Origin: a virus
Virus record (IMG/VR): IMGVR_UViG_3300031521_000001
Direction: 5' to 3' (one strand)
DNA: 64,000 nucleotides
Positions 1-64,000 of the stretch are shown here, one piece after another. How positions within the stretch are numbered: position 1 is the stretch's first letter; the number at the start of each line of letters is the position of its first letter. Under the pieces are notes generated by a model. That model saw only the letters and a program-made list of their open reading frames with translations, was not told the origin of the DNA and searched no databases. A program made the position numbers and the translations under genes.

Positions 1-2073
1 ACTATATCAGGTCAGACCACTAAATTCAAAGTTGGTGATAATATATTATTAAAAAGTAATATATCATCAGACATATCTAATTTATCTGCTATTACTTTTG
101 GATATTCATATAAAATATCATATATAGAATTTTCAAGTGGAAATACTTACATATGGATAGATACAAATTTTCAAGGTCAAACACAAACTTCATTATTAGG
201 TACATATTTTAATTTAGATTATCATAAATTAATTGAATACGTTGGAGAAATTAATCAAATAACAAATATTCAGACTGCATCAAGAGTGGGACAAGAAGTA
301 ACGGCATACATACCAAATCAAGGAGGTGAAACACCAACTATTCTTTTTGGTACAAGAAGCAATACAAATTATTATCCTAATTTAGAGATACCAATACTTG
401 CAGATGAAATTCAAACTGAAATTATTGGCGCAGAAAGTTTAAATTCTAACATAAGGACCAATCCTCAGGATTATCCTGGATCATTTTTTGGACAATTTGA
501 CACCGCTGATAATACATATTTATGCTCTGATGGAGATAATGTAAGATACCAAGGTGATTACTATGGCGTAAATTTAACTAATAACACAGGATTAAATTCT
601 GATGATTATATTGAAAAATTAACTGATTTTAATTCTGATTCTATTGATGGAGTTTTTCTTGATGTGGATAGAACACACTATTATAAAATGAACATTGCTG
701 GATTAGAATGTAAAAATTTTGATGAATTTAGTTCACTATCAATACAAGGACAAGCACCAAAGGATTTTGAATTCAATGCAATATTATGGTATTATGAATT
801 AGTTGAAAGAGATAGCAATAACAATGTTAACTCTCATGTTAATCTATATGGGATAGAATTTTTAAATAATCCTGACAATGACGATGATAATTTTGCAACA
901 CAAATATCACCATATAACAAATTAGTGACGAATGGTACACAAGATGGATTATCTTATATGTTTAATTTGAATATAAATTATAATATAGATAATGACGTTA
1001 AACCGTTAACATACGATTCAACAACTATATATAATATGTTTGGATTTGATATGTATAATGAAATGATGAAAAGATTCTATCAAGTAAATGAAAATTTTGT
1101 TAATATTATAAATGAATTTGTTAGAATAAATTTGGATTTACAAGAAATGAAGAGTTTAATATATTCACAAACAGACATTGATGATTTAAAAAGCAAAATG
1201 TCAAATATGGAAAATTTATTAAAATTATATTCAACTAATCAATTTGTTGATTCTGATTCTACTGCAATATCTGTTGATTATTCAGGTATATATCCTAAAC
1301 TTAAAATGAATGTTATTACTGTTGAATATGATGAAATAGAAAAAATTAGCATTTCACAAGTTTATAATTATAATTTGGCTAATACAGGAACATCATATCC
1401 AATATCGACATCTTTCACTAGTAATATGTTATTAAACATAATAAATGATAACATATCAACAAATGGAGGAGATGTTATCATTATGCTAGATCAGGATTTG
1501 AAAAATAAACAAAAAATAGACATTTTAATTGAACCTAAATATGCTCAATATTCACAAAAATTATATTTTAATATGATGTTCAATTATAATGGAGCAATAT
1601 CTGAAGTAAATATTTTTTACACAGATTTACCGAAAGATGTCATAACAGGAAAATATATTAGTTTAACTCCAGAAAAATCTACATTTGATGATAATTTTTA
1701 TTTAAATGAAAATATATATGTTAATTGTACAGATGTATATACAGGAACAACATTATGTGTAGACGGAGAATATGTAGAATTAATATTAACTGAGGATATG
1801 TTCAAATCTGGTAATACTATATATGTACAGAACCTGTATTTTAAAGATACATTTGGTAATGTCATTGATTATAGTGGATCTTATACAATAATAAATAAAT
1901 TAGGTATAAATATAACAATAAACTTGTTACAATCTGTTGTTTGTGGGTATTTATTGGTTGGACAGCCAAGAATTAGTTATTATAGAGGTTTACAAGTTAC
2001 TATGCTTAGAGTAGATGGTAGCAACACATCTTCATTCGCAGATAGATACAACATAACATATAAAATAATTTAA
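1..2073 (+). CDS. Large putative virion structural protein, 5'-truncated by window edge
   Basis: Frame is open from base 1 into the 286..2073 ORF; N/D/T-rich; next to baseplate genes. Confidence 0.55.
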   Translation, partial: TISGQTTKFKVGDNILLKSNISSDISNLSAITFGYSYKISYIEFSSGNTYIWIDTNFQGQTQTSLLGTYFNLDYHKLIEYVGEINQITNIQTASRVGQEVTAYIPNQGGETPTILFGTRSNTNYYPNLEIPILADEIQTEIIGAESLNSNIRTNPQDYPGSFFGQFDTADNTYLCSDGDNVRYQGDYYGVNLTNNTGLNSDDYIEKLTDFNSDSIDGVFLDVDRTHYYKMNIAGLECKNFDEFSSLSIQGQAPKDFEFNAILWYYELVERDSNNNVNSHVNLYGIEFLNNPDNDDDNFATQISPYNKLVTNGTQDGLSYMFNLNINYNIDNDVKPLTYDSTTIYNMFGFDMYNEMMKRFYQVNENFVNIINEFVRINLDLQEMKSLIYSQTDIDDLKSKMSNMENLLKLYSTNQFVDSDSTAISVDYSGIYPKLKMNVITVEYDEIEKISISQVYNYNLANTGTSYPISTSFTSNMLLNIINDNISTNGGDVIIMLDQDLKNKQKIDILIEPKYAQYSQKLYFNMMFNYNGAISEVNIFYTDLPKDVITGKYISLTPEKSTFDDNFYLNENIYVNCTDVYTGTTLCVDGEYVELILTEDMFKSGNTIYVQNLYFKDTFGNVIDYSGSYTIINKLGINITINLLQSVVCGYLLVGQPRISYYRGLQVTMLRVDGSNTSSFADRYNITYKII

Positions 2074-2076
2074 CAT

Positions 2077-2727
2077 ATGGACATTTTAATAGAAGATTTA
2101 GTTAATAAAATAAAAAATGTATTTGATACAACTAAGGTATTATCAGTAGATACTATTTACGAGAAAATATTAAATTCAGAAGAATTGAGACTAATAATAT
2201 CAATAAACAAAATTTTATACGATGACATTAATATCATTTACACAAAATTGATTTTTACAACGGATAACACGAAATCAAAACTAACGAAAAATTACTTTAC
2301 ATATTTACATGACATTAATTGTGAATATGTTAGAATTGAATTTTCTAGCTTAGATGATTTTGAAAATAAAATAAAAAATACATTCAAAGAAAATAAATTT
2401 GGAGAAAATATTAAAATACTGTCTGATTTTATAAAATCACCAGCTACTTTAATTAATAAATGGTTTGAAAATAATGAAGTTTCAAATATATCAGTTACTA
2501 ATGTAGATGAACCAAAAATATCTATTATGCCTTGCAAATCAATATATTTTAATTTCAAATTATCATTAAGTAATAATCAAAATGTAGATTTAACTATTAC
2601 AAAAAATGGAGAAGATGAATACAACTTTAAATTCGAAATATTTAAAGAAAAATATGAAGTAAAAGAAATAAATCTCAAACGATTAGTTGAAACAATAGGA
2701 GAAAATCTAAAAAAACACATCAAATAA
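2077..2727 (+). CDS. Hypothetical protein
   Basis: 216 aa ORF tightly coupled to neighbours. Confidence 0.6.
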   Translation: MDILIEDLVNKIKNVFDTTKVLSVDTIYEKILNSEELRLIISINKILYDDINIIYTKLIFTTDNTKSKLTKNYFTYLHDINCEYVRIEFSSLDDFENKIKNTFKENKFGENIKILSDFIKSPATLINKWFENNEVSNISVTNVDEPKISIMPCKSIYFNFKLSLSNNQNVDLTITKNGEDEYNFKFEIFKEKYEVKEINLKRLVETIGENLKKHIK

Positions 2728-2745
2728 AAAATAATTTAAAAAAGA

Positions 2746-4698
2746 GTGGCAAGAATCTCAAAACTTAATAGAATTTTCAATAGCATAGAATTAAATTATG
2801 CAAATTTAACAAATCAGTTAAATAATTGGATCAGTGCAACTTATAAAAAATCAAATATTCTTTATAATTCTGCTTCTCCATATGGACAAATTTTGAATTT
2901 TGTTAAAGAAATATTCATACAAAATATATTATATGTCAAAAATGCAGTAAGACAATTAGATATAGATCAAGCTGTTACTATCAGAACGATAAGAAATATC
3001 GCAAGAATTTCAGGACACAATCCATCTAGGGCAATATCAGCTCAAGGAACATTGAAATTTAAACTTAAGCAAGGAACAGATATCAGTCAGATTGCAGGTG
3101 GTAAAATTATAATATACAATGAAACACAATTAAAAAATATATCTAATAGTCTTTATTATTCAATAAAAACAGGAACGTATAGAAATTATTATACTTTAAA
3201 AAGTGGTTGTCAATTTTTCATTAATATAGTTCAAGGTAAATATGAAACACAAACATTCACTGGTGATGGTACATTATCTCAATCATTTCAAGTTGTAGTT
3301 AGCAACAATTCAACAATTGATAATTTTGATTTTCAAATATCATTAAATGGAGTAACATTAAAAGTAAGAGATCATTTATATGATATGCTACAAGATGAAT
3401 ATGCATGTTATACTAGAACTGGATTTAACGGTGGATTAGATGTATACTTTGGTAATGGTATAAATGGTTGTATTCCTAATATTGGTTCTGTCATAGAAGT
3501 TAAATATTTAACAACAAATGGATTGGCTGGCAATATATTAAATAACAATATCAATGGATTCAATTTTATTACAGATATATATGACAGTGAAGGTAACATT
3601 ATACAAGCTGATAAATTATTTGATATTTTTATAGAAACTGATATAAATTTTGCCAGTGATGGTGAGAGTATTGAATATACCAGATCTGTAATTCCTTATG
3701 TGTCAAGAAATTTTGTTCTTGCTACACCTGATCAATTTATATACCATCTAATGAAATTGAATATGTTTTCAAAAGTTAACGCATTCAATACATTAGATAC
3801 TATTAAAATTGATCTAAATTCTTCTACTACCAATTTAGTAGAAACAAATTTAAATGAAATGTATTTGTATTTAATACCAAGAATAACAGATCATTTTTCA
3901 TCTAGTGTTAATTATTTTAATGTTCCTTTTGATTATTTTTATCTTAATCAAGATGAAAAAAATAGAATTATAAGTTATCTTAAAATTCAAGGTATTGTTA
4001 GTATATCATCAATAATAAATATCATAGATCCAATAATAAAAAAATATATAGTAAATGTTTTTATTAGAAGGTATGATGATACATCAGAAGATAATATCAG
4101 AGAACAAGTTCTTGATACATTATCAACATACTTCTCTTCATATAGTAGATATGATAGAATTGTAAAAGCGAATTTAATAACAGAATTAAAAGATATTGAT
4201 GGAATAGATTCTATAAATTTGGAATTTGTAGGTAAAGACAATGAAGATTACAATAGAAATGGAGCATTATTATCCTCTACGCAACCAAATGTATTACAAT
4301 CTACTTATGTGTCTAATTCTAACTCTGTAAATGCATACACTAATGTATATCAAAGTACAATAACATCAGCAAACAACTCAAACGCTATGAAATCTGATAG
4401 TAGTAAATCTGCAACAACTCCAAATTATTCAAGTTCAATAATTGGAAATTCAAATTTATCTGCTTCTATTGGTAATAGCACAGTTGTATCATATAATAAT
4501 ACATCACAATATGATTCATCAAAACTGATTGGATTAGATCCAGTGTTGGGTGATATCATCATAGGAAACAACGAACTAGTAGTATTAAGAGGTGGTTGGA
4601 TAAATAGAAACGGTATTTATTTTGGAGAAGATCCTACATCATCATCAGGATTTAGTACTGTTAATATTATTTGGAAAGGAGTAACATACAGAACATAA
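2746..4698 (+). CDS. Baseplate wedge subunit (T4 gp6-like)
   Basis: IARISGHNPSRAISAQG, VYFGNG...P, ESIEYTR, resembling gp6/baseplate-J family. Confidence 0.75.
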   Translation: MARISKLNRIFNSIELNYANLTNQLNNWISATYKKSNILYNSASPYGQILNFVKEIFIQNILYVKNAVRQLDIDQAVTIRTIRNIARISGHNPSRAISAQGTLKFKLKQGTDISQIAGGKIIIYNETQLKNISNSLYYSIKTGTYRNYYTLKSGCQFFINIVQGKYETQTFTGDGTLSQSFQVVVSNNSTIDNFDFQISLNGVTLKVRDHLYDMLQDEYACYTRTGFNGGLDVYFGNGINGCIPNIGSVIEVKYLTTNGLAGNILNNNINGFNFITDIYDSEGNIIQADKLFDIFIETDINFASDGESIEYTRSVIPYVSRNFVLATPDQFIYHLMKLNMFSKVNAFNTLDTIKIDLNSSTTNLVETNLNEMYLYLIPRITDHFSSSVNYFNVPFDYFYLNQDEKNRIISYLKIQGIVSISSIINIIDPIIKKYIVNVFIRRYDDTSEDNIREQVLDTLSTYFSSYSRYDRIVKANLITELKDIDGIDSINLEFVGKDNEDYNRNGALLSSTQPNVLQSTYVSNSNSVNAYTNVYQSTITSANNSNAMKSDSSKSATTPNYSSSIIGNSNLSASIGNSTVVSYNNTSQYDSSKLIGLDPVLGDIIIGNNELVVLRGGWINRNGIYFGEDPTSSSGFSTVNIIWKGVTYRT

Positions 4699-4700
4699 TT

Positions 4701-4988
4701 ATGAAATATTTGAAAAAATTTGAAAAAAAGAATCTAATATACATAGAGGGTGATCATGTGTTTGTTTCTGGCTATCCAGATATTAACAATTTTTGTCAAA
4801 TATCTAAAATCAATAGTCATAAATCAAATGGTGGTTGGGATTATATGGTTAATTTTTTTGACGATGATGGATATCATTCATTTCCTAACGGAATACACAT
4901 AGATGAAGATGATATAGATAGATATTTAACAGCAGATGAAATTTTAGAATATGAAATAAAAATATCATCTGATAAATATAATATTTAA
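4701..4988 (+). CDS. Small protein with MKYLKKFE N-terminus and KYNI C-terminus
   Basis: ATG at 4701; terminal motifs shared with a family in this window. Confidence 0.6.
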   Translation: MKYLKKFEKKNLIYIEGDHVFVSGYPDINNFCQISKINSHKSNGGWDYMVNFFDDDGYHSFPNGIHIDEDDIDRYLTADEILEYEIKISSDKYNI

Positions 4989-5266
4989 TTATTCAAAAAC
5001 TCGTTGATTATATCATCTTTGTTATCTAATACATAGTTATGTATATAATATGCGAGTTTTTTATAATTTTTATATTCATATATATCCTTAATATTATAAT
5101 CAGTTAAAAAATTATCATCACAAGATAATAAATATTCATTTTCTACATCAAACCAATACACCAGCTCATATATTTTATCAACAACTTTCATGGATAACAA
5201 TACTGCTACTCCATTGTTTATTTTTCCTATATAATCAATTACAGATATAAAATTTGACTCATCCAT
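4985..5266 (-). CDS. Hypothetical protein
   Basis: 93 aa ORF, divergent from gp25-like gene. Confidence 0.55.
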   Translation of the reverse strand: MDESNFISVIDYIGKINNGVAVLLSMKVVDKIYELVYWFDVENEYLLSCDDNFLTDYNIKDIYEYKNYKKLAYYIHNYVLDNKDDIINEFLNN

Positions 5267-5312
5267 TTACAATCTATCTTTTTTTATATATATAATAAAA
5301 ATAAGGTTTAAA

Positions 5313-5684
5313 ATGGCTCTAAATGATATAAAAGATTTTAGCATAAGATATCCTGGTCACCCAAAATACTCATCAGATAAAATCATAGAAGATGATGATG
5401 TTGAAGTTATAGTTCAAAAATTAGAAATGATACTATACACAAACAAAGGCGATGTATTGGGTGATGAAGACATGGGCGCAAATTTGGAATACTATCTTTG
5501 GCAAACTAATGTTACAACAGAAACACTAAAAAATTTAGTAGATGAGCAAATTCAGATATATATACCTGAACTATTAGCGATTGGCTACAATTTTGATTTG
5601 TATTTATATGAAGGAACATTACAGGATATTCTACGCTTAGATTTTTCAATAAAAGGATATAATATTGAATTTATTTATGAATAA
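5313..5684 (+). CDS. gp25-like baseplate/sheath initiator protein
   Basis: LEMILYTNKGDVLGDEDMGANLEYYLW matches gp25 family pattern; 123 aa. Confidence 0.7.
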   Translation: MALNDIKDFSIRYPGHPKYSSDKIIEDDDVEVIVQKLEMILYTNKGDVLGDEDMGANLEYYLWQTNVTTETLKNLVDEQIQIYIPELLAIGYNFDLYLYEGTLQDILRLDFSIKGYNIEFIYE

Positions 5685-6088
5685 TTATATTTTCACTGAT
5701 ATTGATGGAGTTTTAAATCCTAAATATAAAAAGAATTGGGATAAAAAATGTATTAATAATTATAATAGAATTTGTAGCGATTTAAATTTAATTGCTATCA
5801 TAACATCAACATGGAGAGTTAGATATACAATAGAAGAATTACAAAAAATATTCATTAAACAAGGAATAAAAGTAATTATAAATGATTACACACCAATTTT
5901 AAATACTGATAGAGGGTTAGAAATAAAAAAAATGGTTAGATGATAATGAGCATGATAAATATGTAATTATTGATGATAAAATTTCTGAAATAGTACCGTA
6001 TGTTAATAATATAATACACTGTAAAGGATGGATTGGATTAACAGAAGAACATTACGAAGAAATAAAAAAAATGATGAATTATGGCTGA
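5677..6088 (+). pseudogene. HAD-family (Swiss Army Knife RNA repair-like) protein, frameshifted in an A8 run
   Basis: IFTDIDGVLN, ITSTWR, RGLEI; +1 frame after A8 at 5925-5932 continues WLDDNEHDKYVIIDD...GLTEEH; may be a sequencing indel. Confidence 0.7.
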
Positions 6089-6596
6089 TAATAAAGTTGA
6101 AGATTTTATATTAACAACAGAAATTGTAAATGAAATAACAATAAAAGAAAATTTAGGTAAACCTTTAAAAAGGTTTGAAAAATTGTGGTTCTCTAACATG
6201 AGAGGTATTCGCAGAACAAATCTAACATTTGCTATGACTGAGTTAGAATTTGAAGAATATATAAAATGTAAAATCAATGTTCAATATTTTGCTGAACATT
6301 ATTGTCAAATTAAAAGAGAAGATGGTTCAATTGGTCCAATGAAACTACGTGACTATCAAAAAGATATTATTGACTTATATACAAAAAATTCAAGAAGTAT
6401 ATTAATGGCAAGTCGGCAGACAGGAAAATGTAATTATTTTAACAACAAAGTTTTGATGAAAAATATTGACGGTACAGAATATACTATATCTATTGGAGAG
6501 TTATATTATAATGAATTAAAGAAGGATAGGAAGTTTAATATATTTGAAAAAATAAAAATACTTTTATATAAAATAATAGATAAAATTGAAAAATAA
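6081..6596 (+). CDS. terL: Terminase large subunit N-terminal part fused to split-intein N-fragment
   Basis: YFAEHYCQI, LRDYQ, Walker A start ASRQTGK followed by intein Cys1 (CNYFNNKV) at 6429. Confidence 0.9.
   Translation: MADNKVEDFILTTEIVNEITIKENLGKPLKRFEKLWFSNMRGIRRTNLTFAMTELEFEEYIKCKINVQYFAEHYCQIKREDGSIGPMKLRDYQKDIIDLYTKNSRSILMASRQTGKCNYFNNKVLMKNIDGTEYTISIGELYYNELKKDRKFNIFEKIKILLYKIIDKIEK
6429..6596 (+). mobile_element. Split intein N-fragment (55 aa)
   Basis: Block A C-x-x-x-N-x-K-V and ISIGELY immediately after terminase GK. Confidence 0.85.
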
Positions 6597-6625
6597 AAAA
6601 TTGTGACTAAAAGTCACAATTTTTT
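6595..6625. terminator. Bidirectional intrinsic terminator after terL-N
   Basis: aaaaaattgtgact-aaa-agtcacaatttttt perfect inverted repeat. Confidence 0.8.
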
Positions 6626-6632
6626 AAAAAGT

Positions 6633-8254
6633 TTATTTTTTATAAATAAATTTCATATTTCCGGAATCATATATTCTATAAATTTTTCTTTCTAGCATAA
6701 TATCATGTTCTGTTTTATTAATGTTATTAATATTTTCTTTTATTAATTTATTTTTTTTGAAATTAAATCTATCTTTTTTTATCCCATTAATTATATAACA
6801 ATATGAAGGTGATGTATTTTTTATAAAATTAAATCCTAATTTATAACACATTTCTCCTTTACTCCAAGATTTATCATCATAACATATTATTTCATCATAA
6901 TCATATTTATCTATAAAATAATCAAAAATTTTATTATATCCTTCTATAACTATAGTATTTAATTTATCACAAAATCTCAACATTTCACAAGATTTATAAT
7001 CATTTTTATGCTGTTTATCTTTTTTTATATTACCAAATATCATTAATGACACGAGAGAATCTTCATAATAAAGTCCAATTTTAATTTTAGAATTTATATA
7101 TCCTTGTAAATGATTTTTATTTAAAAAATCATTTACAATATTATTATCTGATATTTCGATTATATTAGTTTTTGTTGATAATATTTTATTTTCAATATTA
7201 TCTAATATATTTAAAATTTTTGATTTTATAATGTCTTTTTTGTATATCCAATCATCTTCATAAATATGAATTAATTGTATTCCTTTATCTTCACACATTT
7301 TAGTTTTCATTGAATGATAATTATTTGGTTTATACAATTCATTGTGCCAATATAATCCATTAAATTCAAATGCCAATTTTAAATCTGTAATATAAATATC
7401 CAACTCAAAAGGATTTATTACAAATCTATCATTTTTAACAATATTATAATTACAATTATTAAAAATAAAATCACATACATCATTTTCTTTATCTGAATTT
7501 GAACTTCCTATTGGATTACAAATAGTACACAACGATGTATCTGTACATATTCTATTATAAAATATAGTTTTTGGAATTTCAAATTTATGTCCTTTTTCAC
7601 ACTTACATATATAATTATATTTTTCGTAATTCACATCTAATAAATTATATTTAGCATACATGTTTATTAGTCTTTCCTTTCTTTTATCAAATATTTTTTC
7701 TCTAATATAATCCACTTTAAATATACTATCTACACCATATTTTTTAAGACAAGTTTCTTTATTTTTAATCATATTATTATAATTTTTATCACCATATTTT
7801 TCTAATTTTGTTTCTTTATTTTTAATCATATTATTATAATTTTCATTACCATATTTTTCTAATTTTATTTTTTTTATATTTTTTTAGAACATTCTAATTT
7901 ATTAAAATGATCAACTCCATATTTTTTGAGACAAGTTTCTTTATTTTTTTCTATGTTATTATAATTTTTATTTCCATATTTTTTTAATTTTGTATCTTCT
8001 GTTTTTAAATGTTTACATTTAATACAATAATACATTTTAGATTTTTCAATGTTATTATTATATAATCTATATTGTATATATTTTTCATCCCCACAATTAT
8101 CACATTTCACATTAACTTTAAAGGCACTTGTTTTTTGTAAATCTTCTATTTTAATATTGAAATTATCACCAGTTTTTAATATATATCCTATACTTCTATA
8201 ATATGTAATATTTTTACTACTTACACTAATATTCACAAAATCATCAATTATCAT
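6633..8254 (-). mobile_element. Free-standing homing endonuclease (Zn-ribbon, KKYG repeats, Vsr/PD-(D/E)XK-like ELDIY..EFNGLYWH), frameshifted near 7875
   Basis: ORFs 7874..8254 and 6633..7829 join by adding one A in an A7 run; paralogous to 51145 and 61488 ORFs. Confidence 0.8.
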
Positions 8255-8375
8255 ATTCGTTTTTTAATTATATATTAATATTTGATAGGTCAAAATGTAA
8301 TATAACTATTAAAAATAAATAAAAATAAATACACTCATCATTTTTTAATATATAATTAAAAATTAATTAAAATTA

Positions 8376-8819
8376 ATGTTTAAAAAATTTATTAAAAATG
8401 TAATATATTTTATAATTCAATCTATTGAAAAATATGAATTTAGAAATTTTAATCCTAATGAGGAAGATATAATGAAGAAATTCGTTAATACTATATTCCT
8501 TGATAAAGAAATATTAGTAGAAACAGATTATGGATTTGTTCCAGTGACTGAAATGAATATAACTCAACCATTTCAAATATATAGTCTAGAATTAGAAAAC
8601 GGATTATGGCTTGAAGGCGCTGATACTCATATGATTTTTTGTAAAGATCATAATATAAAAATGTTAATAGATTTGACTACAGATGATTATGTATTAACAA
8701 AAAAAGGAGAAAGTAAAGTCAAAAAAATTTCTAAACTAAAAAACAAAGTGAGTATGTTCGACCTATCTATAGATACTCCTGAAATGAGCTACTACACAAA
8801 TGATATACTTTCTCATAAT
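8376..8819 (+). mobile_element. Split intein C-fragment (148 aa)
   Basis: Ends YYTNDILSHN at 8819; +1 residue Thr restores Walker A GK|T. Confidence 0.85.
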
Positions 8820-10556
8820 ACAGTTTCTGCAGCCATAGTTTTACTTCATTTCGTGCTATTTAATGATGATAAAGGATGTATGGTAGTGGCAAATAAAGGA
8901 AAAACAGTAAAAGAAATCATACGAAAAATAAAAGATATTTATAAGTTAGTACCATTTTTTCTTAAAAAAGGAGTAACTAACTGGAATGAAACTCAGATTG
9001 CATTTGAAAATAATTCAAGAATTCAAACAGAGAACAGAACTAAAGATCCCTCGATCGGATTTACTATAGATTTTCTTTATCTCGATGAGTTTGCTCACAT
9101 TCCAGATAATTTCATTAGAGATTATTATGGTGCTATTATTCCAGTAGTATCATCAGTTAATAATTCGCATATTGTAATAACATCTACTCCAAATGGATAT
9201 AATATGTTTTGGGAATTATTCACAAATGCTGAATTACCAGAGGATGATCCATTAAAAAATCCATATAAGGCTATGAGAGTCTTATGGAATCAAGTACCAG
9301 GAAGAGAAGACACTAAAATTAAAGTAATGGATGCTAAATTAAAAAAATTCAATATAGCAAAATCTTCTTTATTACGAGAAATAAGAGACAAATATGATAT
9401 TACGTTATACAAAAAAAGCATAGGAGAAGATATGTTTGATTGTGTCGCTTATAATGTGTTGGATGAAAAAACTCACATTGGTAACATAAGAAAGATAAGA
9501 ATAAATGGTATTCCTCTACCCGAATTGGCAGTTGTTAGTAACTGGCAAGAAGAAGAAACTAAATTATTATTATCCTCTGATAAATTTGATCAAGAATATG
9601 GATTACATTTTGTCACAGGAGATAAAATTCTTTTCAACAAAGACACAATTGATTTATTAAAAAGTAAACAATTACCTTTTGATAATATAAATATTAATCA
9701 ATTTGAAAAGTTTAAATTTCCATATGAATCTTTAAAATTTGTAAAAGATTTAAGTCTATTTAATGTTGCGAGATCAAAAGAATACTACACAGTTCTTTCT
9801 ATAGATTTATCAGAGGGACTAGCAAAAGATTTTTCTGTTATAAATATATTCAAATTAGAATTAAGAGATAAAAATGAAATAGAAAAATATGAATACGATA
9901 ACATACAAGATTTATTTAAACTTGAGCAAATAGGACTATTTAGAAACAATTTATACTCAATCAGAGAACTTGCCCATATGCTCTATCTTATTGCATTTGA
10001 GTTATTTGATCCAGAAAAAACTAAAATAGTACTAGAATATAATACATATGGTTCTGAATTATTAGCACATCTTCCTAATGTATTTGATGGTAAAAATAAT
10101 TATTCGAATTCTGTATTTTTAAGATATAAACACAACAGAGAAGATATAGCAGGTAAAATAGGAATGAAATTAAGTAAAGATAAACATCTAATTATTGACA
10201 AGGAATTTCAGCAATCAATTAGAAATAGAAAAATGATATTACACAGTGAGATAAACATAAAGGAAATAACCACTTTTAGTAAGCATGAAACAACATCTGG
10301 TATGATTACATACAAAGCTGAGAGCGGAAACGATGATGTTGTAATGACAACTATAACACTATCCACATGCTTTGATAATATTGGATATAAAAATTTGGTT
10401 GAATTATATGTAAATAATAATATTCAAGGTGATATGCTAAGATATGTTGAGAATATTACTAGTTTATCTGAAAATACATCAGGACTAATTGGAGCACACA
10501 GTAGAATTTACAGACGAAATCCTACTATTTCAGGATCAAGATATCCTGGAAGATAA
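8376..10556 (+). CDS. terL: Split-intein C-fragment fused to terminase large subunit C-terminal part
   Basis: Intein block B (GADTH), F (FDLSI), G (SHN/T); then Walker B YLDEFAH, ITSTPNG, nuclease SIDLSEG and NDDVVM. Confidence 0.9.
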   Translation: MFKKFIKNVIYFIIQSIEKYEFRNFNPNEEDIMKKFVNTIFLDKEILVETDYGFVPVTEMNITQPFQIYSLELENGLWLEGADTHMIFCKDHNIKMLIDLTTDDYVLTKKGESKVKKISKLKNKVSMFDLSIDTPEMSYYTNDILSHNTVSAAIVLLHFVLFNDDKGCMVVANKGKTVKEIIRKIKDIYKLVPFFLKKGVTNWNETQIAFENNSRIQTENRTKDPSIGFTIDFLYLDEFAHIPDNFIRDYYGAIIPVVSSVNNSHIVITSTPNGYNMFWELFTNAELPEDDPLKNPYKAMRVLWNQVPGREDTKIKVMDAKLKKFNIAKSSLLREIRDKYDITLYKKSIGEDMFDCVAYNVLDEKTHIGNIRKIRINGIPLPELAVVSNWQEEETKLLLSSDKFDQEYGLHFVTGDKILFNKDTIDLLKSKQLPFDNININQFEKFKFPYESLKFVKDLSLFNVARSKEYYTVLSIDLSEGLAKDFSVINIFKLELRDKNEIEKYEYDNIQDLFKLEQIGLFRNNLYSIRELAHMLYLIAFELFDPEKTKIVLEYNTYGSELLAHLPNVFDGKNNYSNSVFLRYKHNREDIAGKIGMKLSKDKHLIIDKEFQQSIRNRKMILHSEINIKEITTFSKHETTSGMITYKAESGNDDVVMTTITLSTCFDNIGYKNLVELYVNNNIQGDMLRYVENITSLSENTSGLIGAHSRIYRRNPTISGSRYPGR

Positions 10557-10592
10557 AAAACAAAGAGTTTATTTTATAAACTCTTTGTTTTT
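10555..10592. terminator. Bidirectional terminator
   Basis: aaacaaagagttt...aaactctttgttt inverted repeat with A/T tracts. Confidence 0.7.
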
Positions 10593-10799
10593 TCTATATC
10601 ATCTTTTGATACTACTTCTACGAAACTTTTATTTTTTATATAGAACTCAACTTCTGTACTACCATTTTGGTATACATATACAACAGTTCCTTTTGTTCCA
10701 GATGGTATAGTGATTGTAAGTTAACTAAATCTTTTTTAGTGTAACTACATCAAGTTCTTCAAAGTTCATATTTTCAAATGTTTTAAAAATTGTTACCAT
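10574..10799 (-). pseudogene. DUF4926-like small protein, disrupted
   Basis: FEELDVVTLKK then, in another frame, IPSGTKGTVVYVY...EVEF. Confidence 0.45.
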
Positions 10800-10921
10800 A
10801 GTTATTAATTATTTTTAAAGTGCAAATATACAATTGTTTTTTTATATAAAAATAATTTTTTATTTTTAACAAACAATATTCCAAAAACATCATATATTAG
10901 ATAAATTAAAATCAATCAAAA

Positions 10922-11692
10922 ATGGCAATAGCAACAACGATTTCATATAAATTCTCCATGGATTTAACACAATTAGCATTCTTCTTAGAAAAAGTTCATG
11001 ATTTAACCGCAATAGATAATGAAATTCTATTGAAGATAGACAAAGAAAAAATATTATTATATGCTGCTGTTGGCGAGAAAAATAATATTAACGCATTCAA
11101 ATCATACATTTTTAATACTGATGAAATTTTTTCATTTGAAACTGACATAGATCACGAAATAAGATACATTATAGTAAATGCAAAAAAATTCGAAATAACA
11201 CTAAAAAATTATTTAGAATATCAGGAAAACATAAAATGTGAGTTTTCTATGAATGATGATACTTATGTTGATAATTTCAAATTGAAAAATTCAAAATTGA
11301 GATTAAGTATAGTAGGAGGAGATTTTCGTGCAGTAAACACGAATATTGACATGTCAATGATTGCATCTGTCTTAAATAAAGATTTAATTGATTTTCAATT
11401 TTCTCTTGATAAAAACTCATTTTTAAATATTAAAAAAATAGGTGCTATTGACAACGAAAATGATATATTAACATTAAATGTGACTGACAATTCACTCACT
11501 ATTGGTGAAAATAATTGGGATTTAGAAATATGTAAAATTGAGCATGAAGATTTATCTATAACTTTTCCTAAAAAGTATTTCAAATCAATAACTTTCACAG
11601 AAAATGAAATAACAATATATGTTTTTGATACATTCATATTAATAGATAACGCAAACACAACATTATTAATTTCATTAGAATTAATAGTATAA
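10922..11692 (+). CDS. Putative DNA polymerase sliding clamp (gp45/PCNA-like)
   Basis: 256 aa acidic protein with two alpha/beta repeats patterned like PCNA-type clamps. Confidence 0.55.
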   Translation: MAIATTISYKFSMDLTQLAFFLEKVHDLTAIDNEILLKIDKEKILLYAAVGEKNNINAFKSYIFNTDEIFSFETDIDHEIRYIIVNAKKFEITLKNYLEYQENIKCEFSMNDDTYVDNFKLKNSKLRLSIVGGDFRAVNTNIDMSMIASVLNKDLIDFQFSLDKNSFLNIKKIGAIDNENDILTLNVTDNSLTIGENNWDLEICKIEHEDLSITFPKKYFKSITFTENEITIYVFDTFILIDNANTTLLISLELIV

Positions 11693-11694
11693 CC

Positions 11695-11728
11695 AAAAAG
11701 AGAGAAATTTAATTTCTCTCTTTTTTTA
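11695..11728. terminator. Bidirectional terminator between convergent genes
   Basis: aaagagagaaat-tta-atttctctcttt. Confidence 0.7.
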
Positions 11729-12146
11729 TTTCATATAACTTATTCAATTTTATTTTCCTTATCTCCTTAATTGGAAACACGCCTTCAATTTTAGTCATCT
11801 CTGCAGTTTCACTATAATATCCATTAGATTCACCATACCAACGTATTGTTACATATCCTTTTGATGTACCAAATTTATAAAATGTCCAAGTTCCTGATTC
11901 CAACGCATTAGAATCTTTATTACTTGACTCTTCGGCTTGAATCAAATCATAACCTATCAAATCATTCAAATCACCATCTATATCTTCAATGTGAACATAT
12001 TCACTACATTCAGTGTCATGACATTGTTTATAAATAGAACCATTTGATAAATAAAAAGTAATTGAATCTTCTTCTTCACAATCACCTACACATTTATCTA
12101 TCTTAATTATAACCTCACCTATTAATTCATCATATATTGAAATCAT
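11709..12146 (-). CDS. Conserved phage protein (IEDIDGDL...TWTFYK...RWYGESNGYYSE family)
   Basis: Recognisable motif set of a widespread phage family; RKIKLNKL C-terminal tag. Confidence 0.7.
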   Translation of the reverse strand: MISIYDELIGEVIIKIDKCVGDCEEEDSITFYLSNGSIYKQCHDTECSEYVHIEDIDGDLNDLIGYDLIQAEESSNKDSNALESGTWTFYKFGTSKGYVTIRWYGESNGYYSETAEMTKIEGVFPIKEIRKIKLNKLYEIKKERN

Positions 12147-12151
12147 ACTAA

Positions 12152-13126
12152 TTATTTTAGAGTTATTTTAACAAAATATTCAAATTTTTTAAATTTTCTA
12201 TATAAATAAATATCAGCATCTTCATATAGCCAATTCATAAATTTAGTTACTTGCTTTGCACCAGTTAATCTATTAAATCCAACTTCATTATATCTTACAC
12301 CTGATTTCATATTAACATCTAAATTTTTAGTAATATAATTTTTTATATCATCACAAAAATTAATATTTGATGTTAATGTAAATGTTATATTTCCAATATT
12401 ATTTTTTGGTATACATAAGCAGCCATCACCATCAAAATATCCTCTAATAAAAGATTTATATAAATTTATATTTTTTAATTCTGGTAGCCTTATTTTAAAT
12501 GTTTTATTTCTAACACAACCATTATTAATCAAATCATTTTTCATTATATTAGATACTATTTCAAGTCTATATTGTGGGCCTGAATGATATGCTTTATTTT
12601 TAAAATGAATTATTTCTTTTTCTTTTCTATATCCTAATACAATTTTTCCATATATTATTTTGGATATTTTTTCAAGTATTTCTTTATCTTTTTCATGTAA
12701 TGATATTCCAAACCCATTTTTATTTATATAACCATCAGAATATAATAAACCTAAAATATATGCTTTTTCATTGGTGTCTATATTTTTAAAATAATGTTCA
12801 TTTAAAAAAATATGTTTTCTAGATGATTCACTGAGAGTTTTTAATTTAATATCATTTCTTTTTAATATTCTTTGTACTACACCTCTATTGATATTATATT
12901 TTTCTGATATTTCTTTGTTTGTAATATTATTAGTATAATCAAAAATTATATTATTAACGATAGTAATATTAGTATATCTTTCTTTTAATTTTAAATTGTT
13001 TTCACGTATTATATTTCTAATTGAATGATCACATAATTTATATTTTTCGGCAATAATTTTAATTTTTAAATTATTATTAAAATAATCATCAATAACATAA
13101 TCTTGAATTTCTTTTTTAATTTTCAT
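12152..13126 (-). CDS. LAGLIDADG homing endonuclease with N-terminal HTH
   Basis: AYILGLLYSDG and FIRGYFDGDG motifs. Confidence 0.85.
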   Translation of the reverse strand: MKIKKEIQDYVIDDYFNNNLKIKIIAEKYKLCDHSIRNIIRENNLKLKERYTNITIVNNIIFDYTNNITNKEISEKYNINRGVVQRILKRNDIKLKTLSESSRKHIFLNEHYFKNIDTNEKAYILGLLYSDGYINKNGFGISLHEKDKEILEKISKIIYGKIVLGYRKEKEIIHFKNKAYHSGPQYRLEIVSNIMKNDLINNGCVRNKTFKIRLPELKNINLYKSFIRGYFDGDGCLCIPKNNIGNITFTLTSNINFCDDIKNYITKNLDVNMKSGVRYNEVGFNRLTGAKQVTKFMNWLYEDADIYLYRKFKKFEYFVKITLK

Positions 13127-13183
13127 ATTAATTTTTAATCGTATATATTTAAAAATTAATATTGAAAATAGTCCATTTAATGA

Positions 13184-13699
13184 TTACTTAGGTAACGTAA
13201 TATTATATTTTTCAAAAAAGTATAATAAAGCTTCAGCGTTTCCAATACAATCAAAAACAGGATTATGATTATGTTCAGTTTTTCTATGTTTTTTCCATTT
13301 ATAATATAAATTATGCTCTGCACCACAAAATAAATCACCAATTCTACGACTTGACCACCCAAATGGATTACTACCATAATATTTATGAAAATAGAAATTT
13401 ATCCAACTTGCATCATATCCGTTATTATCCGATATTAATATTGGTTTATTTTTTGATACTGATTGTATCCATTCAGCAAAATCTTTCATTACTTTTTCTG
13501 GTTCATCAAAAGTTTCATGTTCTTCTCTACTAAATCCACTAATTTCAAGTGCTTCTGAATCATATTCAGTTGAAATTGGTTTTGTTTTACCATAAAATGT
13601 TTTAGTTAAACCTGGTTCAACTAAAACAGCACCAAAGCAAACCATAGAATTTATACCTATAATTTGTCCATCACTTTCTACATCTACTACTATATACAT
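13184..13699 (-). CDS. DEDDh 3'-5' exonuclease (Rv2179c-like)
   Basis: VDVESDG, NGYD, HNPVFD. Confidence 0.8.
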   Translation of the reverse strand: MYIVVDVESDGQIIGINSMVCFGAVLVEPGLTKTFYGKTKPISTEYDSEALEISGFSREEHETFDEPEKVMKDFAEWIQSVSKNKPILISDNNGYDASWINFYFHKYYGSNPFGWSSRRIGDLFCGAEHNLYYKWKKHRKTEHNHNPVFDCIGNAEALLYFFEKYNITLPK

Positions 13700-13708
13700 T
13701 TTTATTTT

Positions 13709-14167
13709 TTATTCTCTATTATATTTTTTATAAGTAGGTAAAGATGGTTTATAATCGGTACCCCATAAATCTGAAGTAATCATAAGATCAGCAGAATGCC
13801 TATTACATGCAACTGGTATATCATGCAATCTACATTGTCGCAGCAACATTTGTATATCAGCTTGATGTGGATTTGCATTTAAATCATCAATTAAAAATAT
13901 ACACAAATCAATTTCATCTTTAACAACCATTGATGCTATTTCTGCATCTCCTCCAAGTGGTCCAGAATTCATCATTATTATTGAAACTCTATCAATATTT
14001 TTAGATTCACAATATTCATCTAAACACTCTTTAATTAATTTACCTGTTGTTCCAGTACAAACCAATTTATTTTTCTGTAATGTTTCAGCATTATATTTAA
14101 CCCACTCGATCATATCTGATTTTCTGTAATCATGAGCAATTAATGCAATCATTTTATCTATTATCAT
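13709..14167 (-). CDS. mgsA: Methylglyoxal synthase
   Basis: IALIAHD, TGTTG, SGPLGGD, PHQADIQMLLR, PVACN. Confidence 0.92.
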   Translation of the reverse strand: MIIDKMIALIAHDYRKSDMIEWVKYNAETLQKNKLVCTGTTGKLIKECLDEYCESKNIDRVSIIMMNSGPLGGDAEIASMVVKDEIDLCIFLIDDLNANPHQADIQMLLRQCRLHDIPVACNRHSADLMITSDLWGTDYKPSLPTYKKYNRE

Positions 14168-14198
14168 TTTAATTTTTTTTATGCAAATATACAATTTT

Positions 14199-14663
14199 TT
14201 ATTGATTAAAAAAATTTTTATTGTTATTGTTATTGTTATTGTTATTATCAATTTTTAATTTTGAAAATTCTTCCTCAAATATTATATTTCTTGGAGGCTC
14301 TTCAATGAAAAACATATTAGCCATTTCTTGATTAGAATAACCATTAAGATTTATTTTAATTCCAGAATATGCTACTAAAAATTCTAAATTTTTATTCTCT
14401 TCTGCGAATAAATACAATTTTTTTATTTGATTAATAATATGTTCTGAACTTACTGATGGATGATTATATTTAGTCAAATTCTTTGTTACGATCGCATAAG
14501 ATTGTCCTTGTAAACCATATGCTTGACCATATATCGCACCAAATTTATCTTTTGCTTTAAGAGCAGCACCTTTACCATGTCTTCCTTGTGTATTAGAACC
14601 AAATACATATATCTGATGAGGTTTCAATTTTAATATTTTTCCTTTATAAGTCTTCATATACAA
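14199..14663 (-). CDS. Macrodomain-like phage protein (VFGSN..GRHG.GAA family)
   Basis: IYVFGSNTQGRHGKGAA, GLQGQSYAI. Confidence 0.65.
   Translation of the reverse strand: MYMKTYKGKILKLKPHQIYVFGSNTQGRHGKGAALKAKDKFGAIYGQAYGLQGQSYAIVTKNLTKYNHPSVSSEHIINQIKKLYLFAEENKNLEFLVAYSGIKINLNGYSNQEMANMFFIEEPPRNIIFEEEFSKLKIDNNNNNNNNNKNFFNQ
14216..14248. repeat. (TTGTTA)n microsatellite encoding poly-Asn
   Basis: Tandem hexamer repeat visible in sequence. Confidence 0.7.
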
Positions 14664-14736
14664 ATATACAAAAAAAAATTCATAAAAAAAAGAGAATTAT
14701 AAAATAATTCTCTTTTTAACTTTTTTATTCACACGA

Positions 14737-14916
14737 TTACTTTTTAGATGTAGCTTCAACAGATGCTGCTCTATAAGGAGTTACCAATTTTTTAATTTCA
14801 CCAAAAGCTTTTCTAACCTCAGCTTCTGCTGTTTTGTTTCCTTTTGTAATAAATTTTTCGTGTTTTTCTTTTACAATTTCGAATTGTTCAAGAATTTGTG
14901 CATAAATTTCTTCCAT
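14737..14916 (-). CDS. Histone H1-like protein Hc1
   Basis: KGNKTAEAEVRKAFGEIKKL resembles Hc1 GNKAAxxRxRK motif; 59 aa. Confidence 0.7.
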   Translation of the reverse strand: MEEIYAQILEQFEIVKEKHEKFITKGNKTAEAEVRKAFGEIKKLVTPYRAASVEATSKK

Positions 14917-15041
14917 GATATATTTTGTTTTGTTTTTTATAATCAACTCTTTGATTGATTTTTTAGAGTAAATATCATTTTTTAATAAAGTTTCAATTTT
15001 ATTAAAAAATCAGATTATTAATCTAATATCATTATATATTA

Positions 15042-15692
15042 TTAGTTGATGGTCCTGTTTAATATGTTTTGAATATAAAATAATTTTAATTTCCTTTTAT
15101 ATTTATTATATATTATAATATTTATTATTTTATCACTTTTTTCAATGTTTTTGTCTCTCCATAAAGGCTGAAAATTAGTATAATGATTCAATATAATTAT
15201 TTCATATTCTGTTTTACCTATACTAACAGGAATTATATGATCCAAATGCCATTCACCTTGGTTTAACCAAATCATTCCAGATGTAAACTTTTTTTCTAAA
15301 AAAATTTTAAATTCATCATAAGAACATCCTAATATTTCACATGTTTTTGATTTTTTATTATATCCGCCACGTTTGAAAGATAAATTTATTCTATTTCTAA
15401 TATTAGTAGTTAATTTAAATAAAATATCATTCTTTCTTCTATTTTTTGTGTATTCCCTTCTATATTCTTTAATATGTTCTTTGTTTTTATTATACCACAA
15501 TTTTTTACTTATTTTTATATTTTCTATATTATCTTCATATCTTTTTTTAGTATAATATTTAACATATTCTTTATTATTTTCTCTCCAATTATCAATACGT
15601 TCTTTAGTTTTATCTTTATTATTATCTCTATGTTTTTTATTCCAAATTTTATATTTTTCTTTATTTTGTTCATAGTATGACTTACTTCCCAT
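15042..15692 (-). CDS. HNH-type endonuclease with basic helical N-terminus
   Basis: WHLDHIIPVS, NHYTNFQPLW. Confidence 0.75.
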   Translation of the reverse strand: MGSKSYYEQNKEKYKIWNKKHRDNNKDKTKERIDNWRENNKEYVKYYTKKRYEDNIENIKISKKLWYNKNKEHIKEYRREYTKNRRKNDILFKLTTNIRNRINLSFKRGGYNKKSKTCEILGCSYDEFKIFLEKKFTSGMIWLNQGEWHLDHIIPVSIGKTEYEIIILNHYTNFQPLWRDKNIEKSDKIINIIIYNKYKRKLKLFYIQNILNRTIN

Positions 15693-15697
15693 CTTAT

Positions 15698-16087
15698 TTA
15701 AAATAGTTTTTTAATAACTTTCAGTTTCTTATTTCTTTCATATTTTAATACATCAGATTCATCAAATGACTTCCTCATATCAGGATATTGATAAATATCA
15801 TACCACTCGCTACCGTCATACTCCCCTCTTTGCATCCAAACACCATCTTCACAAAATATAACACCATACAAATTCTGTCCACCAAATCCATTATCATAAG
15901 TGTGATTCAATGATTCTAAAAAAATATCATAATCAACTTGACTAAACAAAGGCTTCAATTTAATATCACGATAAACACCAATCTCATTATCATGATATTG
16001 AATCTCAGATGCTACCAACTTATAACCTGAAATTATACTCAAAAATTCTTCTTTTGCATTCTTACCTTCTCTTATTACCTTAATCAT
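15698..16087 (-). CDS. Conserved phage protein (YDNGFGGQ...RGEYDGSEW)
   Basis: Widespread phage motif; RNKKL C-terminal tag. Confidence 0.65.
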   Translation of the reverse strand: MIKVIREGKNAKEEFLSIISGYKLVASEIQYHDNEIGVYRDIKLKPLFSQVDYDIFLESLNHTYDNGFGGQNLYGVIFCEDGVWMQRGEYDGSEWYDIYQYPDMRKSFDESDVLKYERNKKLKVIKKLF

Positions 16088-16088
16088 A

Positions 16089-16880
16089 TCACACTATTAT
16101 TTTATTATCAAATTCTTCTTCAAGAGCATTAATCATTTTTTGCATATTAGCAGAATAAAAACCAGCAGAATTTATACATCCTAACTCAATTATCTTATAC
16201 TCAGGTTTACCATCTATAATAACTTCACAAATATCAATTACAAATGATTTTGCTATCTTATAAATATCAATCATCTCTTTACAAAATTCTAATGCACCAT
16301 CATCAACAACTTCACTTCTATTGATAAAATTACCCATTCTATAAAGACTTCCAGTTACAACTTTATCTTCAACAACCCAAAATCTAAATTCTTTTGTTAT
16401 TTTTTTAACAGAACAAACTTGAATTTCAGTATCTTTTGTTAATGATGTTTCATATTCACCATTTAAACAACCATCTCTAAATTCTAACCATTCATACATA
16501 TCAAACACCTTTCCAGTGAATGTTTTTGTGTCTTCACAAGGTCTTGCAAAAAATAAATCAGTTCTATTAATATCATCTCCAAATTTTTGAACTACAGAGT
16601 CATAATTCAATAAATTATCCTTGTAATATTTACTATAAACTCTATAATCATGATTCTCATTTAATTGAGATCCAGGAAACCATTCATATTTTTTTGCTAA
16701 CCTTGCCATTTTAACAGAACCAAAACAAAAAACATCCTTTCTATCAGTCTTAAATTCAAAATCTTCTACAAATGGTAAAACCTTAACTATCTCATAAGAT
16801 AAATTCATTCTATCTAATGTTTCAACTAAATTATAATAATTCTCTTCCTTGAAAGTGTTTTCTTGTATTACGTAGTACAT
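16089..16880 (-). CDS. ATP-grasp domain protein (DUF4343/R2K-like)
   Basis: FARP..DTKTFTG, EFRFWVV, FVIDI, IIELGCINSAGFY. Confidence 0.75.
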   Translation of the reverse strand: MYYVIQENTFKEENYYNLVETLDRMNLSYEIVKVLPFVEDFEFKTDRKDVFCFGSVKMARLAKKYEWFPGSQLNENHDYRVYSKYYKDNLLNYDSVVQKFGDDINRTDLFFARPCEDTKTFTGKVFDMYEWLEFRDGCLNGEYETSLTKDTEIQVCSVKKITKEFRFWVVEDKVVTGSLYRMGNFINRSEVVDDGALEFCKEMIDIYKIAKSFVIDICEVIIDGKPEYKIIELGCINSAGFYSANMQKMINALEEEFDNKIIV

Positions 16881-16947
16881 TTTTTAATATTTTATATGTT
16901 TATTACCTATCTAAAAAATCAGATTTTGTTTATTAATATATACTATT

Positions 16948-17688
16948 ATGAAAACAAAATTTGAAATTTTTATAAATGAACATATATCACCTGATAGAAC
17001 ACGCTCATTAAAATATAAGACAGAACTACCACTAAATAATGAAATATTTATAAACGCTGTTGAGAATACAGTAGGAGCAAAAATATTAGATGAAGGACTA
17101 TTATTAAATGTTGTTCGTTACCAAAAACCAGAACAAGACGGAGAAACATCAATAAGAACTGGTGTATTCTATCTACCAATAGAAGAAAAAAATGTCAAAG
17201 AATATCGTGGAGGAAAAAGTGGGTATGGAGGAACAGATAAACACGAAGGTGAAATTCTATTAAAAAATCCACTATTTATAAAAGGCGCAACTGGAGGTAA
17301 ACTTTCTGAAAATGCATATGAAAAAATTAACGGAAAAGGTGCTACCAATGAATTAAAAGATTCTATATTCAAAACTGCAATTAAATACAATCCTCAACCA
17401 GAAGATGTTGCTGATGTACTAACTAAATATAATAAAGATTCTAATTATGATGAAAATTGTGATTTAGGATATGATATAATAAGACATAGTAGACAACACA
17501 ACACACTCAGATACGCAATACAAGAAAATATAATAGCAAATTCTGTTAGAGATGCTGGATATGATTCAATTTTAGGATATAGTAGAAGAAAAAATGGAGA
17601 TTATTACATATCTGAAATATTTGATGTCAGAGAACTAACATATCCATCTAATGAGTGGGAAGCTGATATACATAGTAAATATCTATGA
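16948..17688 (+). CDS. Hypothetical protein, possible ADP-ribosyltransferase-like fold
   Basis: GVFYL...LKNPL...AGYDSI pattern; MKTKFEIFINE N-terminus. Confidence 0.45.
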   Translation: MKTKFEIFINEHISPDRTRSLKYKTELPLNNEIFINAVENTVGAKILDEGLLLNVVRYQKPEQDGETSIRTGVFYLPIEEKNVKEYRGGKSGYGGTDKHEGEILLKNPLFIKGATGGKLSENAYEKINGKGATNELKDSIFKTAIKYNPQPEDVADVLTKYNKDSNYDENCDLGYDIIRHSRQHNTLRYAIQENIIANSVRDAGYDSILGYSRRKNGDYYISEIFDVRELTYPSNEWEADIHSKYL

Positions 17689-17692
17689 TTTG

Positions 17693-17765
17693 TGCTCCTG
17701 GTGAGAATCGAACTCACAACCTTTTCCTTAAGAGGGAATAGCTCAACCAATTAAGCTACAAGAGC
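17693..17765 (-). tRNA. tRNA-Lys(CTT)
   Basis: Cloverleaf; anticodon loop ct-CTT-aa; T-loop TTCGATT. Confidence 0.9.
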
Positions 17766-17875
17766 ATTTTTGATGTCAAAAAAGATTACAAAGGTTGTCA
17801 ACCTTTACTGAGGACTAATCAGCTACTATCGGAATCGAACCAAGGCTTCCAGCACTTCATAAATACTCTTTTTCT

Positions 17876-17952
17876 TGGGGTGAATAATCGGATTTGAACC
17901 GACCCTTAAAGAACCACAATCTATCGTGCTAACCACTAACACTACATCCACC
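17876..17952 (-). tRNA. tRNA-His(GTG)
   Basis: G-1:C73, loop tt-GTG-gt, encoded CCA. Confidence 0.9.
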
Positions 17953-17960
17953 ATTTATTT

Positions 17961-18049
17961 TGGGTGTCAGATGGGATTCGAACCCACATTAACTGTTAAG
18001 TATTCCTGATTCACAATCAGGGCGGCATCCCTTACCGACTACAAACACC
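17961..18049 (-). tRNA. tRNA-His(GTG) with long variable arm
   Basis: cctga-ttGTGaa-tcagg; 17-nt variable region; T-loop TTCGAAT. Confidence 0.8.
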
Positions 18050-18078
18050 ATATATAATATTCACATTCTGAATATTTG

Positions 18079-18169
18079 CGGAAAATGGGGGACTTGGACC
18101 CTCACACCGATTTAACTCGATGAACAGTTTAGCAAACTGCGCCAATACCAATTATGGACTTAATTTTCC
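18079..18169 (-). tRNA. tRNA-Ser(GCT)
   Basis: gcagt-ttGCTaa-actgt, long V-arm, G73. Confidence 0.85.
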
Positions 18170-18174
18170 TTATG

Positions 18175-18247
18175 TGGAGATTATTGGTTTTGATCCAATC
18201 TCTCATGCTCTTCAGGCATACGCTTTCACCAGATTAGCTTAATCTCC
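18175..18247 (-). tRNA. tRNA-Phe(GAA)
   Basis: tatgc-ctGAAga-gcatg; atypical T-loop ATCAAAA. Confidence 0.85.
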
Positions 18248-18261
18248 TTTTTAATAATTTG

Positions 18262-18349
18262 CGGTAAGTTGAGGACCCGACCCCCATCCGATTAAACGAA
18301 ACCTAGTTTTCAAGGCTAGTCGCCACTCCAATTGACTGCTTAACTTACC
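18262..18349 (-). tRNA. tRNA-Ser(TGA)
   Basis: ctagc-ctTGAaa-actag, long V-arm, G73. Confidence 0.8.
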
Positions 18350-18357
18350 ATTTTTTG

Positions 18358-18440
18358 CGGAAGAAGTAGGTCCCAACCCCAAGTCGTTTCCGACCGTACA
18401 GATTTCAAGTCTGTCTTGCTCTCTGAGCAATTCATCTTCC
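18358..18440 (-). tRNA. tRNA-Ser(TGA), 8/4 tRNA-Sec-like scaffold
   Basis: acaga-ctTGAaa-tctgt; 6-bp D-stem; 8-bp acceptor, 4-bp T-stem. Confidence 0.8.
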
Positions 18441-18481
18441 ATTATTTTAATTTTATATTCTACTATTAGAACATATTTTAG

Positions 18482-18563
18482 CACGCCATATTGGGATTCG
18501 AACCCATGAACCTTTCGGAATGATTTTGGAGATCATCTGCTTTGACCACTTGCTTAATGACGC
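18482..18563 (-). tRNA. tRNA-Trp(CCA) with extended variable arm
   Basis: atgat-ctCCAaa-atcat; V region tccgaaaggttc. Confidence 0.85.
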
Positions 18564-18574
18564 ATAACTATATT

Positions 18575-19414
18575 TTAATAATTTTTTTCATAAAAAATTC
18601 TCCACTTTTTAATAGAATTTCCACATACTCCATATTTTCTACCAGATCCTTCCAATCCTAATAACTCTATATCCATTTTTAATTGTTCATATGTAGGTCT
18701 TTCTACTGTTCTACTCTTGAATATATAATCTAGTTGTTTATCTGTCTTTTTATTTTTATATTTTTTATGTGTTTCTATATAATTATTATTTATTATATTA
18801 TTTTTAGTTATCATTCTTTTATTTCCAACACAATGAGTAGGTAATGTTGAATTACAATTAGGACAAACAATTCTCAAATTAAAAATTCTATTATCATTAT
18901 TTATACCATTGATATGATCCAATATCAATGACATATGCTCACCATTCCATTCTTCTCCTTGCCCACATTTTTCGCATAAACGTTCTTTTAATCCTTCTTT
19001 ATAAAGTCTTTCTTTTAATATTGTTGTATTATATGTTGAATTCTCAATTAATATTTTAGATAAATCAATTTTATTATGAATAACATCTATAATATTATTT
19101 TCAAAATGTTCTATACTAATATTATATTTTTTTATATATTTTTTTAATGTGTTGTAAGATGATCCCATATTTTTAATTCCTAATTTTTTAAGACATTCTA
19201 AATATGTTTTAGATTCAACTACAATTTTTTCTAAATTTTCTTTATGATATTTATCTTTAATATTATTATTTGCTAAAATATTTAATTTTTTCCTTCTTAA
19301 TTGGATTGATCTTTTTGTTCTATCTAATACTTTTAAACACTCATCTATACCATAAAGGGTATAATAATTAGTTAATAAATTATCTTCTTCCTTTGTCCAA
19401 TTTTTACTTTTCAT
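18575..19414 (-). CDS. HNH homing endonuclease
   Basis: CEKC, LDHINGINNDNR..NLRIVCPNCNS. Confidence 0.9.
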   Translation of the reverse strand: MKSKNWTKEEDNLLTNYYTLYGIDECLKVLDRTKRSIQLRRKKLNILANNNIKDKYHKENLEKIVVESKTYLECLKKLGIKNMGSSYNTLKKYIKKYNISIEHFENNIIDVIHNKIDLSKILIENSTYNTTILKERLYKEGLKERLCEKCGQGEEWNGEHMSLILDHINGINNDNRIFNLRIVCPNCNSTLPTHCVGNKRMITKNNIINNNYIETHKKYKNKKTDKQLDYIFKSRTVERPTYEQLKMDIELLGLEGSGRKYGVCGNSIKKWRIFYEKNY

Positions 19415-19483
19415 AATGTAGTCTTTTTTTGTAGTATATAAAAAAATACTATAGTCTCAAACTACATTAAAATACTATTTCAG

Positions 19484-19558
19484 TGAGTAAACGGTGAGTT
19501 CAACACCAGCCTTTGGTTTTTCAGACCAACGTACAATAAGCACCTATACGATTTACCC
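19484..19558 (-). tRNA. tRNA-Phe(GAA), second copy
   Basis: ttggt-ctGAAaa-accaa; acceptor gggtaaa/tttactc. Confidence 0.8.
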
Positions 19559-19566
19559 TTATACCA

Positions 19567-19878
19567 TTACTTGTTTTTTTCAAGTATTAATTTTTTTGCA
19601 TATTCTGAATCTAATTTATCAATCACTGAGAATGGTGAAACACCAATTCCTGTATAAGTAATATCATTAAATCCATTATCTTTTGTGATTAGACTTTCAT
19701 CTTCTGATATTGCACCTGAAAATTTGTCATATCCCTTTTTATGTTCTATATTTCCTGTACTTGGATTATATGAACCCCAATCTGCTGAACGTTTTGAACC
19801 AATTGGTTCCACATAATAACTTTTACCTGTTTTTAATGACTTAACAATGAATCTACCTGTTTCATCTCTTTGTGTCAT
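19567..19878 (-). CDS. Conserved hypothetical phage protein
   Basis: 103 aa, GRFIVKSLKTGKSYYVEPI. Confidence 0.6.
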   Translation of the reverse strand: MTQRDETGRFIVKSLKTGKSYYVEPIGSKRSADWGSYNPSTGNIEHKKGYDKFSGAISEDESLITKDNGFNDITYTGIGVSPFSVIDKLDSEYAKKLILEKNK

Positions 19879-20018
19879 AAACTTTCTGCCGAAATCTAAC
19901 TTTACCCCATGATTTTATATTTATTTTTTTATAATAGCTTCTCACTATTCAGATGAATAATTTTTATGTCCAGCCTAACTGAATAACTGTCATTCACTAT
20001 GACAAATATTTTATTTTT

Positions 20019-20999
20019 TTATTTAATCCATTTTTTAATAGAATTTCCAGTAACTCCATACTTTCTACCAACAGATTCTAAACTTGTTTCTTTTACCATC
20101 AAAATCAAATCATCTTTAGAAGGTCTTTCTAATACCTTTCTTTGTAATAAATGTGCACACTTTACACACCTAATAGAAGTTTTCCATATTTTTTCTCCAC
20201 AATTTATACAATAAGTATAGTTATCTTTATATTCTATTATTGGTTTATTATTAGATAAATTATTAATATATTCTAATAACCCAGTAATATATTTTTCTTT
20301 TTCTGTTCTTGTCATTTTTTGATAATCACTCCATTTTATTCTTATTATATCCCATCCATCAGATATCAAATATTTATTTTTTCTTATATCTGATTCTACT
20401 ATTTTTTTATCTAAGTAATGTTGATCTCCATCTATTTCAATTGCTATTTTTTTATTAGTTATAGAAAAATCTATATGATATAAACTTGATTGTACATATT
20501 TTTCATATTCAAATTTACCATTAAATATTTCATCAAAATATCTCTCAGGATAACTTGGACCTTTGCTATAATGATTTAACAAATAAGGAACTTTTTCTGG
20601 ATGTTCTTTTAAATATTTTGTTCTACTTATTGATATTTTCTTTTTTACTTCTTCACTATGGTATCTTTTTGTTTTTTTTCTTGATATTATAAATGATTCA
20701 CTTTTACTTCTAGTCTTAAATAAATTAGATTCAACAGCTTTATTTAATGTGGAATTATTTATATTAAATTTTTTAAGAACATCATCCCACATATTATTCA
20801 AATTATAATAATTTTGAACATCCACCCAATTAACATATTCAAATAATGTTTTTTTACATTTATTATCAGAATTAATAGTTCTAACTTTACCTCTTATTGA
20901 ATCTTTTGATATATTTAATAATTTAGATAATTCTTCATATGATTTATTCAAATTTTCACTTAATATTTTAATTTCATTTTCATCCCATTCTTTTTTCAT
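20019..20999 (-). CDS. DUF559/Vsr-like homing endonuclease
   Basis: YHIDF, IAIEIDGDQH, D..KNKYL..GWDIIRI. Confidence 0.85.
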   Translation of the reverse strand: MKKEWDENEIKILSENLNKSYEELSKLLNISKDSIRGKVRTINSDNKCKKTLFEYVNWVDVQNYYNLNNMWDDVLKKFNINNSTLNKAVESNLFKTRSKSESFIISRKKTKRYHSEEVKKKISISRTKYLKEHPEKVPYLLNHYSKGPSYPERYFDEIFNGKFEYEKYVQSSLYHIDFSITNKKIAIEIDGDQHYLDKKIVESDIRKNKYLISDGWDIIRIKWSDYQKMTRTEKEKYITGLLEYINNLSNNKPIIEYKDNYTYCINCGEKIWKTSIRCVKCAHLLQRKVLERPSKDDLILMVKETSLESVGRKYGVTGNSIKKWIK

Positions 21000-21076
21000 A
21001 TTATAATATTTTTAATGTATATATTAAATATAAAAAATAGCTTTAAACTTGATTAAAAAATAATGAGTTCATGTTG

Positions 21077-21158
21077 TGCTCCAACTGGGACTCGAACCCA
21101 GAATGACTTTCGTCCCCGCCTTAAAAGGGCGGTGCCTTACCAATTTTGCTATTGGAGC
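21077..21158 (-). tRNA. tRNA-Lys(TTT) with long variable arm
   Basis: ccgcc-ctTTTaa-ggcgg; V-arm gac-gaaa-gtc. Confidence 0.85.
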
Positions 21159-21170
21159 ATTTTTTAAAAC

Positions 21171-21204
21171 AAAAAAAATCCAAACTTTTTGAGTTTGGAT
21201 TTTT
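21171..21204 (-). terminator. Intrinsic terminator/attenuator immediately upstream of tRNA operon
   Basis: Minus strand AUCCAAACU-caaaa-AGUUUGGAU followed by U-tract. Confidence 0.85.
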
Positions 21205-21228
21205 ATATTTCTTTTACATTTATTAATG

Positions 21229-21336
21229 TTAACTTATATTTACAATAAGGCAAGAAGTATCTGTTCCAAACTCGGTTTTTCTAAACCAGAATTTAAAGGA
21301 TTTTGATGAACTACTATGTTTACTTATTGATCTCAT
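21229..21336 (-). CDS. Putative attenuator leader peptide MRSISKHSSSSKSFKFWFRKTEFGTDTSCLIVNIS
   Basis: 35 codons; codons 5-18 only S/K/H/F/W; contains GAGTTTGGA complementary to terminator 5' arm. Confidence 0.75.
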   Translation of the reverse strand: MRSISKHSSSSKSFKFWFRKTEFGTDTSCLIVNIS

Positions 21337-21438
21337 GATTTCTAAATTTTTATCTTGTTGTGTTTTTTATTCTTTGTTATATATAATAGAAAAAAAGTCA
21401 TTTTTTTCTATTTTTGTTTTTCTTTTAATATGATAGTA

Positions 21439-21470
21439 CAAAAGTACAATAAAGTTTTCAATCTACCAAA
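21439..21470 (-). promoter_or_regulatory. Bacteroidota-type primary sigma promoter driving leader/tRNA operon
   Basis: TTTG-N20-TACTTTTG on minus strand. Confidence 0.75.
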
Positions 21471-21504
21471 CATTTATTGAATTATTTTTAAAATAATTAT
21501 TATT

Positions 21505-21975
21505 TTACTGATAATCTTCTGTTTGAATAATTCCAAACTTATGAAAATATCTTAATGGTCTCCATTTGTGGTTATTCACATAGAATCCCCATTTATGATA
21601 TGGTTTTGAACACAATAAAATTGTCCATGCACCTTCTTTTGGGATATCTAAGTAATGTCTTTGTTCTGCTTTCATAAAACGTGGTTTCCATGCTTTAGCT
21701 AAATACTTAACAGGATTTCCGTTTTCATCTGGTATTACATTAAAGTAATTACCTTTTATTATTATTGATATTAAATCACATGAATGATCATGGAAATAAC
21801 GTCTATCATCTGACCTAAGCCAATGATGCAATCTAAATGTATAACCGAAAATAATAAATGTCCATCTATATAAATATGGACATTCTTTTATTCCCATAGG
21901 TTCTTTAATCCTGATTTGAAGTTTATTTCCAAATGGAAAATCTTCATGATTTTTAAAGACTAACAATTTTCCCAT
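21505..21975 (-). CDS. Cupin-like phage protein
   Basis: LHHWLRSDDRRYFHDH...H...WGF. Confidence 0.65.
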   Translation of the reverse strand: MGKLLVFKNHEDFPFGNKLQIRIKEPMGIKECPYLYRWTFIIFGYTFRLHHWLRSDDRRYFHDHSCDLISIIIKGNYFNVIPDENGNPVKYLAKAWKPRFMKAEQRHYLDIPKEGAWTILLCSKPYHKWGFYVNNHKWRPLRYFHKFGIIQTEDYQ

Positions 21976-21991
21976 TTATTATAATTTGTTG

Positions 21992-22178
21992 TCAGTTGGG
22001 AAGGATTCGAACCCCCTATCTTTTGCCTGTTTTGATATTAACAATATTAATCTCTCATTTTCAGACATTCTCAACATTAGCTAATTGTATTGAATTTCTT
22101 ACTTCTTTAAAATTTTTTCTTATTAATACGATTAGCTATAGACTAATCCAACTGCTCTACCTATTGAGCTACCAACCG
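21992..22178 (-). ncRNA. tRNA-like RNA with ~115-nt insertion in place of anticodon arm
   Basis: Acceptor cggttgg/ccaactg+A, D-arm gctc/gagc, T-loop TTCGAAT; no normal anticodon hairpin. Confidence 0.7.
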
Positions 22179-22196
22179 ATCTTTTTAATTTGTATG

Positions 22197-22228
22197 TAAA
22201 ATTACAATAAAGTTTTCATTCGACCAAA
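22197..22228 (-). promoter_or_regulatory. Bacteroidota-type promoter (repeat of the 21439 element) upstream of tRNA-like RNA
   Basis: TTTG-N20-TAATTTTA; ~45 nt near-identical to 21445-21490. Confidence 0.6.
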
Positions 22229-22492
22229 CATTTATTGAATTATTTTTAATCTTGTGAATGATCAAGCATTCTTTCTTCTAAATCTTTAATAATTGTAAGA
22301 GACAAATTTTCAAGTATGTCACTATTATCTTCATATGGAATATCACCAACTTTCAAATTTTCTTTATTTTTTACTCTGGTTATTCTACATTTATTTCTAT
22401 TATATGTACAAATATACCATTATATGAATTTCTTTTCCTTTGTAATCAATTCTTTCTACACATGATCCTTTAATAATATTAAATACATTTAT

Positions 22493-22642
22493 TTATTTTA
22501 CTAATCCGTTTGAATCAACATTCAATGTTGTCATATAATGTGGCTTATGTATATTTTTACTACTATAAAGTCCATATTTTGATGAACAACTACAAAATAA
22601 TACAGAAATAACGAAAACTAACAATACTTTTTTTGATTTCAT
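22493..22642 (-). CDS. Small putative lipoprotein (49 aa)
   Basis: MKSKKVLLVFVISVLFCSC signal/lipobox; promoter directly upstream. Confidence 0.5.
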   Translation of the reverse strand: MKSKKVLLVFVISVLFCSCSSKYGLYSSKNIHKPHYMTTLNVDSNGLVK

Positions 22643-22664
22643 ATTTTATTTTTTATTTGTAATA

Positions 22665-22696
22665 CAAAAGTACAACTATTTTTTCAATCCACCAAA
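22665..22696 (-). promoter_or_regulatory. Bacteroidota-type promoter
   Basis: TTTG-N20-TACTTTTG. Confidence 0.7.
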
Positions 22697-22720
22697 CATT
22701 AATAAAATTATTTCAATTTT

Positions 22721-23221
22721 TTATTCTATATCAACATCAAATTTAATACCTTCACTATTATAGTAATACATATCAATTTTATCATATGAAGTATAAAATC
22801 CATCAAAATATGTTGGAATAGAATAAGAAAAGAAGTTATCTTCTTCTTGATAAGGTACTAAATCTTTAAAATCTTCATCAAAATCTTCATCTAATTCAGT
22901 TCTACATTCACAAAATCTACCCCAATTAATATCGCCGCCATAATTGTGTCCACATCTATCTTTTCCATAACCATACCATTTTGCAGCTTCATCAGCATCA
23001 CAAAAACCTACTCTACCTTTATTATCTAAATTTACGCAGTTATCAATAGAATCAATGAAATCAGATACATATTTTTTAAATTTAATATCTTCTAATTTAG
23101 ATTTTTCGAAGACAAAATTTATTTTTTCATACCCGTCAGCATCACCTTCCATGAAAGTTATCACAATTTCATAACAATCTTTTTTGTTGATGCTCTTTTT
23201 ATTTATTTTAAAGTCTTTCAT
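22721..23221 (-). CDS. Hypothetical protein
   Basis: 166 aa ORF, FMEGDADG. Confidence 0.6.
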   Translation of the reverse strand: MKDFKINKKSINKKDCYEIVITFMEGDADGYEKINFVFEKSKLEDIKFKKYVSDFIDSIDNCVNLDNKGRVGFCDADEAAKWYGYGKDRCGHNYGGDINWGRFCECRTELDEDFDEDFKDLVPYQEEDNFFSYSIPTYFDGFYTSYDKIDMYYYNSEGIKFDVDIE

Positions 23222-23224
23222 ATA

Positions 23225-23593
23225 CTAATTTATTACTAAGTAAGGCATTCCACCTGGTAGTGCATCCCATAATTCTCTTGGCATCAAATAAGTCATTTTA
23301 TCAACAGCAATACCTAAGCAAACTAATTCATCAACAGTAGCATGAAAATCTGTCCACTGAACACCCTTGTTATCCTCACACATATTAAGGAATGACCAAC
23401 CCCCACCCAAATCATGTTTAAAATTATCAGACAAATCATTTAGCACATCAGATATGTTTGATTTATTTTCTTCCAATTTCTTAATACAAAAATTTGCTTT
23501 TGTCAACACACCTTCAACAATTTTTACATCAACACTATCATTAGATAGACATTTTTTAAAAATGCCATGAACATTTTCTGCTGTTAGTTTCAT
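23225..23593 (-). CDS. Conserved hypothetical phage protein
   Basis: GGGWSFLNMCED...LPGGMPY. Confidence 0.65.
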   Translation of the reverse strand: MKLTAENVHGIFKKCLSNDSVDVKIVEGVLTKANFCIKKLEENKSNISDVLNDLSDNFKHDLGGGWSFLNMCEDNKGVQWTDFHATVDELVCLGIAVDKMTYLMPRELWDALPGGMPYLVIN

Positions 23594-23656
23594 AATTATT
23601 TATTTGTTATTTACAACAAAGATAACGAAAACATATCAAATAAAAAATTTTTTTAA

Positions 23657-24202
23657 TTATTTTTCACATAATTTTCTACGTTGTTTAATGAGGTCAATTA
23701 ATTCTTTTTCAAAATCAATATTAACTTCTTTTGCCATTGGTAAAATATATATTTCTGTTTGATCTAGGTAATGTGCTATCTTACCTGATGTGTGTGTATC
23801 TAAGTGTAAATCAGTAAGGTTACTAATTCTATCAGCACATTTTAATATTTTTGCTCTATCTGATCCATTTTTTAATAATCTTTCAAGATATACTTCTTTC
23901 GTCTCAGTTTTACTCTTAGAAACTTCTAAAATTAAATCCACAACCTCTGGTCCATCTTTATCAACATTTCGAATTTCAACAAGTCTTTCTGAACCGTTAT
24001 AATCTTCAACCAAATCATGCAAAACTGATGCTTTTAATAAAACTGGATCATCACAATATTTATAATCAATTAGAATACCAAGTGTAGCAAATTGATGTCT
24101 AAATTGATTACCTCCTGCTTTCCTACTAACACCAATCAAACCAGTGGCTATCATAATATAAGGTGCTAGACACACTTCTTTTAATGCTTTTAAATTACTC
24201 AT
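23657..24202 (-). CDS. HD-domain (p)ppGpp hydrolase-like protein (Mesh1/SAH type)
   Basis: ASVLHDLVED, LKCADRISNL. Confidence 0.75.
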   Translation of the reverse strand: MSNLKALKEVCLAPYIMIATGLIGVSRKAGGNQFRHQFATLGILIDYKYCDDPVLLKASVLHDLVEDYNGSERLVEIRNVDKDGPEVVDLILEVSKSKTETKEVYLERLLKNGSDRAKILKCADRISNLTDLHLDTHTSGKIAHYLDQTEIYILPMAKEVNIDFEKELIDLIKQRRKLCEK

Positions 24203-24641
24203 AATTAGACTGGTTTTGAATTTTACCTAATTTATTTTTCCTATCAATTTGTAATTTAAGTATATTATACTCAATTAAATTATTTATTACTATTTTTACT
24301 ATAAATGGCACCAAAACATGATCTCTTTTGAAATATGATGTTATTATAGTATAATCTTCATTTTTCATCTTTGAAAAAATATAAGGTAGTTCTACAATCT
24401 CATTGAAGGTACCCCAGTAGCAATAATTATTATTCCAATATTGTTTCCATTTACCATTTTTTGATACAGGAGGTTTTGAATTACCTCCAGTAGGATTTAC
24501 ACTATATACAACTTTAATTGAGTTTACTTCAGTTCTTACACTATCAACTTCAACTGAACACATACAAGTACAGATAACACCTTTTCTTGAATAATTTTTA
24601 GGTGTGGTAAAGCAATTATCAAAATTGATTGTTTTAATCAT
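24195..24641 (-). CDS. Hypothetical protein
   Basis: 148 aa; RKNKLGKI tag. Confidence 0.55.
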   Translation of the reverse strand: MIKTINFDNCFTTPKNYSRKGVICTCMCSVEVDSVRTEVNSIKVVYSVNPTGGNSKPPVSKNGKWKQYWNNNYCYWGTFNEIVELPYIFSKMKNEDYTIITSYFKRDHVLVPFIVKIVINNLIEYNILKLQIDRKNKLGKIQNQSNYE

Positions 24642-24652
24642 ATTTATATAAA

Positions 24653-24946
24653 TTAGAATTTTATTATTTCTTTAATTGCAACGCTATCAGATATACACAA
24701 ATTATTTAAATATTCCATTTCTATTAGTTTATCTGATACATCTTTATCTGATAAACCTTTCAATGTAAATTCACAATCTTTTCTGTCCAAATCCCTTTTA
24801 TGTGTATAAGGATTATATTGATATGTATCATATTTTATTATATAAACATCTTTTTTATACTCCAATTTTGACAAAGAATACACTAGAATTGATAGTATCA
24901 CTATAGCAAACACAAATCTAATTATTAATATTTTTATTATTTTCAT
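24653..24946 (-). CDS. Hypothetical membrane-anchored protein
   Basis: N-terminal hydrophobic helix. Confidence 0.55.
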   Translation of the reverse strand: MKIIKILIIRFVFAIVILSILVYSLSKLEYKKDVYIIKYDTYQYNPYTHKRDLDRKDCEFTLKGLSDKDVSDKLIEMEYLNNLCISDSVAIKEIIKF

Positions 24947-25389
24947 TATTTATAAGATTTTAATATTTTATCTGTATCTCTTTTAATATCTCTTTCTTTG
25001 ATATGTTCTTTTTTACTGTATGTATTTTTACCTTTTGCAATACAAATTGTAACTTTACAAAGTCCTTTATCGTTTATGAACATATTTTTTGCTATAATAG
25101 TAAAACCTTTTTCTTTTACTTTTTTACGAATTTTATACAATTCTTTCTTTTTAAGTAGAAGTTTTCTTGGTCTCCTTGGCTCATGATTATATCTATTACC
25201 AAATTCATATTCATCAATATGTGAGTTCAATAAAAACAATTCATCTCCTTGAAATGCACAATAACTATCAGCAATTGATGCTTTACCTAATCTTATTGAT
25301 TTTATTTCTGTTCCAACCAATACAATACCTGACACAAAATCATCAAGTAATTCATATTCGTAAGATGCTTTTTTATTTTTAACTATCAT
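24946..25389 (-). CDS. smpB: SsrA-binding protein SmpB
   Basis: NKKASYEY, GIVLVGTEIKSIR, HEPRRPRKLLL, AKGK. Confidence 0.95.
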   Translation of the reverse strand: MIVKNKKASYEYELLDDFVSGIVLVGTEIKSIRLGKASIADSYCAFQGDELFLLNSHIDEYEFGNRYNHEPRRPRKLLLKKKELYKIRKKVKEKGFTIIAKNMFINDKGLCKVTICIAKGKNTYSKKEHIKERDIKRDTDKILKSYK

Positions 25390-25457
25390 TTTAATGTTAT
25401 TTATTTTGTACAAAGATACACAATTTTTTTAAATATACAATAAATTACTAATAGAAT

Positions 25458-25829
25458 TTAATATAAATTATCAATATCATAAATCCAAAAATTTAATTTG
25501 CCTTTTATATTTTCGATAGGAATATCAAATAATATTGGATTTTTTAATATCCAATGATACATACCTTCTTCAGCCCAAATTGAGTTTGAATTTTTTATAC
25601 AATCAACAATTTCTACACTTCCAATTATTGAGCCAAATTTCATATTTTTATTTATATCAAATAAAATATGATTTTTTTGCTCTATACTTATGATAGATTT
25701 TGATATTTTTTTTGAAGAATGTATCAATACTCTACCTCTCACATTAGTTTTCCAACTACGATTTTCAACATCTTTTATTCCTGAACATATTAGATATGAC
25801 CATGGTTGTTTTATTGAAATTACTTTCAT
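25458..25829 (-). CDS. ASCH domain protein
   Basis: SIKQPW..I.SGIKDVENRSW..RGRVLIH. Confidence 0.9.
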   Translation of the reverse strand: MKVISIKQPWSYLICSGIKDVENRSWKTNVRGRVLIHSSKKISKSIISIEQKNHILFDINKNMKFGSIIGSVEIVDCIKNSNSIWAEEGMYHWILKNPILFDIPIENIKGKLNFWIYDIDNLY

Positions 25830-25831
25830 TA

Positions 25832-26200
25832 TTATTCAACATCTGATTCTAACAACTCATAAAAATTTGAATCATCATTAAACATAACATCTTCCATGAA
25901 TTGTGAAAATCTTTCATTATCAAACTCACGAATACAACACATTCCTTCTTCATAATCTGTAATACACTCAAATTCATTATCATCTTTTACTATAATACAT
26001 GAACCTTTACAATTATCACAATCACAACATTTTTCAACATCTAAAGATGACACTTCAGTTTTAAACCAGCAACTTGAGTATTCTTCATGTATATCTGAAA
26101 GAATTTTTTTTGTTTTTGATACATAATCTGAAATGTTCATCTTTACTATTTCTTTTTCATCAAATTCTTCACTAAAAAAATCAAAATTTATATTTTCCAT
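25832..26200 (-). CDS. Hypothetical Cys-rich acidic protein
   Basis: 122 aa ORF. Confidence 0.55.
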   Translation of the reverse strand: MENINFDFFSEEFDEKEIVKMNISDYVSKTKKILSDIHEEYSSCWFKTEVSSLDVEKCCDCDNCKGSCIIVKDDNEFECITDYEEGMCCIREFDNERFSQFMEDVMFNDDSNFYELLESDVE

Positions 26201-26208
26201 ATTATTAA

Positions 26209-27285
26209 TTATTCAAAAACGTTATCATCATAGAATTTTTCAATTGCCTCCTTATAAAATAAAACTTCTTTCATATTTATTGGACTGAAGTGATGTCCAT
26301 CTACACCAACATCCAATCCATATCTTTTTACCATTTGCCTACAATGAGCATGACCAAATAATGTAAAAAATTTCTTATCAGCATTCAATGGCTCATGTGT
26401 CATGAATAAATACTCATTTTTATCAAATTCATTGAATGGTAAAACTTTTTCTTCATCAATATTTGTTGAAATCATCAAGTCATTATAAACATTTTTAAAT
26501 CCTTTACCTATCAACATTTTTTTAAATGATTTAAAATCACCTTTGTAATCTTTATTCATCTCATCAATTTCATAATTACCTAATATCAAGAATATATTAC
26601 CATTTAATTTATTAATTACTGAATAATCTCCAAAATCACCCAAGTTATAAACATTATCATTAGGTTTTACTACTGAATTCCAACAATTTATCATACATTG
26701 ATCCATCTCTTCAACTGAATCAAAAGGTCTTTTAGACAATTCAAGAGTTCTTTTACTACCAAAGTGATCATCAGACGTAAAGAATGTATCTGGTTTAGAA
26801 TTAGATAGAACATCTATTTTATTTTTAACCTCTTTCAATAATTCATTATAAGTATTAAGAATTTTAACTCCATAATCTTTTTCAAGTCTATTCTTAATAT
26901 ATCTTTTCATTGGAAAATTATCATCAATTCCAATTATTATTTTTTTACTACATTTTGCTATCCATTCACCTACTTCAAATCTGGTAGTTTGTCCATACAT
27001 TCTACCTTCTATTTTTTCTTCTTCTTTTGGAAGCCAAAAAACAATAATATCTGATTCATTCAAATATTCAGTTTCCCATTTTACTTGTTCATCAAAATTA
27101 AATTTTGATTTGTCTAATGATTTTCTTCTTGGATTAGTAACTACCAAATTTTTGTAACCTGATAAATCATCACATATTTCTTTTTGCCAATTAGGAGCAC
27201 CTTGAATTGGTCCACCCAAAAAAACACACACATTATTACCTTTTTCTTCTTCAAATATTTCAGGACTTGTTATAATTTTTGTCAT
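26209..27285 (-). CDS. Nucleoside deoxyribosyltransferase-like domain fused to calcineurin-like metallophosphoesterase
   Basis: VFLGGPI..WQ..NPRR..QVKWE..RFEVG; then SDDHFG, LGDF, GNY, HEP, GHAH. Confidence 0.8.
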   Translation of the reverse strand: MTKIITSPEIFEEEKGNNVCVFLGGPIQGAPNWQKEICDDLSGYKNLVVTNPRRKSLDKSKFNFDEQVKWETEYLNESDIIVFWLPKEEEKIEGRMYGQTTRFEVGEWIAKCSKKIIIGIDDNFPMKRYIKNRLEKDYGVKILNTYNELLKEVKNKIDVLSNSKPDTFFTSDDHFGSKRTLELSKRPFDSVEEMDQCMINCWNSVVKPNDNVYNLGDFGDYSVINKLNGNIFLILGNYEIDEMNKDYKGDFKSFKKMLIGKGFKNVYNDLMISTNIDEEKVLPFNEFDKNEYLFMTHEPLNADKKFFTLFGHAHCRQMVKRYGLDVGVDGHHFSPINMKEVLFYKEAIEKFYDDNVFE

Positions 27286-27507
27286 TTATTATTTTTAATT
27301 TTTATAATATGATATACTCATAATATTATTTATATTTGTTTCTATTTTAGAATTTCTTTATTCAATTAATCTTCATCATTAATAGCTTCTAATTGAGAAA
27401 TTTTAATCAATTGTTTAGTTTCATTTATAGTAAAAACACGCCTACCACTATCATTAGTAAGAGTATCTATCAATAAATCTGTTTTTGTTTTCATATTTTA
27501 ATTTTTT

Positions 27508-28197
27508 TTATATTAGATGTACGATTTTTTTTGCTGCTTTAATACAACCCATCACATCTCCTTCACAATAAGTTTGAATTTTATCTAGTTCTTTAGTTTT
27601 CCAAAAATATTTATGTACATCTTTACCAGCCATAATATCTTTTGGACTATCTATACCTAATGTGTATAACATTTCATCAAATGAAACAATTTCTAATGTA
27701 CCAAGACTTTTCCAAACTTCAGCTAAATCAGCAACATTCATCTCCCATGGTTTAACACTATGAGTTTTAATTATTTTAGGAATTATATAACCATATTTTA
27801 ACATTTTTCTATTAAGCCATGGAATATCAAATCCTTTTATATAAAAACCACTCAATCCCAATAAAGAATTATTAGATACATTCATTAGGGATTTCTGTGT
27901 TTGTTTGATTATATATTCTTCATCCTCATTACATACAGACATCATTTTAATTTCATCATTTTTAGTAACTCGAGCCATGGAAACACAAACTACTCTACCA
28001 AACTCTGGAATCAAAGGTGATTTATTAAGATATACATCATTTGGGTCTTCTTTCCAATCTAAAAATTGTGGACTTTTTCTTTCTATTTTACGCATAAAAA
28101 GGTCATATCCTCTGATGTCGTTCTCTTTTAGAGATGACAAATCTGGATAAAACCCTGCAGTTTCAATGTCAATATATACTAAATCTTTATAATCCAT
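27508..28197 (-). CDS. PolB-related stand-alone 3'-5' exonuclease
   Basis: DIET, FDIP, YCEGDV. Confidence 0.8.
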   Translation of the reverse strand: MDYKDLVYIDIETAGFYPDLSSLKENDIRGYDLFMRKIERKSPQFLDWKEDPNDVYLNKSPLIPEFGRVVCVSMARVTKNDEIKMMSVCNEDEEYIIKQTQKSLMNVSNNSLLGLSGFYIKGFDIPWLNRKMLKYGYIIPKIIKTHSVKPWEMNVADLAEVWKSLGTLEIVSFDEMLYTLGIDSPKDIMAGKDVHKYFWKTKELDKIQTYCEGDVMGCIKAAKKIVHLI

Positions 28198-28214
28198 ATT
28201 ACATTTATACCATA

Positions 28215-28514
28215 TTATTTCATTAGTTTATTTAATTTATTTAATTTTTCTAATCTAATTATAATTGATACTAATTTAGATTCATTCTTTTCTAATTCAC
28301 TAAAAGTACGAAGATTTTTTAAATCTTCAATTAATTCTTCTAATTCTATAGTTTCCAATTTAATTTTTCTAATTTGCTTTTTTGCTAAATCATAATAATA
28401 TCCTCTATATTCAACAAAACTAAAAAAGTCTCTAATATCCATTTTAGTATAATCAGATGGAGTATCCAAATATATTTGATATGCTTTCCAGTCCAATTCT
28501 GTAAATTTCATCAT
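28215..28514 (-). CDS. Hypothetical protein
   Basis: Two RxxKL tags (IRKIKL, IRLEKL). Confidence 0.55.
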   Translation of the reverse strand: MMKFTELDWKAYQIYLDTPSDYTKMDIRDFFSFVEYRGYYYDLAKKQIRKIKLETIELEELIEDLKNLRTFSELEKNESKLVSIIIRLEKLNKLNKLMK

Positions 28515-29410
28515 TTATCTTTTTTCTTTCTATTTGCTAAAATTTCTTCCCTGCTAATTATAAATTTTAATTTTTCATTGGGTGATTCTTTTGTGTATGG
28601 TTTAACATCAACTCTTTTATTTGATATATCAACATATTCTTCATTAATATCAATCCCTATATAATTTCTATTATTCATCTTAGACATTTTACAAACCGTG
28701 CCACTTCCTACCATTGGATCTAATACTACATCTCCTTCATTACTCCATGATAAAATATGATCCTCTGCTAAACTCTCAGGAAAAGCTGCTGGATGTGCAA
28801 ATGCAAATTTATCTTTTGTGGTGAAACCTGCTCCATTATTTATATGCCAAACATTATATCTATATCCTAATTTACTAACAGTGAAACTTTTACTTTTTTT
28901 TAGTTCACCATCTTTAGTTCTAGCACTAGGAGTTCCAAAATTTTTGCTTCCAGCCCAACGATTCTCTTTATCACGAAACAAGTTGACTGTTTTAGGTTTA
29001 CCCTTTGAAAAAATAAACATATATTCGAATACTTGAGAGTATCTACCAGATTCAGGAAATGCAGGTCCATTCTTGTGATATATCATTGTATCATGAATAT
29101 TAAATCCTATTTCTTTAAATTTTAATGCTTGTCTAAAAGAATCACCACTCTCAGAGCCATCAACTATCTGATCACCAATAACCCAAACAACAACTCCTCC
29201 ATCTTTAGTTATTCTATATAATTCCTCTACCATTGGTATAAATGGAAAACTATAACCATCAAACTCATTCTTATCTTTTACAACACCTTTATATGTTCGC
29301 AATGAACCATATGGAGGACTTGTGACTGTAAGGTCAACACTATTATCAGGCATTTTTGACATTATATCAACAGCATCACCACATATTATTTTATTCAAAA
29401 AATCATTCAT
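28511..29410 (-). CDS. DNA methyltransferase (beta class, N4-C/N6-A)
   Basis: TSPPY, HPAAFP, DPMVGSGT. Confidence 0.9.
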   Translation of the reverse strand: MNDFLNKIICGDAVDIMSKMPDNSVDLTVTSPPYGSLRTYKGVVKDKNEFDGYSFPFIPMVEELYRITKDGGVVVWVIGDQIVDGSESGDSFRQALKFKEIGFNIHDTMIYHKNGPAFPESGRYSQVFEYMFIFSKGKPKTVNLFRDKENRWAGSKNFGTPSARTKDGELKKSKSFTVSKLGYRYNVWHINNGAGFTTKDKFAFAHPAAFPESLAEDHILSWSNEGDVVLDPMVGSGTVCKMSKMNNRNYIGIDINEEYVDISNKRVDVKPYTKESPNEKLKFIISREEILANRKKKDK

Positions 29411-29543
29411 ATTTATATTTATATTTATATTTATATTTATCTATCTTTTATATAAATAAAAACTTATTATGTTTAACAAAAAAAAGAGAATACAAGTTAA
29501 TGTATTCTCTTTTTTTTACTAAAAATTATTATATGTAATTAAA

Positions 29544-29975
29544 TCAACTAAATATACATGCAATTAAAATATCAACAAACCCAAATCCTAAACCAATCAA
29601 AAACATTGTACCTGCAAATGAAAAATCACCAACCAAAAATGATAAAAATGAAATAACAATAAATATTAATGCTATGATAAATATTATAACACCTATCATT
29701 GGAATTTTACTTTTACTATTCCAATCAATACCTTCGAGGGTTTTTTCATTTGAAGTTTTTTGATCACCACTAATACCTTCACCAGGATTGAATTTTTTCC
29801 CACATTTTAAGCAAGTTATTTTAGTTTTATTACTACCTATAAATCCTGCTAATAAACCAACACCACCTGTTAATGCTGCACCTGCAGCAGCTTTTCCAAC
29901 TCCAAATCCTTTTTTTTCTGTTGATAATTGTATTGATCCACACTTAGGACATCTAATTTGATCATTATTTTTCAT
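29544..29975 (-). CDS. Zn-ribbon/glycine-zipper membrane protein
   Basis: CPKCGS...GKAAAGAALTGGVGLLAG...CLKCG plus two TM helices. Confidence 0.7.
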   Translation of the reverse strand: MKNNDQIRCPKCGSIQLSTEKKGFGVGKAAAGAALTGGVGLLAGFIGSNKTKITCLKCGKKFNPGEGISGDQKTSNEKTLEGIDWNSKSKIPMIGVIIFIIALIFIVISFLSFLVGDFSFAGTMFLIGLGFGFVDILIACIFS

Positions 29976-30071
29976 ACATAAATAACTTTAACCTATACAA
30001 GTGAGGTTTTTAAATTTTATATAAAAATAATAAAATTATTTCATATATGCAAATATTTTTAATAAAATTAT

Positions 30072-30260
30072 TTAAAATTCTTCTTCAAATTTTTCACCTC
30101 TACTAATCAAATCATCTTTTATAAGTTTTTCAATATACTTTGATTTATTTGTGTAACCATTCTCAGTTAAGTAAGATTCTAATTTTTCATTGAGTAATAT
30201 ATTCACTGAAACAGAAAACTCTTTCTTTTTCTCATCATCTGATAGTTTTTTCCTAGACAT
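30072..30260 (-). CDS. Ribbon-helix-helix-type DNA-binding protein
   Basis: FSVSV...NKSKYIEKLI. Confidence 0.65.
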   Translation of the reverse strand: MSRKKLSDDEKKKEFSVSVNILLNEKLESYLTENGYTNKSKYIEKLIKDDLISRGEKFEEEF

Positions 30261-30383
30261 AAATAATTTTTTATTTTTATATCGTAAAAATCAAAAAAAG
30301 ATTGAAATATTTTTAAAATAATTGTAAAATAATTGTTTTTGACTTTAAAATATTTATATATACTATAAAATAAAGAACATAAC

Positions 30384-30551
30384 ATGAAAAGACAAGTAAC
30401 AAAAAAATCTATGACAGTTGTAATAGATAAGAATATATATGAAGCAATTGAACGTTTATTCTGTAACAAATCTAAATATATAAATTGGCTTATATATCAG
30501 GACTTATTGAAGAATACTAATGATGAAGAAATTAAAAAATTATTATTGTAA
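30384..30551 (+). CDS. Ribbon-helix-helix-type protein (55 aa, not in ORF track)
   Basis: MKRQVTKKSMTVVIDKNIYEAIERLFCNKSKYINWLI. Confidence 0.6.
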   Translation: MKRQVTKKSMTVVIDKNIYEAIERLFCNKSKYINWLIYQDLLKNTNDEEIKKLLL

Positions 30552-30552
30552 A

Positions 30553-31818
30553 ATGAAGAAATTAACTACAGAAGAATTTATACAGAAAGCAAAAAATGTA
30601 CATGAAGATAAATATGATTATTCATTAGTTGAATATATAAATTCATATACTAAGGTGAAAATAATATGTCCTACACACGGCATATTTGAACAAAAACCGA
30701 ATGGTCATTTAGATAAAAAAGGTTGTTCAGAGTGTAGTGGTAATAAGAAATTATCTAAAGATGAATTTATACAAAAATCAAAAAATATACATGGTAATAA
30801 ATATAATTACAGTTTAGTGAATTATTTTAATTCTAAAACAAAAGTTAAAATTATATGCGAAAAACATGGCATTTTCGAACAAAATGCAAATAGTCATATT
30901 ATAGGATATGAATGTTCAAAATGTAGTTATAATGATAGATATGTATTTATTGAAAAATCTAAACAGATACATGGTAATAAATATGACTATTCTTTAGTTA
31001 ATTATACAAATGCATTAAATAAAATAATTATAATATGTCCTGAACACGGTGAATTTACACAATTACCATATAATCATTTAAGTGGTAATGGTTGTAAAGA
31101 ATGTTGCACATTAAATAAAAAATTAAAAATTGATGAATTTATACAAAAATCTATGGTTACACATGGAGATAAGTATGATTATTCTTTAGTTAATTATAAA
31201 GATAGTAAAACAAAAGTTAAAATTATATGCAAAAAACATGGGGTATTTGAACAAAAACCAAATGAACATTTAAATGGTAAAGGATGTGCAAGGTGTTTTA
31301 ATACATTCAAATTAACAACAACTGAATTTATAATTAAATCAAAGGAAATACATGAAAATAAATACAATTACAGTTTGGTGAATTATGTTAATTCCAAAAC
31401 AAAGGTTAAAATTATATGTTCTATACATGGCATTTTCGAACAAATACCTAATTGTCATACAGCACAAAAACAAGGATGCCCGATATGTAAAGAAAGTAAA
31501 GGTGAAAGAATTATTAGACAATTTTTATTGAAAAATAATATAATTTTTATAACACAGAAAACATTTAGTAAATGTTTATCAGATAAAAATAAAAAGTTAA
31601 AATTTGATTTTTATTCAATAGACTATAATATGTGCATAGAATATGATGGTATTCAGCATTTTGAATCTGTTGAATATTGGGGAGGTGAAAAAGATTTCAT
31701 AAAAAGACAAATGTATGATCAAATAAAAAACGAATATTGTTTAAAAAACAATATTCGTTTAATACGAATTAGATATGATGAAAATATAGAAGAAATACTA
31801 AATAGTTATTTTTTATAA
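30553..31818 (+). CDS. Homing endonuclease with DUF723-like Zn repeats and C-terminal PD-(D/E)XK domain
   Basis: Five (HGxKYDYS..KVKIICxxHG.F.Q..H..GC..C) repeats; FDFY..IEYDG.QH. Confidence 0.85.
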   Translation: MKKLTTEEFIQKAKNVHEDKYDYSLVEYINSYTKVKIICPTHGIFEQKPNGHLDKKGCSECSGNKKLSKDEFIQKSKNIHGNKYNYSLVNYFNSKTKVKIICEKHGIFEQNANSHIIGYECSKCSYNDRYVFIEKSKQIHGNKYDYSLVNYTNALNKIIIICPEHGEFTQLPYNHLSGNGCKECCTLNKKLKIDEFIQKSMVTHGDKYDYSLVNYKDSKTKVKIICKKHGVFEQKPNEHLNGKGCARCFNTFKLTTTEFIIKSKEIHENKYNYSLVNYVNSKTKVKIICSIHGIFEQIPNCHTAQKQGCPICKESKGERIIRQFLLKNNIIFITQKTFSKCLSDKNKKLKFDFYSIDYNMCIEYDGIQHFESVEYWGGEKDFIKRQMYDQIKNEYCLKNNIRLIRIRYDENIEEILNSYFL

Positions 31819-32993
31819 TTATTAATATGTATATATTTCATTGTTTCAACCATTGTAGGATCACCAATTGCCTTAATTGCATCATCTGATAACTTAACAC
31901 AAGGAATTCCATTTGCACTAGTAAGTTTAATTACCATGTTCATTGGTTTACTTTTTTCACATTTATTACTTTTTTTTGAAAAATCCGATGTCAGAAAAGT
32001 TCCAATTCCCATTGAACAACGTATTTTACCTTTACAATAGTCAACAATTTTTAAAGATCTATCAATATCTAAACCATTGCTATATACAATAATCTTAGTA
32101 GTTGGATCAATATTTAACTTTTTATAATGAGCAATCATTTTATCAGTATAAGTATATTCTGATCCTGAATCCCAGCGTGTACCATCCCATAATTTTGAGT
32201 CTTCCAAAGAGAAATCTTTTAAGAATGAATCAATACCGAATGTATCTGGAAGCATAGTACCCAAATCTCCACTATAAGTTTGTTGCCATTTTTTCATAAC
32301 AACTTTATTCGGATGATTCAAACTTTCTAATGCTGCTACACCTGAAATAATTTCATGAGCCAAAGTTCCTACGCATCTAACATCATGTTTCATAGATAGA
32401 TACGGATTACTTGTGCCTACAAATACTGAATATTTTTTCAATTCTCTAACAACCATATCTTGAACCGAGAAATCTCTCCTACGGCGAGTTCCAAAATCAG
32501 CTAATGATGCGCCAGCATCACTTAATGTTTTTCCTTTTGAATTAATCAATTCAATTTGTCCATCCATACTCCAATCTTTATCCATCACTTTGAAGTACAC
32601 TTCAGATATAATTGCCATCAATGGAACTTCCCATAATATTGTATCTCTCCAAAAACCACTAATATTAATATTTAGTTCACCATTTTTTTCATGAGTAATA
32701 TAAACTTGTTCAGGATTAAATCTGTAAGCCGCTAAATATTGACGATAAGAAACTGGTAGATATTTAAATTTTTCTTTTAAAAAGTCATATTCTTCATCTG
32801 TTAATTTCAATTTAGACATCATATTGATTTGTTTTTTAATCATTTTGAATGCTTCATCATTAAAAATCATAGATTTATCACGATTGCTAAATGTATATTC
32901 ACATTCTACATCAGGGTAGTGCTGAATTACAAAATTTTGCATACTTAACTTGTAGATGTCAGTATCTAAGATACTTTTGATAATTTGCTTCAT
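31806..32993 (-). CDS. pncB: Nicotinate phosphoribosyltransferase
   Basis: LDTDIYKLSM, DFGTRRR, GTSN, GTLAHE, RWDSG, VKLSD. Confidence 0.92.
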   Translation of the reverse strand: MKQIIKSILDTDIYKLSMQNFVIQHYPDVECEYTFSNRDKSMIFNDEAFKMIKKQINMMSKLKLTDEEYDFLKEKFKYLPVSYRQYLAAYRFNPEQVYITHEKNGELNINISGFWRDTILWEVPLMAIISEVYFKVMDKDWSMDGQIELINSKGKTLSDAGASLADFGTRRRRDFSVQDMVVRELKKYSVFVGTSNPYLSMKHDVRCVGTLAHEIISGVAALESLNHPNKVVMKKWQQTYSGDLGTMLPDTFGIDSFLKDFSLEDSKLWDGTRWDSGSEYTYTDKMIAHYKKLNIDPTTKIIVYSNGLDIDRSLKIVDYCKGKIRCSMGIGTFLTSDFSKKSNKCEKSKPMNMVIKLTSANGIPCVKLSDDAIKAIGDPTMVETMKYIHINNYKK

Positions 32994-33061
32994 TATTTTT
33001 AAATTTTTAAATTATTTACAAAGATAATACTATTATTTCAAAATACAATAAAATATCAGTT

Positions 33062-33685
33062 TTATTTTTTTGAATATGGATTTTTACTTAAATAAGAATT
33101 ATAATATTTCTTATTACTTGTAACTTCTTCTCCTAACCATTCTGGTTTTTCATAAGATTCATTTTCACTTTGAAGTTCAACCTCAGCCATTGTTAATCCT
33201 TCATTATCTCCATGAAATTCATCAACTTCAAATATATGATTTCCAACTTGAATATTATAACGAGTCTTATCAATTTTACCATCTCTACACAATAGAAGTA
33301 ACTCTTTTGCCTCATCAACTAATATTTCTTTTTCAAACTCATAACGAGATACACCAGTTTCATTAAGTTTACCTTTAATAGTTATATAGGCTTTATCACT
33401 TTTGATACGAATTCTAATAGAAGGATTTTCTGATATATATCCTTGAATAATATGATATTCATTAACAGCTAATGATTTATATTCACCTTTAACAAGAAAT
33501 TTTCTTTCAATTTCTTGTGGCATAGGCTTTCTATCCATTTGTTTTAAAATTTTTTGTTGAATATCAATAATACACAATGTTATCTCATATATTCTATTTT
33601 TTATTTCTTCAGTTTGTTCTAGACTTTCAAGATATTTCAATCTACCATCCATACAATCATATATTTCTTTATACATTCCAATCAT
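33062..33685 (-). CDS. CYTH domain protein
   Basis: EIERKFLV, QGY, IRIR, IDKTRY, EVDEF, AEVEL. Confidence 0.9.
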   Translation of the reverse strand: MIGMYKEIYDCMDGRLKYLESLEQTEEIKNRIYEITLCIIDIQQKILKQMDRKPMPQEIERKFLVKGEYKSLAVNEYHIIQGYISENPSIRIRIKSDKAYITIKGKLNETGVSRYEFEKEILVDEAKELLLLCRDGKIDKTRYNIQVGNHIFEVDEFHGDNEGLTMAEVELQSENESYEKPEWLGEEVTSNKKYYNSYLSKNPYSKK

Positions 33686-33977
33686 AGTTTTTATTTTTTA
33701 TTTTATCAAGTTCTTCTAATTTTTCTTTTCTAACTTCTATTAGTGTTTTTTCTGGTTTTTCAACCCAACTATTTGATTCACTTACTTCCCATCTCCACCT
33801 ATACAAATCAAATTTTTTCTGTTTGATTTCCACATATCCGTGCAAATTAAAATCACGACCAATTGGACGCATATACAAATCATAATATTCATTTGGAATA
33901 TTCTTGATAATCTCTGAATTAAATATTTGTTCACAAACAATATGACCACTTGTTGAATTTTTATAATATTTGTTCAT
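33669..33977 (-). CDS. Hypothetical protein
   Basis: RKEKL tag. Confidence 0.55.
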   Translation of the reverse strand: MNKYYKNSTSGHIVCEQIFNSEIIKNIPNEYYDLYMRPIGRDFNLHGYVEIKQKKFDLYRWRWEVSESNSWVEKPEKTLIEVRKEKLEELDKIKNKNYDWNV

Positions 33978-34218
33978 TTATTTTTTCTAATTTTTCTTTT
34001 CTTATTATTAATAAAGCTTTACTATAATATTGTGCTATATGTCCTGTATTTTTTTCATATGAATGTTGCATACAGAATACATATTGTGTTATTGGTTCTT
34101 CAAAACCTAAAGAGTGAAGCCAATTATCATAATCTTTAAGAAAAAGATAATATGCAAGTTCATCTAAATAACTACAATTTCCTAAATTCCAATATCCTAA
34201 AGATTTATCTATGTTCAT
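33961..34218 (-). CDS. Hypothetical protein
   Basis: RKEKL tag. Confidence 0.55.
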   Translation of the reverse strand: MNIDKSLGYWNLGNCSYLDELAYYLFLKDYDNWLHSLGFEEPITQYVFCMQHSYEKNTGHIAQYYSKALLIIRKEKLEKINEQIL

Positions 34219-34537
34219 TTTTATCTATGATACGATTAATTTTCATTTTATCAGCAAGAATCCATGCTCCACCTTGGGATTCAGGTCTATCATAAGTTTT
34301 TATACCTTCAACTTCAACTTCTACCCATACTCTTATTTCGCCACTTAATAGTTTTTCTTTCAAGTGTGGCGCACTTGGAGTGAAACAACAATGCCAACCA
34401 AATCTCTCAGCAAATCCATTTGTAGGTATAAACTCAGCATTCATCCAAACATTCAATGAATATACTTCTTTAGCATTTATAAACAAACTACCAAGAGTAC
34501 CATTCTTTCTTTGTTTCATTAATTTATATGCTATCAT
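34205..34537 (-). CDS. Conserved hypothetical phage protein
   Basis: AYKL...LGSLFIN...GWHC...RPESQGG. Confidence 0.6.
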   Translation of the reverse strand: MIAYKLMKQRKNGTLGSLFINAKEVYSLNVWMNAEFIPTNGFAERFGWHCCFTPSAPHLKEKLLSGEIRVWVEVEVEGIKTYDRPESQGGAWILADKMKINRIIDKNEHR

Positions 34538-34770
34538 TTTAAATTATTTAGTTTTTTAAGTTTTCGTTTTCTATATTCAGATAATGTTTCAAATTCATCT
34601 GACATAAATGGTACACATGTTTCAAATCCAACCAATACATATAAATCATAACCATGATGATGATTTACATATTTTATTGTATAATTTGAATCAAGAATTA
34701 ATTCATCATAAACTATTTTATCAGGAGCATAACCAGTATATATGACTCTATCACCTTTTTTGCATATCAT
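34534..34770 (-). CDS. Small SH3-like protein with RKRKL tag
   Basis: KGDRVIY...LSEYRKRKLKKL; paralog of next ORF. Confidence 0.55.
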   Translation of the reverse strand: MICKKGDRVIYTGYAPDKIVYDELILDSNYTIKYVNHHHGYDLYVLVGFETCVPFMSDEFETLSEYRKRKLKKLNNLK

Positions 34771-34771
34771 A

Positions 34772-35011
34772 CTATAATTTTAAGTTTTTTAGTTTTTTAA
34801 GTTTTAGTTTTCTATATTCAGATAATTTTTTAAATTCATTGAAATTAAATGGTATATCAAATCCAAATAATAAATATCCTGAACTATTACGTATACAGCT
34901 TATATCTTTCACAATATAAATTGAATTTTTAGTCAACAACCAATTCACATGATGATAAAGTTCACCAATATAAACAACTTTATCTCCAGCTTTTGCTAGA
35001 TTTTTTATCAC
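34772..35011 (-). CDS. Small SH3-like protein with RKLKL tag
   Basis: AGDKVVY...LSEYRKLKLKKL. Confidence 0.55.
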   Translation of the reverse strand: MIKNLAKAGDKVVYIGELYHHVNWLLTKNSIYIVKDISCIRNSSGYLLFGFDIPFNFNEFKKLSEYRKLKLKKLKNLKL

Positions 35012-35021
35012 AATCTAAATC

Positions 35022-35699
35022 TTAAATTACTTCAATTTCATCAGCAGAATTAACAACTACAATCCTACTACCAACACTATTGACTTTATATTTTTCAACT
35101 AAAGAATCTACATAGTTTTTAACATCTTCATCAGAGCCAATACCTCGACAGCCACCAAGGTTAAGAATGACATCAAAACCAGCATCAAGCAAATCTTCAA
35201 CTGTTGAACCTACACAGTAGTTTGTAGCTAATCCTGCTACAATAACAGTATCAATATGTTTAGCTATATACCATTCAATAAGTCCTGTTGATATTTTTTT
35301 ATTTAAGTCATGATAACAACTTGAATAAGGATGTAAATCTGGTTCAAATCCTTTTGCAACAAAGAAATCATACTCACACATTTTAGGAAGTCCTGCTATA
35401 AGTTCAGAACCAAATGTACCTGATATACAATGAGATTTCCAAGCAATGTCTACATTTTCTCCTTCTACTGGTGAAAATTGAGGTTGGCTATCATTAGCTA
35501 TCCAAATTGAATTAATAGGATGCATATCTTTAGATACAGTCTTATATTTCACAAGATTATTTTGCTTATTCAATTCATCTACAATTTCATTACCACCTAT
35601 TACAGGCAACTCATCTGGACACAATGGAGTAAATCCATTTTGAGGATCTACATTGTGGCTTGCTGTCAAATTTTTAAATACTGTTATTTTTTTATACAT
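35022..35699 (-). CDS. pncA: Nicotinamidase (isochorismatase family)
   Basis: VDPQNGF, D.HP, HC..GT.G, KG, GLATNYCV. Confidence 0.88.
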   Translation of the reverse strand: MYKKITVFKNLTASHNVDPQNGFTPLCPDELPVIGGNEIVDELNKQNNLVKYKTVSKDMHPINSIWIANDSQPQFSPVEGENVDIAWKSHCISGTFGSELIAGLPKMCEYDFFVAKGFEPDLHPYSSCYHDLNKKISTGLIEWYIAKHIDTVIVAGLATNYCVGSTVEDLLDAGFDVILNLGGCRGIGSDEDVKNYVDSLVEKYKVNSVGSRIVVVNSADEIEVI

Positions 35700-35703
35700 T
35701 GTG

Positions 35704-36042
35704 TTATTTTTTAATTTTTTGTTTATAATATGCTTCTACTTTTTCAAAATGTTCTGGCCATTTGTCAATTAAATTTGTATTAGAAAAATCAATTCTTATT
35801 TTTATAGCTGGTATATTATTTTTTACATAAAATCTTTTTCTTGTGTCTATTGAATTAACAGTATTTGTAAATAAAGAATTAATATCACAACTATAAATAA
35901 ATATAAATTCTTCAAATCTTGAAATATCTTTTTTTATATCATGTAAATTAACAAAACCTAAGTCATGTTTACCAACTTTTATTTGTTCTTTATAATTGGT
36001 TTCAAATATTTTACGATATTCAAGATATTTTTCTAATTTCAT
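35704..36042 (-). CDS. Hypothetical protein
   Basis: 112 aa ORF. Confidence 0.5.
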   Translation of the reverse strand: MKLEKYLEYRKIFETNYKEQIKVGKHDLGFVNLHDIKKDISRFEEFIFIYSCDINSLFTNTVNSIDTRKRFYVKNNIPAIKIRIDFSNTNLIDKWPEHFEKVEAYYKQKIKK

Positions 36043-36231
36043 TTTACCAATGTATTTTTATATGTTCTAAATAATCATTATAATTTTCATCTAATATATC
36101 AATCATGTTTGCATATCCAATATCTTGAATTGCTATTTTAATGCCATCTTTTTCAATTACTTCACCTTTTGTGAGTTTTTTAAAATCTTCTTCGTCTAAT
36201 AATATATTTTTTGCCATAATTTTTTAATATT

Positions 36232-36570
36232 TTAACACCAACCTGATTGTTCATTTATCTTTTTAATTTTTTCATCATCAGTGACTAATGAAACTTCAGA
36301 GCCAATTAGATTTCTCAAATCAAAATCTTTCATATTATCAAATTTTGTTGCATAATAGCCTACTTCACAAGCATCTACAATCAAGTTTTCACCTTTAATA
36401 GAAATGTCTTTTGTTTCAAAGTGATGTGTTTTATTATCAAAAATCACATCAATATACTTACCTATTGTTATATTGACATTTGTTTCAAATGTAATATAGG
36501 TACCTTTTTTTACTTTTCTTCCTGATGATACTATTACAGCATCTATTACTTTACCTAAATAATTTTCCAT
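36232..36570 (-). CDS. Hypothetical protein
   Basis: 112 aa ORF behind TAnnTTTG promoter. Confidence 0.55.
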   Translation of the reverse strand: MENYLGKVIDAVIVSSGRKVKKGTYITFETNVNITIGKYIDVIFDNKTHHFETKDISIKGENLIVDACEVGYYATKFDNMKDFDLRNLIGSEVSLVTDDEKIKKINEQSGWC

Positions 36571-36590
36571 ATTTTATATTTATTTTTGTA

Positions 36591-36669
36591 CAAAGATATA
36601 ACTAATTTTTATAATATCAAAATAAATTGAGATAATATTTTTTTATTTGAATATAATTTATTATATTTG
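36591..36669. promoter_or_regulatory. Divergent pair of Bacteroidota-type -7 elements
   Basis: TATCTTTG (minus, 36591-98) and TATATTTG (plus, 36662-69) at the strand switch. Confidence 0.6.
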
Positions 36670-36689
36670 TAATACAAATTAAAAACAAA

Positions 36690-37004
36690 ATGTCAATAGT
36701 AATTAAAGAAATAAACAATGAACAATGGCTACACTCTATTGGTGATATTCCTATAAATTTTACACCATATACGAATAGTAATAGAGGAACTTTTAGTGTA
36801 TCTATTAGAATTGGTAAAATAAAATATTCTAATTTAATAGTTGATGAAATATATGACTTAGATTACGATAAAGATTTTATGATAATAGAAAGAATAAAAC
36901 AAGTAAAACATGAAGATGGACTTATATATGATGATTTAATATTTATAAATAAATCTCAATATTTAAAATACACAAGAAAACAAAAACTAAAACAAATACA
37001 ATGA
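36690..37004 (+). CDS. Hypothetical protein
   Basis: RKQKL tag. Confidence 0.55.
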   Translation: MSIVIKEINNEQWLHSIGDIPINFTPYTNSNRGTFSVSIRIGKIKYSNLIVDEIYDLDYDKDFMIIERIKQVKHEDGLIYDDLIFINKSQYLKYTRKQKLKQIQ

Positions 37005-37387
37005 AATTAACGGAAGAACAAATAGATAAAATAAACAGTGAATGTACAATATCCGATCAGGGAGTATTCATAGAACCATATGGATGTGATGGCATTAAAG
37101 AATTAGTAATTTATATGCGTTGGTCTGAAGGTGGTGCGCAAGGTGGTAATTGTTGGAATGATGATGAACCTGAAGAATATGATGGAGAAGGTAAACCAAA
37201 ATTCAAAGTTCTTGATATGGTTTTAGAAATATTAACACCAGGTATGACATATTTACAATATAAAGCAGTAGAAGAATTGTTGATATCAACAACTAAACAT
37301 GAATGGGAATATTACGGTAACTATGATAATTATGGTATAGAGTATATTAAATTAAAGGATTTGATAGATTTATTAGAAACTTTTTAA
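37001..37387 (+). CDS. Conserved hypothetical phage protein
   Basis: WSEGGAQGGNCW...EYYGN. Confidence 0.6.
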   Translation: MKLTEEQIDKINSECTISDQGVFIEPYGCDGIKELVIYMRWSEGGAQGGNCWNDDEPEEYDGEGKPKFKVLDMVLEILTPGMTYLQYKAVEELLISTTKHEWEYYGNYDNYGIEYIKLKDLIDLLETF

Positions 37388-37508
37388 ATTTTTTAATAAA
37401 AAGAGAGCCTAAGTGCTCTCTTTTTTTATTTATTTAACCAAATATAATTAGTGTATCTTTATATAATTATCTATCTTTGCATTAAATAATCATTAAAAAA
37501 ATAATTTT

Positions 37509-37931
37509 ATGAAAACAGTTTTTAAAGTAAAATTAATAGACGGCGGTTGGGTATTTTGGAACCAATTTGGTATTATAATTAGTATTAGTACTGATAATGA
37601 AGGAATTCATTTAAATAAATATATTAGTCAATATAAAGTTATTACTGAAACAGTATGTCAATTTACTGGGATAACTGATAAAAATAACATTGATATTTTT
37701 GAAAATGATTTATTATCAGATGGTAATATAATTTATAAAGTTGAATGGAATCAACAAAATACCTGTTGGTGGATTAATCCAATAAAAACAATAAAAAAAT
37801 CTGAAATATCAGAAAAAGATAGTTTCATAACACTAGTACTAAGCAATGAAAAACTAGGAAATGGGTATTATTCAAGAAGAGATATGGAAGTAATAGGAAA
37901 TACAATAGATGACTTAAACTTACTATCATAA
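37509..37931 (+). CDS. YopX family protein
   Basis: QFTGITDKNNIDIFENDL, EVIGN. Confidence 0.85.
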   Translation: MKTVFKVKLIDGGWVFWNQFGIIISISTDNEGIHLNKYISQYKVITETVCQFTGITDKNNIDIFENDLLSDGNIIYKVEWNQQNTCWWINPIKTIKKSEISEKDSFITLVLSNEKLGNGYYSRRDMEVIGNTIDDLNLLS

Positions 37932-38110
37932 ATAATAAGTAATCTATTGATTAATAGACACATACAAAACAATTTATATATAATATATATAGTATATATA
38001 TCATGATCTTGCATGTTTTTATAATTATACATGAAAATCAGGTGTTTAGTCACCTGATTTTTATTTTTTATTTGATTAAACTTTATTATTTGATTTTTAT
38101 ATCATGAATT

Positions 38111-39328
38111 ATGGCAAAAATAGACATTGAGTATATAAAGAGTAAGATTTCAGAAGTATTAAAAAATGCTCATTCTGATCCCCGTAAATTTATTATTAAA
38201 GATTATAATGATAGAATAAATTTTGCATGTCCAGTATGTGGAGATTCACATAAAGATCCTAACGCAAAAAGAGCAAATATATATAAGGATAACCCTACAT
38301 TTATGGTTTGCTTCAATGAAGATTGTAGAGCAAGTGTTACTCATTTGTGTCGTGACTTTAATGTAGAAATAGGATTAGAAGAAAAACAAGCATTGTATGA
38401 TTTTGCTGATTCTCACATGAAGTTTGATAGGAAGAAAGATGTTTATATTCCTTCGAATTTGAATAAATTGATTGATATAGATGAATTTTCAAACTATGTA
38501 AATGAACATTCAGAAAATCAGATTTCAAAATTTAAACCAATACAATTTAATTCTGCAGCTTATCAATATTTGAAATATGATAGATTAATTGAAGATTTTG
38601 AAAATATTTATGAGTGTGATTATAAGTTAACAGATAGATGGACTGAGAAGTGTATTGTTATGCTGAATAAGTCAGGTAAGAAAATGTTAGGAATGCAAAT
38701 TAGAAACATGAAACCTGGAGATAAAAGATTTTTTAAGATTTTTAATTTTGAAAAAGTATATTCAATTTTACATCCTGATGAAGTATTAGATGAATTAGAA
38801 ATGTTATCTTATAATAAGCTTTCTAATTTTTTCAATATATTAAATGTTGATTGGAATGAACCAGTGACAATATTTGAGGGTATGTTAGATTCATTGTTTA
38901 TGAATTATGGTAATTCACATAGTAATTCAATTGGAGCAATAGGGTTGAATAGTATTGATACAGACTTATCATTTTTATTTGATTCTGACTTGGATATTCA
39001 ATTCTTTTTAGACCAAGATAATGTTGGTATCAGAAAATCTCAAACTCTCTTAGAACAAGGATATAAGGTTTTTTTGTGGCAAAAATTAGTAGAAGATTTA
39101 TTAAAAAACAAAAAAGATAAATATGTAGCTAAGAAATATTTAATTAAAATTAAAGATTTAAATAAATTGGTACAGGAAATAAAAGATATGGAAAAATTTA
39201 AAAAAATAAATTTACAAAAATATTTTTCAAATGATGTTTTTGATAAATTATATTTAGATGAAACTTTATATCCTAAACCAGATAAGTTTGGTAAAAAACC
39301 ATATGATAAAAACAAATATAAAAAATGA
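38111..39328 (+). CDS. DNA primase (T4 gp61-like)
   Basis: Zn finger CPVCGDS...CFNEDC; TOPRIM FEGMLDS, LDQD. Confidence 0.85.
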   Translation: MAKIDIEYIKSKISEVLKNAHSDPRKFIIKDYNDRINFACPVCGDSHKDPNAKRANIYKDNPTFMVCFNEDCRASVTHLCRDFNVEIGLEEKQALYDFADSHMKFDRKKDVYIPSNLNKLIDIDEFSNYVNEHSENQISKFKPIQFNSAAYQYLKYDRLIEDFENIYECDYKLTDRWTEKCIVMLNKSGKKMLGMQIRNMKPGDKRFFKIFNFEKVYSILHPDEVLDELEMLSYNKLSNFFNILNVDWNEPVTIFEGMLDSLFMNYGNSHSNSIGAIGLNSIDTDLSFLFDSDLDIQFFLDQDNVGIRKSQTLLEQGYKVFLWQKLVEDLLKNKKDKYVAKKYLIKIKDLNKLVQEIKDMEKFKKINLQKYFSNDVFDKLYLDETLYPKPDKFGKKPYDKNKYKK

Positions 39329-40020
39329 AAAATGATATTGATGAATGGAATGATTTTTTAAATGAATTTGACAATTCAATTTTGAATATTTATAAGAAAC
39401 ATGAAAATAGTTTTGATGAATATGGAATTCATGGAAGACGTCATATCTCACGTTCTATTGTTTTTTCTGAATTTATGTCAAGATTTTATACAAAGGAATT
39501 AGGTAAAGATATAGATTTTAAAGCAATAAGATATGCTGTATCATTTCATGATAGTGGTAGGCAAGGTAATGGTATAGATGTATGGGAAAACGATAGTCAA
39601 AAAAATTGTTTCAAATATTTAATGAATGATTCTGATTATGATAATCATTCTGATTATGATGAAACTAAATGTAAATACATATCTTCATTAATTAGTAAGA
39701 ATCTAACAAATGATATAAATCATAATATTGTTTATGATTCTGATGTTTTAGATATAATGAGACCTTGCTGTGGACATGGTGAGATTGAAAATTTTAGAAG
39801 AAGTGAACTTCGTTTTTTAGGACCAAAAGATAATTTTGCAAATTGTCATTTATATGATGAAATAAGAGAAGAATTAATTATTGATGCTTGGAAATTGATA
39901 GAATACACAGAAGATAATGAAATGCTATTCAACACAAAAGAAAATAATCAACTTTATTATATGCTTAATATAGTAGATAAAAATAAATTAAATTTTAATA
40001 TATTACATAAATATTTTTAA
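39325..40020 (+). CDS. HD-superfamily phosphohydrolase
   Basis: HGRRHISR, FHDSGR, DSDVLD. Confidence 0.7.
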   Translation: MKNDIDEWNDFLNEFDNSILNIYKKHENSFDEYGIHGRRHISRSIVFSEFMSRFYTKELGKDIDFKAIRYAVSFHDSGRQGNGIDVWENDSQKNCFKYLMNDSDYDNHSDYDETKCKYISSLISKNLTNDINHNIVYDSDVLDIMRPCCGHGEIENFRRSELRFLGPKDNFANCHLYDEIREELIIDAWKLIEYTEDNEMLFNTKENNQLYYMLNIVDKNKLNFNILHKYF

Positions 40021-40052
40021 TATTTATGTAATATATAAATATTGTAAAAATT

Positions 40053-40084
40053 TTTGGTATATACAAATAAAAATATTACATTTG
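40053..40084 (+). promoter_or_regulatory. Bacteroidota-type promoter upstream of infC
   Basis: TTTG-N20-TACATTTG. Confidence 0.7.
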
Positions 40085-40105
40085 CACAAATAAATAATAA
40101 AATAA

Positions 40106-40633
40106 ATGGCTAAACAAGAAATTAAAAACAAAATCAATAGATTTATTACAAATCAAAGTGTTAGATTAGTTGGAGATAATGTTGAAAATTGTGTATTAGA
40201 CACTAGAAAGGCACTTAGACTTGCTGATGAAATGGAATTAGATTTAGTTGAAATATCATCTAATGATAACGTTTCTATATGTAAAATTGTTGATTATGAA
40301 AAATTTCTTTATGACAAAAAGAAAAAAGAAAAAGAACAAAAGAAAGTTCAAAAACAAAATCAAGCAGAGCTGAAAGAGATTAGAATGACTCCTAATATTG
40401 ATGAGCATGATTTTAATTTTAAATTAACTCACGCAAAAAACTTTTTATCTGAAGGTAATAAAGTTTTACTATCAGTGTTTTTTAAAGGAAGAGAGATAGT
40501 GTATCAAGATCAAGGTAAAGTTAAACTATTGAAGTTTGTTGAAGCATTGGATGGTATTGGTATGGCAGAGTCTATGCCAAAATTAGAAGGTAAAAGAATG
40601 CAAATGACTATAAAACCAAAAAAGACAAAATAA
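40106..40633 (+). CDS. infC: Translation initiation factor IF-3
   Basis: VRLV, LDLVEIS, CKIVDYEKF.Y, KEIRM.P.IDEHD, FKGRE, PKLEG. Confidence 0.95.
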   Translation: MAKQEIKNKINRFITNQSVRLVGDNVENCVLDTRKALRLADEMELDLVEISSNDNVSICKIVDYEKFLYDKKKKEKEQKKVQKQNQAELKEIRMTPNIDEHDFNFKLTHAKNFLSEGNKVLLSVFFKGREIVYQDQGKVKLLKFVEALDGIGMAESMPKLEGKRMQMTIKPKKTK

Positions 40634-41353
40634 ATGGAGAAAAATGAAATGCTTAATAGCATTATTAAACTTACAAAAGAAACTGGACAAGGTTTAGCAT
40701 TATCAATTATTAGAGTTGCATCTCCCGAGTATGGGAGATTAGTTGATGAGCTTATTGAAGAAGGTAAAGTAGATATTCACATCAAACATTATTCTATGTT
40801 ACCATCTGATGAATGGGTTGTACCTGCAGGTTGTTATTTTGCCATTAAAGATGATGAAACATATCATCCAGGTGCTTTAATTTTTATGAGAATGTATCTA
40901 GAAATTGAAGATTTAGGAGTTGGACTTAAAATATCTAAGGTATTAAAAGATGTTCATAGCATGGAAAATTATGCTAAATGGCTAAAAGACAATGAACAAA
41001 AACTGATTGATTTAGTTAATATGAAAGAAATTGAATTTATACCAAATCAATTAGATGACAATACAAAAAATTGGATAAAAGATAAAACTTGGTATAAAAA
41101 TAATGATACTGTAGAATCTTGTCTTAATCTGTCAGAAAAAGTTTCAAAAGAAAATGGAGATAATACACAATTAGATTTGTATGATCAACTTATGCCTTTA
41201 TATAATACAGACAAAAGTAGATTTGTCAAAGAAATTGAAGACTCTAAAATAGATATTGAAAAATTAAAAGAAAATATAAAAAATAGAAATAAGGTAAATA
41301 ATTGGCTGAAAAGTCAAACACAAACAGATAAAATACAAACACTTATAAATTAA
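40634..41353 (+). CDS. Hypothetical protein
   Basis: 239 aa ORF in operon. Confidence 0.55.
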   Translation: MEKNEMLNSIIKLTKETGQGLALSIIRVASPEYGRLVDELIEEGKVDIHIKHYSMLPSDEWVVPAGCYFAIKDDETYHPGALIFMRMYLEIEDLGVGLKISKVLKDVHSMENYAKWLKDNEQKLIDLVNMKEIEFIPNQLDDNTKNWIKDKTWYKNNDTVESCLNLSEKVSKENGDNTQLDLYDQLMPLYNTDKSRFVKEIEDSKIDIEKLKENIKNRNKVNNWLKSQTQTDKIQTLIN

Positions 41354-41355
41354 AA

Positions 41356-43155
41356 ATGGAAACAAAATTAAGAAAAGACATTTCAGTTGAGTTTAAATGG
41401 GATTTAACTCATATTTACAAAAATAGAGAAGATTTTGATTGTGAATGCGATAAAATTGAAGGTTTTACTGAAAAAATTCAATTATTTAATGGTAAATTAT
41501 CTGATCCAAAGGAATTAAAAAATTGCTTAGATTTGATGGGCGATGTACGAAAAATGATAACAAAACTTCATTGTTATGCTAATATGTATTTAGATCAAGA
41601 GCAAAATAATGAAGATGCTGATAAATTAGTTCAGAAAGTAAAAGATGCTGCTGTTAAGTTAGGCTCAAAATGTGCATTTATTACAGATGAAATTATCAAT
41701 TTTGATGATGATACAATTTCTATGATGTTATCTTGTGATGATTTGAAAAATTATCATTTTGATATCAAAGATACAATAAAAAATAAGAGTCACATCTTAT
41801 CAAAGATAGAAGAAGAACTACTCACTAAAATCTCAGATGTTTTTTCTACGTCAAATGATGTATATACAATTTTCAAAAATACTGAGTTAAAATACTCAAC
41901 TGTTACATTATCCAATGGAGAAGAAGTTTTGGTTGATGATAGAAATTATAGAGTTTTAATAGAATCAAGTAATAGAGAAGATCGTAAATTAGTTTATGAT
42001 ACATTCTATAAAACATTTGATGAATATAAGAATACTCTAGCTAAACTAATGTTCAAATTTGTAAAAAGTTCAACAACAGGAAGCAAAATCAGAAATTATA
42101 AATCATCTTTAGAACAGTCTCTATCATCAGAAAATATTCCAATATCAATTTATGATGGATTGATTGAAAATGTTTCTAATAACCTTGATAAAATGTTTGA
42201 TTATCTTAATTTAAGAAAAGATATTTTAGGTTATGAAGATTTGAATTATTATGATTTATATAATCCTATAGTTGATAATGTTGATTATGAATATTCATAT
42301 GATAATGCTAAGAAATTACTTATTGAATCAACTGCTATTCTTGGAGAAGAATACACAGATATTATGAAAAGAGCAATTAGTGAAAGTTGGATAGATATAT
42401 ATCCAAATCAATTCAAAGACACTGGTGCTTATATGAATGGCTCTGTGTATGATGTTCATCCTTATATTTTATTGAATTATAAAGGTAAATATGATGATGT
42501 TTCAACTATGCTTCATGAAGCAGGACACGCAGGACATTCTGTGCTGAGTAATGCGAACCAACCTTATAATAAAGCAAGTTACTCAACATTTATTGCTGAA
42601 ATTGCATCAACAACAAATGAACTTTTGTTACTCAATCATATGTTGACAACAACAGATGATAAACAATTGAAAATTTTCTTGTTGAATAACTATATTGAAC
42701 ATTTTAGGACTACCGTATTTAGACAAACTATGTTTGCGGAGTTTGAGAAATTTATGTATGAATCAGTAGAAAATGATGAGGTTCTAACAGCATCAATGAT
42801 GAATGATAAGTATTATGAGTTACTTAAAAAGTATCATGGAGAAGATAAAAATATCATTAAGATTGATAAAATGTATGCAAATGAATGGTCACGTATTCCT
42901 CATTTCTATTATGATTTTTATGTGTTCCAATATTCAACTAGTTTTATTTCTGCAGTCATTCTTTCAACAAGAATATTAAATGGAGATAAAGAACAACTTG
43001 ATAAGTATATGGAATTATTGAAATCTGGTGGTAGTGATTATCCTGTAGATTTGTTGAAAAAGGCTGGTATTGATTTAACTGACGGAGAATGTTATAAAGA
43101 TGCATTCAAACAATTCTCAGAATATTTAGAAGAACTGAAGTCTTTATTGAAATGA
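41356..43155 (+). CDS. pepF: Oligoendopeptidase F (M3B)
   Basis: WDLT, HPYILLNY, HEAGH, AEIAST.NE, W.RIPHFY. Confidence 0.93.
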   Translation: METKLRKDISVEFKWDLTHIYKNREDFDCECDKIEGFTEKIQLFNGKLSDPKELKNCLDLMGDVRKMITKLHCYANMYLDQEQNNEDADKLVQKVKDAAVKLGSKCAFITDEIINFDDDTISMMLSCDDLKNYHFDIKDTIKNKSHILSKIEEELLTKISDVFSTSNDVYTIFKNTELKYSTVTLSNGEEVLVDDRNYRVLIESSNREDRKLVYDTFYKTFDEYKNTLAKLMFKFVKSSTTGSKIRNYKSSLEQSLSSENIPISIYDGLIENVSNNLDKMFDYLNLRKDILGYEDLNYYDLYNPIVDNVDYEYSYDNAKKLLIESTAILGEEYTDIMKRAISESWIDIYPNQFKDTGAYMNGSVYDVHPYILLNYKGKYDDVSTMLHEAGHAGHSVLSNANQPYNKASYSTFIAEIASTTNELLLLNHMLTTTDDKQLKIFLLNNYIEHFRTTVFRQTMFAEFEKFMYESVENDEVLTASMMNDKYYELLKKYHGEDKNIIKIDKMYANEWSRIPHFYYDFYVFQYSTSFISAVILSTRILNGDKEQLDKYMELLKSGGSDYPVDLLKKAGIDLTDGECYKDAFKQFSEYLEELKSLLK

Positions 43156-43427
43156 TAAAAGTTGGTGATAAATTATATTGTCATGATAATAGTTATAGTT
43201 TGATAAAACTAACTGAAGGAAAGTTGTACACAGTATCAGATATTCGTGAATATGGTCATATTATAAGTACCAATAGTCGGTTAACTATAAAAGATGACGA
43301 AGATGAAAATATTTTTTTCTCAATAGATCAAGATGAAAATGAATTATCATATAAAAACTGGTTCATAGAAAATAATGAATATAGAAAAAATAAATTATTA
43401 AAAATAGAATATAATGTTCAATATTAA
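43152..43427 (+). CDS. Small protein with RKNKL tag
   Basis: GDKLYC paralog pair. Confidence 0.55.
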   Translation: MIKVGDKLYCHDNSYSLIKLTEGKLYTVSDIREYGHIISTNSRLTIKDDEDENIFFSIDQDENELSYKNWFIENNEYRKNKLLKIEYNVQY

Positions 43428-43430
43428 TAG

Positions 43431-43694
43431 ATGATGAGGTCAGGAGATAAATTGTATTGTGAACGCAATGATATCGGTATAGTAAATTTATCTATTCACA
43501 AAATATATGAAATTATTGAAGTTAAAACAGATAATTCTTATGGTAAAATTTTAATTCATGATGATGTTGATAGAATTATTAGTTTTACTATATATGTAGA
43601 TAGAAATAATCTATCATATCGTAATTGGTTTCGGTTAATTAATATAAAGGAAGAGAGAAAAATAAAACTATTTGATATAGAACATAACATTTAA
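43431..43694 (+). CDS. Small protein with RKIKL tag
   Basis: GDKLYC paralog pair. Confidence 0.55.
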   Translation: MMRSGDKLYCERNDIGIVNLSIHKIYEIIEVKTDNSYGKILIHDDVDRIISFTIYVDRNNLSYRNWFRLINIKEERKIKLFDIEHNI

Positions 43695-43696
43695 CA

Positions 43697-43735
43697 TAAA
43701 AAAATCTGAATTACTTTTGTAGTTCAGATTTTTTT
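43697..43735. terminator. Intrinsic terminator
   Basis: aaaaaatctgaatta...tagttcagatttttt. Confidence 0.7.
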
Positions 43736-43784
43736 ATGTACCTTTGTATTCAATTAATTATAAAACAATCTAAAAATTAAAAAA

Positions 43785-43925
43785 ATGAATGAACAATTAA
43801 TTTCTTTTTACAATGTCTACATTTCTACTGGATCGAACATTGCTGAATATGCAGAGAAAAATGGTATTACACCTACTCAGTGCTTTCAATTGATCACAAT
43901 GGGAGAATTTTACAGCAAAAACTAA
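43785..43925 (+). CDS. 46-aa protein in its own transcription unit
   Basis: Promoter TTTG-N19-TACCTTTG (43716-43746) and terminator 43944-43978. Confidence 0.6.
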   Translation: MNEQLISFYNVYISTGSNIAEYAEKNGITPTQCFQLITMGEFYSKN

Positions 43926-43979
43926 TTTGAATATTAGTTTATATAAAAAAACCAACATTAATAATGTTGGTTTTTTTTG

Positions 43980-44210
43980 TTATGTATTCAATGATTTATT
44001 TATTTCTCTGTGTGTTCTTCCTCTATGAGCTAATGGGAAATTTTCATAAAACTCTTTAATTTCCTTTGAGTGTAATTTATTGTAGATAGATTCAAATTTA
44101 TCTAAGAACGTTATGTCTTCATTAGATATATTAAATTCATCAGATATATTCTTGTATCTACTGAAATTTTCAGAAATCCACTTAATTCTATCTTTATTTG
44201 TCAATATCAT
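43980..44210 (-). CDS. Hypothetical protein
   Basis: 76 aa ORF. Confidence 0.5.
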   Translation of the reverse strand: MILTNKDRIKWISENFSRYKNISDEFNISNEDITFLDKFESIYNKLHSKEIKEFYENFPLAHRGRTHREINKSLNT

Positions 44211-44212
44211 AA

Positions 44213-45067
44213 TTACATAACTTTCTTAACACTTCTATCTCCAGTATCAAATACAGAATATGTTACATTTTTAGTTGATAATCTTAATTCTAAGAATTGA
44301 TCCATTGCAGCCTTGACAAACTTAGGATCATCATCAGAGAAACCATATTCAACATTTATACCTAAATTGTTTGCATACTTATTAACTAATACATTAAATT
44401 CTTGTAGTGCAACTTTTTTAGAATCTTCCACTGACATTATACCATATTTTTCAATAAAATAATCAGAAGAAACAGTGTAAATTGGACATAACTCAATATA
44501 GTAATCAATTACTTGATGTGATTCAGTACCAAATATCTTGTGGTATTTCAAAAGATTATTAATCATTTGAGTTTTAAAATCAACATCTTTATCTACATTT
44601 TCAATTTGTAAATCTTTGAAATTTTCTAACCCGTATTCATATATAAGCCAATATAAAGCTTTCTTTATGTTTTTTGGTGAGTGTCCTCTCGATGTTACAA
44701 TAGAGAATATATTACCATTTATGATGCATTCAAGAAATGTTGTCCAAGAAGGTGCAAATTTCTTATTCATTACAGCATCTTTGAAATCAACAATGAATGT
44801 CTCATCTTTTAGTTTGCCCCAATCTCTAAAATTTGAAAATGATAGTTGTCCTGGTTTGTATCTCCATCCTTCTGCACTTCTAACTTGAGAAAACATTATG
44901 GTATCTACTTCTTCATCAATCCATTCATCTTTCACTAAATGTTCCATGATAATTTTTGTGTTTGTATACAGTAAATTATCATCAATATCAAATGAATAAT
45001 ATTTGAATATATTTTCGTTAATTTTACTTTTCTTTTGAGGTTTTGAATTTTCAACTTTTGTATTCAT
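44213..45067 (-). CDS. HAD-superfamily hydrolase-like protein
   Basis: FDIDDNL, IVTSRGH, GFSDDD. Confidence 0.7.
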   Translation of the reverse strand: MNTKVENSKPQKKSKINENIFKYYSFDIDDNLLYTNTKIIMEHLVKDEWIDEEVDTIMFSQVRSAEGWRYKPGQLSFSNFRDWGKLKDETFIVDFKDAVMNKKFAPSWTTFLECIINGNIFSIVTSRGHSPKNIKKALYWLIYEYGLENFKDLQIENVDKDVDFKTQMINNLLKYHKIFGTESHQVIDYYIELCPIYTVSSDYFIEKYGIMSVEDSKKVALQEFNVLVNKYANNLGINVEYGFSDDDPKFVKAAMDQFLELRLSTKNVTYSVFDTGDRSVKKVM

Positions 45068-45136
45068 TATATATCTTTTAAGTGAGTTATTATAATTATG
45101 AATACAAATATACAAATAATATTTTGAATAAAAAAA

Positions 45137-45412
45137 TTATAAGTTATATTTTTTTGATGATAGATGTATTTTTATTTCAGGTATTGCATTTAAGTCTACA
45201 ATTTCTTCTGTTACTTTTTTTATCCACATATTATTGTCATATCCTTTCATACATAAATAACAGTTAACAATTTCATCTAAATCAAATGGATTTGCATCAG
45301 GTTCAATTTCTTCTGAATCTCCATTTTTATCAATTTTCATTAGTTTATATTCAGGATCATATATAACTGGGTCAATTATATTTTCAAATTTTTCAAATTT
45401 TCTAATTTCCAT
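45137..45412 (-). CDS. Small protein, FE.../KKYNL tag family
   Basis: MEIRKFEKFE...SSKKYNL. Confidence 0.6.
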   Translation of the reverse strand: MEIRKFEKFENIIDPVIYDPEYKLMKIDKNGDSEEIEPDANPFDLDEIVNCYLCMKGYDNNMWIKKVTEEIVDLNAIPEIKIHLSSKKYNL

Positions 45413-45414
45413 AT

Positions 45415-45669
45415 TTAATTATTATGTTTATTATAATATTTCGAAACAGTAGGATTGAAGAAATTACGTACAATTAAGTTAGATTCTATTGTATAAACTA
45501 ATAATTTTTTAAGTTTATCAAGAAATGTGCTTGTTGTTTCATTTTGAAACATTAAGTTAGATAATGATTTTGTCATTAATTCATCTTCATAATCAAAACC
45601 TTTTTCAATATTATCATTTATATGTTTTAAATCATATAATTCTTTAATTTGCATATCTTTTTCTATCAT
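45415..45669 (-). CDS. Hypothetical protein
   Basis: 84 aa ORF. Confidence 0.55.
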   Translation of the reverse strand: MIEKDMQIKELYDLKHINDNIEKGFDYEDELMTKSLSNLMFQNETTSTFLDKLKKLLVYTIESNLIVRNFFNPTVSKYYNKHNN

Positions 45670-45671
45670 AG

Positions 45672-46211
45672 TTAAATATTGAATTTTTTTGTTGCGTCAT
45701 AAGATTCTATGTCATTTATGAAATATATTAATAATTGATATTCATCTTTATTGAATGTGTAATCCCTGCTACGATTGAATACATCATTGTCTGTTATTCC
45801 TATTTCTAATGCATCATTTCCAGTTTCAGTATAAGTATAAAAATCAACATATTCAGAATCTTTACATAAATTATTAAATTTTAGATATTCAGTGATCCAT
45901 ACAAATGTATCATTTCTATCAGATATTATTTTTATATAATTATTTATTCCATTTTCCTTTAAATGTTTCTTATATTCTATCATTCTATTTTTTGATATTT
46001 CAAATTCTTCTTCATTTTCTATGCTATCAGTATATGCTATCATATTACCATCCCAAAAATCAGTTATTTTAACTATATCTTCTATTTCCTCATATATTTT
46101 CAAATATTCAATTGTATATTCTAGTAATTCATCATATCTATCTACAATTTTAGATAATTTATCTTCCTGAATTGTACTTTCATTTAACTGAATAAATCTT
46201 TTAATTATCAT
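45672..46211 (-). CDS. Protein of FE.../KKFNI tag family
   Basis: MIIKRFIQLNE...TKKFNI. Confidence 0.6.
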   Translation of the reverse strand: MIIKRFIQLNESTIQEDKLSKIVDRYDELLEYTIEYLKIYEEIEDIVKITDFWDGNMIAYTDSIENEEEFEISKNRMIEYKKHLKENGINNYIKIISDRNDTFVWITEYLKFNNLCKDSEYVDFYTYTETGNDALEIGITDNDVFNRSRDYTFNKDEYQLLIYFINDIESYDATKKFNI

Positions 46212-46744
46212 TCTGTTAATTTATTCTTTTTATCTGTCCAAATATAATAACCATTGAATTCATTGTCATATACCATATTACCTAGTGTAGATATCACATT
46301 TAATGTTGTATCAAATGTTATAGTTTGTTGAAAAGAATATTTGACTTTTTCTTTATCAATAAAAGACAATGGTTTCATCATTATACCAAAAACATTTAAT
46401 GAATCAGGTATATCTGAATAAAATTCTGATAACGCAAAAGTTACTAAATTTTCTCTGATGTTTTCAATATCTTCTTTATCAAAAATACTACATTTGAATA
46501 CTACTTTTTCAGTACCTAAAATGTCACCTGACATATCATTGATCTTATATTGATGTTTCTTTTTGTCCATTAAATCAATATATTGATCATATGTTTTAAA
46601 ATAATCAACAAGAGTTTTTGTGTATTTAGGTGTTGCTAATTTTATGTTATAAAAAAATTCATCTAATTTTACATTAGGTATTTGAAACTCATATAATGGA
46701 GACCATTCTGTAAATTTTTTTATACTATTTATTTCATTTATCAT
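46208..46744 (-). CDS. Hypothetical protein
   Basis: Likely start MINEINS. Confidence 0.55.
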   Translation of the reverse strand: MINEINSIKKFTEWSPLYEFQIPNVKLDEFFYNIKLATPKYTKTLVDYFKTYDQYIDLMDKKKHQYKINDMSGDILGTEKVVFKCSIFDKEDIENIRENLVTFALSEFYSDIPDSLNVFGIMMKPLSFIDKEKVKYSFQQTITFDTTLNVISTLGNMVYDNEFNGYYIWTDKKNKLTE

Positions 46745-46766
46745 TTTTGTGTAATTATTTTTTATA

Positions 46767-47000
46767 TCAAAGACCTTCACCTGCATAACTATCAGCTTCA
46801 TCCGCCTGTGCTTCTTCACGAAGTATCATTATATATTCTTTCTCTTTTGTTGACAATTTGTTAAACCAATTTATTATATTTAGTTTTTCTTCTTTAGATA
46901 AATCAGAATTCCAGTTGAATAATCCACTGCCATTGATTGAATATTCTTCTTCCTGAGTAATATTTTCATTTGTTGTACTATATTCTCTAACATTTTTCAT
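46767..47000 (-). CDS. Hypothetical protein
   Basis: 77 aa ORF. Confidence 0.5.
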   Translation of the reverse strand: MKNVREYSTTNENITQEEEYSINGSGLFNWNSDLSKEEKLNIINWFNKLSTKEKEYIMILREEAQADEADSYAGEGL

Positions 47001-47001
47001 T

Positions 47002-47688
47002 TTATTTATTTATTATTTTTAGGAAATCTTTGTATTGTTCATCTGATAATTTAAGTTCTCCACTAGTGTCACCTCCATTTGATGTATAAGAAATATTTAA
47101 CATTTTTTCATTTTTTAATAATCTAATACTAAAATCTATGTTATTTAAACTAAATCTTATAAAAAATCTATCATTCAAGTCTATTATTGGAATTTTATCT
47201 AATTTCTTTAATTCATCTAGTATATTTAAAACTAATAATTTATTGAATTCTGAAGTTTTGCTTCTTATTTTTTTGATATTATTAGAAATGAATACTGATT
47301 TTAAAAATTTATATAAAAAGAATCCAATTGCAAAAGATGTTATTAATCCTAATGATTCATTTTTGTAATCATAAGAATTAAACTCTTTTATGTGTGTTAG
47401 TTTTTTATTTTTATATACATCATCTTTATCTTTTGCTATTAAGTCATCTAATATATCATTTAATACGCTTCTCACTAAATTCTTATACTCAGTATCATCT
47501 GTTATTATATTAGCACCTTTGTTTTTTATATCTTCTAAAACTTCATTAAACCTTTTTGAGTTTCTGTAATATTTTTTTAATGATTGAGGAGTTGCACCTT
47601 TATTTATATAAAAATTTATAATAGGATATAATTCAGAGAATATATCTGATTTCGCTTGCTTAGTTAAGTTAGAATTTTCCATATTCAT
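47002..47688 (-). CDS. Hypothetical protein with internal hydrophobic helix
   Basis: Internal HIKEF...NE motif before a TM-like segment. Confidence 0.55.
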   Translation of the reverse strand: MNMENSNLTKQAKSDIFSELYPIINFYINKGATPQSLKKYYRNSKRFNEVLEDIKNKGANIITDDTEYKNLVRSVLNDILDDLIAKDKDDVYKNKKLTHIKEFNSYDYKNESLGLITSFAIGFFLYKFLKSVFISNNIKKIRSKTSEFNKLLVLNILDELKKLDKIPIIDLNDRFFIRFSLNNIDFSIRLLKNEKMLNISYTSNGGDTSGELKLSDEQYKDFLKIINK

Positions 47689-47734
47689 ATATATTAATAT
47701 TTATTTTCTAAAAATATTTTTTATATATAATTAC

Positions 47735-48100
47735 ATGATAACTAACTTTAAACTATTTGAAGATTATGATAAAAAATTAGTTTGGAATATACCAGTAAAA
47801 ATGCCAGATTTTTATTTGTCATTGAAAAAAATTGGAATGTCAGATAGAGTAATTAAAGATTGGTTAAGGCTTCGTCAGAATAAAGTGTTTTCAACTAAAG
47901 ATACTAATACTAATTTTGAAACTATTTCATTAGTAAAAGATTCAGAACAAGAAGACTCATATACATGGTATTGGTATCCAACATCAGAAAGTGATGAATA
48001 TACTATATATATGGGTAAATTAGAATGTACTCCAGAAGAAATTCATAAATACTATGATGACATTGAATTTAAAAAAAATATTACCAAATTTAATATATGA
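47735..48100 (+). CDS. MITNFKLFE.../KFNI tag family protein
   Basis: Shared terminal motifs. Confidence 0.6.
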   Translation: MITNFKLFEDYDKKLVWNIPVKMPDFYLSLKKIGMSDRVIKDWLRLRQNKVFSTKDTNTNFETISLVKDSEQEDSYTWYWYPTSESDEYTIYMGKLECTPEEIHKYYDDIEFKKNITKFNI

Positions 48101-48408
48101 TAACTAACTTTAAACTATTTGAAACAATTAATGTAGGTAAACCAGAAATTGGAGATTTTGTGATATGTAATGAAGATGATTCTACGTCTGAGGTTACGTA
48201 TTTTACCTCAAATAATATAGGTAAATATATTAAGTATAATTATGACATTGAATATCATTATGCTATATATTATGAAGATACACCAAAAGATTTAGGTGTA
48301 TATTTTTCAAACGGTGAAAGAAATATGACATTAGATGAAATAAAATATTGGTCAAAAAATAAAGAAGAATTGGAATATATAATTAAAACAAATAAATTCA
48401 ATTTATGA
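48097..48408 (+). CDS. MITNFKLFE.../KFNL tag family protein
   Basis: First 9 codons identical to previous gene. Confidence 0.6.
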   Translation: MITNFKLFETINVGKPEIGDFVICNEDDSTSEVTYFTSNNIGKYIKYNYDIEYHYAIYYEDTPKDLGVYFSNGERNMTLDEIKYWSKNKEELEYIIKTNKFNL

Positions 48409-48914
48409 TAATCAACTTTAAAATATTTGAAGATTATTCTGATGATGAGATTAGAAAAATTGAAGCAACATCAGAATTAATGAAAATTGTTGATGAAAAA
48501 TCACGAGATACAAGAAGTATGGAGCCCGCAATAAAAATGATAAATTTATTGGATAAAGGAGCATATCCAAATATTAAATCTAAAAATGGACAGACTCCTT
48601 TGACTTATGCTGCTACTTTATGCTATCATGACTTAATTTATAAACTTATAGAAGTTGGTGCTAATTTAGAAGCTAAAAATGATAACGGTGATACTCCGTT
48701 GATGAGGTCAGCAATAAATAGTGACTTAGCATCAATGTTTGTATTATTATCTGCTGGATCGTCATTATATTGTAAAAATATACAAGGGCATAAACCTTTT
48801 GATTTTTTGACTGATTATGATATTAATAGAATAGCTATTAAATATCCAGAACAATATAAAGATTATTTGAAAAAAGAAGAATTTGATAATTCAGTTAAAA
48901 AATTTAATTTATAA
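48405..48914 (+). CDS. Ankyrin-repeat protein with terminal tags
   Basis: GQTPLTYA, LIEVGANLEAKNDNGDTPLMRSA. Confidence 0.85.
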   Translation: MIINFKIFEDYSDDEIRKIEATSELMKIVDEKSRDTRSMEPAIKMINLLDKGAYPNIKSKNGQTPLTYAATLCYHDLIYKLIEVGANLEAKNDNGDTPLMRSAINSDLASMFVLLSAGSSLYCKNIQGHKPFDFLTDYDINRIAIKYPEQYKDYLKKEEFDNSVKKFNL

Positions 48915-48915
48915 T

Positions 48916-49584
48916 ATGAAACATGTTAAAATGTATGAAGATAATGATTTTACTATTTTATTCGAAAATGAAAACGAATTAAAAAATCTATTGTTAAAGA
49001 ATAAGTTTTTTTCTGAAGGCGATGTGTTTTCTGGTATAATAGATGTTTCATATAAACATTTCACACCAAAAATTGGATATGATAATTTTTTAGAAATTAT
49101 AAAAACGAAATTTGGATTATTACCTTATTTTTGTATTCTTCTTGGTAGTTATAATGGACAAGTTTGTAATGGCGGACATATGCAATATTTTGATAATGGA
49201 TATGCCAGTTCAAAATCAAGAAAAAAATATGACGGATCTGATTATGATAATGTTAATTTACATGAAAAATTACTTAGATTATTTAAATTTTTGAAAATAG
49301 AACAATGTGTACCTAAAAAATTAGGAGAAAAAGTATATTCAATAATGAAAGATTTTGATTTTGATTGTGTTGCATTTGAATGTTACAATGGAGATGACGG
49401 ACAATATAATGAGAATGATAATGATAAACATGATTATTTAGAAGAATTGGACAACAGATGGTATGATGTAACTGAAGAATTTATTAATAAATTTAATGAA
49501 TATCTCAAAAAATTAACTTTAGATGGTGAAAAAATCGAAAATATGTTAGAATTATCATCCAATATTAATAAATACAATATATAA
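48916..49584 (+). CDS. DMP19/DUF4375-like protein with terminal tags
   Basis: YNGQVCNGGHMQYFDN. Confidence 0.6.
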   Translation: MKHVKMYEDNDFTILFENENELKNLLLKNKFFSEGDVFSGIIDVSYKHFTPKIGYDNFLEIIKTKFGLLPYFCILLGSYNGQVCNGGHMQYFDNGYASSKSRKKYDGSDYDNVNLHEKLLRLFKFLKIEQCVPKKLGEKVYSIMKDFDFDCVAFECYNGDDGQYNENDNDKHDYLEELDNRWYDVTEEFINKFNEYLKKLTLDGEKIENMLELSSNINKYNI

Positions 49585-49598
49585 AAAAGAGATGAATA

Positions 49599-49940
49599 TT
49601 ATTCATCTCTTTTTTTATCAGAATGTTCCTTAAACTTATCTAAATGTTTCAATTCTTTTTCTTTATTTATTTCTCTCTCATCTCTCTTTTGTTTAGCTTT
49701 AATATTAGAAAATTTGATGTTAGATTCATCTTCTAAACCTACCATACCTTTTAGTTTATCTAAAATTATGTGATTACTTTTTCTGAAAGTATACTCTAAT
49801 TTTTTTAGCAACAACTTAATATCATCTTCAGATAAATTTTCATTGTTTTTAATCTTATTGACTAACTCATTACCTGATTTTTTAAAAGAATATTCCAATT
49901 TTTTGAGTAATAATTCATACTCGTCACTTTGTAATTTCAT
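49599..49940 (-). CDS. Hypothetical protein with internal LLLKKLEY.F repeat
   Basis: 113 aa ORF. Confidence 0.55.
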   Translation of the reverse strand: MKLQSDEYELLLKKLEYSFKKSGNELVNKIKNNENLSEDDIKLLLKKLEYTFRKSNHIILDKLKGMVGLEDESNIKFSNIKAKQKRDEREINKEKELKHLDKFKEHSDKKRDE

Positions 49941-50056
49941 AATAATTTTTTATTTATATATTAATTTATAAAGATAATAATAATTTATATATTGGCAAAA
50001 TTAATGTAAACATATTATATTTTTTTATATATAATATTGGAAGGAGGCATGTTTAT

Positions 50057-51139
50057 ATGTATAATAATAAGAAATTTATAGAAAAAGCAATTTTAATACA
50101 TCATGATTTATATGATTACTCATTAATTAACTATAAGTCATCAACAGAAAAAATTAAAATCGTTTGTAAAAAACATGGTATTTTTGAACAATCACCTGTT
50201 AAACATTTAATTGGACATGGTTGTCCAATTTGTGGCGGTAGTAAAAAGAAAAATATAATTGATTTTATTGAGGAATCAAAAAAAACACATGATGATTTAT
50301 ATGATTACTCATTGAGTGAATATAAAAATGCTAAAACTCCAGTTAAAATAATATGTCATAAACATGGAGTTTTTGAACAAACACCTTATTCTCATATTGC
50401 TGGATCAAAATGTCCGAAATGCTATTTTGAGTCTAAATTAAAAACTACTACACAATTTATTGATGAATCAAATAAAATTCATAATTATTTGTATGATTAT
50501 TCAAATACTAATTACATAAAAAATAATATTCCTGTAGAAATAATATGTAAAATACATGGCTCATTTTTTCAACAACCATCAGTTCATTTAAATAATGGAA
50601 ATTGCCCAACGTGTGCAGATGAGAGTAAAAAATTAACAAGATGTCAATTCATGTTAAATTCTATTCGAATTCATGGTGATTTGTATGATTATTCAAAATC
50701 TGTATATATTAACAACTACACTAAAGTAGAAATAATATGTAAAAAACATGGATCTTTCTTTCAATGTCCAAATTTTCATATGTTAGGTCAAGGATGTCCT
50801 AGTTGTAAAAATAGTTTAATGGAAAATTATATTTCAAAAATATTAGATAATTTAAATATTAGATATGAAAGACAAAAAACATTTGAACTGTGTAAGAATA
50901 TAAATAAATTACCTTTTGATTTTTACTTACCAGATCATAATATTTGTATAGAATATAATGGTAAACAACACTATGAACCAATTGATTATTTTGGTGGTTC
51001 TGAAACATTAAAATATATTCAAAATAATGATAGTATAAAGAAAAAATTTTGTGATAGTAATAATATTAAATATTTTGAAATATCATATAATGAAAAAAAT
51101 ATAGATGATTTAATAAAAAAAGAATTGAATATAAAATAA
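50057..51139 (+). CDS. Homing endonuclease with DUF723-like repeats
   Basis: Four Zn repeats; LPFDFY, IEYNGKQH. Confidence 0.85.
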   Translation: MYNNKKFIEKAILIHHDLYDYSLINYKSSTEKIKIVCKKHGIFEQSPVKHLIGHGCPICGGSKKKNIIDFIEESKKTHDDLYDYSLSEYKNAKTPVKIICHKHGVFEQTPYSHIAGSKCPKCYFESKLKTTTQFIDESNKIHNYLYDYSNTNYIKNNIPVEIICKIHGSFFQQPSVHLNNGNCPTCADESKKLTRCQFMLNSIRIHGDLYDYSKSVYINNYTKVEIICKKHGSFFQCPNFHMLGQGCPSCKNSLMENYISKILDNLNIRYERQKTFELCKNINKLPFDFYLPDHNICIEYNGKQHYEPIDYFGGSETLKYIQNNDSIKKKFCDSNNIKYFEISYNEKNIDDLIKKELNIK

Positions 51140-51144
51140 TAAAT

Positions 51145-52755
51145 ATGATAAAAGAAGAAACTGTTGATGTTCATATGTCTTATAGAAATATAACTCGTTA
51201 TAAAGAATTAGGATATCAGACAAAATTACACGAAACTATTCAAGTTAAAGTTATAGATTTAGCACCTGTATCTCATCAAAAAATAACTGCTATTTGTGAT
51301 AATTGTGGAGCAGAAAAAGTAATAGCATATCATAAATATTTAGAGAATGAAAAAAGATGTGGATATTATGGCTGTAAAAGATGCTCAAATAATAAAAGAG
51401 AAATAACAAGTTTAGAAAGATTCGGAGTTACTAATTATGCTAAAACAGATGAATGTAAAGAAAAAACATCTAAAAATAATATGATAAAATATGGTGTCAA
51501 AACTACTCTTTTAGAAAAAAATACAATGAAAAAAATAAAAGATACTGTGTTTGAAAGATATGGAGTAGATGAGATATTGTCGTCTAAAGATGTTATTGAG
51601 AAAGGTAAAAAAACTAATATTGAGAAATATGGATTTGATCATTATGCTAAATCATTATTTTTTTATGATAATACATATAAAAGATGGAAATCTGATGTTA
51701 TTTATAAATTAAATAGATATAATATTACTGATTATATTTTGAAAGATGATAGAACAATAGATATTAAGTGTGATTGCGGATTAGATCATTACTTTAATAC
51801 TACATCAAAAATATTATATCAACGAAAAGAAATACAACACAATATATTATGTACAGTATGTAATTCTGTTATAAGTCAAAAACAATCAGGTAAAGAAATA
51901 CAAATATTAAATTTCATAAAAGAAAATTATAATGGAGTAATATTAGAGAATGATAAAACAATAGTTTCAGAGTTAGATATTTATTTACCTGAATTAAAAT
52001 TAGCTATTGAATTTAATGGATTATATTGGCATAGTGATATTTATAAAGAACATAATTATCACTTAAATAAGACGGAAAATTGTGAAAAAAAAGGAATACA
52101 ACTAATTCATATTTGGGAAGATGAGTGGATTTATAAACAAGATATAGTTAAATCTATGATATTAAATAAATTAGGAAAAACATATAATAAAATTTATGCT
52201 AGAAAAACAGAAATTAAAGAAATATTTGATACCAAATTAATTAGAGAATTTCTTGATAATAATCACATTCAAGGATTTGTTGGATCAAAAGTTAAAATTG
52301 GACTTTTTTATGAAAATGAATTGATGAGTTTAATGACATTAGGTAATCGTAGAGTTTCAATGGGTAAAAAAACAACAACTGAAGGAGAATATGAACTGTT
52401 ACGGTTCTGTAATAAATTAAATACAAATATTATAGGTGGAGCTAGTAAATTATTTAATTATTTTATTAAAAATTATAATATAAATGAAATAATCTCATAT
52501 GCTGATAGAAGTCATAGTAAAGGTAAATTGTATGAAACATTAGGATTTGAATATTTAGGGAAAACTGTTCCTAATTATAGTTATTATGATTCAAAATGTA
52601 ATAAATATAATAGGTTTAATTTTAGAAAGGATGTTTTGATTGAAAAAGGTTATGATAAAAATAAAACATAACATGAGATTATGATAGAACTTAATTATAT
52701 GTGTGTTTATAATTCTGGAAATTTAAAATATTTATATAAACCAATTAAAAAATAA
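51145..52755 (+). pseudogene. Vsr-like homing endonuclease family gene with in-frame TAA at 52669
   Basis: ELDIYLPELKLAIEFNGLYWH; after TAA the frame continues HEIM...VYNSGNLKY as in paralogs. Confidence 0.75.
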
Positions 52756-52783
52756 ACCATACAATAAGAAACTAATAATTTAT

Positions 52784-54145
52784 ATGACAGCGCAGGAAAA
52801 AAGAGATAAAATTACAGATTTAAAAAAGAAAATAGATCAAACAAAAGCAGATTATGATAGAGCGAAAGCAATGCAATTAGCTCTGAAATTGGTAATTAAT
52901 GGAACATATGGTGCGTTCGCACATCCAAAATTTGTATTATCAAATTCACATATTGCAAATGCAATAACTGCTCAAGGACGTGATGTTATAAATTATATGC
53001 TAAAAAAAATAGAGACTTATTTCTATAAAGAATGGCATTTAGATGTTAAAACTCATCAACTTCTTGGACTTGAATATATTGCTGAAAAAGAAGGTAGTTT
53101 TTATCTATTAGATAGAAATGGTGAAAATATTCATTATAAATATGAATCTGTTGATGAATTATTAGAAAAATTGAATTATTATCGTAGTAATTTAATTGAA
53201 GATAAAAAAGAATTGAATGGCTATAATATTTTGTATAGTAGATTTATTCATGATTTTTCTAATGTGACACCAATACCAAAAGATGTTCCAATTACAATTT
53301 ATGGAGATACAGATTCATTGTATATTTCTTTCGCTCCTATGGTTAAATCATCTGGTTATAATGGAGATGAATTAGATTTCATTCTTCATATGGATAGAGT
53401 TTTTATTGAGAAGTTATATAATGGTTGGTTAGAAGAATATGCAGAAAAATATGGTGTTAAGAATATTCACAACTTTGAATTAGAAACAATTAATAGATCA
53501 GCATTACATATACAAAAGAAACATTATATAAATAACGTTGCTTGGGAAGATGGATTATTTTATGAAAGTATGAGTTATTTTTATCCAAAAGGAGTTGAAA
53601 TTGTTAAATCATCTACTCCTCCATTTGTCAGAGAAAATATTTATGAGTTTTTGAGATATATTTTCTCGAATCCTAATAATTTGAACATTAGAAAAATATT
53701 ACTAATTGTGAAAGATTTGAAAAAACAATTTATGATGGCTAATATTGAGGATATTAGTATGACATCAAGTTGTACAAATTATCCAATTAAAGTTATTGAT
53801 GATGTGACAGATGTTCTTTGTGTCAAAGGTGCTCACTTTGCAGTCAAAGCTGCAGCTTTACACAATTACTTATTAAATAAGAACTCTGAGTATAAAACAA
53901 AGTATGATAATATTAGAGGTGGACGTGTAAAATATTTTTATTGTAATCATACTAAGAATGGCGTGTTCGCTTATCAAAGAGGACTGTATCCATATGAAAT
54001 TTGTGAAAAAGAAGGAGTTAAAATAGATTATGATGAACAATTCGATGTGACAATGCTTCATATTGTGAATAGATTCCTTGAACCTATTGGATTACCTACA
54101 ATAAATAAAAGATTATCTGTTTTAAATTCAATATTTCAATTTTAG
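52784..54145 (+). CDS. Family B DNA polymerase, C-terminal subunit only
   Basis: Motif B KLVINGTYG, motif C YGDTDS, KKHY, KGVE; no exonuclease or motif A. Confidence 0.88.
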   Translation: MTAQEKRDKITDLKKKIDQTKADYDRAKAMQLALKLVINGTYGAFAHPKFVLSNSHIANAITAQGRDVINYMLKKIETYFYKEWHLDVKTHQLLGLEYIAEKEGSFYLLDRNGENIHYKYESVDELLEKLNYYRSNLIEDKKELNGYNILYSRFIHDFSNVTPIPKDVPITIYGDTDSLYISFAPMVKSSGYNGDELDFILHMDRVFIEKLYNGWLEEYAEKYGVKNIHNFELETINRSALHIQKKHYINNVAWEDGLFYESMSYFYPKGVEIVKSSTPPFVRENIYEFLRYIFSNPNNLNIRKILLIVKDLKKQFMMANIEDISMTSSCTNYPIKVIDDVTDVLCVKGAHFAVKAAALHNYLLNKNSEYKTKYDNIRGGRVKYFYCNHTKNGVFAYQRGLYPYEICEKEGVKIDYDEQFDVTMLHIVNRFLEPIGLPTINKRLSVLNSIFQF

Positions 54146-54151
54146 TATATT

Positions 54152-54250
54152 AATAAGACTGAATCTGAAATAATGTCAGAAAGAAAAATATTCAGAATAT
54201 ATGATTCTGGAAGTTTAAAAATAAAATTAACAAATGTTAAAACTAAGTAA
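54152..54250 (+). pseudogene. C-terminal remnant of Vsr-like endonuclease family
   Basis: NKTESEIMSERKIFRIYDSGSLK without start codon. Confidence 0.6.
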
Positions 54251-55217
54251 AGAAATATTAACAGATAATTCACTTTATAGAATTGAACCAACTAAATCAG
54301 ATAGTTGGATTCAAACATATTTAAATCCAACAAATTTTGATAATTTAAATACCAAAGAAAATTTAGAAGAATTTCGAAATTATGTAATTGATAATTGTAA
54401 ATATAAATTGATTGAAAACTATAGTATCAATGAATATAAATCTGATTTTTTTATACCAGAATTGAATTTAGCTCTGAAATTTATAAATCTATTTAGTTAT
54501 TGTGAGTTAAATGTAGATAAAAAATATCAATTAAATTCATATTTAGAATATGAAAAATCTGGTATTCATCTGATACAGATATTTGAAGATTTATGGGAAA
54601 TTAGAAAAACTAATATTAAATCTAGGTTAAAGAATATGTTTGGATTGTCTGAAATAATTTATGCAAGAAAATGTAAAGTTGTTATTTTCGATAAAAAAGA
54701 TAACTCTTTTGTTAGTAATTTTATAAGTGAAAATCATCTACAAGGTAATGTAGGATCATTTATTAAATTGGGTTTGAAATTTGATGATGAGATTGTTTCA
54801 GTTATGACTTTTGGTAAATTAAGAAAGAATATGGGACAACATGGTGGATCAGATGATTATGAATTGTTGAGATTTTGTAATAAAATGAATAGTTCTGTTA
54901 TAGGAGGAGCATCAAAATTGTTTAAATTTTTTGTTAATATGTATAATCCTTCTACATTAACATCATATGCAGATATGATGTGGAGTAGTTCAGAAAACAT
55001 ATATAAAAAATTAGGATTAGTATTTGAACACAAAAGTGATCCTTCATATTTTTATATTGTTGATAACATAAGGAAAAATAGATTTGGATATCGTAAAGAT
55101 GTTTTATTGTCTTGTGGATATAACGGTGAATATTGGGGAGAGCATGATATTTGTTTTGTAAATAAATTATATAGAATTTACGATGTTGGAACTGAGAAGT
55201 TTACATGGACTAAATGA
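54234..55217 (+). CDS. Endonuclease-family paralog with degenerate nuclease motif
   Basis: IYARKC, NHLQG, YELLRFC, GGASKL, IYDVG retained; EFNGLYWH replaced by KFINLFSY. Confidence 0.7.
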   Translation: MLKLSKEILTDNSLYRIEPTKSDSWIQTYLNPTNFDNLNTKENLEEFRNYVIDNCKYKLIENYSINEYKSDFFIPELNLALKFINLFSYCELNVDKKYQLNSYLEYEKSGIHLIQIFEDLWEIRKTNIKSRLKNMFGLSEIIYARKCKVVIFDKKDNSFVSNFISENHLQGNVGSFIKLGLKFDDEIVSVMTFGKLRKNMGQHGGSDDYELLRFCNKMNSSVIGGASKLFKFFVNMYNPSTLTSYADMMWSSSENIYKKLGLVFEHKSDPSYFYIVDNIRKNRFGYRKDVLLSCGYNGEYWGEHDICFVNKLYRIYDVGTEKFTWTK

Positions 55218-55237
55218 GTGAACTAATTCACTCATTT

Positions 55238-55440
55238 TTTATTCTATGCTTTTGTAGTATTTTATTCTAATTAAATGAATATTGTTATTTTTACAATATT
55301 CATTTTTAATATTATCATTAAATTGTGTACTTTTTTAATTTTATTGTGTATTTATATAATTCACATGTGAATATTCTTATTTATTATCATGAATCAATAT
55401 AGCTTTTTTATAAATTCTTATTTGTTGTTTTTATATTCAT
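55238..55440 (-). pseudogene. Internally deleted DUF723-type endonuclease remnant
   Basis: EFIKKAILIHDNK...VNYINT joined to NDNIKNEYCKNNNIHLIRIKY. Confidence 0.55.
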
Positions 55441-55531
55441 ATATTAAAATAAATCTAAATCTAAATCATAATATAAATAATAAACAAATTATTATTTCTG
55501 TACTAAGTATAATTACATAAAAAGAATAAAA

Positions 55532-56281
55532 TTGATGTTAGAATTTAATAAAATATATCAAATAGATGTATTAGAAGGATTACGAAAATTGGATGATAAT
55601 AGTATTGACTGTGGTGTATCATCACCACCGTATAATAAATTGGGTCTGATGAAAGGAAAAAAGCAAAAAGGTGGTGATTGGGATGGCTATATAACATATG
55701 ATAATTTTGAAGATAATATGCCTGAAGATGAATATCAGAAATGGCAAATAGAAATATTAAATGAAATTCAAAGAGTATTAAAACCTGGTGGATCATTTTT
55801 CTATAATCATAAAAATAGAAGATATGATAAAACTGAGTATTCTCCATATGAATGGGTAAGTAAATCAAATATAAATATTTATCAAACTATTATTTGGGAT
55901 AGAAAAGCTGATGTTAATAATTCTTTGTATTTTTTTCAACCAGTATATGAATTGGTATATTGGTTAACAAAAGATAATAAAAAAGCTCCAATTTTTAATA
56001 AAAGAGATTTGATTGAACAAAAAAGTATTTGGAGAATATCACCAAAAATGAATATTCCTCATCCTGCTCCTTTTCCTGATGAATTAGTTGAACATTGTAT
56101 AAATGCTACAACTAAAGAAGGCGACGTTGTGTTAGATCCATTTATGGGAGTAGGTACTACTGCTCTGGTTGCTAAAAGATTAGGTAGAAAATACATAGGA
56201 TTTGATATATCAGGAGAATATGTTAATATTGCTGAAACAAATGTTTATGAAGGCAAAATTAGAAAAAAAAATGAAATGTAA
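55532..56281 (+). CDS. DNA methyltransferase (beta class)
   Basis: SSPPY, HPAPFP, DPFMGVGTT. Confidence 0.9.
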   Translation: MMLEFNKIYQIDVLEGLRKLDDNSIDCGVSSPPYNKLGLMKGKKQKGGDWDGYITYDNFEDNMPEDEYQKWQIEILNEIQRVLKPGGSFFYNHKNRRYDKTEYSPYEWVSKSNINIYQTIIWDRKADVNNSLYFFQPVYELVYWLTKDNKKAPIFNKRDLIEQKSIWRISPKMNIPHPAPFPDELVEHCINATTKEGDVVLDPFMGVGTTALVAKRLGRKYIGFDISGEYVNIAETNVYEGKIRKKNEM

Positions 56282-56506
56282 ATGAAAGAAAAAGTCCAAG
56301 TTGAAAAAGAAAAAAAATATCTTGAAGTGATTTTCGAAAGTTCAGATGATTTTAATAAATATACAGGAAAAATTAAAACATCTGATCTTGGTGAAGAAGA
56401 TTATATATTAACTATTTATAAAAAAGGATCAGTAGTTAGAAAACTTCGTAGATTAGGAATAACCGAAAATTCATCAAGAAATATTAATTATAGAGAAATA
56501 ATTTAA
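56282..56506 (+). CDS. Hypothetical protein
   Basis: 74 aa ORF. Confidence 0.5.
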   Translation: MKEKVQVEKEKKYLEVIFESSDDFNKYTGKIKTSDLGEEDYILTIYKKGSVVRKLRRLGITENSSRNINYREII

Positions 56507-56791
56507 AAAATGTGCATAAAAACAACTCATATAGTAACAAGATAATTTGCTATTGGTGCAATTCTAAGAAAACAGAATGATATTTATAATATATCTGATG
56601 AAGAACTTTCTGATTTATTGAAATAGAGTATTCACAATGGTTTTTATAATTTTGTTATTGTTAGTAAATCTGAAATGGAAGATAATAGAAATAAAAAATA
56701 TCCAAGTCCATATTTAGATGATGTGTATAATTTACCAGAAAGTAATGATGCTTGGTAATAAAAAAGTGAATGATTAAATCATTCACTTTTT

Positions 56792-57322
56792 TTATTTAAA
56801 TAAACTTATTATTGCATTCATTCCATAGTCATTTAGATTTCTTGTTCCTATGCCTGCAAATTTTTCTGTTAATTTTGGAATACCTTCATAGATTTCAAAT
56901 GCGTTTGATTCATAATCAAAATAATGCCATTGGTTCACATTTTGCTCAAATAAATATATTGGCTTATGATTATCTATTGCACAAGAAACAGCGTATCCTG
57001 TACCCCCTCTAACATTAGTTTCATTTTCAAGAGTGCCAATTGCAAATATTGTATCAGAACTTTTTACTTGAAACCAATCTCTTGATATTAGATTTTTGAC
57101 ATACAATGAAGCATTCTTTATGTTTCTATTTAGTCTTTCATTAGCAATTTTGATGTGTTCATAGCCTTCTTTTAATTGGTTGGTTGAGAGTATGTATCTA
57201 TTGTCTGACTTTGTGCCGTGGTCGAAAAAAGAAAATGATACAACTTTAAATCCTTTCTTAATTGACTCTTGTTCGAAAATGTAATCTGAGCCTGATGCTC
57301 CTCCAGAATAACATGTTTTCAT
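56792..57322 (-). CDS. SLOG-superfamily-like protein
   Basis: SGGASGSD, RDWFQV, GGTGYAV, FAGIGTR. Confidence 0.6.
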   Translation of the reverse strand: MKTCYSGGASGSDYIFEQESIKKGFKVVSFSFFDHGTKSDNRYILSTNQLKEGYEHIKIANERLNRNIKNASLYVKNLISRDWFQVKSSDTIFAIGTLENETNVRGGTGYAVSCAIDNHKPIYLFEQNVNQWHYFDYESNAFEIYEGIPKLTEKFAGIGTRNLNDYGMNAIISLFK

Positions 57323-57332
57323 ATTTGTTGAT

Positions 57333-57593
57333 TTATATATTATTTGTAATTATTAGCTCATGTTTAAAAATAATCCTATCACCGTTATAATTATGAATAT
57401 TATAATCCTTGTATAATTTTCTTATAAATGGCTTATCTTCATAAGATATAATAACGTTACCTTTGAGTTTATCTATTTCATTTTTCAATTCAATATGAAA
57501 ATCATCAGTATAGTTTTCACAATTATCATACAAATATTCCTTTTTGTAATATGGCGGATCTAAATACCAAACAACATTATCAGTATTGTACAT
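57333..57593 (-). pseudogene. C-terminal fragment of Dam-type (D12) adenine methyltransferase
   Basis: YLDPPY, IISY, ELIITN; SAM-binding N-terminus missing. Confidence 0.65.
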
Positions 57594-57731
57594 ATTGAAA
57601 ATGTCTTTGTAGTTTTAAGTTCTTCATTAAATCTTTTAATTTCCATGATATTATTATTTTTTATAAAACTATATATTAAATTTTTGATGAATTTTTTTTT
57701 TATATATACTTGAAAATATAATATAATATTA

Positions 57732-59147
57732 ATGAAAATTTACTCTAATGAATATATTACAGATTTTAATAAATTAAAAAATTCTGTTATAGGGTTTGAA
57801 TTTGAATTTTATACAGATAAATCATATTTTAAATTAATAGAATTATTAAATAATACTCTTGCGCCTATTCAGGTTCATGGATATAGAAAATATCACTCTA
57901 CTTTTACTCCAGATGAAAATAATTTTAAAATTGAACCAGATTTATCTGGTGGCGCTGATCTTGTTGAATTGATAACAGGACCAATACCTTATGTAAATTC
58001 AAAAATAATTTTATTGAAAATTCTTAAAGTATTAGATAAATATGCAAGAACAGATGAAAAATGTTCAATTCACATCAATATTTCTTTTGAAGATATTGGA
58101 AATGGTAAAGTATTAGATAATTTAAATAAGTTAAAATTGATTTTATCTGTAGATGAAGAACGAATATACAACTTTTTTCCTGAAAGAAAAAATAATATCT
58201 ATGCAAAAAGTGTTAAAACATTAATTCCATTTAAAGGATTTGATTTTTCGACAAATGCAGTAGACATATTACAGAATAATGTTCAAATAGGAAATACTAA
58301 ATATTATGGCATAAATTTTTTACCAGCAGAAAACATCGAAACATCTGGACAAAGATTAGAGTGGAGATATATTGGTGGTGATAACTATAATCAGAAATCA
58401 TCAGAAATATTATCATTAATGGATTATTTTATTGCTATAACTTGGAATTGTTGTGATGCTAAATTGACTGATGATGATTTGAAAAAATTACAAAAATATT
58501 TATTTGAAAATATTAATATATTTAAGACATTTTCAAATTATAATGATTTTATTGCTGAATTTCCAACAATTGATATTCAAGTTGATAAACTAAATGATTA
58601 TAGTATAGTTAAAGCTTATTATGATACTATTTATACTAAGATATTTGATATAGTAAGAAATGTTTACAACCTTAAAGATTGTATTATAAATTTGGACACT
58701 GAAGTTAATAGAATTGAATTGGTTGATGCCACATTCAAAACAATATTTGATTTATATGATTTAGATTTTATAGAATGCTCTATGAATAGTGGTAGATACA
58801 CAAGCTGTAATTTTATTTCATCAGAATTAGTTAATGGCACCATACATGGTGGAGAAATATCAGATACTGATGTATTGAACTCTAAAATAGAAAGTGCTAC
58901 AATTGATTTAGATTCAGAAGTAAGTGATTGTTATTTATATCAATGTATGATTAATTGTAGAGTAAAAGGTAATTCTGTTATAAGAATGTGTAAACTTGGA
59001 CCAAATGCAATAATAGATGACTCTGTTAAAATTGCAACTGATACTAATAACTATTTTCATACCATTCCGACTGAAGAAGATGTTAAAAAGGGTCCAGATA
59101 ATTTGAAAGATATGAAGATACCTTTCACAAAAGGTAAAAAATGGTGA
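57732..59147 (+). CDS. Putative amidoligase (COOH-NH2 ligase fold) with C-terminal beta-helix
   Basis: GFEFEF, ELITGP, CSIHINIS, KYYGINF, LEWR. Confidence 0.65.
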   Translation: MKIYSNEYITDFNKLKNSVIGFEFEFYTDKSYFKLIELLNNTLAPIQVHGYRKYHSTFTPDENNFKIEPDLSGGADLVELITGPIPYVNSKIILLKILKVLDKYARTDEKCSIHINISFEDIGNGKVLDNLNKLKLILSVDEERIYNFFPERKNNIYAKSVKTLIPFKGFDFSTNAVDILQNNVQIGNTKYYGINFLPAENIETSGQRLEWRYIGGDNYNQKSSEILSLMDYFIAITWNCCDAKLTDDDLKKLQKYLFENINIFKTFSNYNDFIAEFPTIDIQVDKLNDYSIVKAYYDTIYTKIFDIVRNVYNLKDCIINLDTEVNRIELVDATFKTIFDLYDLDFIECSMNSGRYTSCNFISSELVNGTIHGGEISDTDVLNSKIESATIDLDSEVSDCYLYQCMINCRVKGNSVIRMCKLGPNAIIDDSVKIATDTNNYFHTIPTEEDVKKGPDNLKDMKIPFTKGKKW

Positions 59148-59148
59148 T

Positions 59149-59484
59149 ATGATAATACATAAATTTAATGAAAATAATAACGAAGATTATGATGATTTTG
59201 TGAATAAAGTGAAAACTTTATTTTTAGAATTGTGGGATGATAAAATAGGAATTTCAAATTTTAAAATTGATACAAATGTTCAATATAATGTAAGTTTTAA
59301 AATTGGCTATAATTCAGTTACAAATAAAAATTTTACAGAATATAATGAATTGTTTAAAATATTAAACAATTCTGGTCCAGAATTTCAATTCATTTCTGGT
59401 ACTATGTATGCAAAGATAACTAATTTTAGTAAACTAATTGAAGATATGAAACTATTATTAAATTCAAAAAAATTTAATTTATAA
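59149..59484 (+). CDS. FNE.../KKFNL tag family protein
   Basis: MIIHKFNE...SKKFNL; paralog of next. Confidence 0.6.
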   Translation: MIIHKFNENNNEDYDDFVNKVKTLFLELWDDKIGISNFKIDTNVQYNVSFKIGYNSVTNKNFTEYNELFKILNNSGPEFQFISGTMYAKITNFSKLIEDMKLLLNSKKFNL

Positions 59485-59822
59485 TGGAAATAGATAGATT
59501 TAGAAATGAAGCAAAAATATTATCTAATGACACAAAAGAATTGTTTTTAGATTTGTGGGATGATACATTATTTCTAACTAAATTGTGTGTACAATCATAT
59601 GTAGATACATCCAATAATATTTTTTATCAATTGTCTTGCTCAATGCACAAATCTATTGATAAAGACACATATAATATTTATAAAACTTTATTTGATATTC
59701 TAGTTAGATGTGATGTTGATTTTAAGTTCGATAAAAATGAATTATCAGCTCAATTTGAGGATATCAATACTTTTATAAAAGAAATGAAAACATTAAAAGA
59801 TTCAAAAAAATTTAACATATAA
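59484..59822 (+). CDS. Tag family protein
   Basis: LFLDLWDD shared with previous; SKKFNI. Confidence 0.6.
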   Translation: MEIDRFRNEAKILSNDTKELFLDLWDDTLFLTKLCVQSYVDTSNNIFYQLSCSMHKSIDKDTYNIYKTLFDILVRCDVDFKFDKNELSAQFEDINTFIKEMKTLKDSKKFNI

Positions 59823-60247
59823 TGATTACAAACTTTAATACTAAATCAACAGACCACAATTTTTATTATCCTTCTGTTACAGGACCCCAAGGTAAAATTC
59901 CTTTTGCTGGTACAAATTATGGTGAGGAACCAAGAATTAAGAATTTTAAACAATATTTTGGTGAATACAGAAAGGGATCTGATAAATTTGGAAAATTAGT
60001 TGAAAGAATAATGGAATTTTTGAGATTACCAGAATTTAAAGATAGACTTAGTGAAAATGATGGATTGAAATTCTTTATTTATGACTTTGAAGCAAGATCT
60101 CACATCAAAGTAGATAAAATAAAGCAATTATTAAGTAATGATACAAACCTTTATAGTTTTGATATTAAGATAGATGATAAATATATAACATTTTCTAATA
60201 TAAACAAAACCAGAAAAGGTAGATATGTATCAGGTAGAAAAGATTAA
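59822..60247 (+). CDS. Hypothetical protein
   Basis: 141 aa, MITNF start. Confidence 0.55.
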   Translation: MITNFNTKSTDHNFYYPSVTGPQGKIPFAGTNYGEEPRIKNFKQYFGEYRKGSDKFGKLVERIMEFLRLPEFKDRLSENDGLKFFIYDFEARSHIKVDKIKQLLSNDTNLYSFDIKIDDKYITFSNINKTRKGRYVSGRKD

Positions 60248-60251
60248 ATTT

Positions 60252-61427
60252 ATGAATAAAAATTGGACATATATAATATTATTATCAATTGCGGCATTAT
60301 CATTAGCAGGTACTGCCGCATATTTTTCGATATTTGGATTAACAAAATTATTTGCTTCAGCAGGTTTAGGTATAACTATATTAGCAGCAGCACTTGAGTT
60401 TTCTAAATTAGTTACCGTATCGTATGTTTATCGTTATTGGAAAAAGATTAAACCAATATTAAGAGGATTTTATATTTTTGCTGTTGTTTTTATTATGTTT
60501 TTGACTTCGGTGGGTATATATGGATTTTTAACTGGAGCATATCAACAATCTGCTAATAAATTAGAAAGTAGAGATTCACAAATAAAGATAATGGAAAGTA
60601 AGAAATCTCTATTTATAACTCAATTAGATATGATGAATAAATCTATTGAGAGTTCAAATAGTAGAATTAACACTTTGTCTGGATTAAGAATACAGCAAGA
60701 AAAAAGATTAGATGATCTTTATAATAAAAAAAATAATAATGTTGCAAAAAATGCAGAGAGCCATATAGCAGGTTCAGATAATCAGATCAATATAATAAAT
60801 TCTGATATTACATCAAAAATGAAACAAGTCAGTATGTATAATGATTCTATTTCATTTTATGAACAGAAAATTATTGATTTGAAGTCATCAGATGCTACAA
60901 ATGAAATTGGTCCTTATAAATTTGTTGCTAAATTGACAGGTATTCCTATAGATAATTTAGTTAATATTGTAGCATTACTTATTATATGTGTATTTGACCC
61001 ATTAGCTATCGCATTATTGATAGGTGTCAATCAATTAACAGAAAATGAAGAAAATGTAAAAAAAGAAGATGATAAAAAAGAAGATGAAGATGAAATACCT
61101 GATGTTAAAAATAATTCAGAGAATATATTAGATAATCAAATAATATCACAAAAAAATAATATATCATCTGACAATATTAATTTTCATGATAATATTAGTT
61201 CAAATCAACAATATTACAATGATATGAAAGAAATATATGATGAATGGTTAAATGAAGAACTATTAAAAGAAAAATCAAAAGATGAATTAGTTGAAGAAAA
61301 AGTATCAGTTGAAGAAATTGAAGATTTTATGACATTATTTGATAAAAATTACGATGAAAATGAACTAATTACTGTAATAAAAAGAGATAACTTAATTACT
61401 GAGTATCACTACGATAAAAAACACTAA
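60252..61427 (+). CDS. Membrane protein with three N-terminal TM helices, coiled coil and fourth TM
   Basis: AAYFSIFGL, ALEFSKLV, TSVGIYGFL, VFDPLAI. Confidence 0.7.
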   Translation: MNKNWTYIILLSIAALSLAGTAAYFSIFGLTKLFASAGLGITILAAALEFSKLVTVSYVYRYWKKIKPILRGFYIFAVVFIMFLTSVGIYGFLTGAYQQSANKLESRDSQIKIMESKKSLFITQLDMMNKSIESSNSRINTLSGLRIQQEKRLDDLYNKKNNNVAKNAESHIAGSDNQINIINSDITSKMKQVSMYNDSISFYEQKIIDLKSSDATNEIGPYKFVAKLTGIPIDNLVNIVALLIICVFDPLAIALLIGVNQLTENEENVKKEDDKKEDEDEIPDVKNNSENILDNQIISQKNNISSDNINFHDNISSNQQYYNDMKEIYDEWLNEELLKEKSKDELVEEKVSVEEIEDFMTLFDKNYDENELITVIKRDNLITEYHYDKKH

Positions 61428-61487
61428 AATCGTCAAAAAACATAAACAACATATATAATATTTAATATAATATAAAAATAATTATGA

Positions 61488-63077
61488 TTGATGATAAAAT
61501 ATGATAAAATAGAAATAAAAATATCAAGTAATAATGTTAATCATTATAGAAGTAAAGGATATGAATGTAATATTAAAGATATTATAACTATTAATGTTAC
61601 TGATTTGATGAATCAATCAACAAAAAAAATAATAGCGGTGTGCGATGTATGCGGTTCTGAACAAGAAATAGAATATAGAAAATATGTTAATAATAAAAAA
61701 AATAAGAATTTTTATGTTTGTTCACCATCATGTGCTAGAGAAAAAGTGAAAATAACTAACAAAGAAAAATATGGAGATGAGAATTATTCAAATGTAGAAA
61801 AAAGAAATAAAACTTGCTTAGAAAAATATGGAGATGAAAATTATAAAAATTTTGAAAAAACAAAGAAAACAAATTTAGAAAAATATGGGTTTGAATATAC
61901 TATACAAAATAATGATGTAAAAGAAAAAAGACAAAAGACAAACATAATAAAATTTAATTTTGATTCACCTATGAAAAATGATGAAATTAAAATTAAAAGA
62001 AGTAATACCATGATAAATAGATATGGTGTGAAAAATTATAATAATATTGAAAAATCATTATTTGCAATAAAAAATTCAAATATTGAAAAATTGAAACTTA
62101 AATTTAACGTTAATGTAATTGATTATAAAGATAAGTTATTTTATATAAAATGTGAAAAAGGACATGAATATAAAGCTACGTATGATATAATAAGTAAAAG
62201 ATATTTATATAATACTGATATTTGTACAATTTGTAATCCAATTGGAGTGACATATTCTAATGAGGAAAAAAAATTATCAGAATTTATATCTGAAAATTAT
62301 AGTGGAGAAATAATATTAAACAATAGAAGTGTAATAAAACCATATGAGTTAGATATTTATTTGCCTGAATTGAATTTGGCATTTGAATATAATGGATTGT
62401 ATTGGCATAGTGAGCTATATAAAGAAAAAAATTATCATAAGAATAAATATAAAATGTGTGAAATAAATAATATACAACTCATACAAATTTGGGAAGATGA
62501 TTGGTTAAATATAAATGATGTTGTTAAATCAATGATATTAAATAAGTTAGTAAAAACTAAAACTAAGATATATGCTAGAAAATGTGAAATAAGAGAAATT
62601 TATGATAATATATTAATTAAAGAGTTTTTAAACCAAAATCACATTCAAGGTTTTGTTGGATCAAAAATTAAAATTGGACTTTTTTATTGTAATGAGCTGG
62701 TGAGTCTAATGACATTTTCAGAAAAAACTAAAACTAAGATTTATGAATTAAATAGATTTTGTAATAGTCTTAACACTAATGTTATTGGAGGCGCTAGTAA
62801 ACTATTTAATTATTTTATAACAAATTATAAGTACGATAAAATAATATCATTTTCAAATAATTCTTATTCTAATGGTAAATTATATGAAAAATTAAAATTT
62901 ATCAAAACAACAGAACTAAAAGAAGATTATTCTTACATTGTGAATGGTATAAGAATTCATAAATTTAATTTTAGAAAAAAAGAAAATCAAATAGAAACCG
63001 AAAGAGAATTAATGTTAAGTAAAAAATGTTATAGAATTTATGATGCTGGTAAAATAAAATTTACCTATCCATTATAA
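61488..63077 (+). CDS. Vsr-like homing endonuclease with KKYG repeats
   Basis: ELDIYLPELNLAFEYNGLYWH; intact paralog. Confidence 0.85.
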   Translation: MMIKYDKIEIKISSNNVNHYRSKGYECNIKDIITINVTDLMNQSTKKIIAVCDVCGSEQEIEYRKYVNNKKNKNFYVCSPSCAREKVKITNKEKYGDENYSNVEKRNKTCLEKYGDENYKNFEKTKKTNLEKYGFEYTIQNNDVKEKRQKTNIIKFNFDSPMKNDEIKIKRSNTMINRYGVKNYNNIEKSLFAIKNSNIEKLKLKFNVNVIDYKDKLFYIKCEKGHEYKATYDIISKRYLYNTDICTICNPIGVTYSNEEKKLSEFISENYSGEIILNNRSVIKPYELDIYLPELNLAFEYNGLYWHSELYKEKNYHKNKYKMCEINNIQLIQIWEDDWLNINDVVKSMILNKLVKTKTKIYARKCEIREIYDNILIKEFLNQNHIQGFVGSKIKIGLFYCNELVSLMTFSEKTKTKIYELNRFCNSLNTNVIGGASKLFNYFITNYKYDKIISFSNNSYSNGKLYEKLKFIKTTELKEDYSYIVNGIRIHKFNFRKKENQIETERELMLSKKCYRIYDAGKIKFTYPL

Positions 63078-63813
63078 ACCATCCAGTATTTGTTTCTGAT
63101 CTAACTTTCTCTATTATAGCATCCATTTTTTCTTTACCTTGAGAAATCATGTCGGCAGCATTATATTGAAATGAACCAGGCATATTGAAATTAAATCTTC
63201 CTACTGCTTGTCCCATCCTCATTTGACATAATCCTATAAGATATTGTTTGAAATATACATTATCAAAAAGTTCTTCTTCTTCAATTCTTGAATATATCTC
63301 TAACATCATATCAGTATCAATCATTGTTAATAAATTTAGATGCTTGCTTATATGATTGAAATTAAATCTTAATGTATTAGTTGTCATTTTGTTTATTTGA
63401 TCTGCAAAACTACTAATAACTGAACGATATACTCCTAATTCACCTGCTGTTGTTACAAAACTTGTCAAAAATGGCTGATTAGTTACTCCAAGATTAATTG
63501 ATAATTGAGGTGCTTGAATACCAAGTCTAAACATATTTGGATTATCAATTTTAACTATTCTAACCAAATCTTCTACTTCAGGTGGTAATACAATTGTTTT
63601 ATTTCTATGATACTCATCAGTGTATATAAAATCTTTTTTAAGATAATAAAACATTTTAATTTTAGAGAATTGATAATTTTTATAAAACCAATCCAATGCT
63701 TCTTCTCTAATTAAACGAATTATTTCCATATCAGGTAAAATTTTATCAAAAAGTCCAGATATTGTCAAATCACCTTGAACGATATCAACCAATTGATCGA
63801 TTGTCATTGCCAT
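63061..63813 (-). CDS. Neck/head-completion protein (T4 gp13-like)
   Basis: EALDWF, MGQAVGRFNFNMPGSFQYN..QGKE. Confidence 0.65.
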   Translation of the reverse strand: MAMTIDQLVDIVQGDLTISGLFDKILPDMEIIRLIREEALDWFYKNYQFSKIKMFYYLKKDFIYTDEYHRNKTIVLPPEVEDLVRIVKIDNPNMFRLGIQAPQLSINLGVTNQPFLTSFVTTAGELGVYRSVISSFADQINKMTTNTLRFNFNHISKHLNLLTMIDTDMMLEIYSRIEEEELFDNVYFKQYLIGLCQMRMGQAVGRFNFNMPGSFQYNAADMISQGKEKMDAIIEKVRSETNTGWFIMDR

Positions 63814-64000
63814 AATTACAAATTATTATTTTTGGTATATATAAATTTTAAGAATCATAAATTAAAAATTTCAGATTCTTTTATTAAATATTCTTAATAT
63901 ATTTTAGAATATTATTATTTAATTATTCTTTAATTAACATCCAAGTGAGTCCAGACTATATGTTCTTCAATATTAAAATTTCTAAATACTTTATCAAATA

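Follow-up and report, generated by a model that had tools for sequence, protein, structure and literature searches.

Phage genomes encode stable RNAs in or near their tRNA clusters, including RNA1 and RNA2 of phage T5 (NC_005859), annotated as "tRNA-like stable RNA with unknown functions", and RNAs C and D of phage T4 (NC_000866), to which the available text of PMC9697503 assigns no function. The RNA described here shares this setting and, like T5 RNA1, combines a D-arm and a T-arm with an enlarged middle; by eye, however, T5 RNA1 and RNA2 lack the U71-G72-A73 end and the Val, Phe, or Ile anticodon remnant of the present family, and no annotated cupin gene was found in the T5 and T4 stable-RNA stretches examined. 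Moreover, the tRNA genes of Lak megaphages carry "enigmatic introns", AT-rich inserts of 79-114 nt in the anticodon loop that belong to no Rfam family according to the available part of PMC6784885, and the insert analyzed here resembles them in its AT-richness and in its location in the anticodon loop of a megaphage gene. In the Lak examples given in that part of PMC6784885, the first pair is G1-C72, the 5' anticodon is intact, and taking out the insert, which lies near position 37/38, restores a normal tRNA, whereas in the present case removal restores no normal tRNA and the gene is linked to a cupin gene.

Two further systems would resemble the locus in what they do. Plant-virus TLS-Val elements such as that of TYMV are non-translating RNAs that keep A35-C36, are charged by ValRS, and in some cases tolerate large inserted stem-loops, which makes them a works-like analogue of the phage RNA, although they sit at the 3' ends of RNA genomes and have a pseudoknotted acceptor and 7-nt loops (PMC9976931, available text). 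The phage RNA, by comparison, comes from a free-standing gene, its loop is enlarged, and it has a partner enzyme. Staphylococcal non-proteinogenic tRNA-Gly has weakened EF-Tu contacts and supplies its amino acid to the non-ribosomal Fem transferases; it is of normal size, chromosomal, and paired with a GNAT-fold transferase, whereas the partner here is a cupin. The trait of such non-proteinogenic tRNAs, T-stem pairs that weaken EF-Tu binding, is present in the phage RNA according to an additive model. Lastly, the tmRNA-SmpB system, already reported from phages (PMC7162821, PMC4131195, in their available text), shares with this locus the tRNA-like ends around a longer region and the nearby smpB gene (see also the available part of PMC11915505), but the present RNA has no G3.U70, retains a D-stem, and shows neither a conserved tag nor co-occurrence with smpB.

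The window, a stretch of 64,000 nt from IMG/VR virus record IMGVR_UViG_3300031521_000001 with a GC content of 24%, belongs to a genome whose size is put near 700 kb by the completeness estimates of related contigs, and its closest cupin relatives are found in 640- and 676-kb phage records. Direct reading of the sequence and folding reveal a tRNA frame on the minus strand (22178-21992) with a 7-bp acceptor, a 4-bp D-stem, and a T-arm. The gene (21989-22178) extends for 187 nt to A73 (21992) and continues with CAA, CCA not being encoded. Specifically, the 5' strand of the acceptor (22172-22178) pairs with 21993-21999 through C1-G72, G2.U71, G3-C70, and the following pairs; the canonical D-arm with its 4-bp stem (RNA positions 8-26, 22153-22171) is recognized by cmscan and RNAalifold; and the T-arm (22000-22016; G49-C65, G50.U64, G51.U63) is predicted to bind EF-Tu weakly (+1.8 kcal/mol). 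Between positions 31 and 39 lies an insert of about 115-120 nt that includes hairpin A (GATTAG/CTAATC, 22130-22148), whose stem is kept while its loop differs in length among variants, and a 10-bp helix B (22120-22129 with 22035-22044, from RNAalifold) that closes a stretch (22035-22129) with an A-rich variable region inside. The first-pass annotation had proposed a tRNA-like RNA at 21992..22178 with C1-G72, A73, a D-arm, a T-arm, and these two helices, and all of these parts were recovered at the claimed places; it had also pointed to the D-stem and to the absence of G3-U70 as departures from true tmRNA, which holds.

In contrast, its view that the anticodon arm is replaced stands for the insert and probably not for the arm as a whole, since a weak anticodon stem and A35-C36 probably remain in the window. 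The 5' strand of this stem (22148-22152) forms three of five pairs with 22022-22026, in a register that is suggested by cmscan and by a 5-bp stem at the same place in the orthologous loci L111-L113, and positions 34-38 would then read A-A-C-A-G (22027-22031), with A35-C36 as valine-type anticodon bases. The same register and the orthologs would place the insert on the 5' side of the anticodon loop. The A35, C36, and A73 combination is found in the window only in this register, and a parser blind to AC picked a different one for the window and its two variants, so that the window is assigned to the family by the cmscan register and the L111-L113 orthologs. An alternative in which the 27-29 stem pairs with AAC, leaving a 12-nt variable loop, is equally well paired in the window and inconsistent among the three variants and the orthologs. 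An acceptor register with U1-A72, G3.U70, and C73 was likewise rejected, as it would require one more base and family members do not share the base that precedes C1.

The ARAGORN and Infernal searches that had been suggested as a check gave no call at default settings, the window RNA being missed by default ARAGORN and by Rfam at the gathering score, and only a sub-threshold match to the Rfam tRNA model (26.4 bits, E 0.005, cut-off 29). The fold of the whole RNA has z = -2.2, with 5 of 200 shuffles equally good. Upstream, a promoter-like site (TTTGGT ... TAATTTT, 22198-22228, minus strand, motif match) confirms the claimed promoter copy; this copy starts at 22228, sister copies lie at 22696 and 21470, and the same motif is found upstream in locus L003. 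The motif resembles the Bacteroidota-type promoter consensus, which would place the phage host in the Bacteroidota.

Exact-pattern scans detected two variants of the RNA, with 95% and 86% identity, in five IMG/VR contigs and one JGI contig, while five further places matching the 5' pattern proved to be ordinary tRNA-Lys genes. The acceptor, D-arm, and T-arm are identical in the three versions and the changes are confined to the insert; more distant orthologs show compensatory changes in the acceptor stem. The RNA is thus conserved, contrary to what a lack of conservation, named at the outset as grounds for rejecting it, would have implied. A blastn search against cultured phages returned 31 records, none with 80% coverage of the window RNA. 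The cupins of L111-L113 form a 100/98 clade with the window cupin, and their RNAs match the window RNA in length (186-188 nt) and have a 118-120-nt loop in which a short hairpin and a long helix, analogous to helix B, are followed by AC and a 5-bp anticodon stem. The claim for the window and L111-L113 is one of like architecture and not of covariation, because their helices are out of register in the alignment.

The conserved gene partner of the RNA, and its only constant neighbor, is a cupin gene, which the first-pass annotation missed in favor of smpB although it lies directly downstream. It encodes a cupin-fold protein of 156 aa (21505-21975, minus strand; PHROG 4786, E 1e-23), characterized by alignment, structure model, Foldseek, and linkage, and its reading frame starts 16 nt downstream of A73. 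The alignment of its relatives, of which 673 were found, has invariant H50, H62-D63-H64, and H107 together with many invariant Arg, Trp, and Tyr residues. The structure model (pLDDT 86.6) matches generic cupins in Foldseek at 11-19% identity with no substrate named, and a search of PDB sequences with the cupin profile gave no match. A cysteine dioxygenase label agrees with the cupin fold and its His metal ligands; there is no Pfam match (CDO_I has no hit), and the CDO rows of the Atlas reach only 0.78-0.82 with a TM of 0.57. A search for longer fused cupin forms gave one match in 3,361 candidates.

A script that took C1-G72 and A73 as search criteria located a tRNA-like RNA within 2.5 kb of the cupin in 49 of 66 distinct loci, upstream in 43 of them, the loci being mutually related and the counts therefore not independent events. 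Inspection of the 17 misses by eye added 11 loci with the RNA (one partial, one degenerate) and left 6 without, for a total of 60 of 66; one of the 49 matches, downstream in L164, looks spurious, and this locus has true candidates upstream. The partial match L179 is excluded from all counts. As a control, the script produced three spurious matches in 387,524 nt of tRNA-rich DNA and two antisense matches in 339,675 nt, and a parser free of any 1:72 filter returned the same RNA-cupin pattern. Because the RNA sometimes lies 3' of the cupin gene, it is a separate gene rather than a 5' leader. In four cultured phages, GD1, CcrColossus, Bajun, and RHph_Y1_11, the RNA is present without annotation. 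In four near-complete cupin genomes (G017, G018, G020, G022), a genome-wide search with a strict pattern detected no family RNA, and no T-arm motif is seen within 1.5 kb of five small-phage cupins (L180-L184, 27-35% identity).

In 11 of the 66 loci, the cupin gene is immediately preceded by a methyltransferase gene, mostly situated between RNA and cupin; the window lineage has no such gene near its cupin. Its product resembles N6-adenine enzymes (M.BseCI, E 6e-7; M.TaqI and M.BseCI folds). Among the best 80 loci of a search anchored on this methyltransferase, 6 have the cupin and all 6 also have a long tRNA-like RNA, adding 4 new loci (3 distinct), while the remaining 74 have neither cupin nor RNA. 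In Rhizobium phage RHph_Y1_11 (L105, 1746-1980), the annotated methyltransferase start and the tRNA-like RNA overlap, which makes it probable that the deposited record sets the start too far 5'. As for other neighbors, a Rid/YjgF-like gene, recognized by eye, lies directly upstream of the cupin gene in L150 and L178.

The family was characterized on 56 RNAs from 51 loci, selected for C1-G72 and A73 and parsed blind to the anticodon; the downstream rows of L163 and L164 were dropped beforehand (the L163 RNA later proved real), L141 stayed unparsed, and the parse did not locate L147, L151, L154, L157, and a second L164 RNA. A 5-bp anticodon stem is present in 46 of the 56, built from 47 different 5' strands and hence covarying. 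AC occupies positions 35-36 in 37 of the 56, against a background of 4.2%, whereas positions 33, 34, 37, and 38 vary and position 37 is often a pyrimidine. Of the tRNA-Pro identity set given in PMC9976931, C1-G72 and A73, which had been pointed out at first, are present, and the GG at 35-36 occurs in none of the 56. The anticodon loop ranges from 5 to 207 nt: among the 37 AC-type RNAs, one has a 7-nt loop and nine have both U33 and R37, and the insert-less members mostly have loops of 6, 8, or 9 nt. Inserts of unrelated sequence fall in the anticodon loop, the D-loop, or the variable loop. U71 is found in 40 of the 56 RNAs, and U71-G72 in none of 127 ordinary phage tRNAs. The CCA end is encoded by 18 of the 56 family genes.

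Two other anticodon types occur, GAA (Phe) in the alphaproteobacterial phages and L172, and GAU (Ile) in L168, L170, L171, and L204-L207, with the insert 3' of it; L206 and L207 have G1-C72 instead of C1-G72. In the cupin tree, which leaves out L167 and L184, a 57-row clade (99/99) is made up solely of AC and RNA-less rows, the GAA and GAU types fall outside it, as does GD1 (AC), and the RNA-less small-phage cupins form a separate clade. This agreement between anticodon class and cupin tree is compatible with co-evolution and does not prove it, because kinship alone can cluster labels. Rfam searches on nine member loci returned no family, the sole match being a generic tRNA on L168.

The T-stems also set the family apart. 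With an additive model whose base-pair energies derive from Table 2 of PMC3239215, in the available text of which some G50.U64 stems behave non-additively, the family has the same median EF-Tu score as the window, +1.8 kcal/mol (33 of 56 scorable, with 21 at 1.5 or above; the other 23 contain mismatches). Ordinary phage tRNAs have a median of 0.0 (116 of 127 scorable, 4 at 1.5 or above), and their Val, Ile, and Phe subset scores 0.2.

The reading favored here, at a little short of an even chance, is that the RNA may be a chargeable, non-decoding tRNA that serves the cupin. A charged carrier for non-ribosomal use would be the simplest account, because the identity bases are kept while loop size, U33, purine 37, and the EF-Tu contacts are lost. 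The RNA and the cupin gene would be transcribed jointly from the RNA's own promoter, the RNA ends would be processed as in a tRNA, and the RNA would be valylated by the host synthetase, since A35, C36, and A73 form the valine identity set read by ValRS (PMC9976931, available text), whereas RNAs of the outer clades would carry Phe or Ile. Beside a 120-nt insert, as in the window, ValRS may fail to read A35-C36. Exclusion of the RNA from the ribosome would follow from a loop length that hardly ever equals 7 nt, from the loss of U33 and purine 37, and from a T-stem poor for EF-Tu. The C1-G72/U71 end would mark it for its partner, given that host tRNA-Val, tRNA-Ile, and tRNA-Phe usually begin with G1-C72. 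The cupin would then receive the amino acid for a non-ribosomal reaction, in which this metal-binding protein, with an amino-methyltransferase as helper in some phages, would alter the aminoacyl group or the RNA itself. The inserts would be cargo that is tolerated at positions that the synthetase does not read. Against this reading stand the loci and near-complete cupin genomes in which no RNA was found, the weak anticodon stem of the window, the G1-C72 of L206 and L207, and the Lak C1 genome, where a long C1-G72 RNA occurs and a cupin match is lacking.

A broader proposal, to be held more tentatively still, is that this is a widespread phage module in which a ribosome-excluded tRNA of Val, Ile, or Phe type with the C1-G72/U71 mark might supply a cupin, in some cases accompanied by a methyltransferase, with an activated amino acid, which would amount to a new aminoacyl-tRNA-dependent chemistry and to the first partner enzyme for orphan tRNA-like phage RNAs. 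The module of non-decoding tRNA and cupin, with the methyltransferase optional, is apparently undescribed: no description of the pairing was found in the open-access literature, while subscription papers and bioRxiv supplements may bear on novelty; in the available text of the jumbo-phage review PMC7824862, cupins appear solely as members of sugar and metabolite clusters, and that of PMC11915505, PMC12619734, and PMC7373986 gives no account of such a module. One set of orphan phage tRNA-like RNAs thereby gains a conserved partner enzyme and sharp identity rules, and, owing to these and to the four cultured phages, including Caulobacter phage CcrColossus, its function is directly testable. The family also represents a natural tRNA scaffold that keeps the synthetase identity bases while its inserts reach up to 200 nt, and genes of this kind get missed or are miscalled as tRNA introns or tmRNA.

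Among the other explanations, an unlikely one that still carries some weight is that the RNA acts as a decoy or inhibitor, titrating ValRS or an anti-phage toxin that cleaves or modifies tRNA, with the cupin stabilizing, modifying, or presenting it. The identity elements and the EF-Tu-poor stem would suit a bait equally well, the RNA precedes a tRNA cluster that is probably controlled by an attenuator responding to tRNA depletion, and a phage tmRNA consisting of the TLD alone inhibits host tmRNA (PMC11915505, available text). A pure decoy would nonetheless need neither an enzyme with invariant metal ligands nor a methyltransferase, and a nuclease bait, as first suggested, should retain the tRNA-like 7-nt loop that the family has lost.

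It is rather improbable that the RNA is instead the substrate or scaffold of a methylate-then-oxidize RNA modification pathway, with aminoacylation incidental. The likeness of the methyltransferase to N6-adenine enzymes and the many invariant Arg, Trp, and Tyr residues of the cupin would be in keeping with such a pathway, but the methyltransferase accompanies so few of the cupins, the window's not among them, and bases 34, 37, and 38 vary freely; A73, the encoded CCA, and the EF-Tu-poor stem would also be left unexplained.

The intron-containing tRNA, one of the options first offered and taken here as a Val or Leu-UAG tRNA spliced by a novel protein route with the cupin as the nuclease, is improbable and is given slightly less credence than the modification pathway. 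In GD1 alone, excision would yield a perfect Val(GAC) loop, and RNA ligase and phosphatase genes lie upstream; a Leu-UAG product with a 4-bp stem is possible in all three close variants, and the Lak tRNA "introns" are similar in size (PMC6784885, Table S6, available part). Conversely, none of the 713 excisions per variant restores a 5-bp stem with U33 and R37, 10-15 per variant reaching 4 bp, and an intron would account neither for unrelated inserts at three loop sites, nor for insert-less loops that are mostly not 7 nt, nor for the frequent pyrimidine at position 37, nor for a T-stem that stays EF-Tu-poor even after splicing. No Rfam intron match indicating a group I core was found in the approximately 115-nt insert at E values up to 10.

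The option of a minimal tmRNA that works with the phage SmpB is very improbable. The smpB gene (PF01668, E 7e-52) does end at 24946, 2.8 kb upstream of the RNA on the same strand, as had been noted, and the open frame ..RKNFKEVRNSIQLANVENV* within the insert, also noted then, follows a U-A-A-U-C-G stretch that resembles a tmRNA resume context. However, the frames of the three 86-95% identical copies end in ..NVENV*, ..SDSI*, and ..SYYRK*, and because of these different ends the proposed tag is not a conserved one. Moreover, smpB occurs in 2 of 27 genomes chosen for the cupin family (1 of the 19 near-complete ones) and is absent from G012, G023, and G024, the closest relatives with an orthologous RNA; among 13 smpB loci the RNA is present only in near-identical phages, and L008-L010 have no such RNA between smpB and the tRNA cluster. 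Neither RF00023 nor ARAGORN called a tmRNA on the window RNA, a D-stem is present, and the 3:70 pair, G3-C70 in the window, is G-C in 33, A-U in 12, and G.U in 2 of the 56 family RNAs. Other smpB megaphages have a canonical tmRNA; 1 of the 10 smpB-related records and 2 of the 5 complete megaphages gave a match over the cut-off, and the nearest 97-kb record gave none. The smpB gene is not the partner of the RNA, which was misassigned to it by proximity. A tRNA pseudogene with a random insertion, to which the weak three-of-five anticodon stem of the window lineage could point, is equally improbable given arms identical in three variants with differing inserts, compensatory acceptor changes in orthologs, and family-wide linkage to the cupin that the favored carrier RNA would serve.

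Other unusual RNA genes were observed in the same material. In L134 (about 1985-2200), the 3' T-arm end of a family RNA is replaced by other sequence, unlike in its close relative L130. The genome of Lak C1 (L187, MK250029), which has no cupin match, contains a long tRNA-like gene with C1-G72, U71, and A73 near 536,550-536,785. Two tRNA-like genes look circularly permuted, with the 3' half before the 5' half: one in L086, about 270-390 nt upstream of the cupin gene, and one in L095 (near 1501, minus strand), with a C1-G72 acceptor much like that of the window, in a genome without cupin or smpB matches. Three G1-C72 tRNA-like genes of 98-124 nt with no normal anticodon arm lie near a phage smpB in L012 (6268-6989), and the 735-kb phage LR756501 (L057, 29384-29673) has a tRNA-Leu gene with an insert of about 200 nt that looks like a group I intron.

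Within the window, the tRNA cluster (17692-21158, minus strand) includes genes for Lys, Phe, Trp, His, and likely Ser, of which those for Lys, His, and Trp stand out by their long variable arms, and it is interrupted by HNH and restriction-like nuclease genes. A non-coding leader (19880-20010, minus strand), with no Rfam match at cut-off, precedes a 103-aa ORF (19567-19878), and its start is conserved in L003 and L005. Directly before the cluster, a segment at 21160-21336 (minus strand) has a short leader ORF with many codons for Ser, Lys, His, Phe, and Trp, the amino acids of the cluster, followed by a terminator hairpin, with a segment complementary to this hairpin inside the leader. The core peptide KHS..SFKFW is found again in L003, L005, L008, and L009 and in two copies in L010, the changes in the pairing segments matching each other, and this arrangement is likely a ribosome attenuator that switches on the phage tRNAs upon depletion of host tRNAs.
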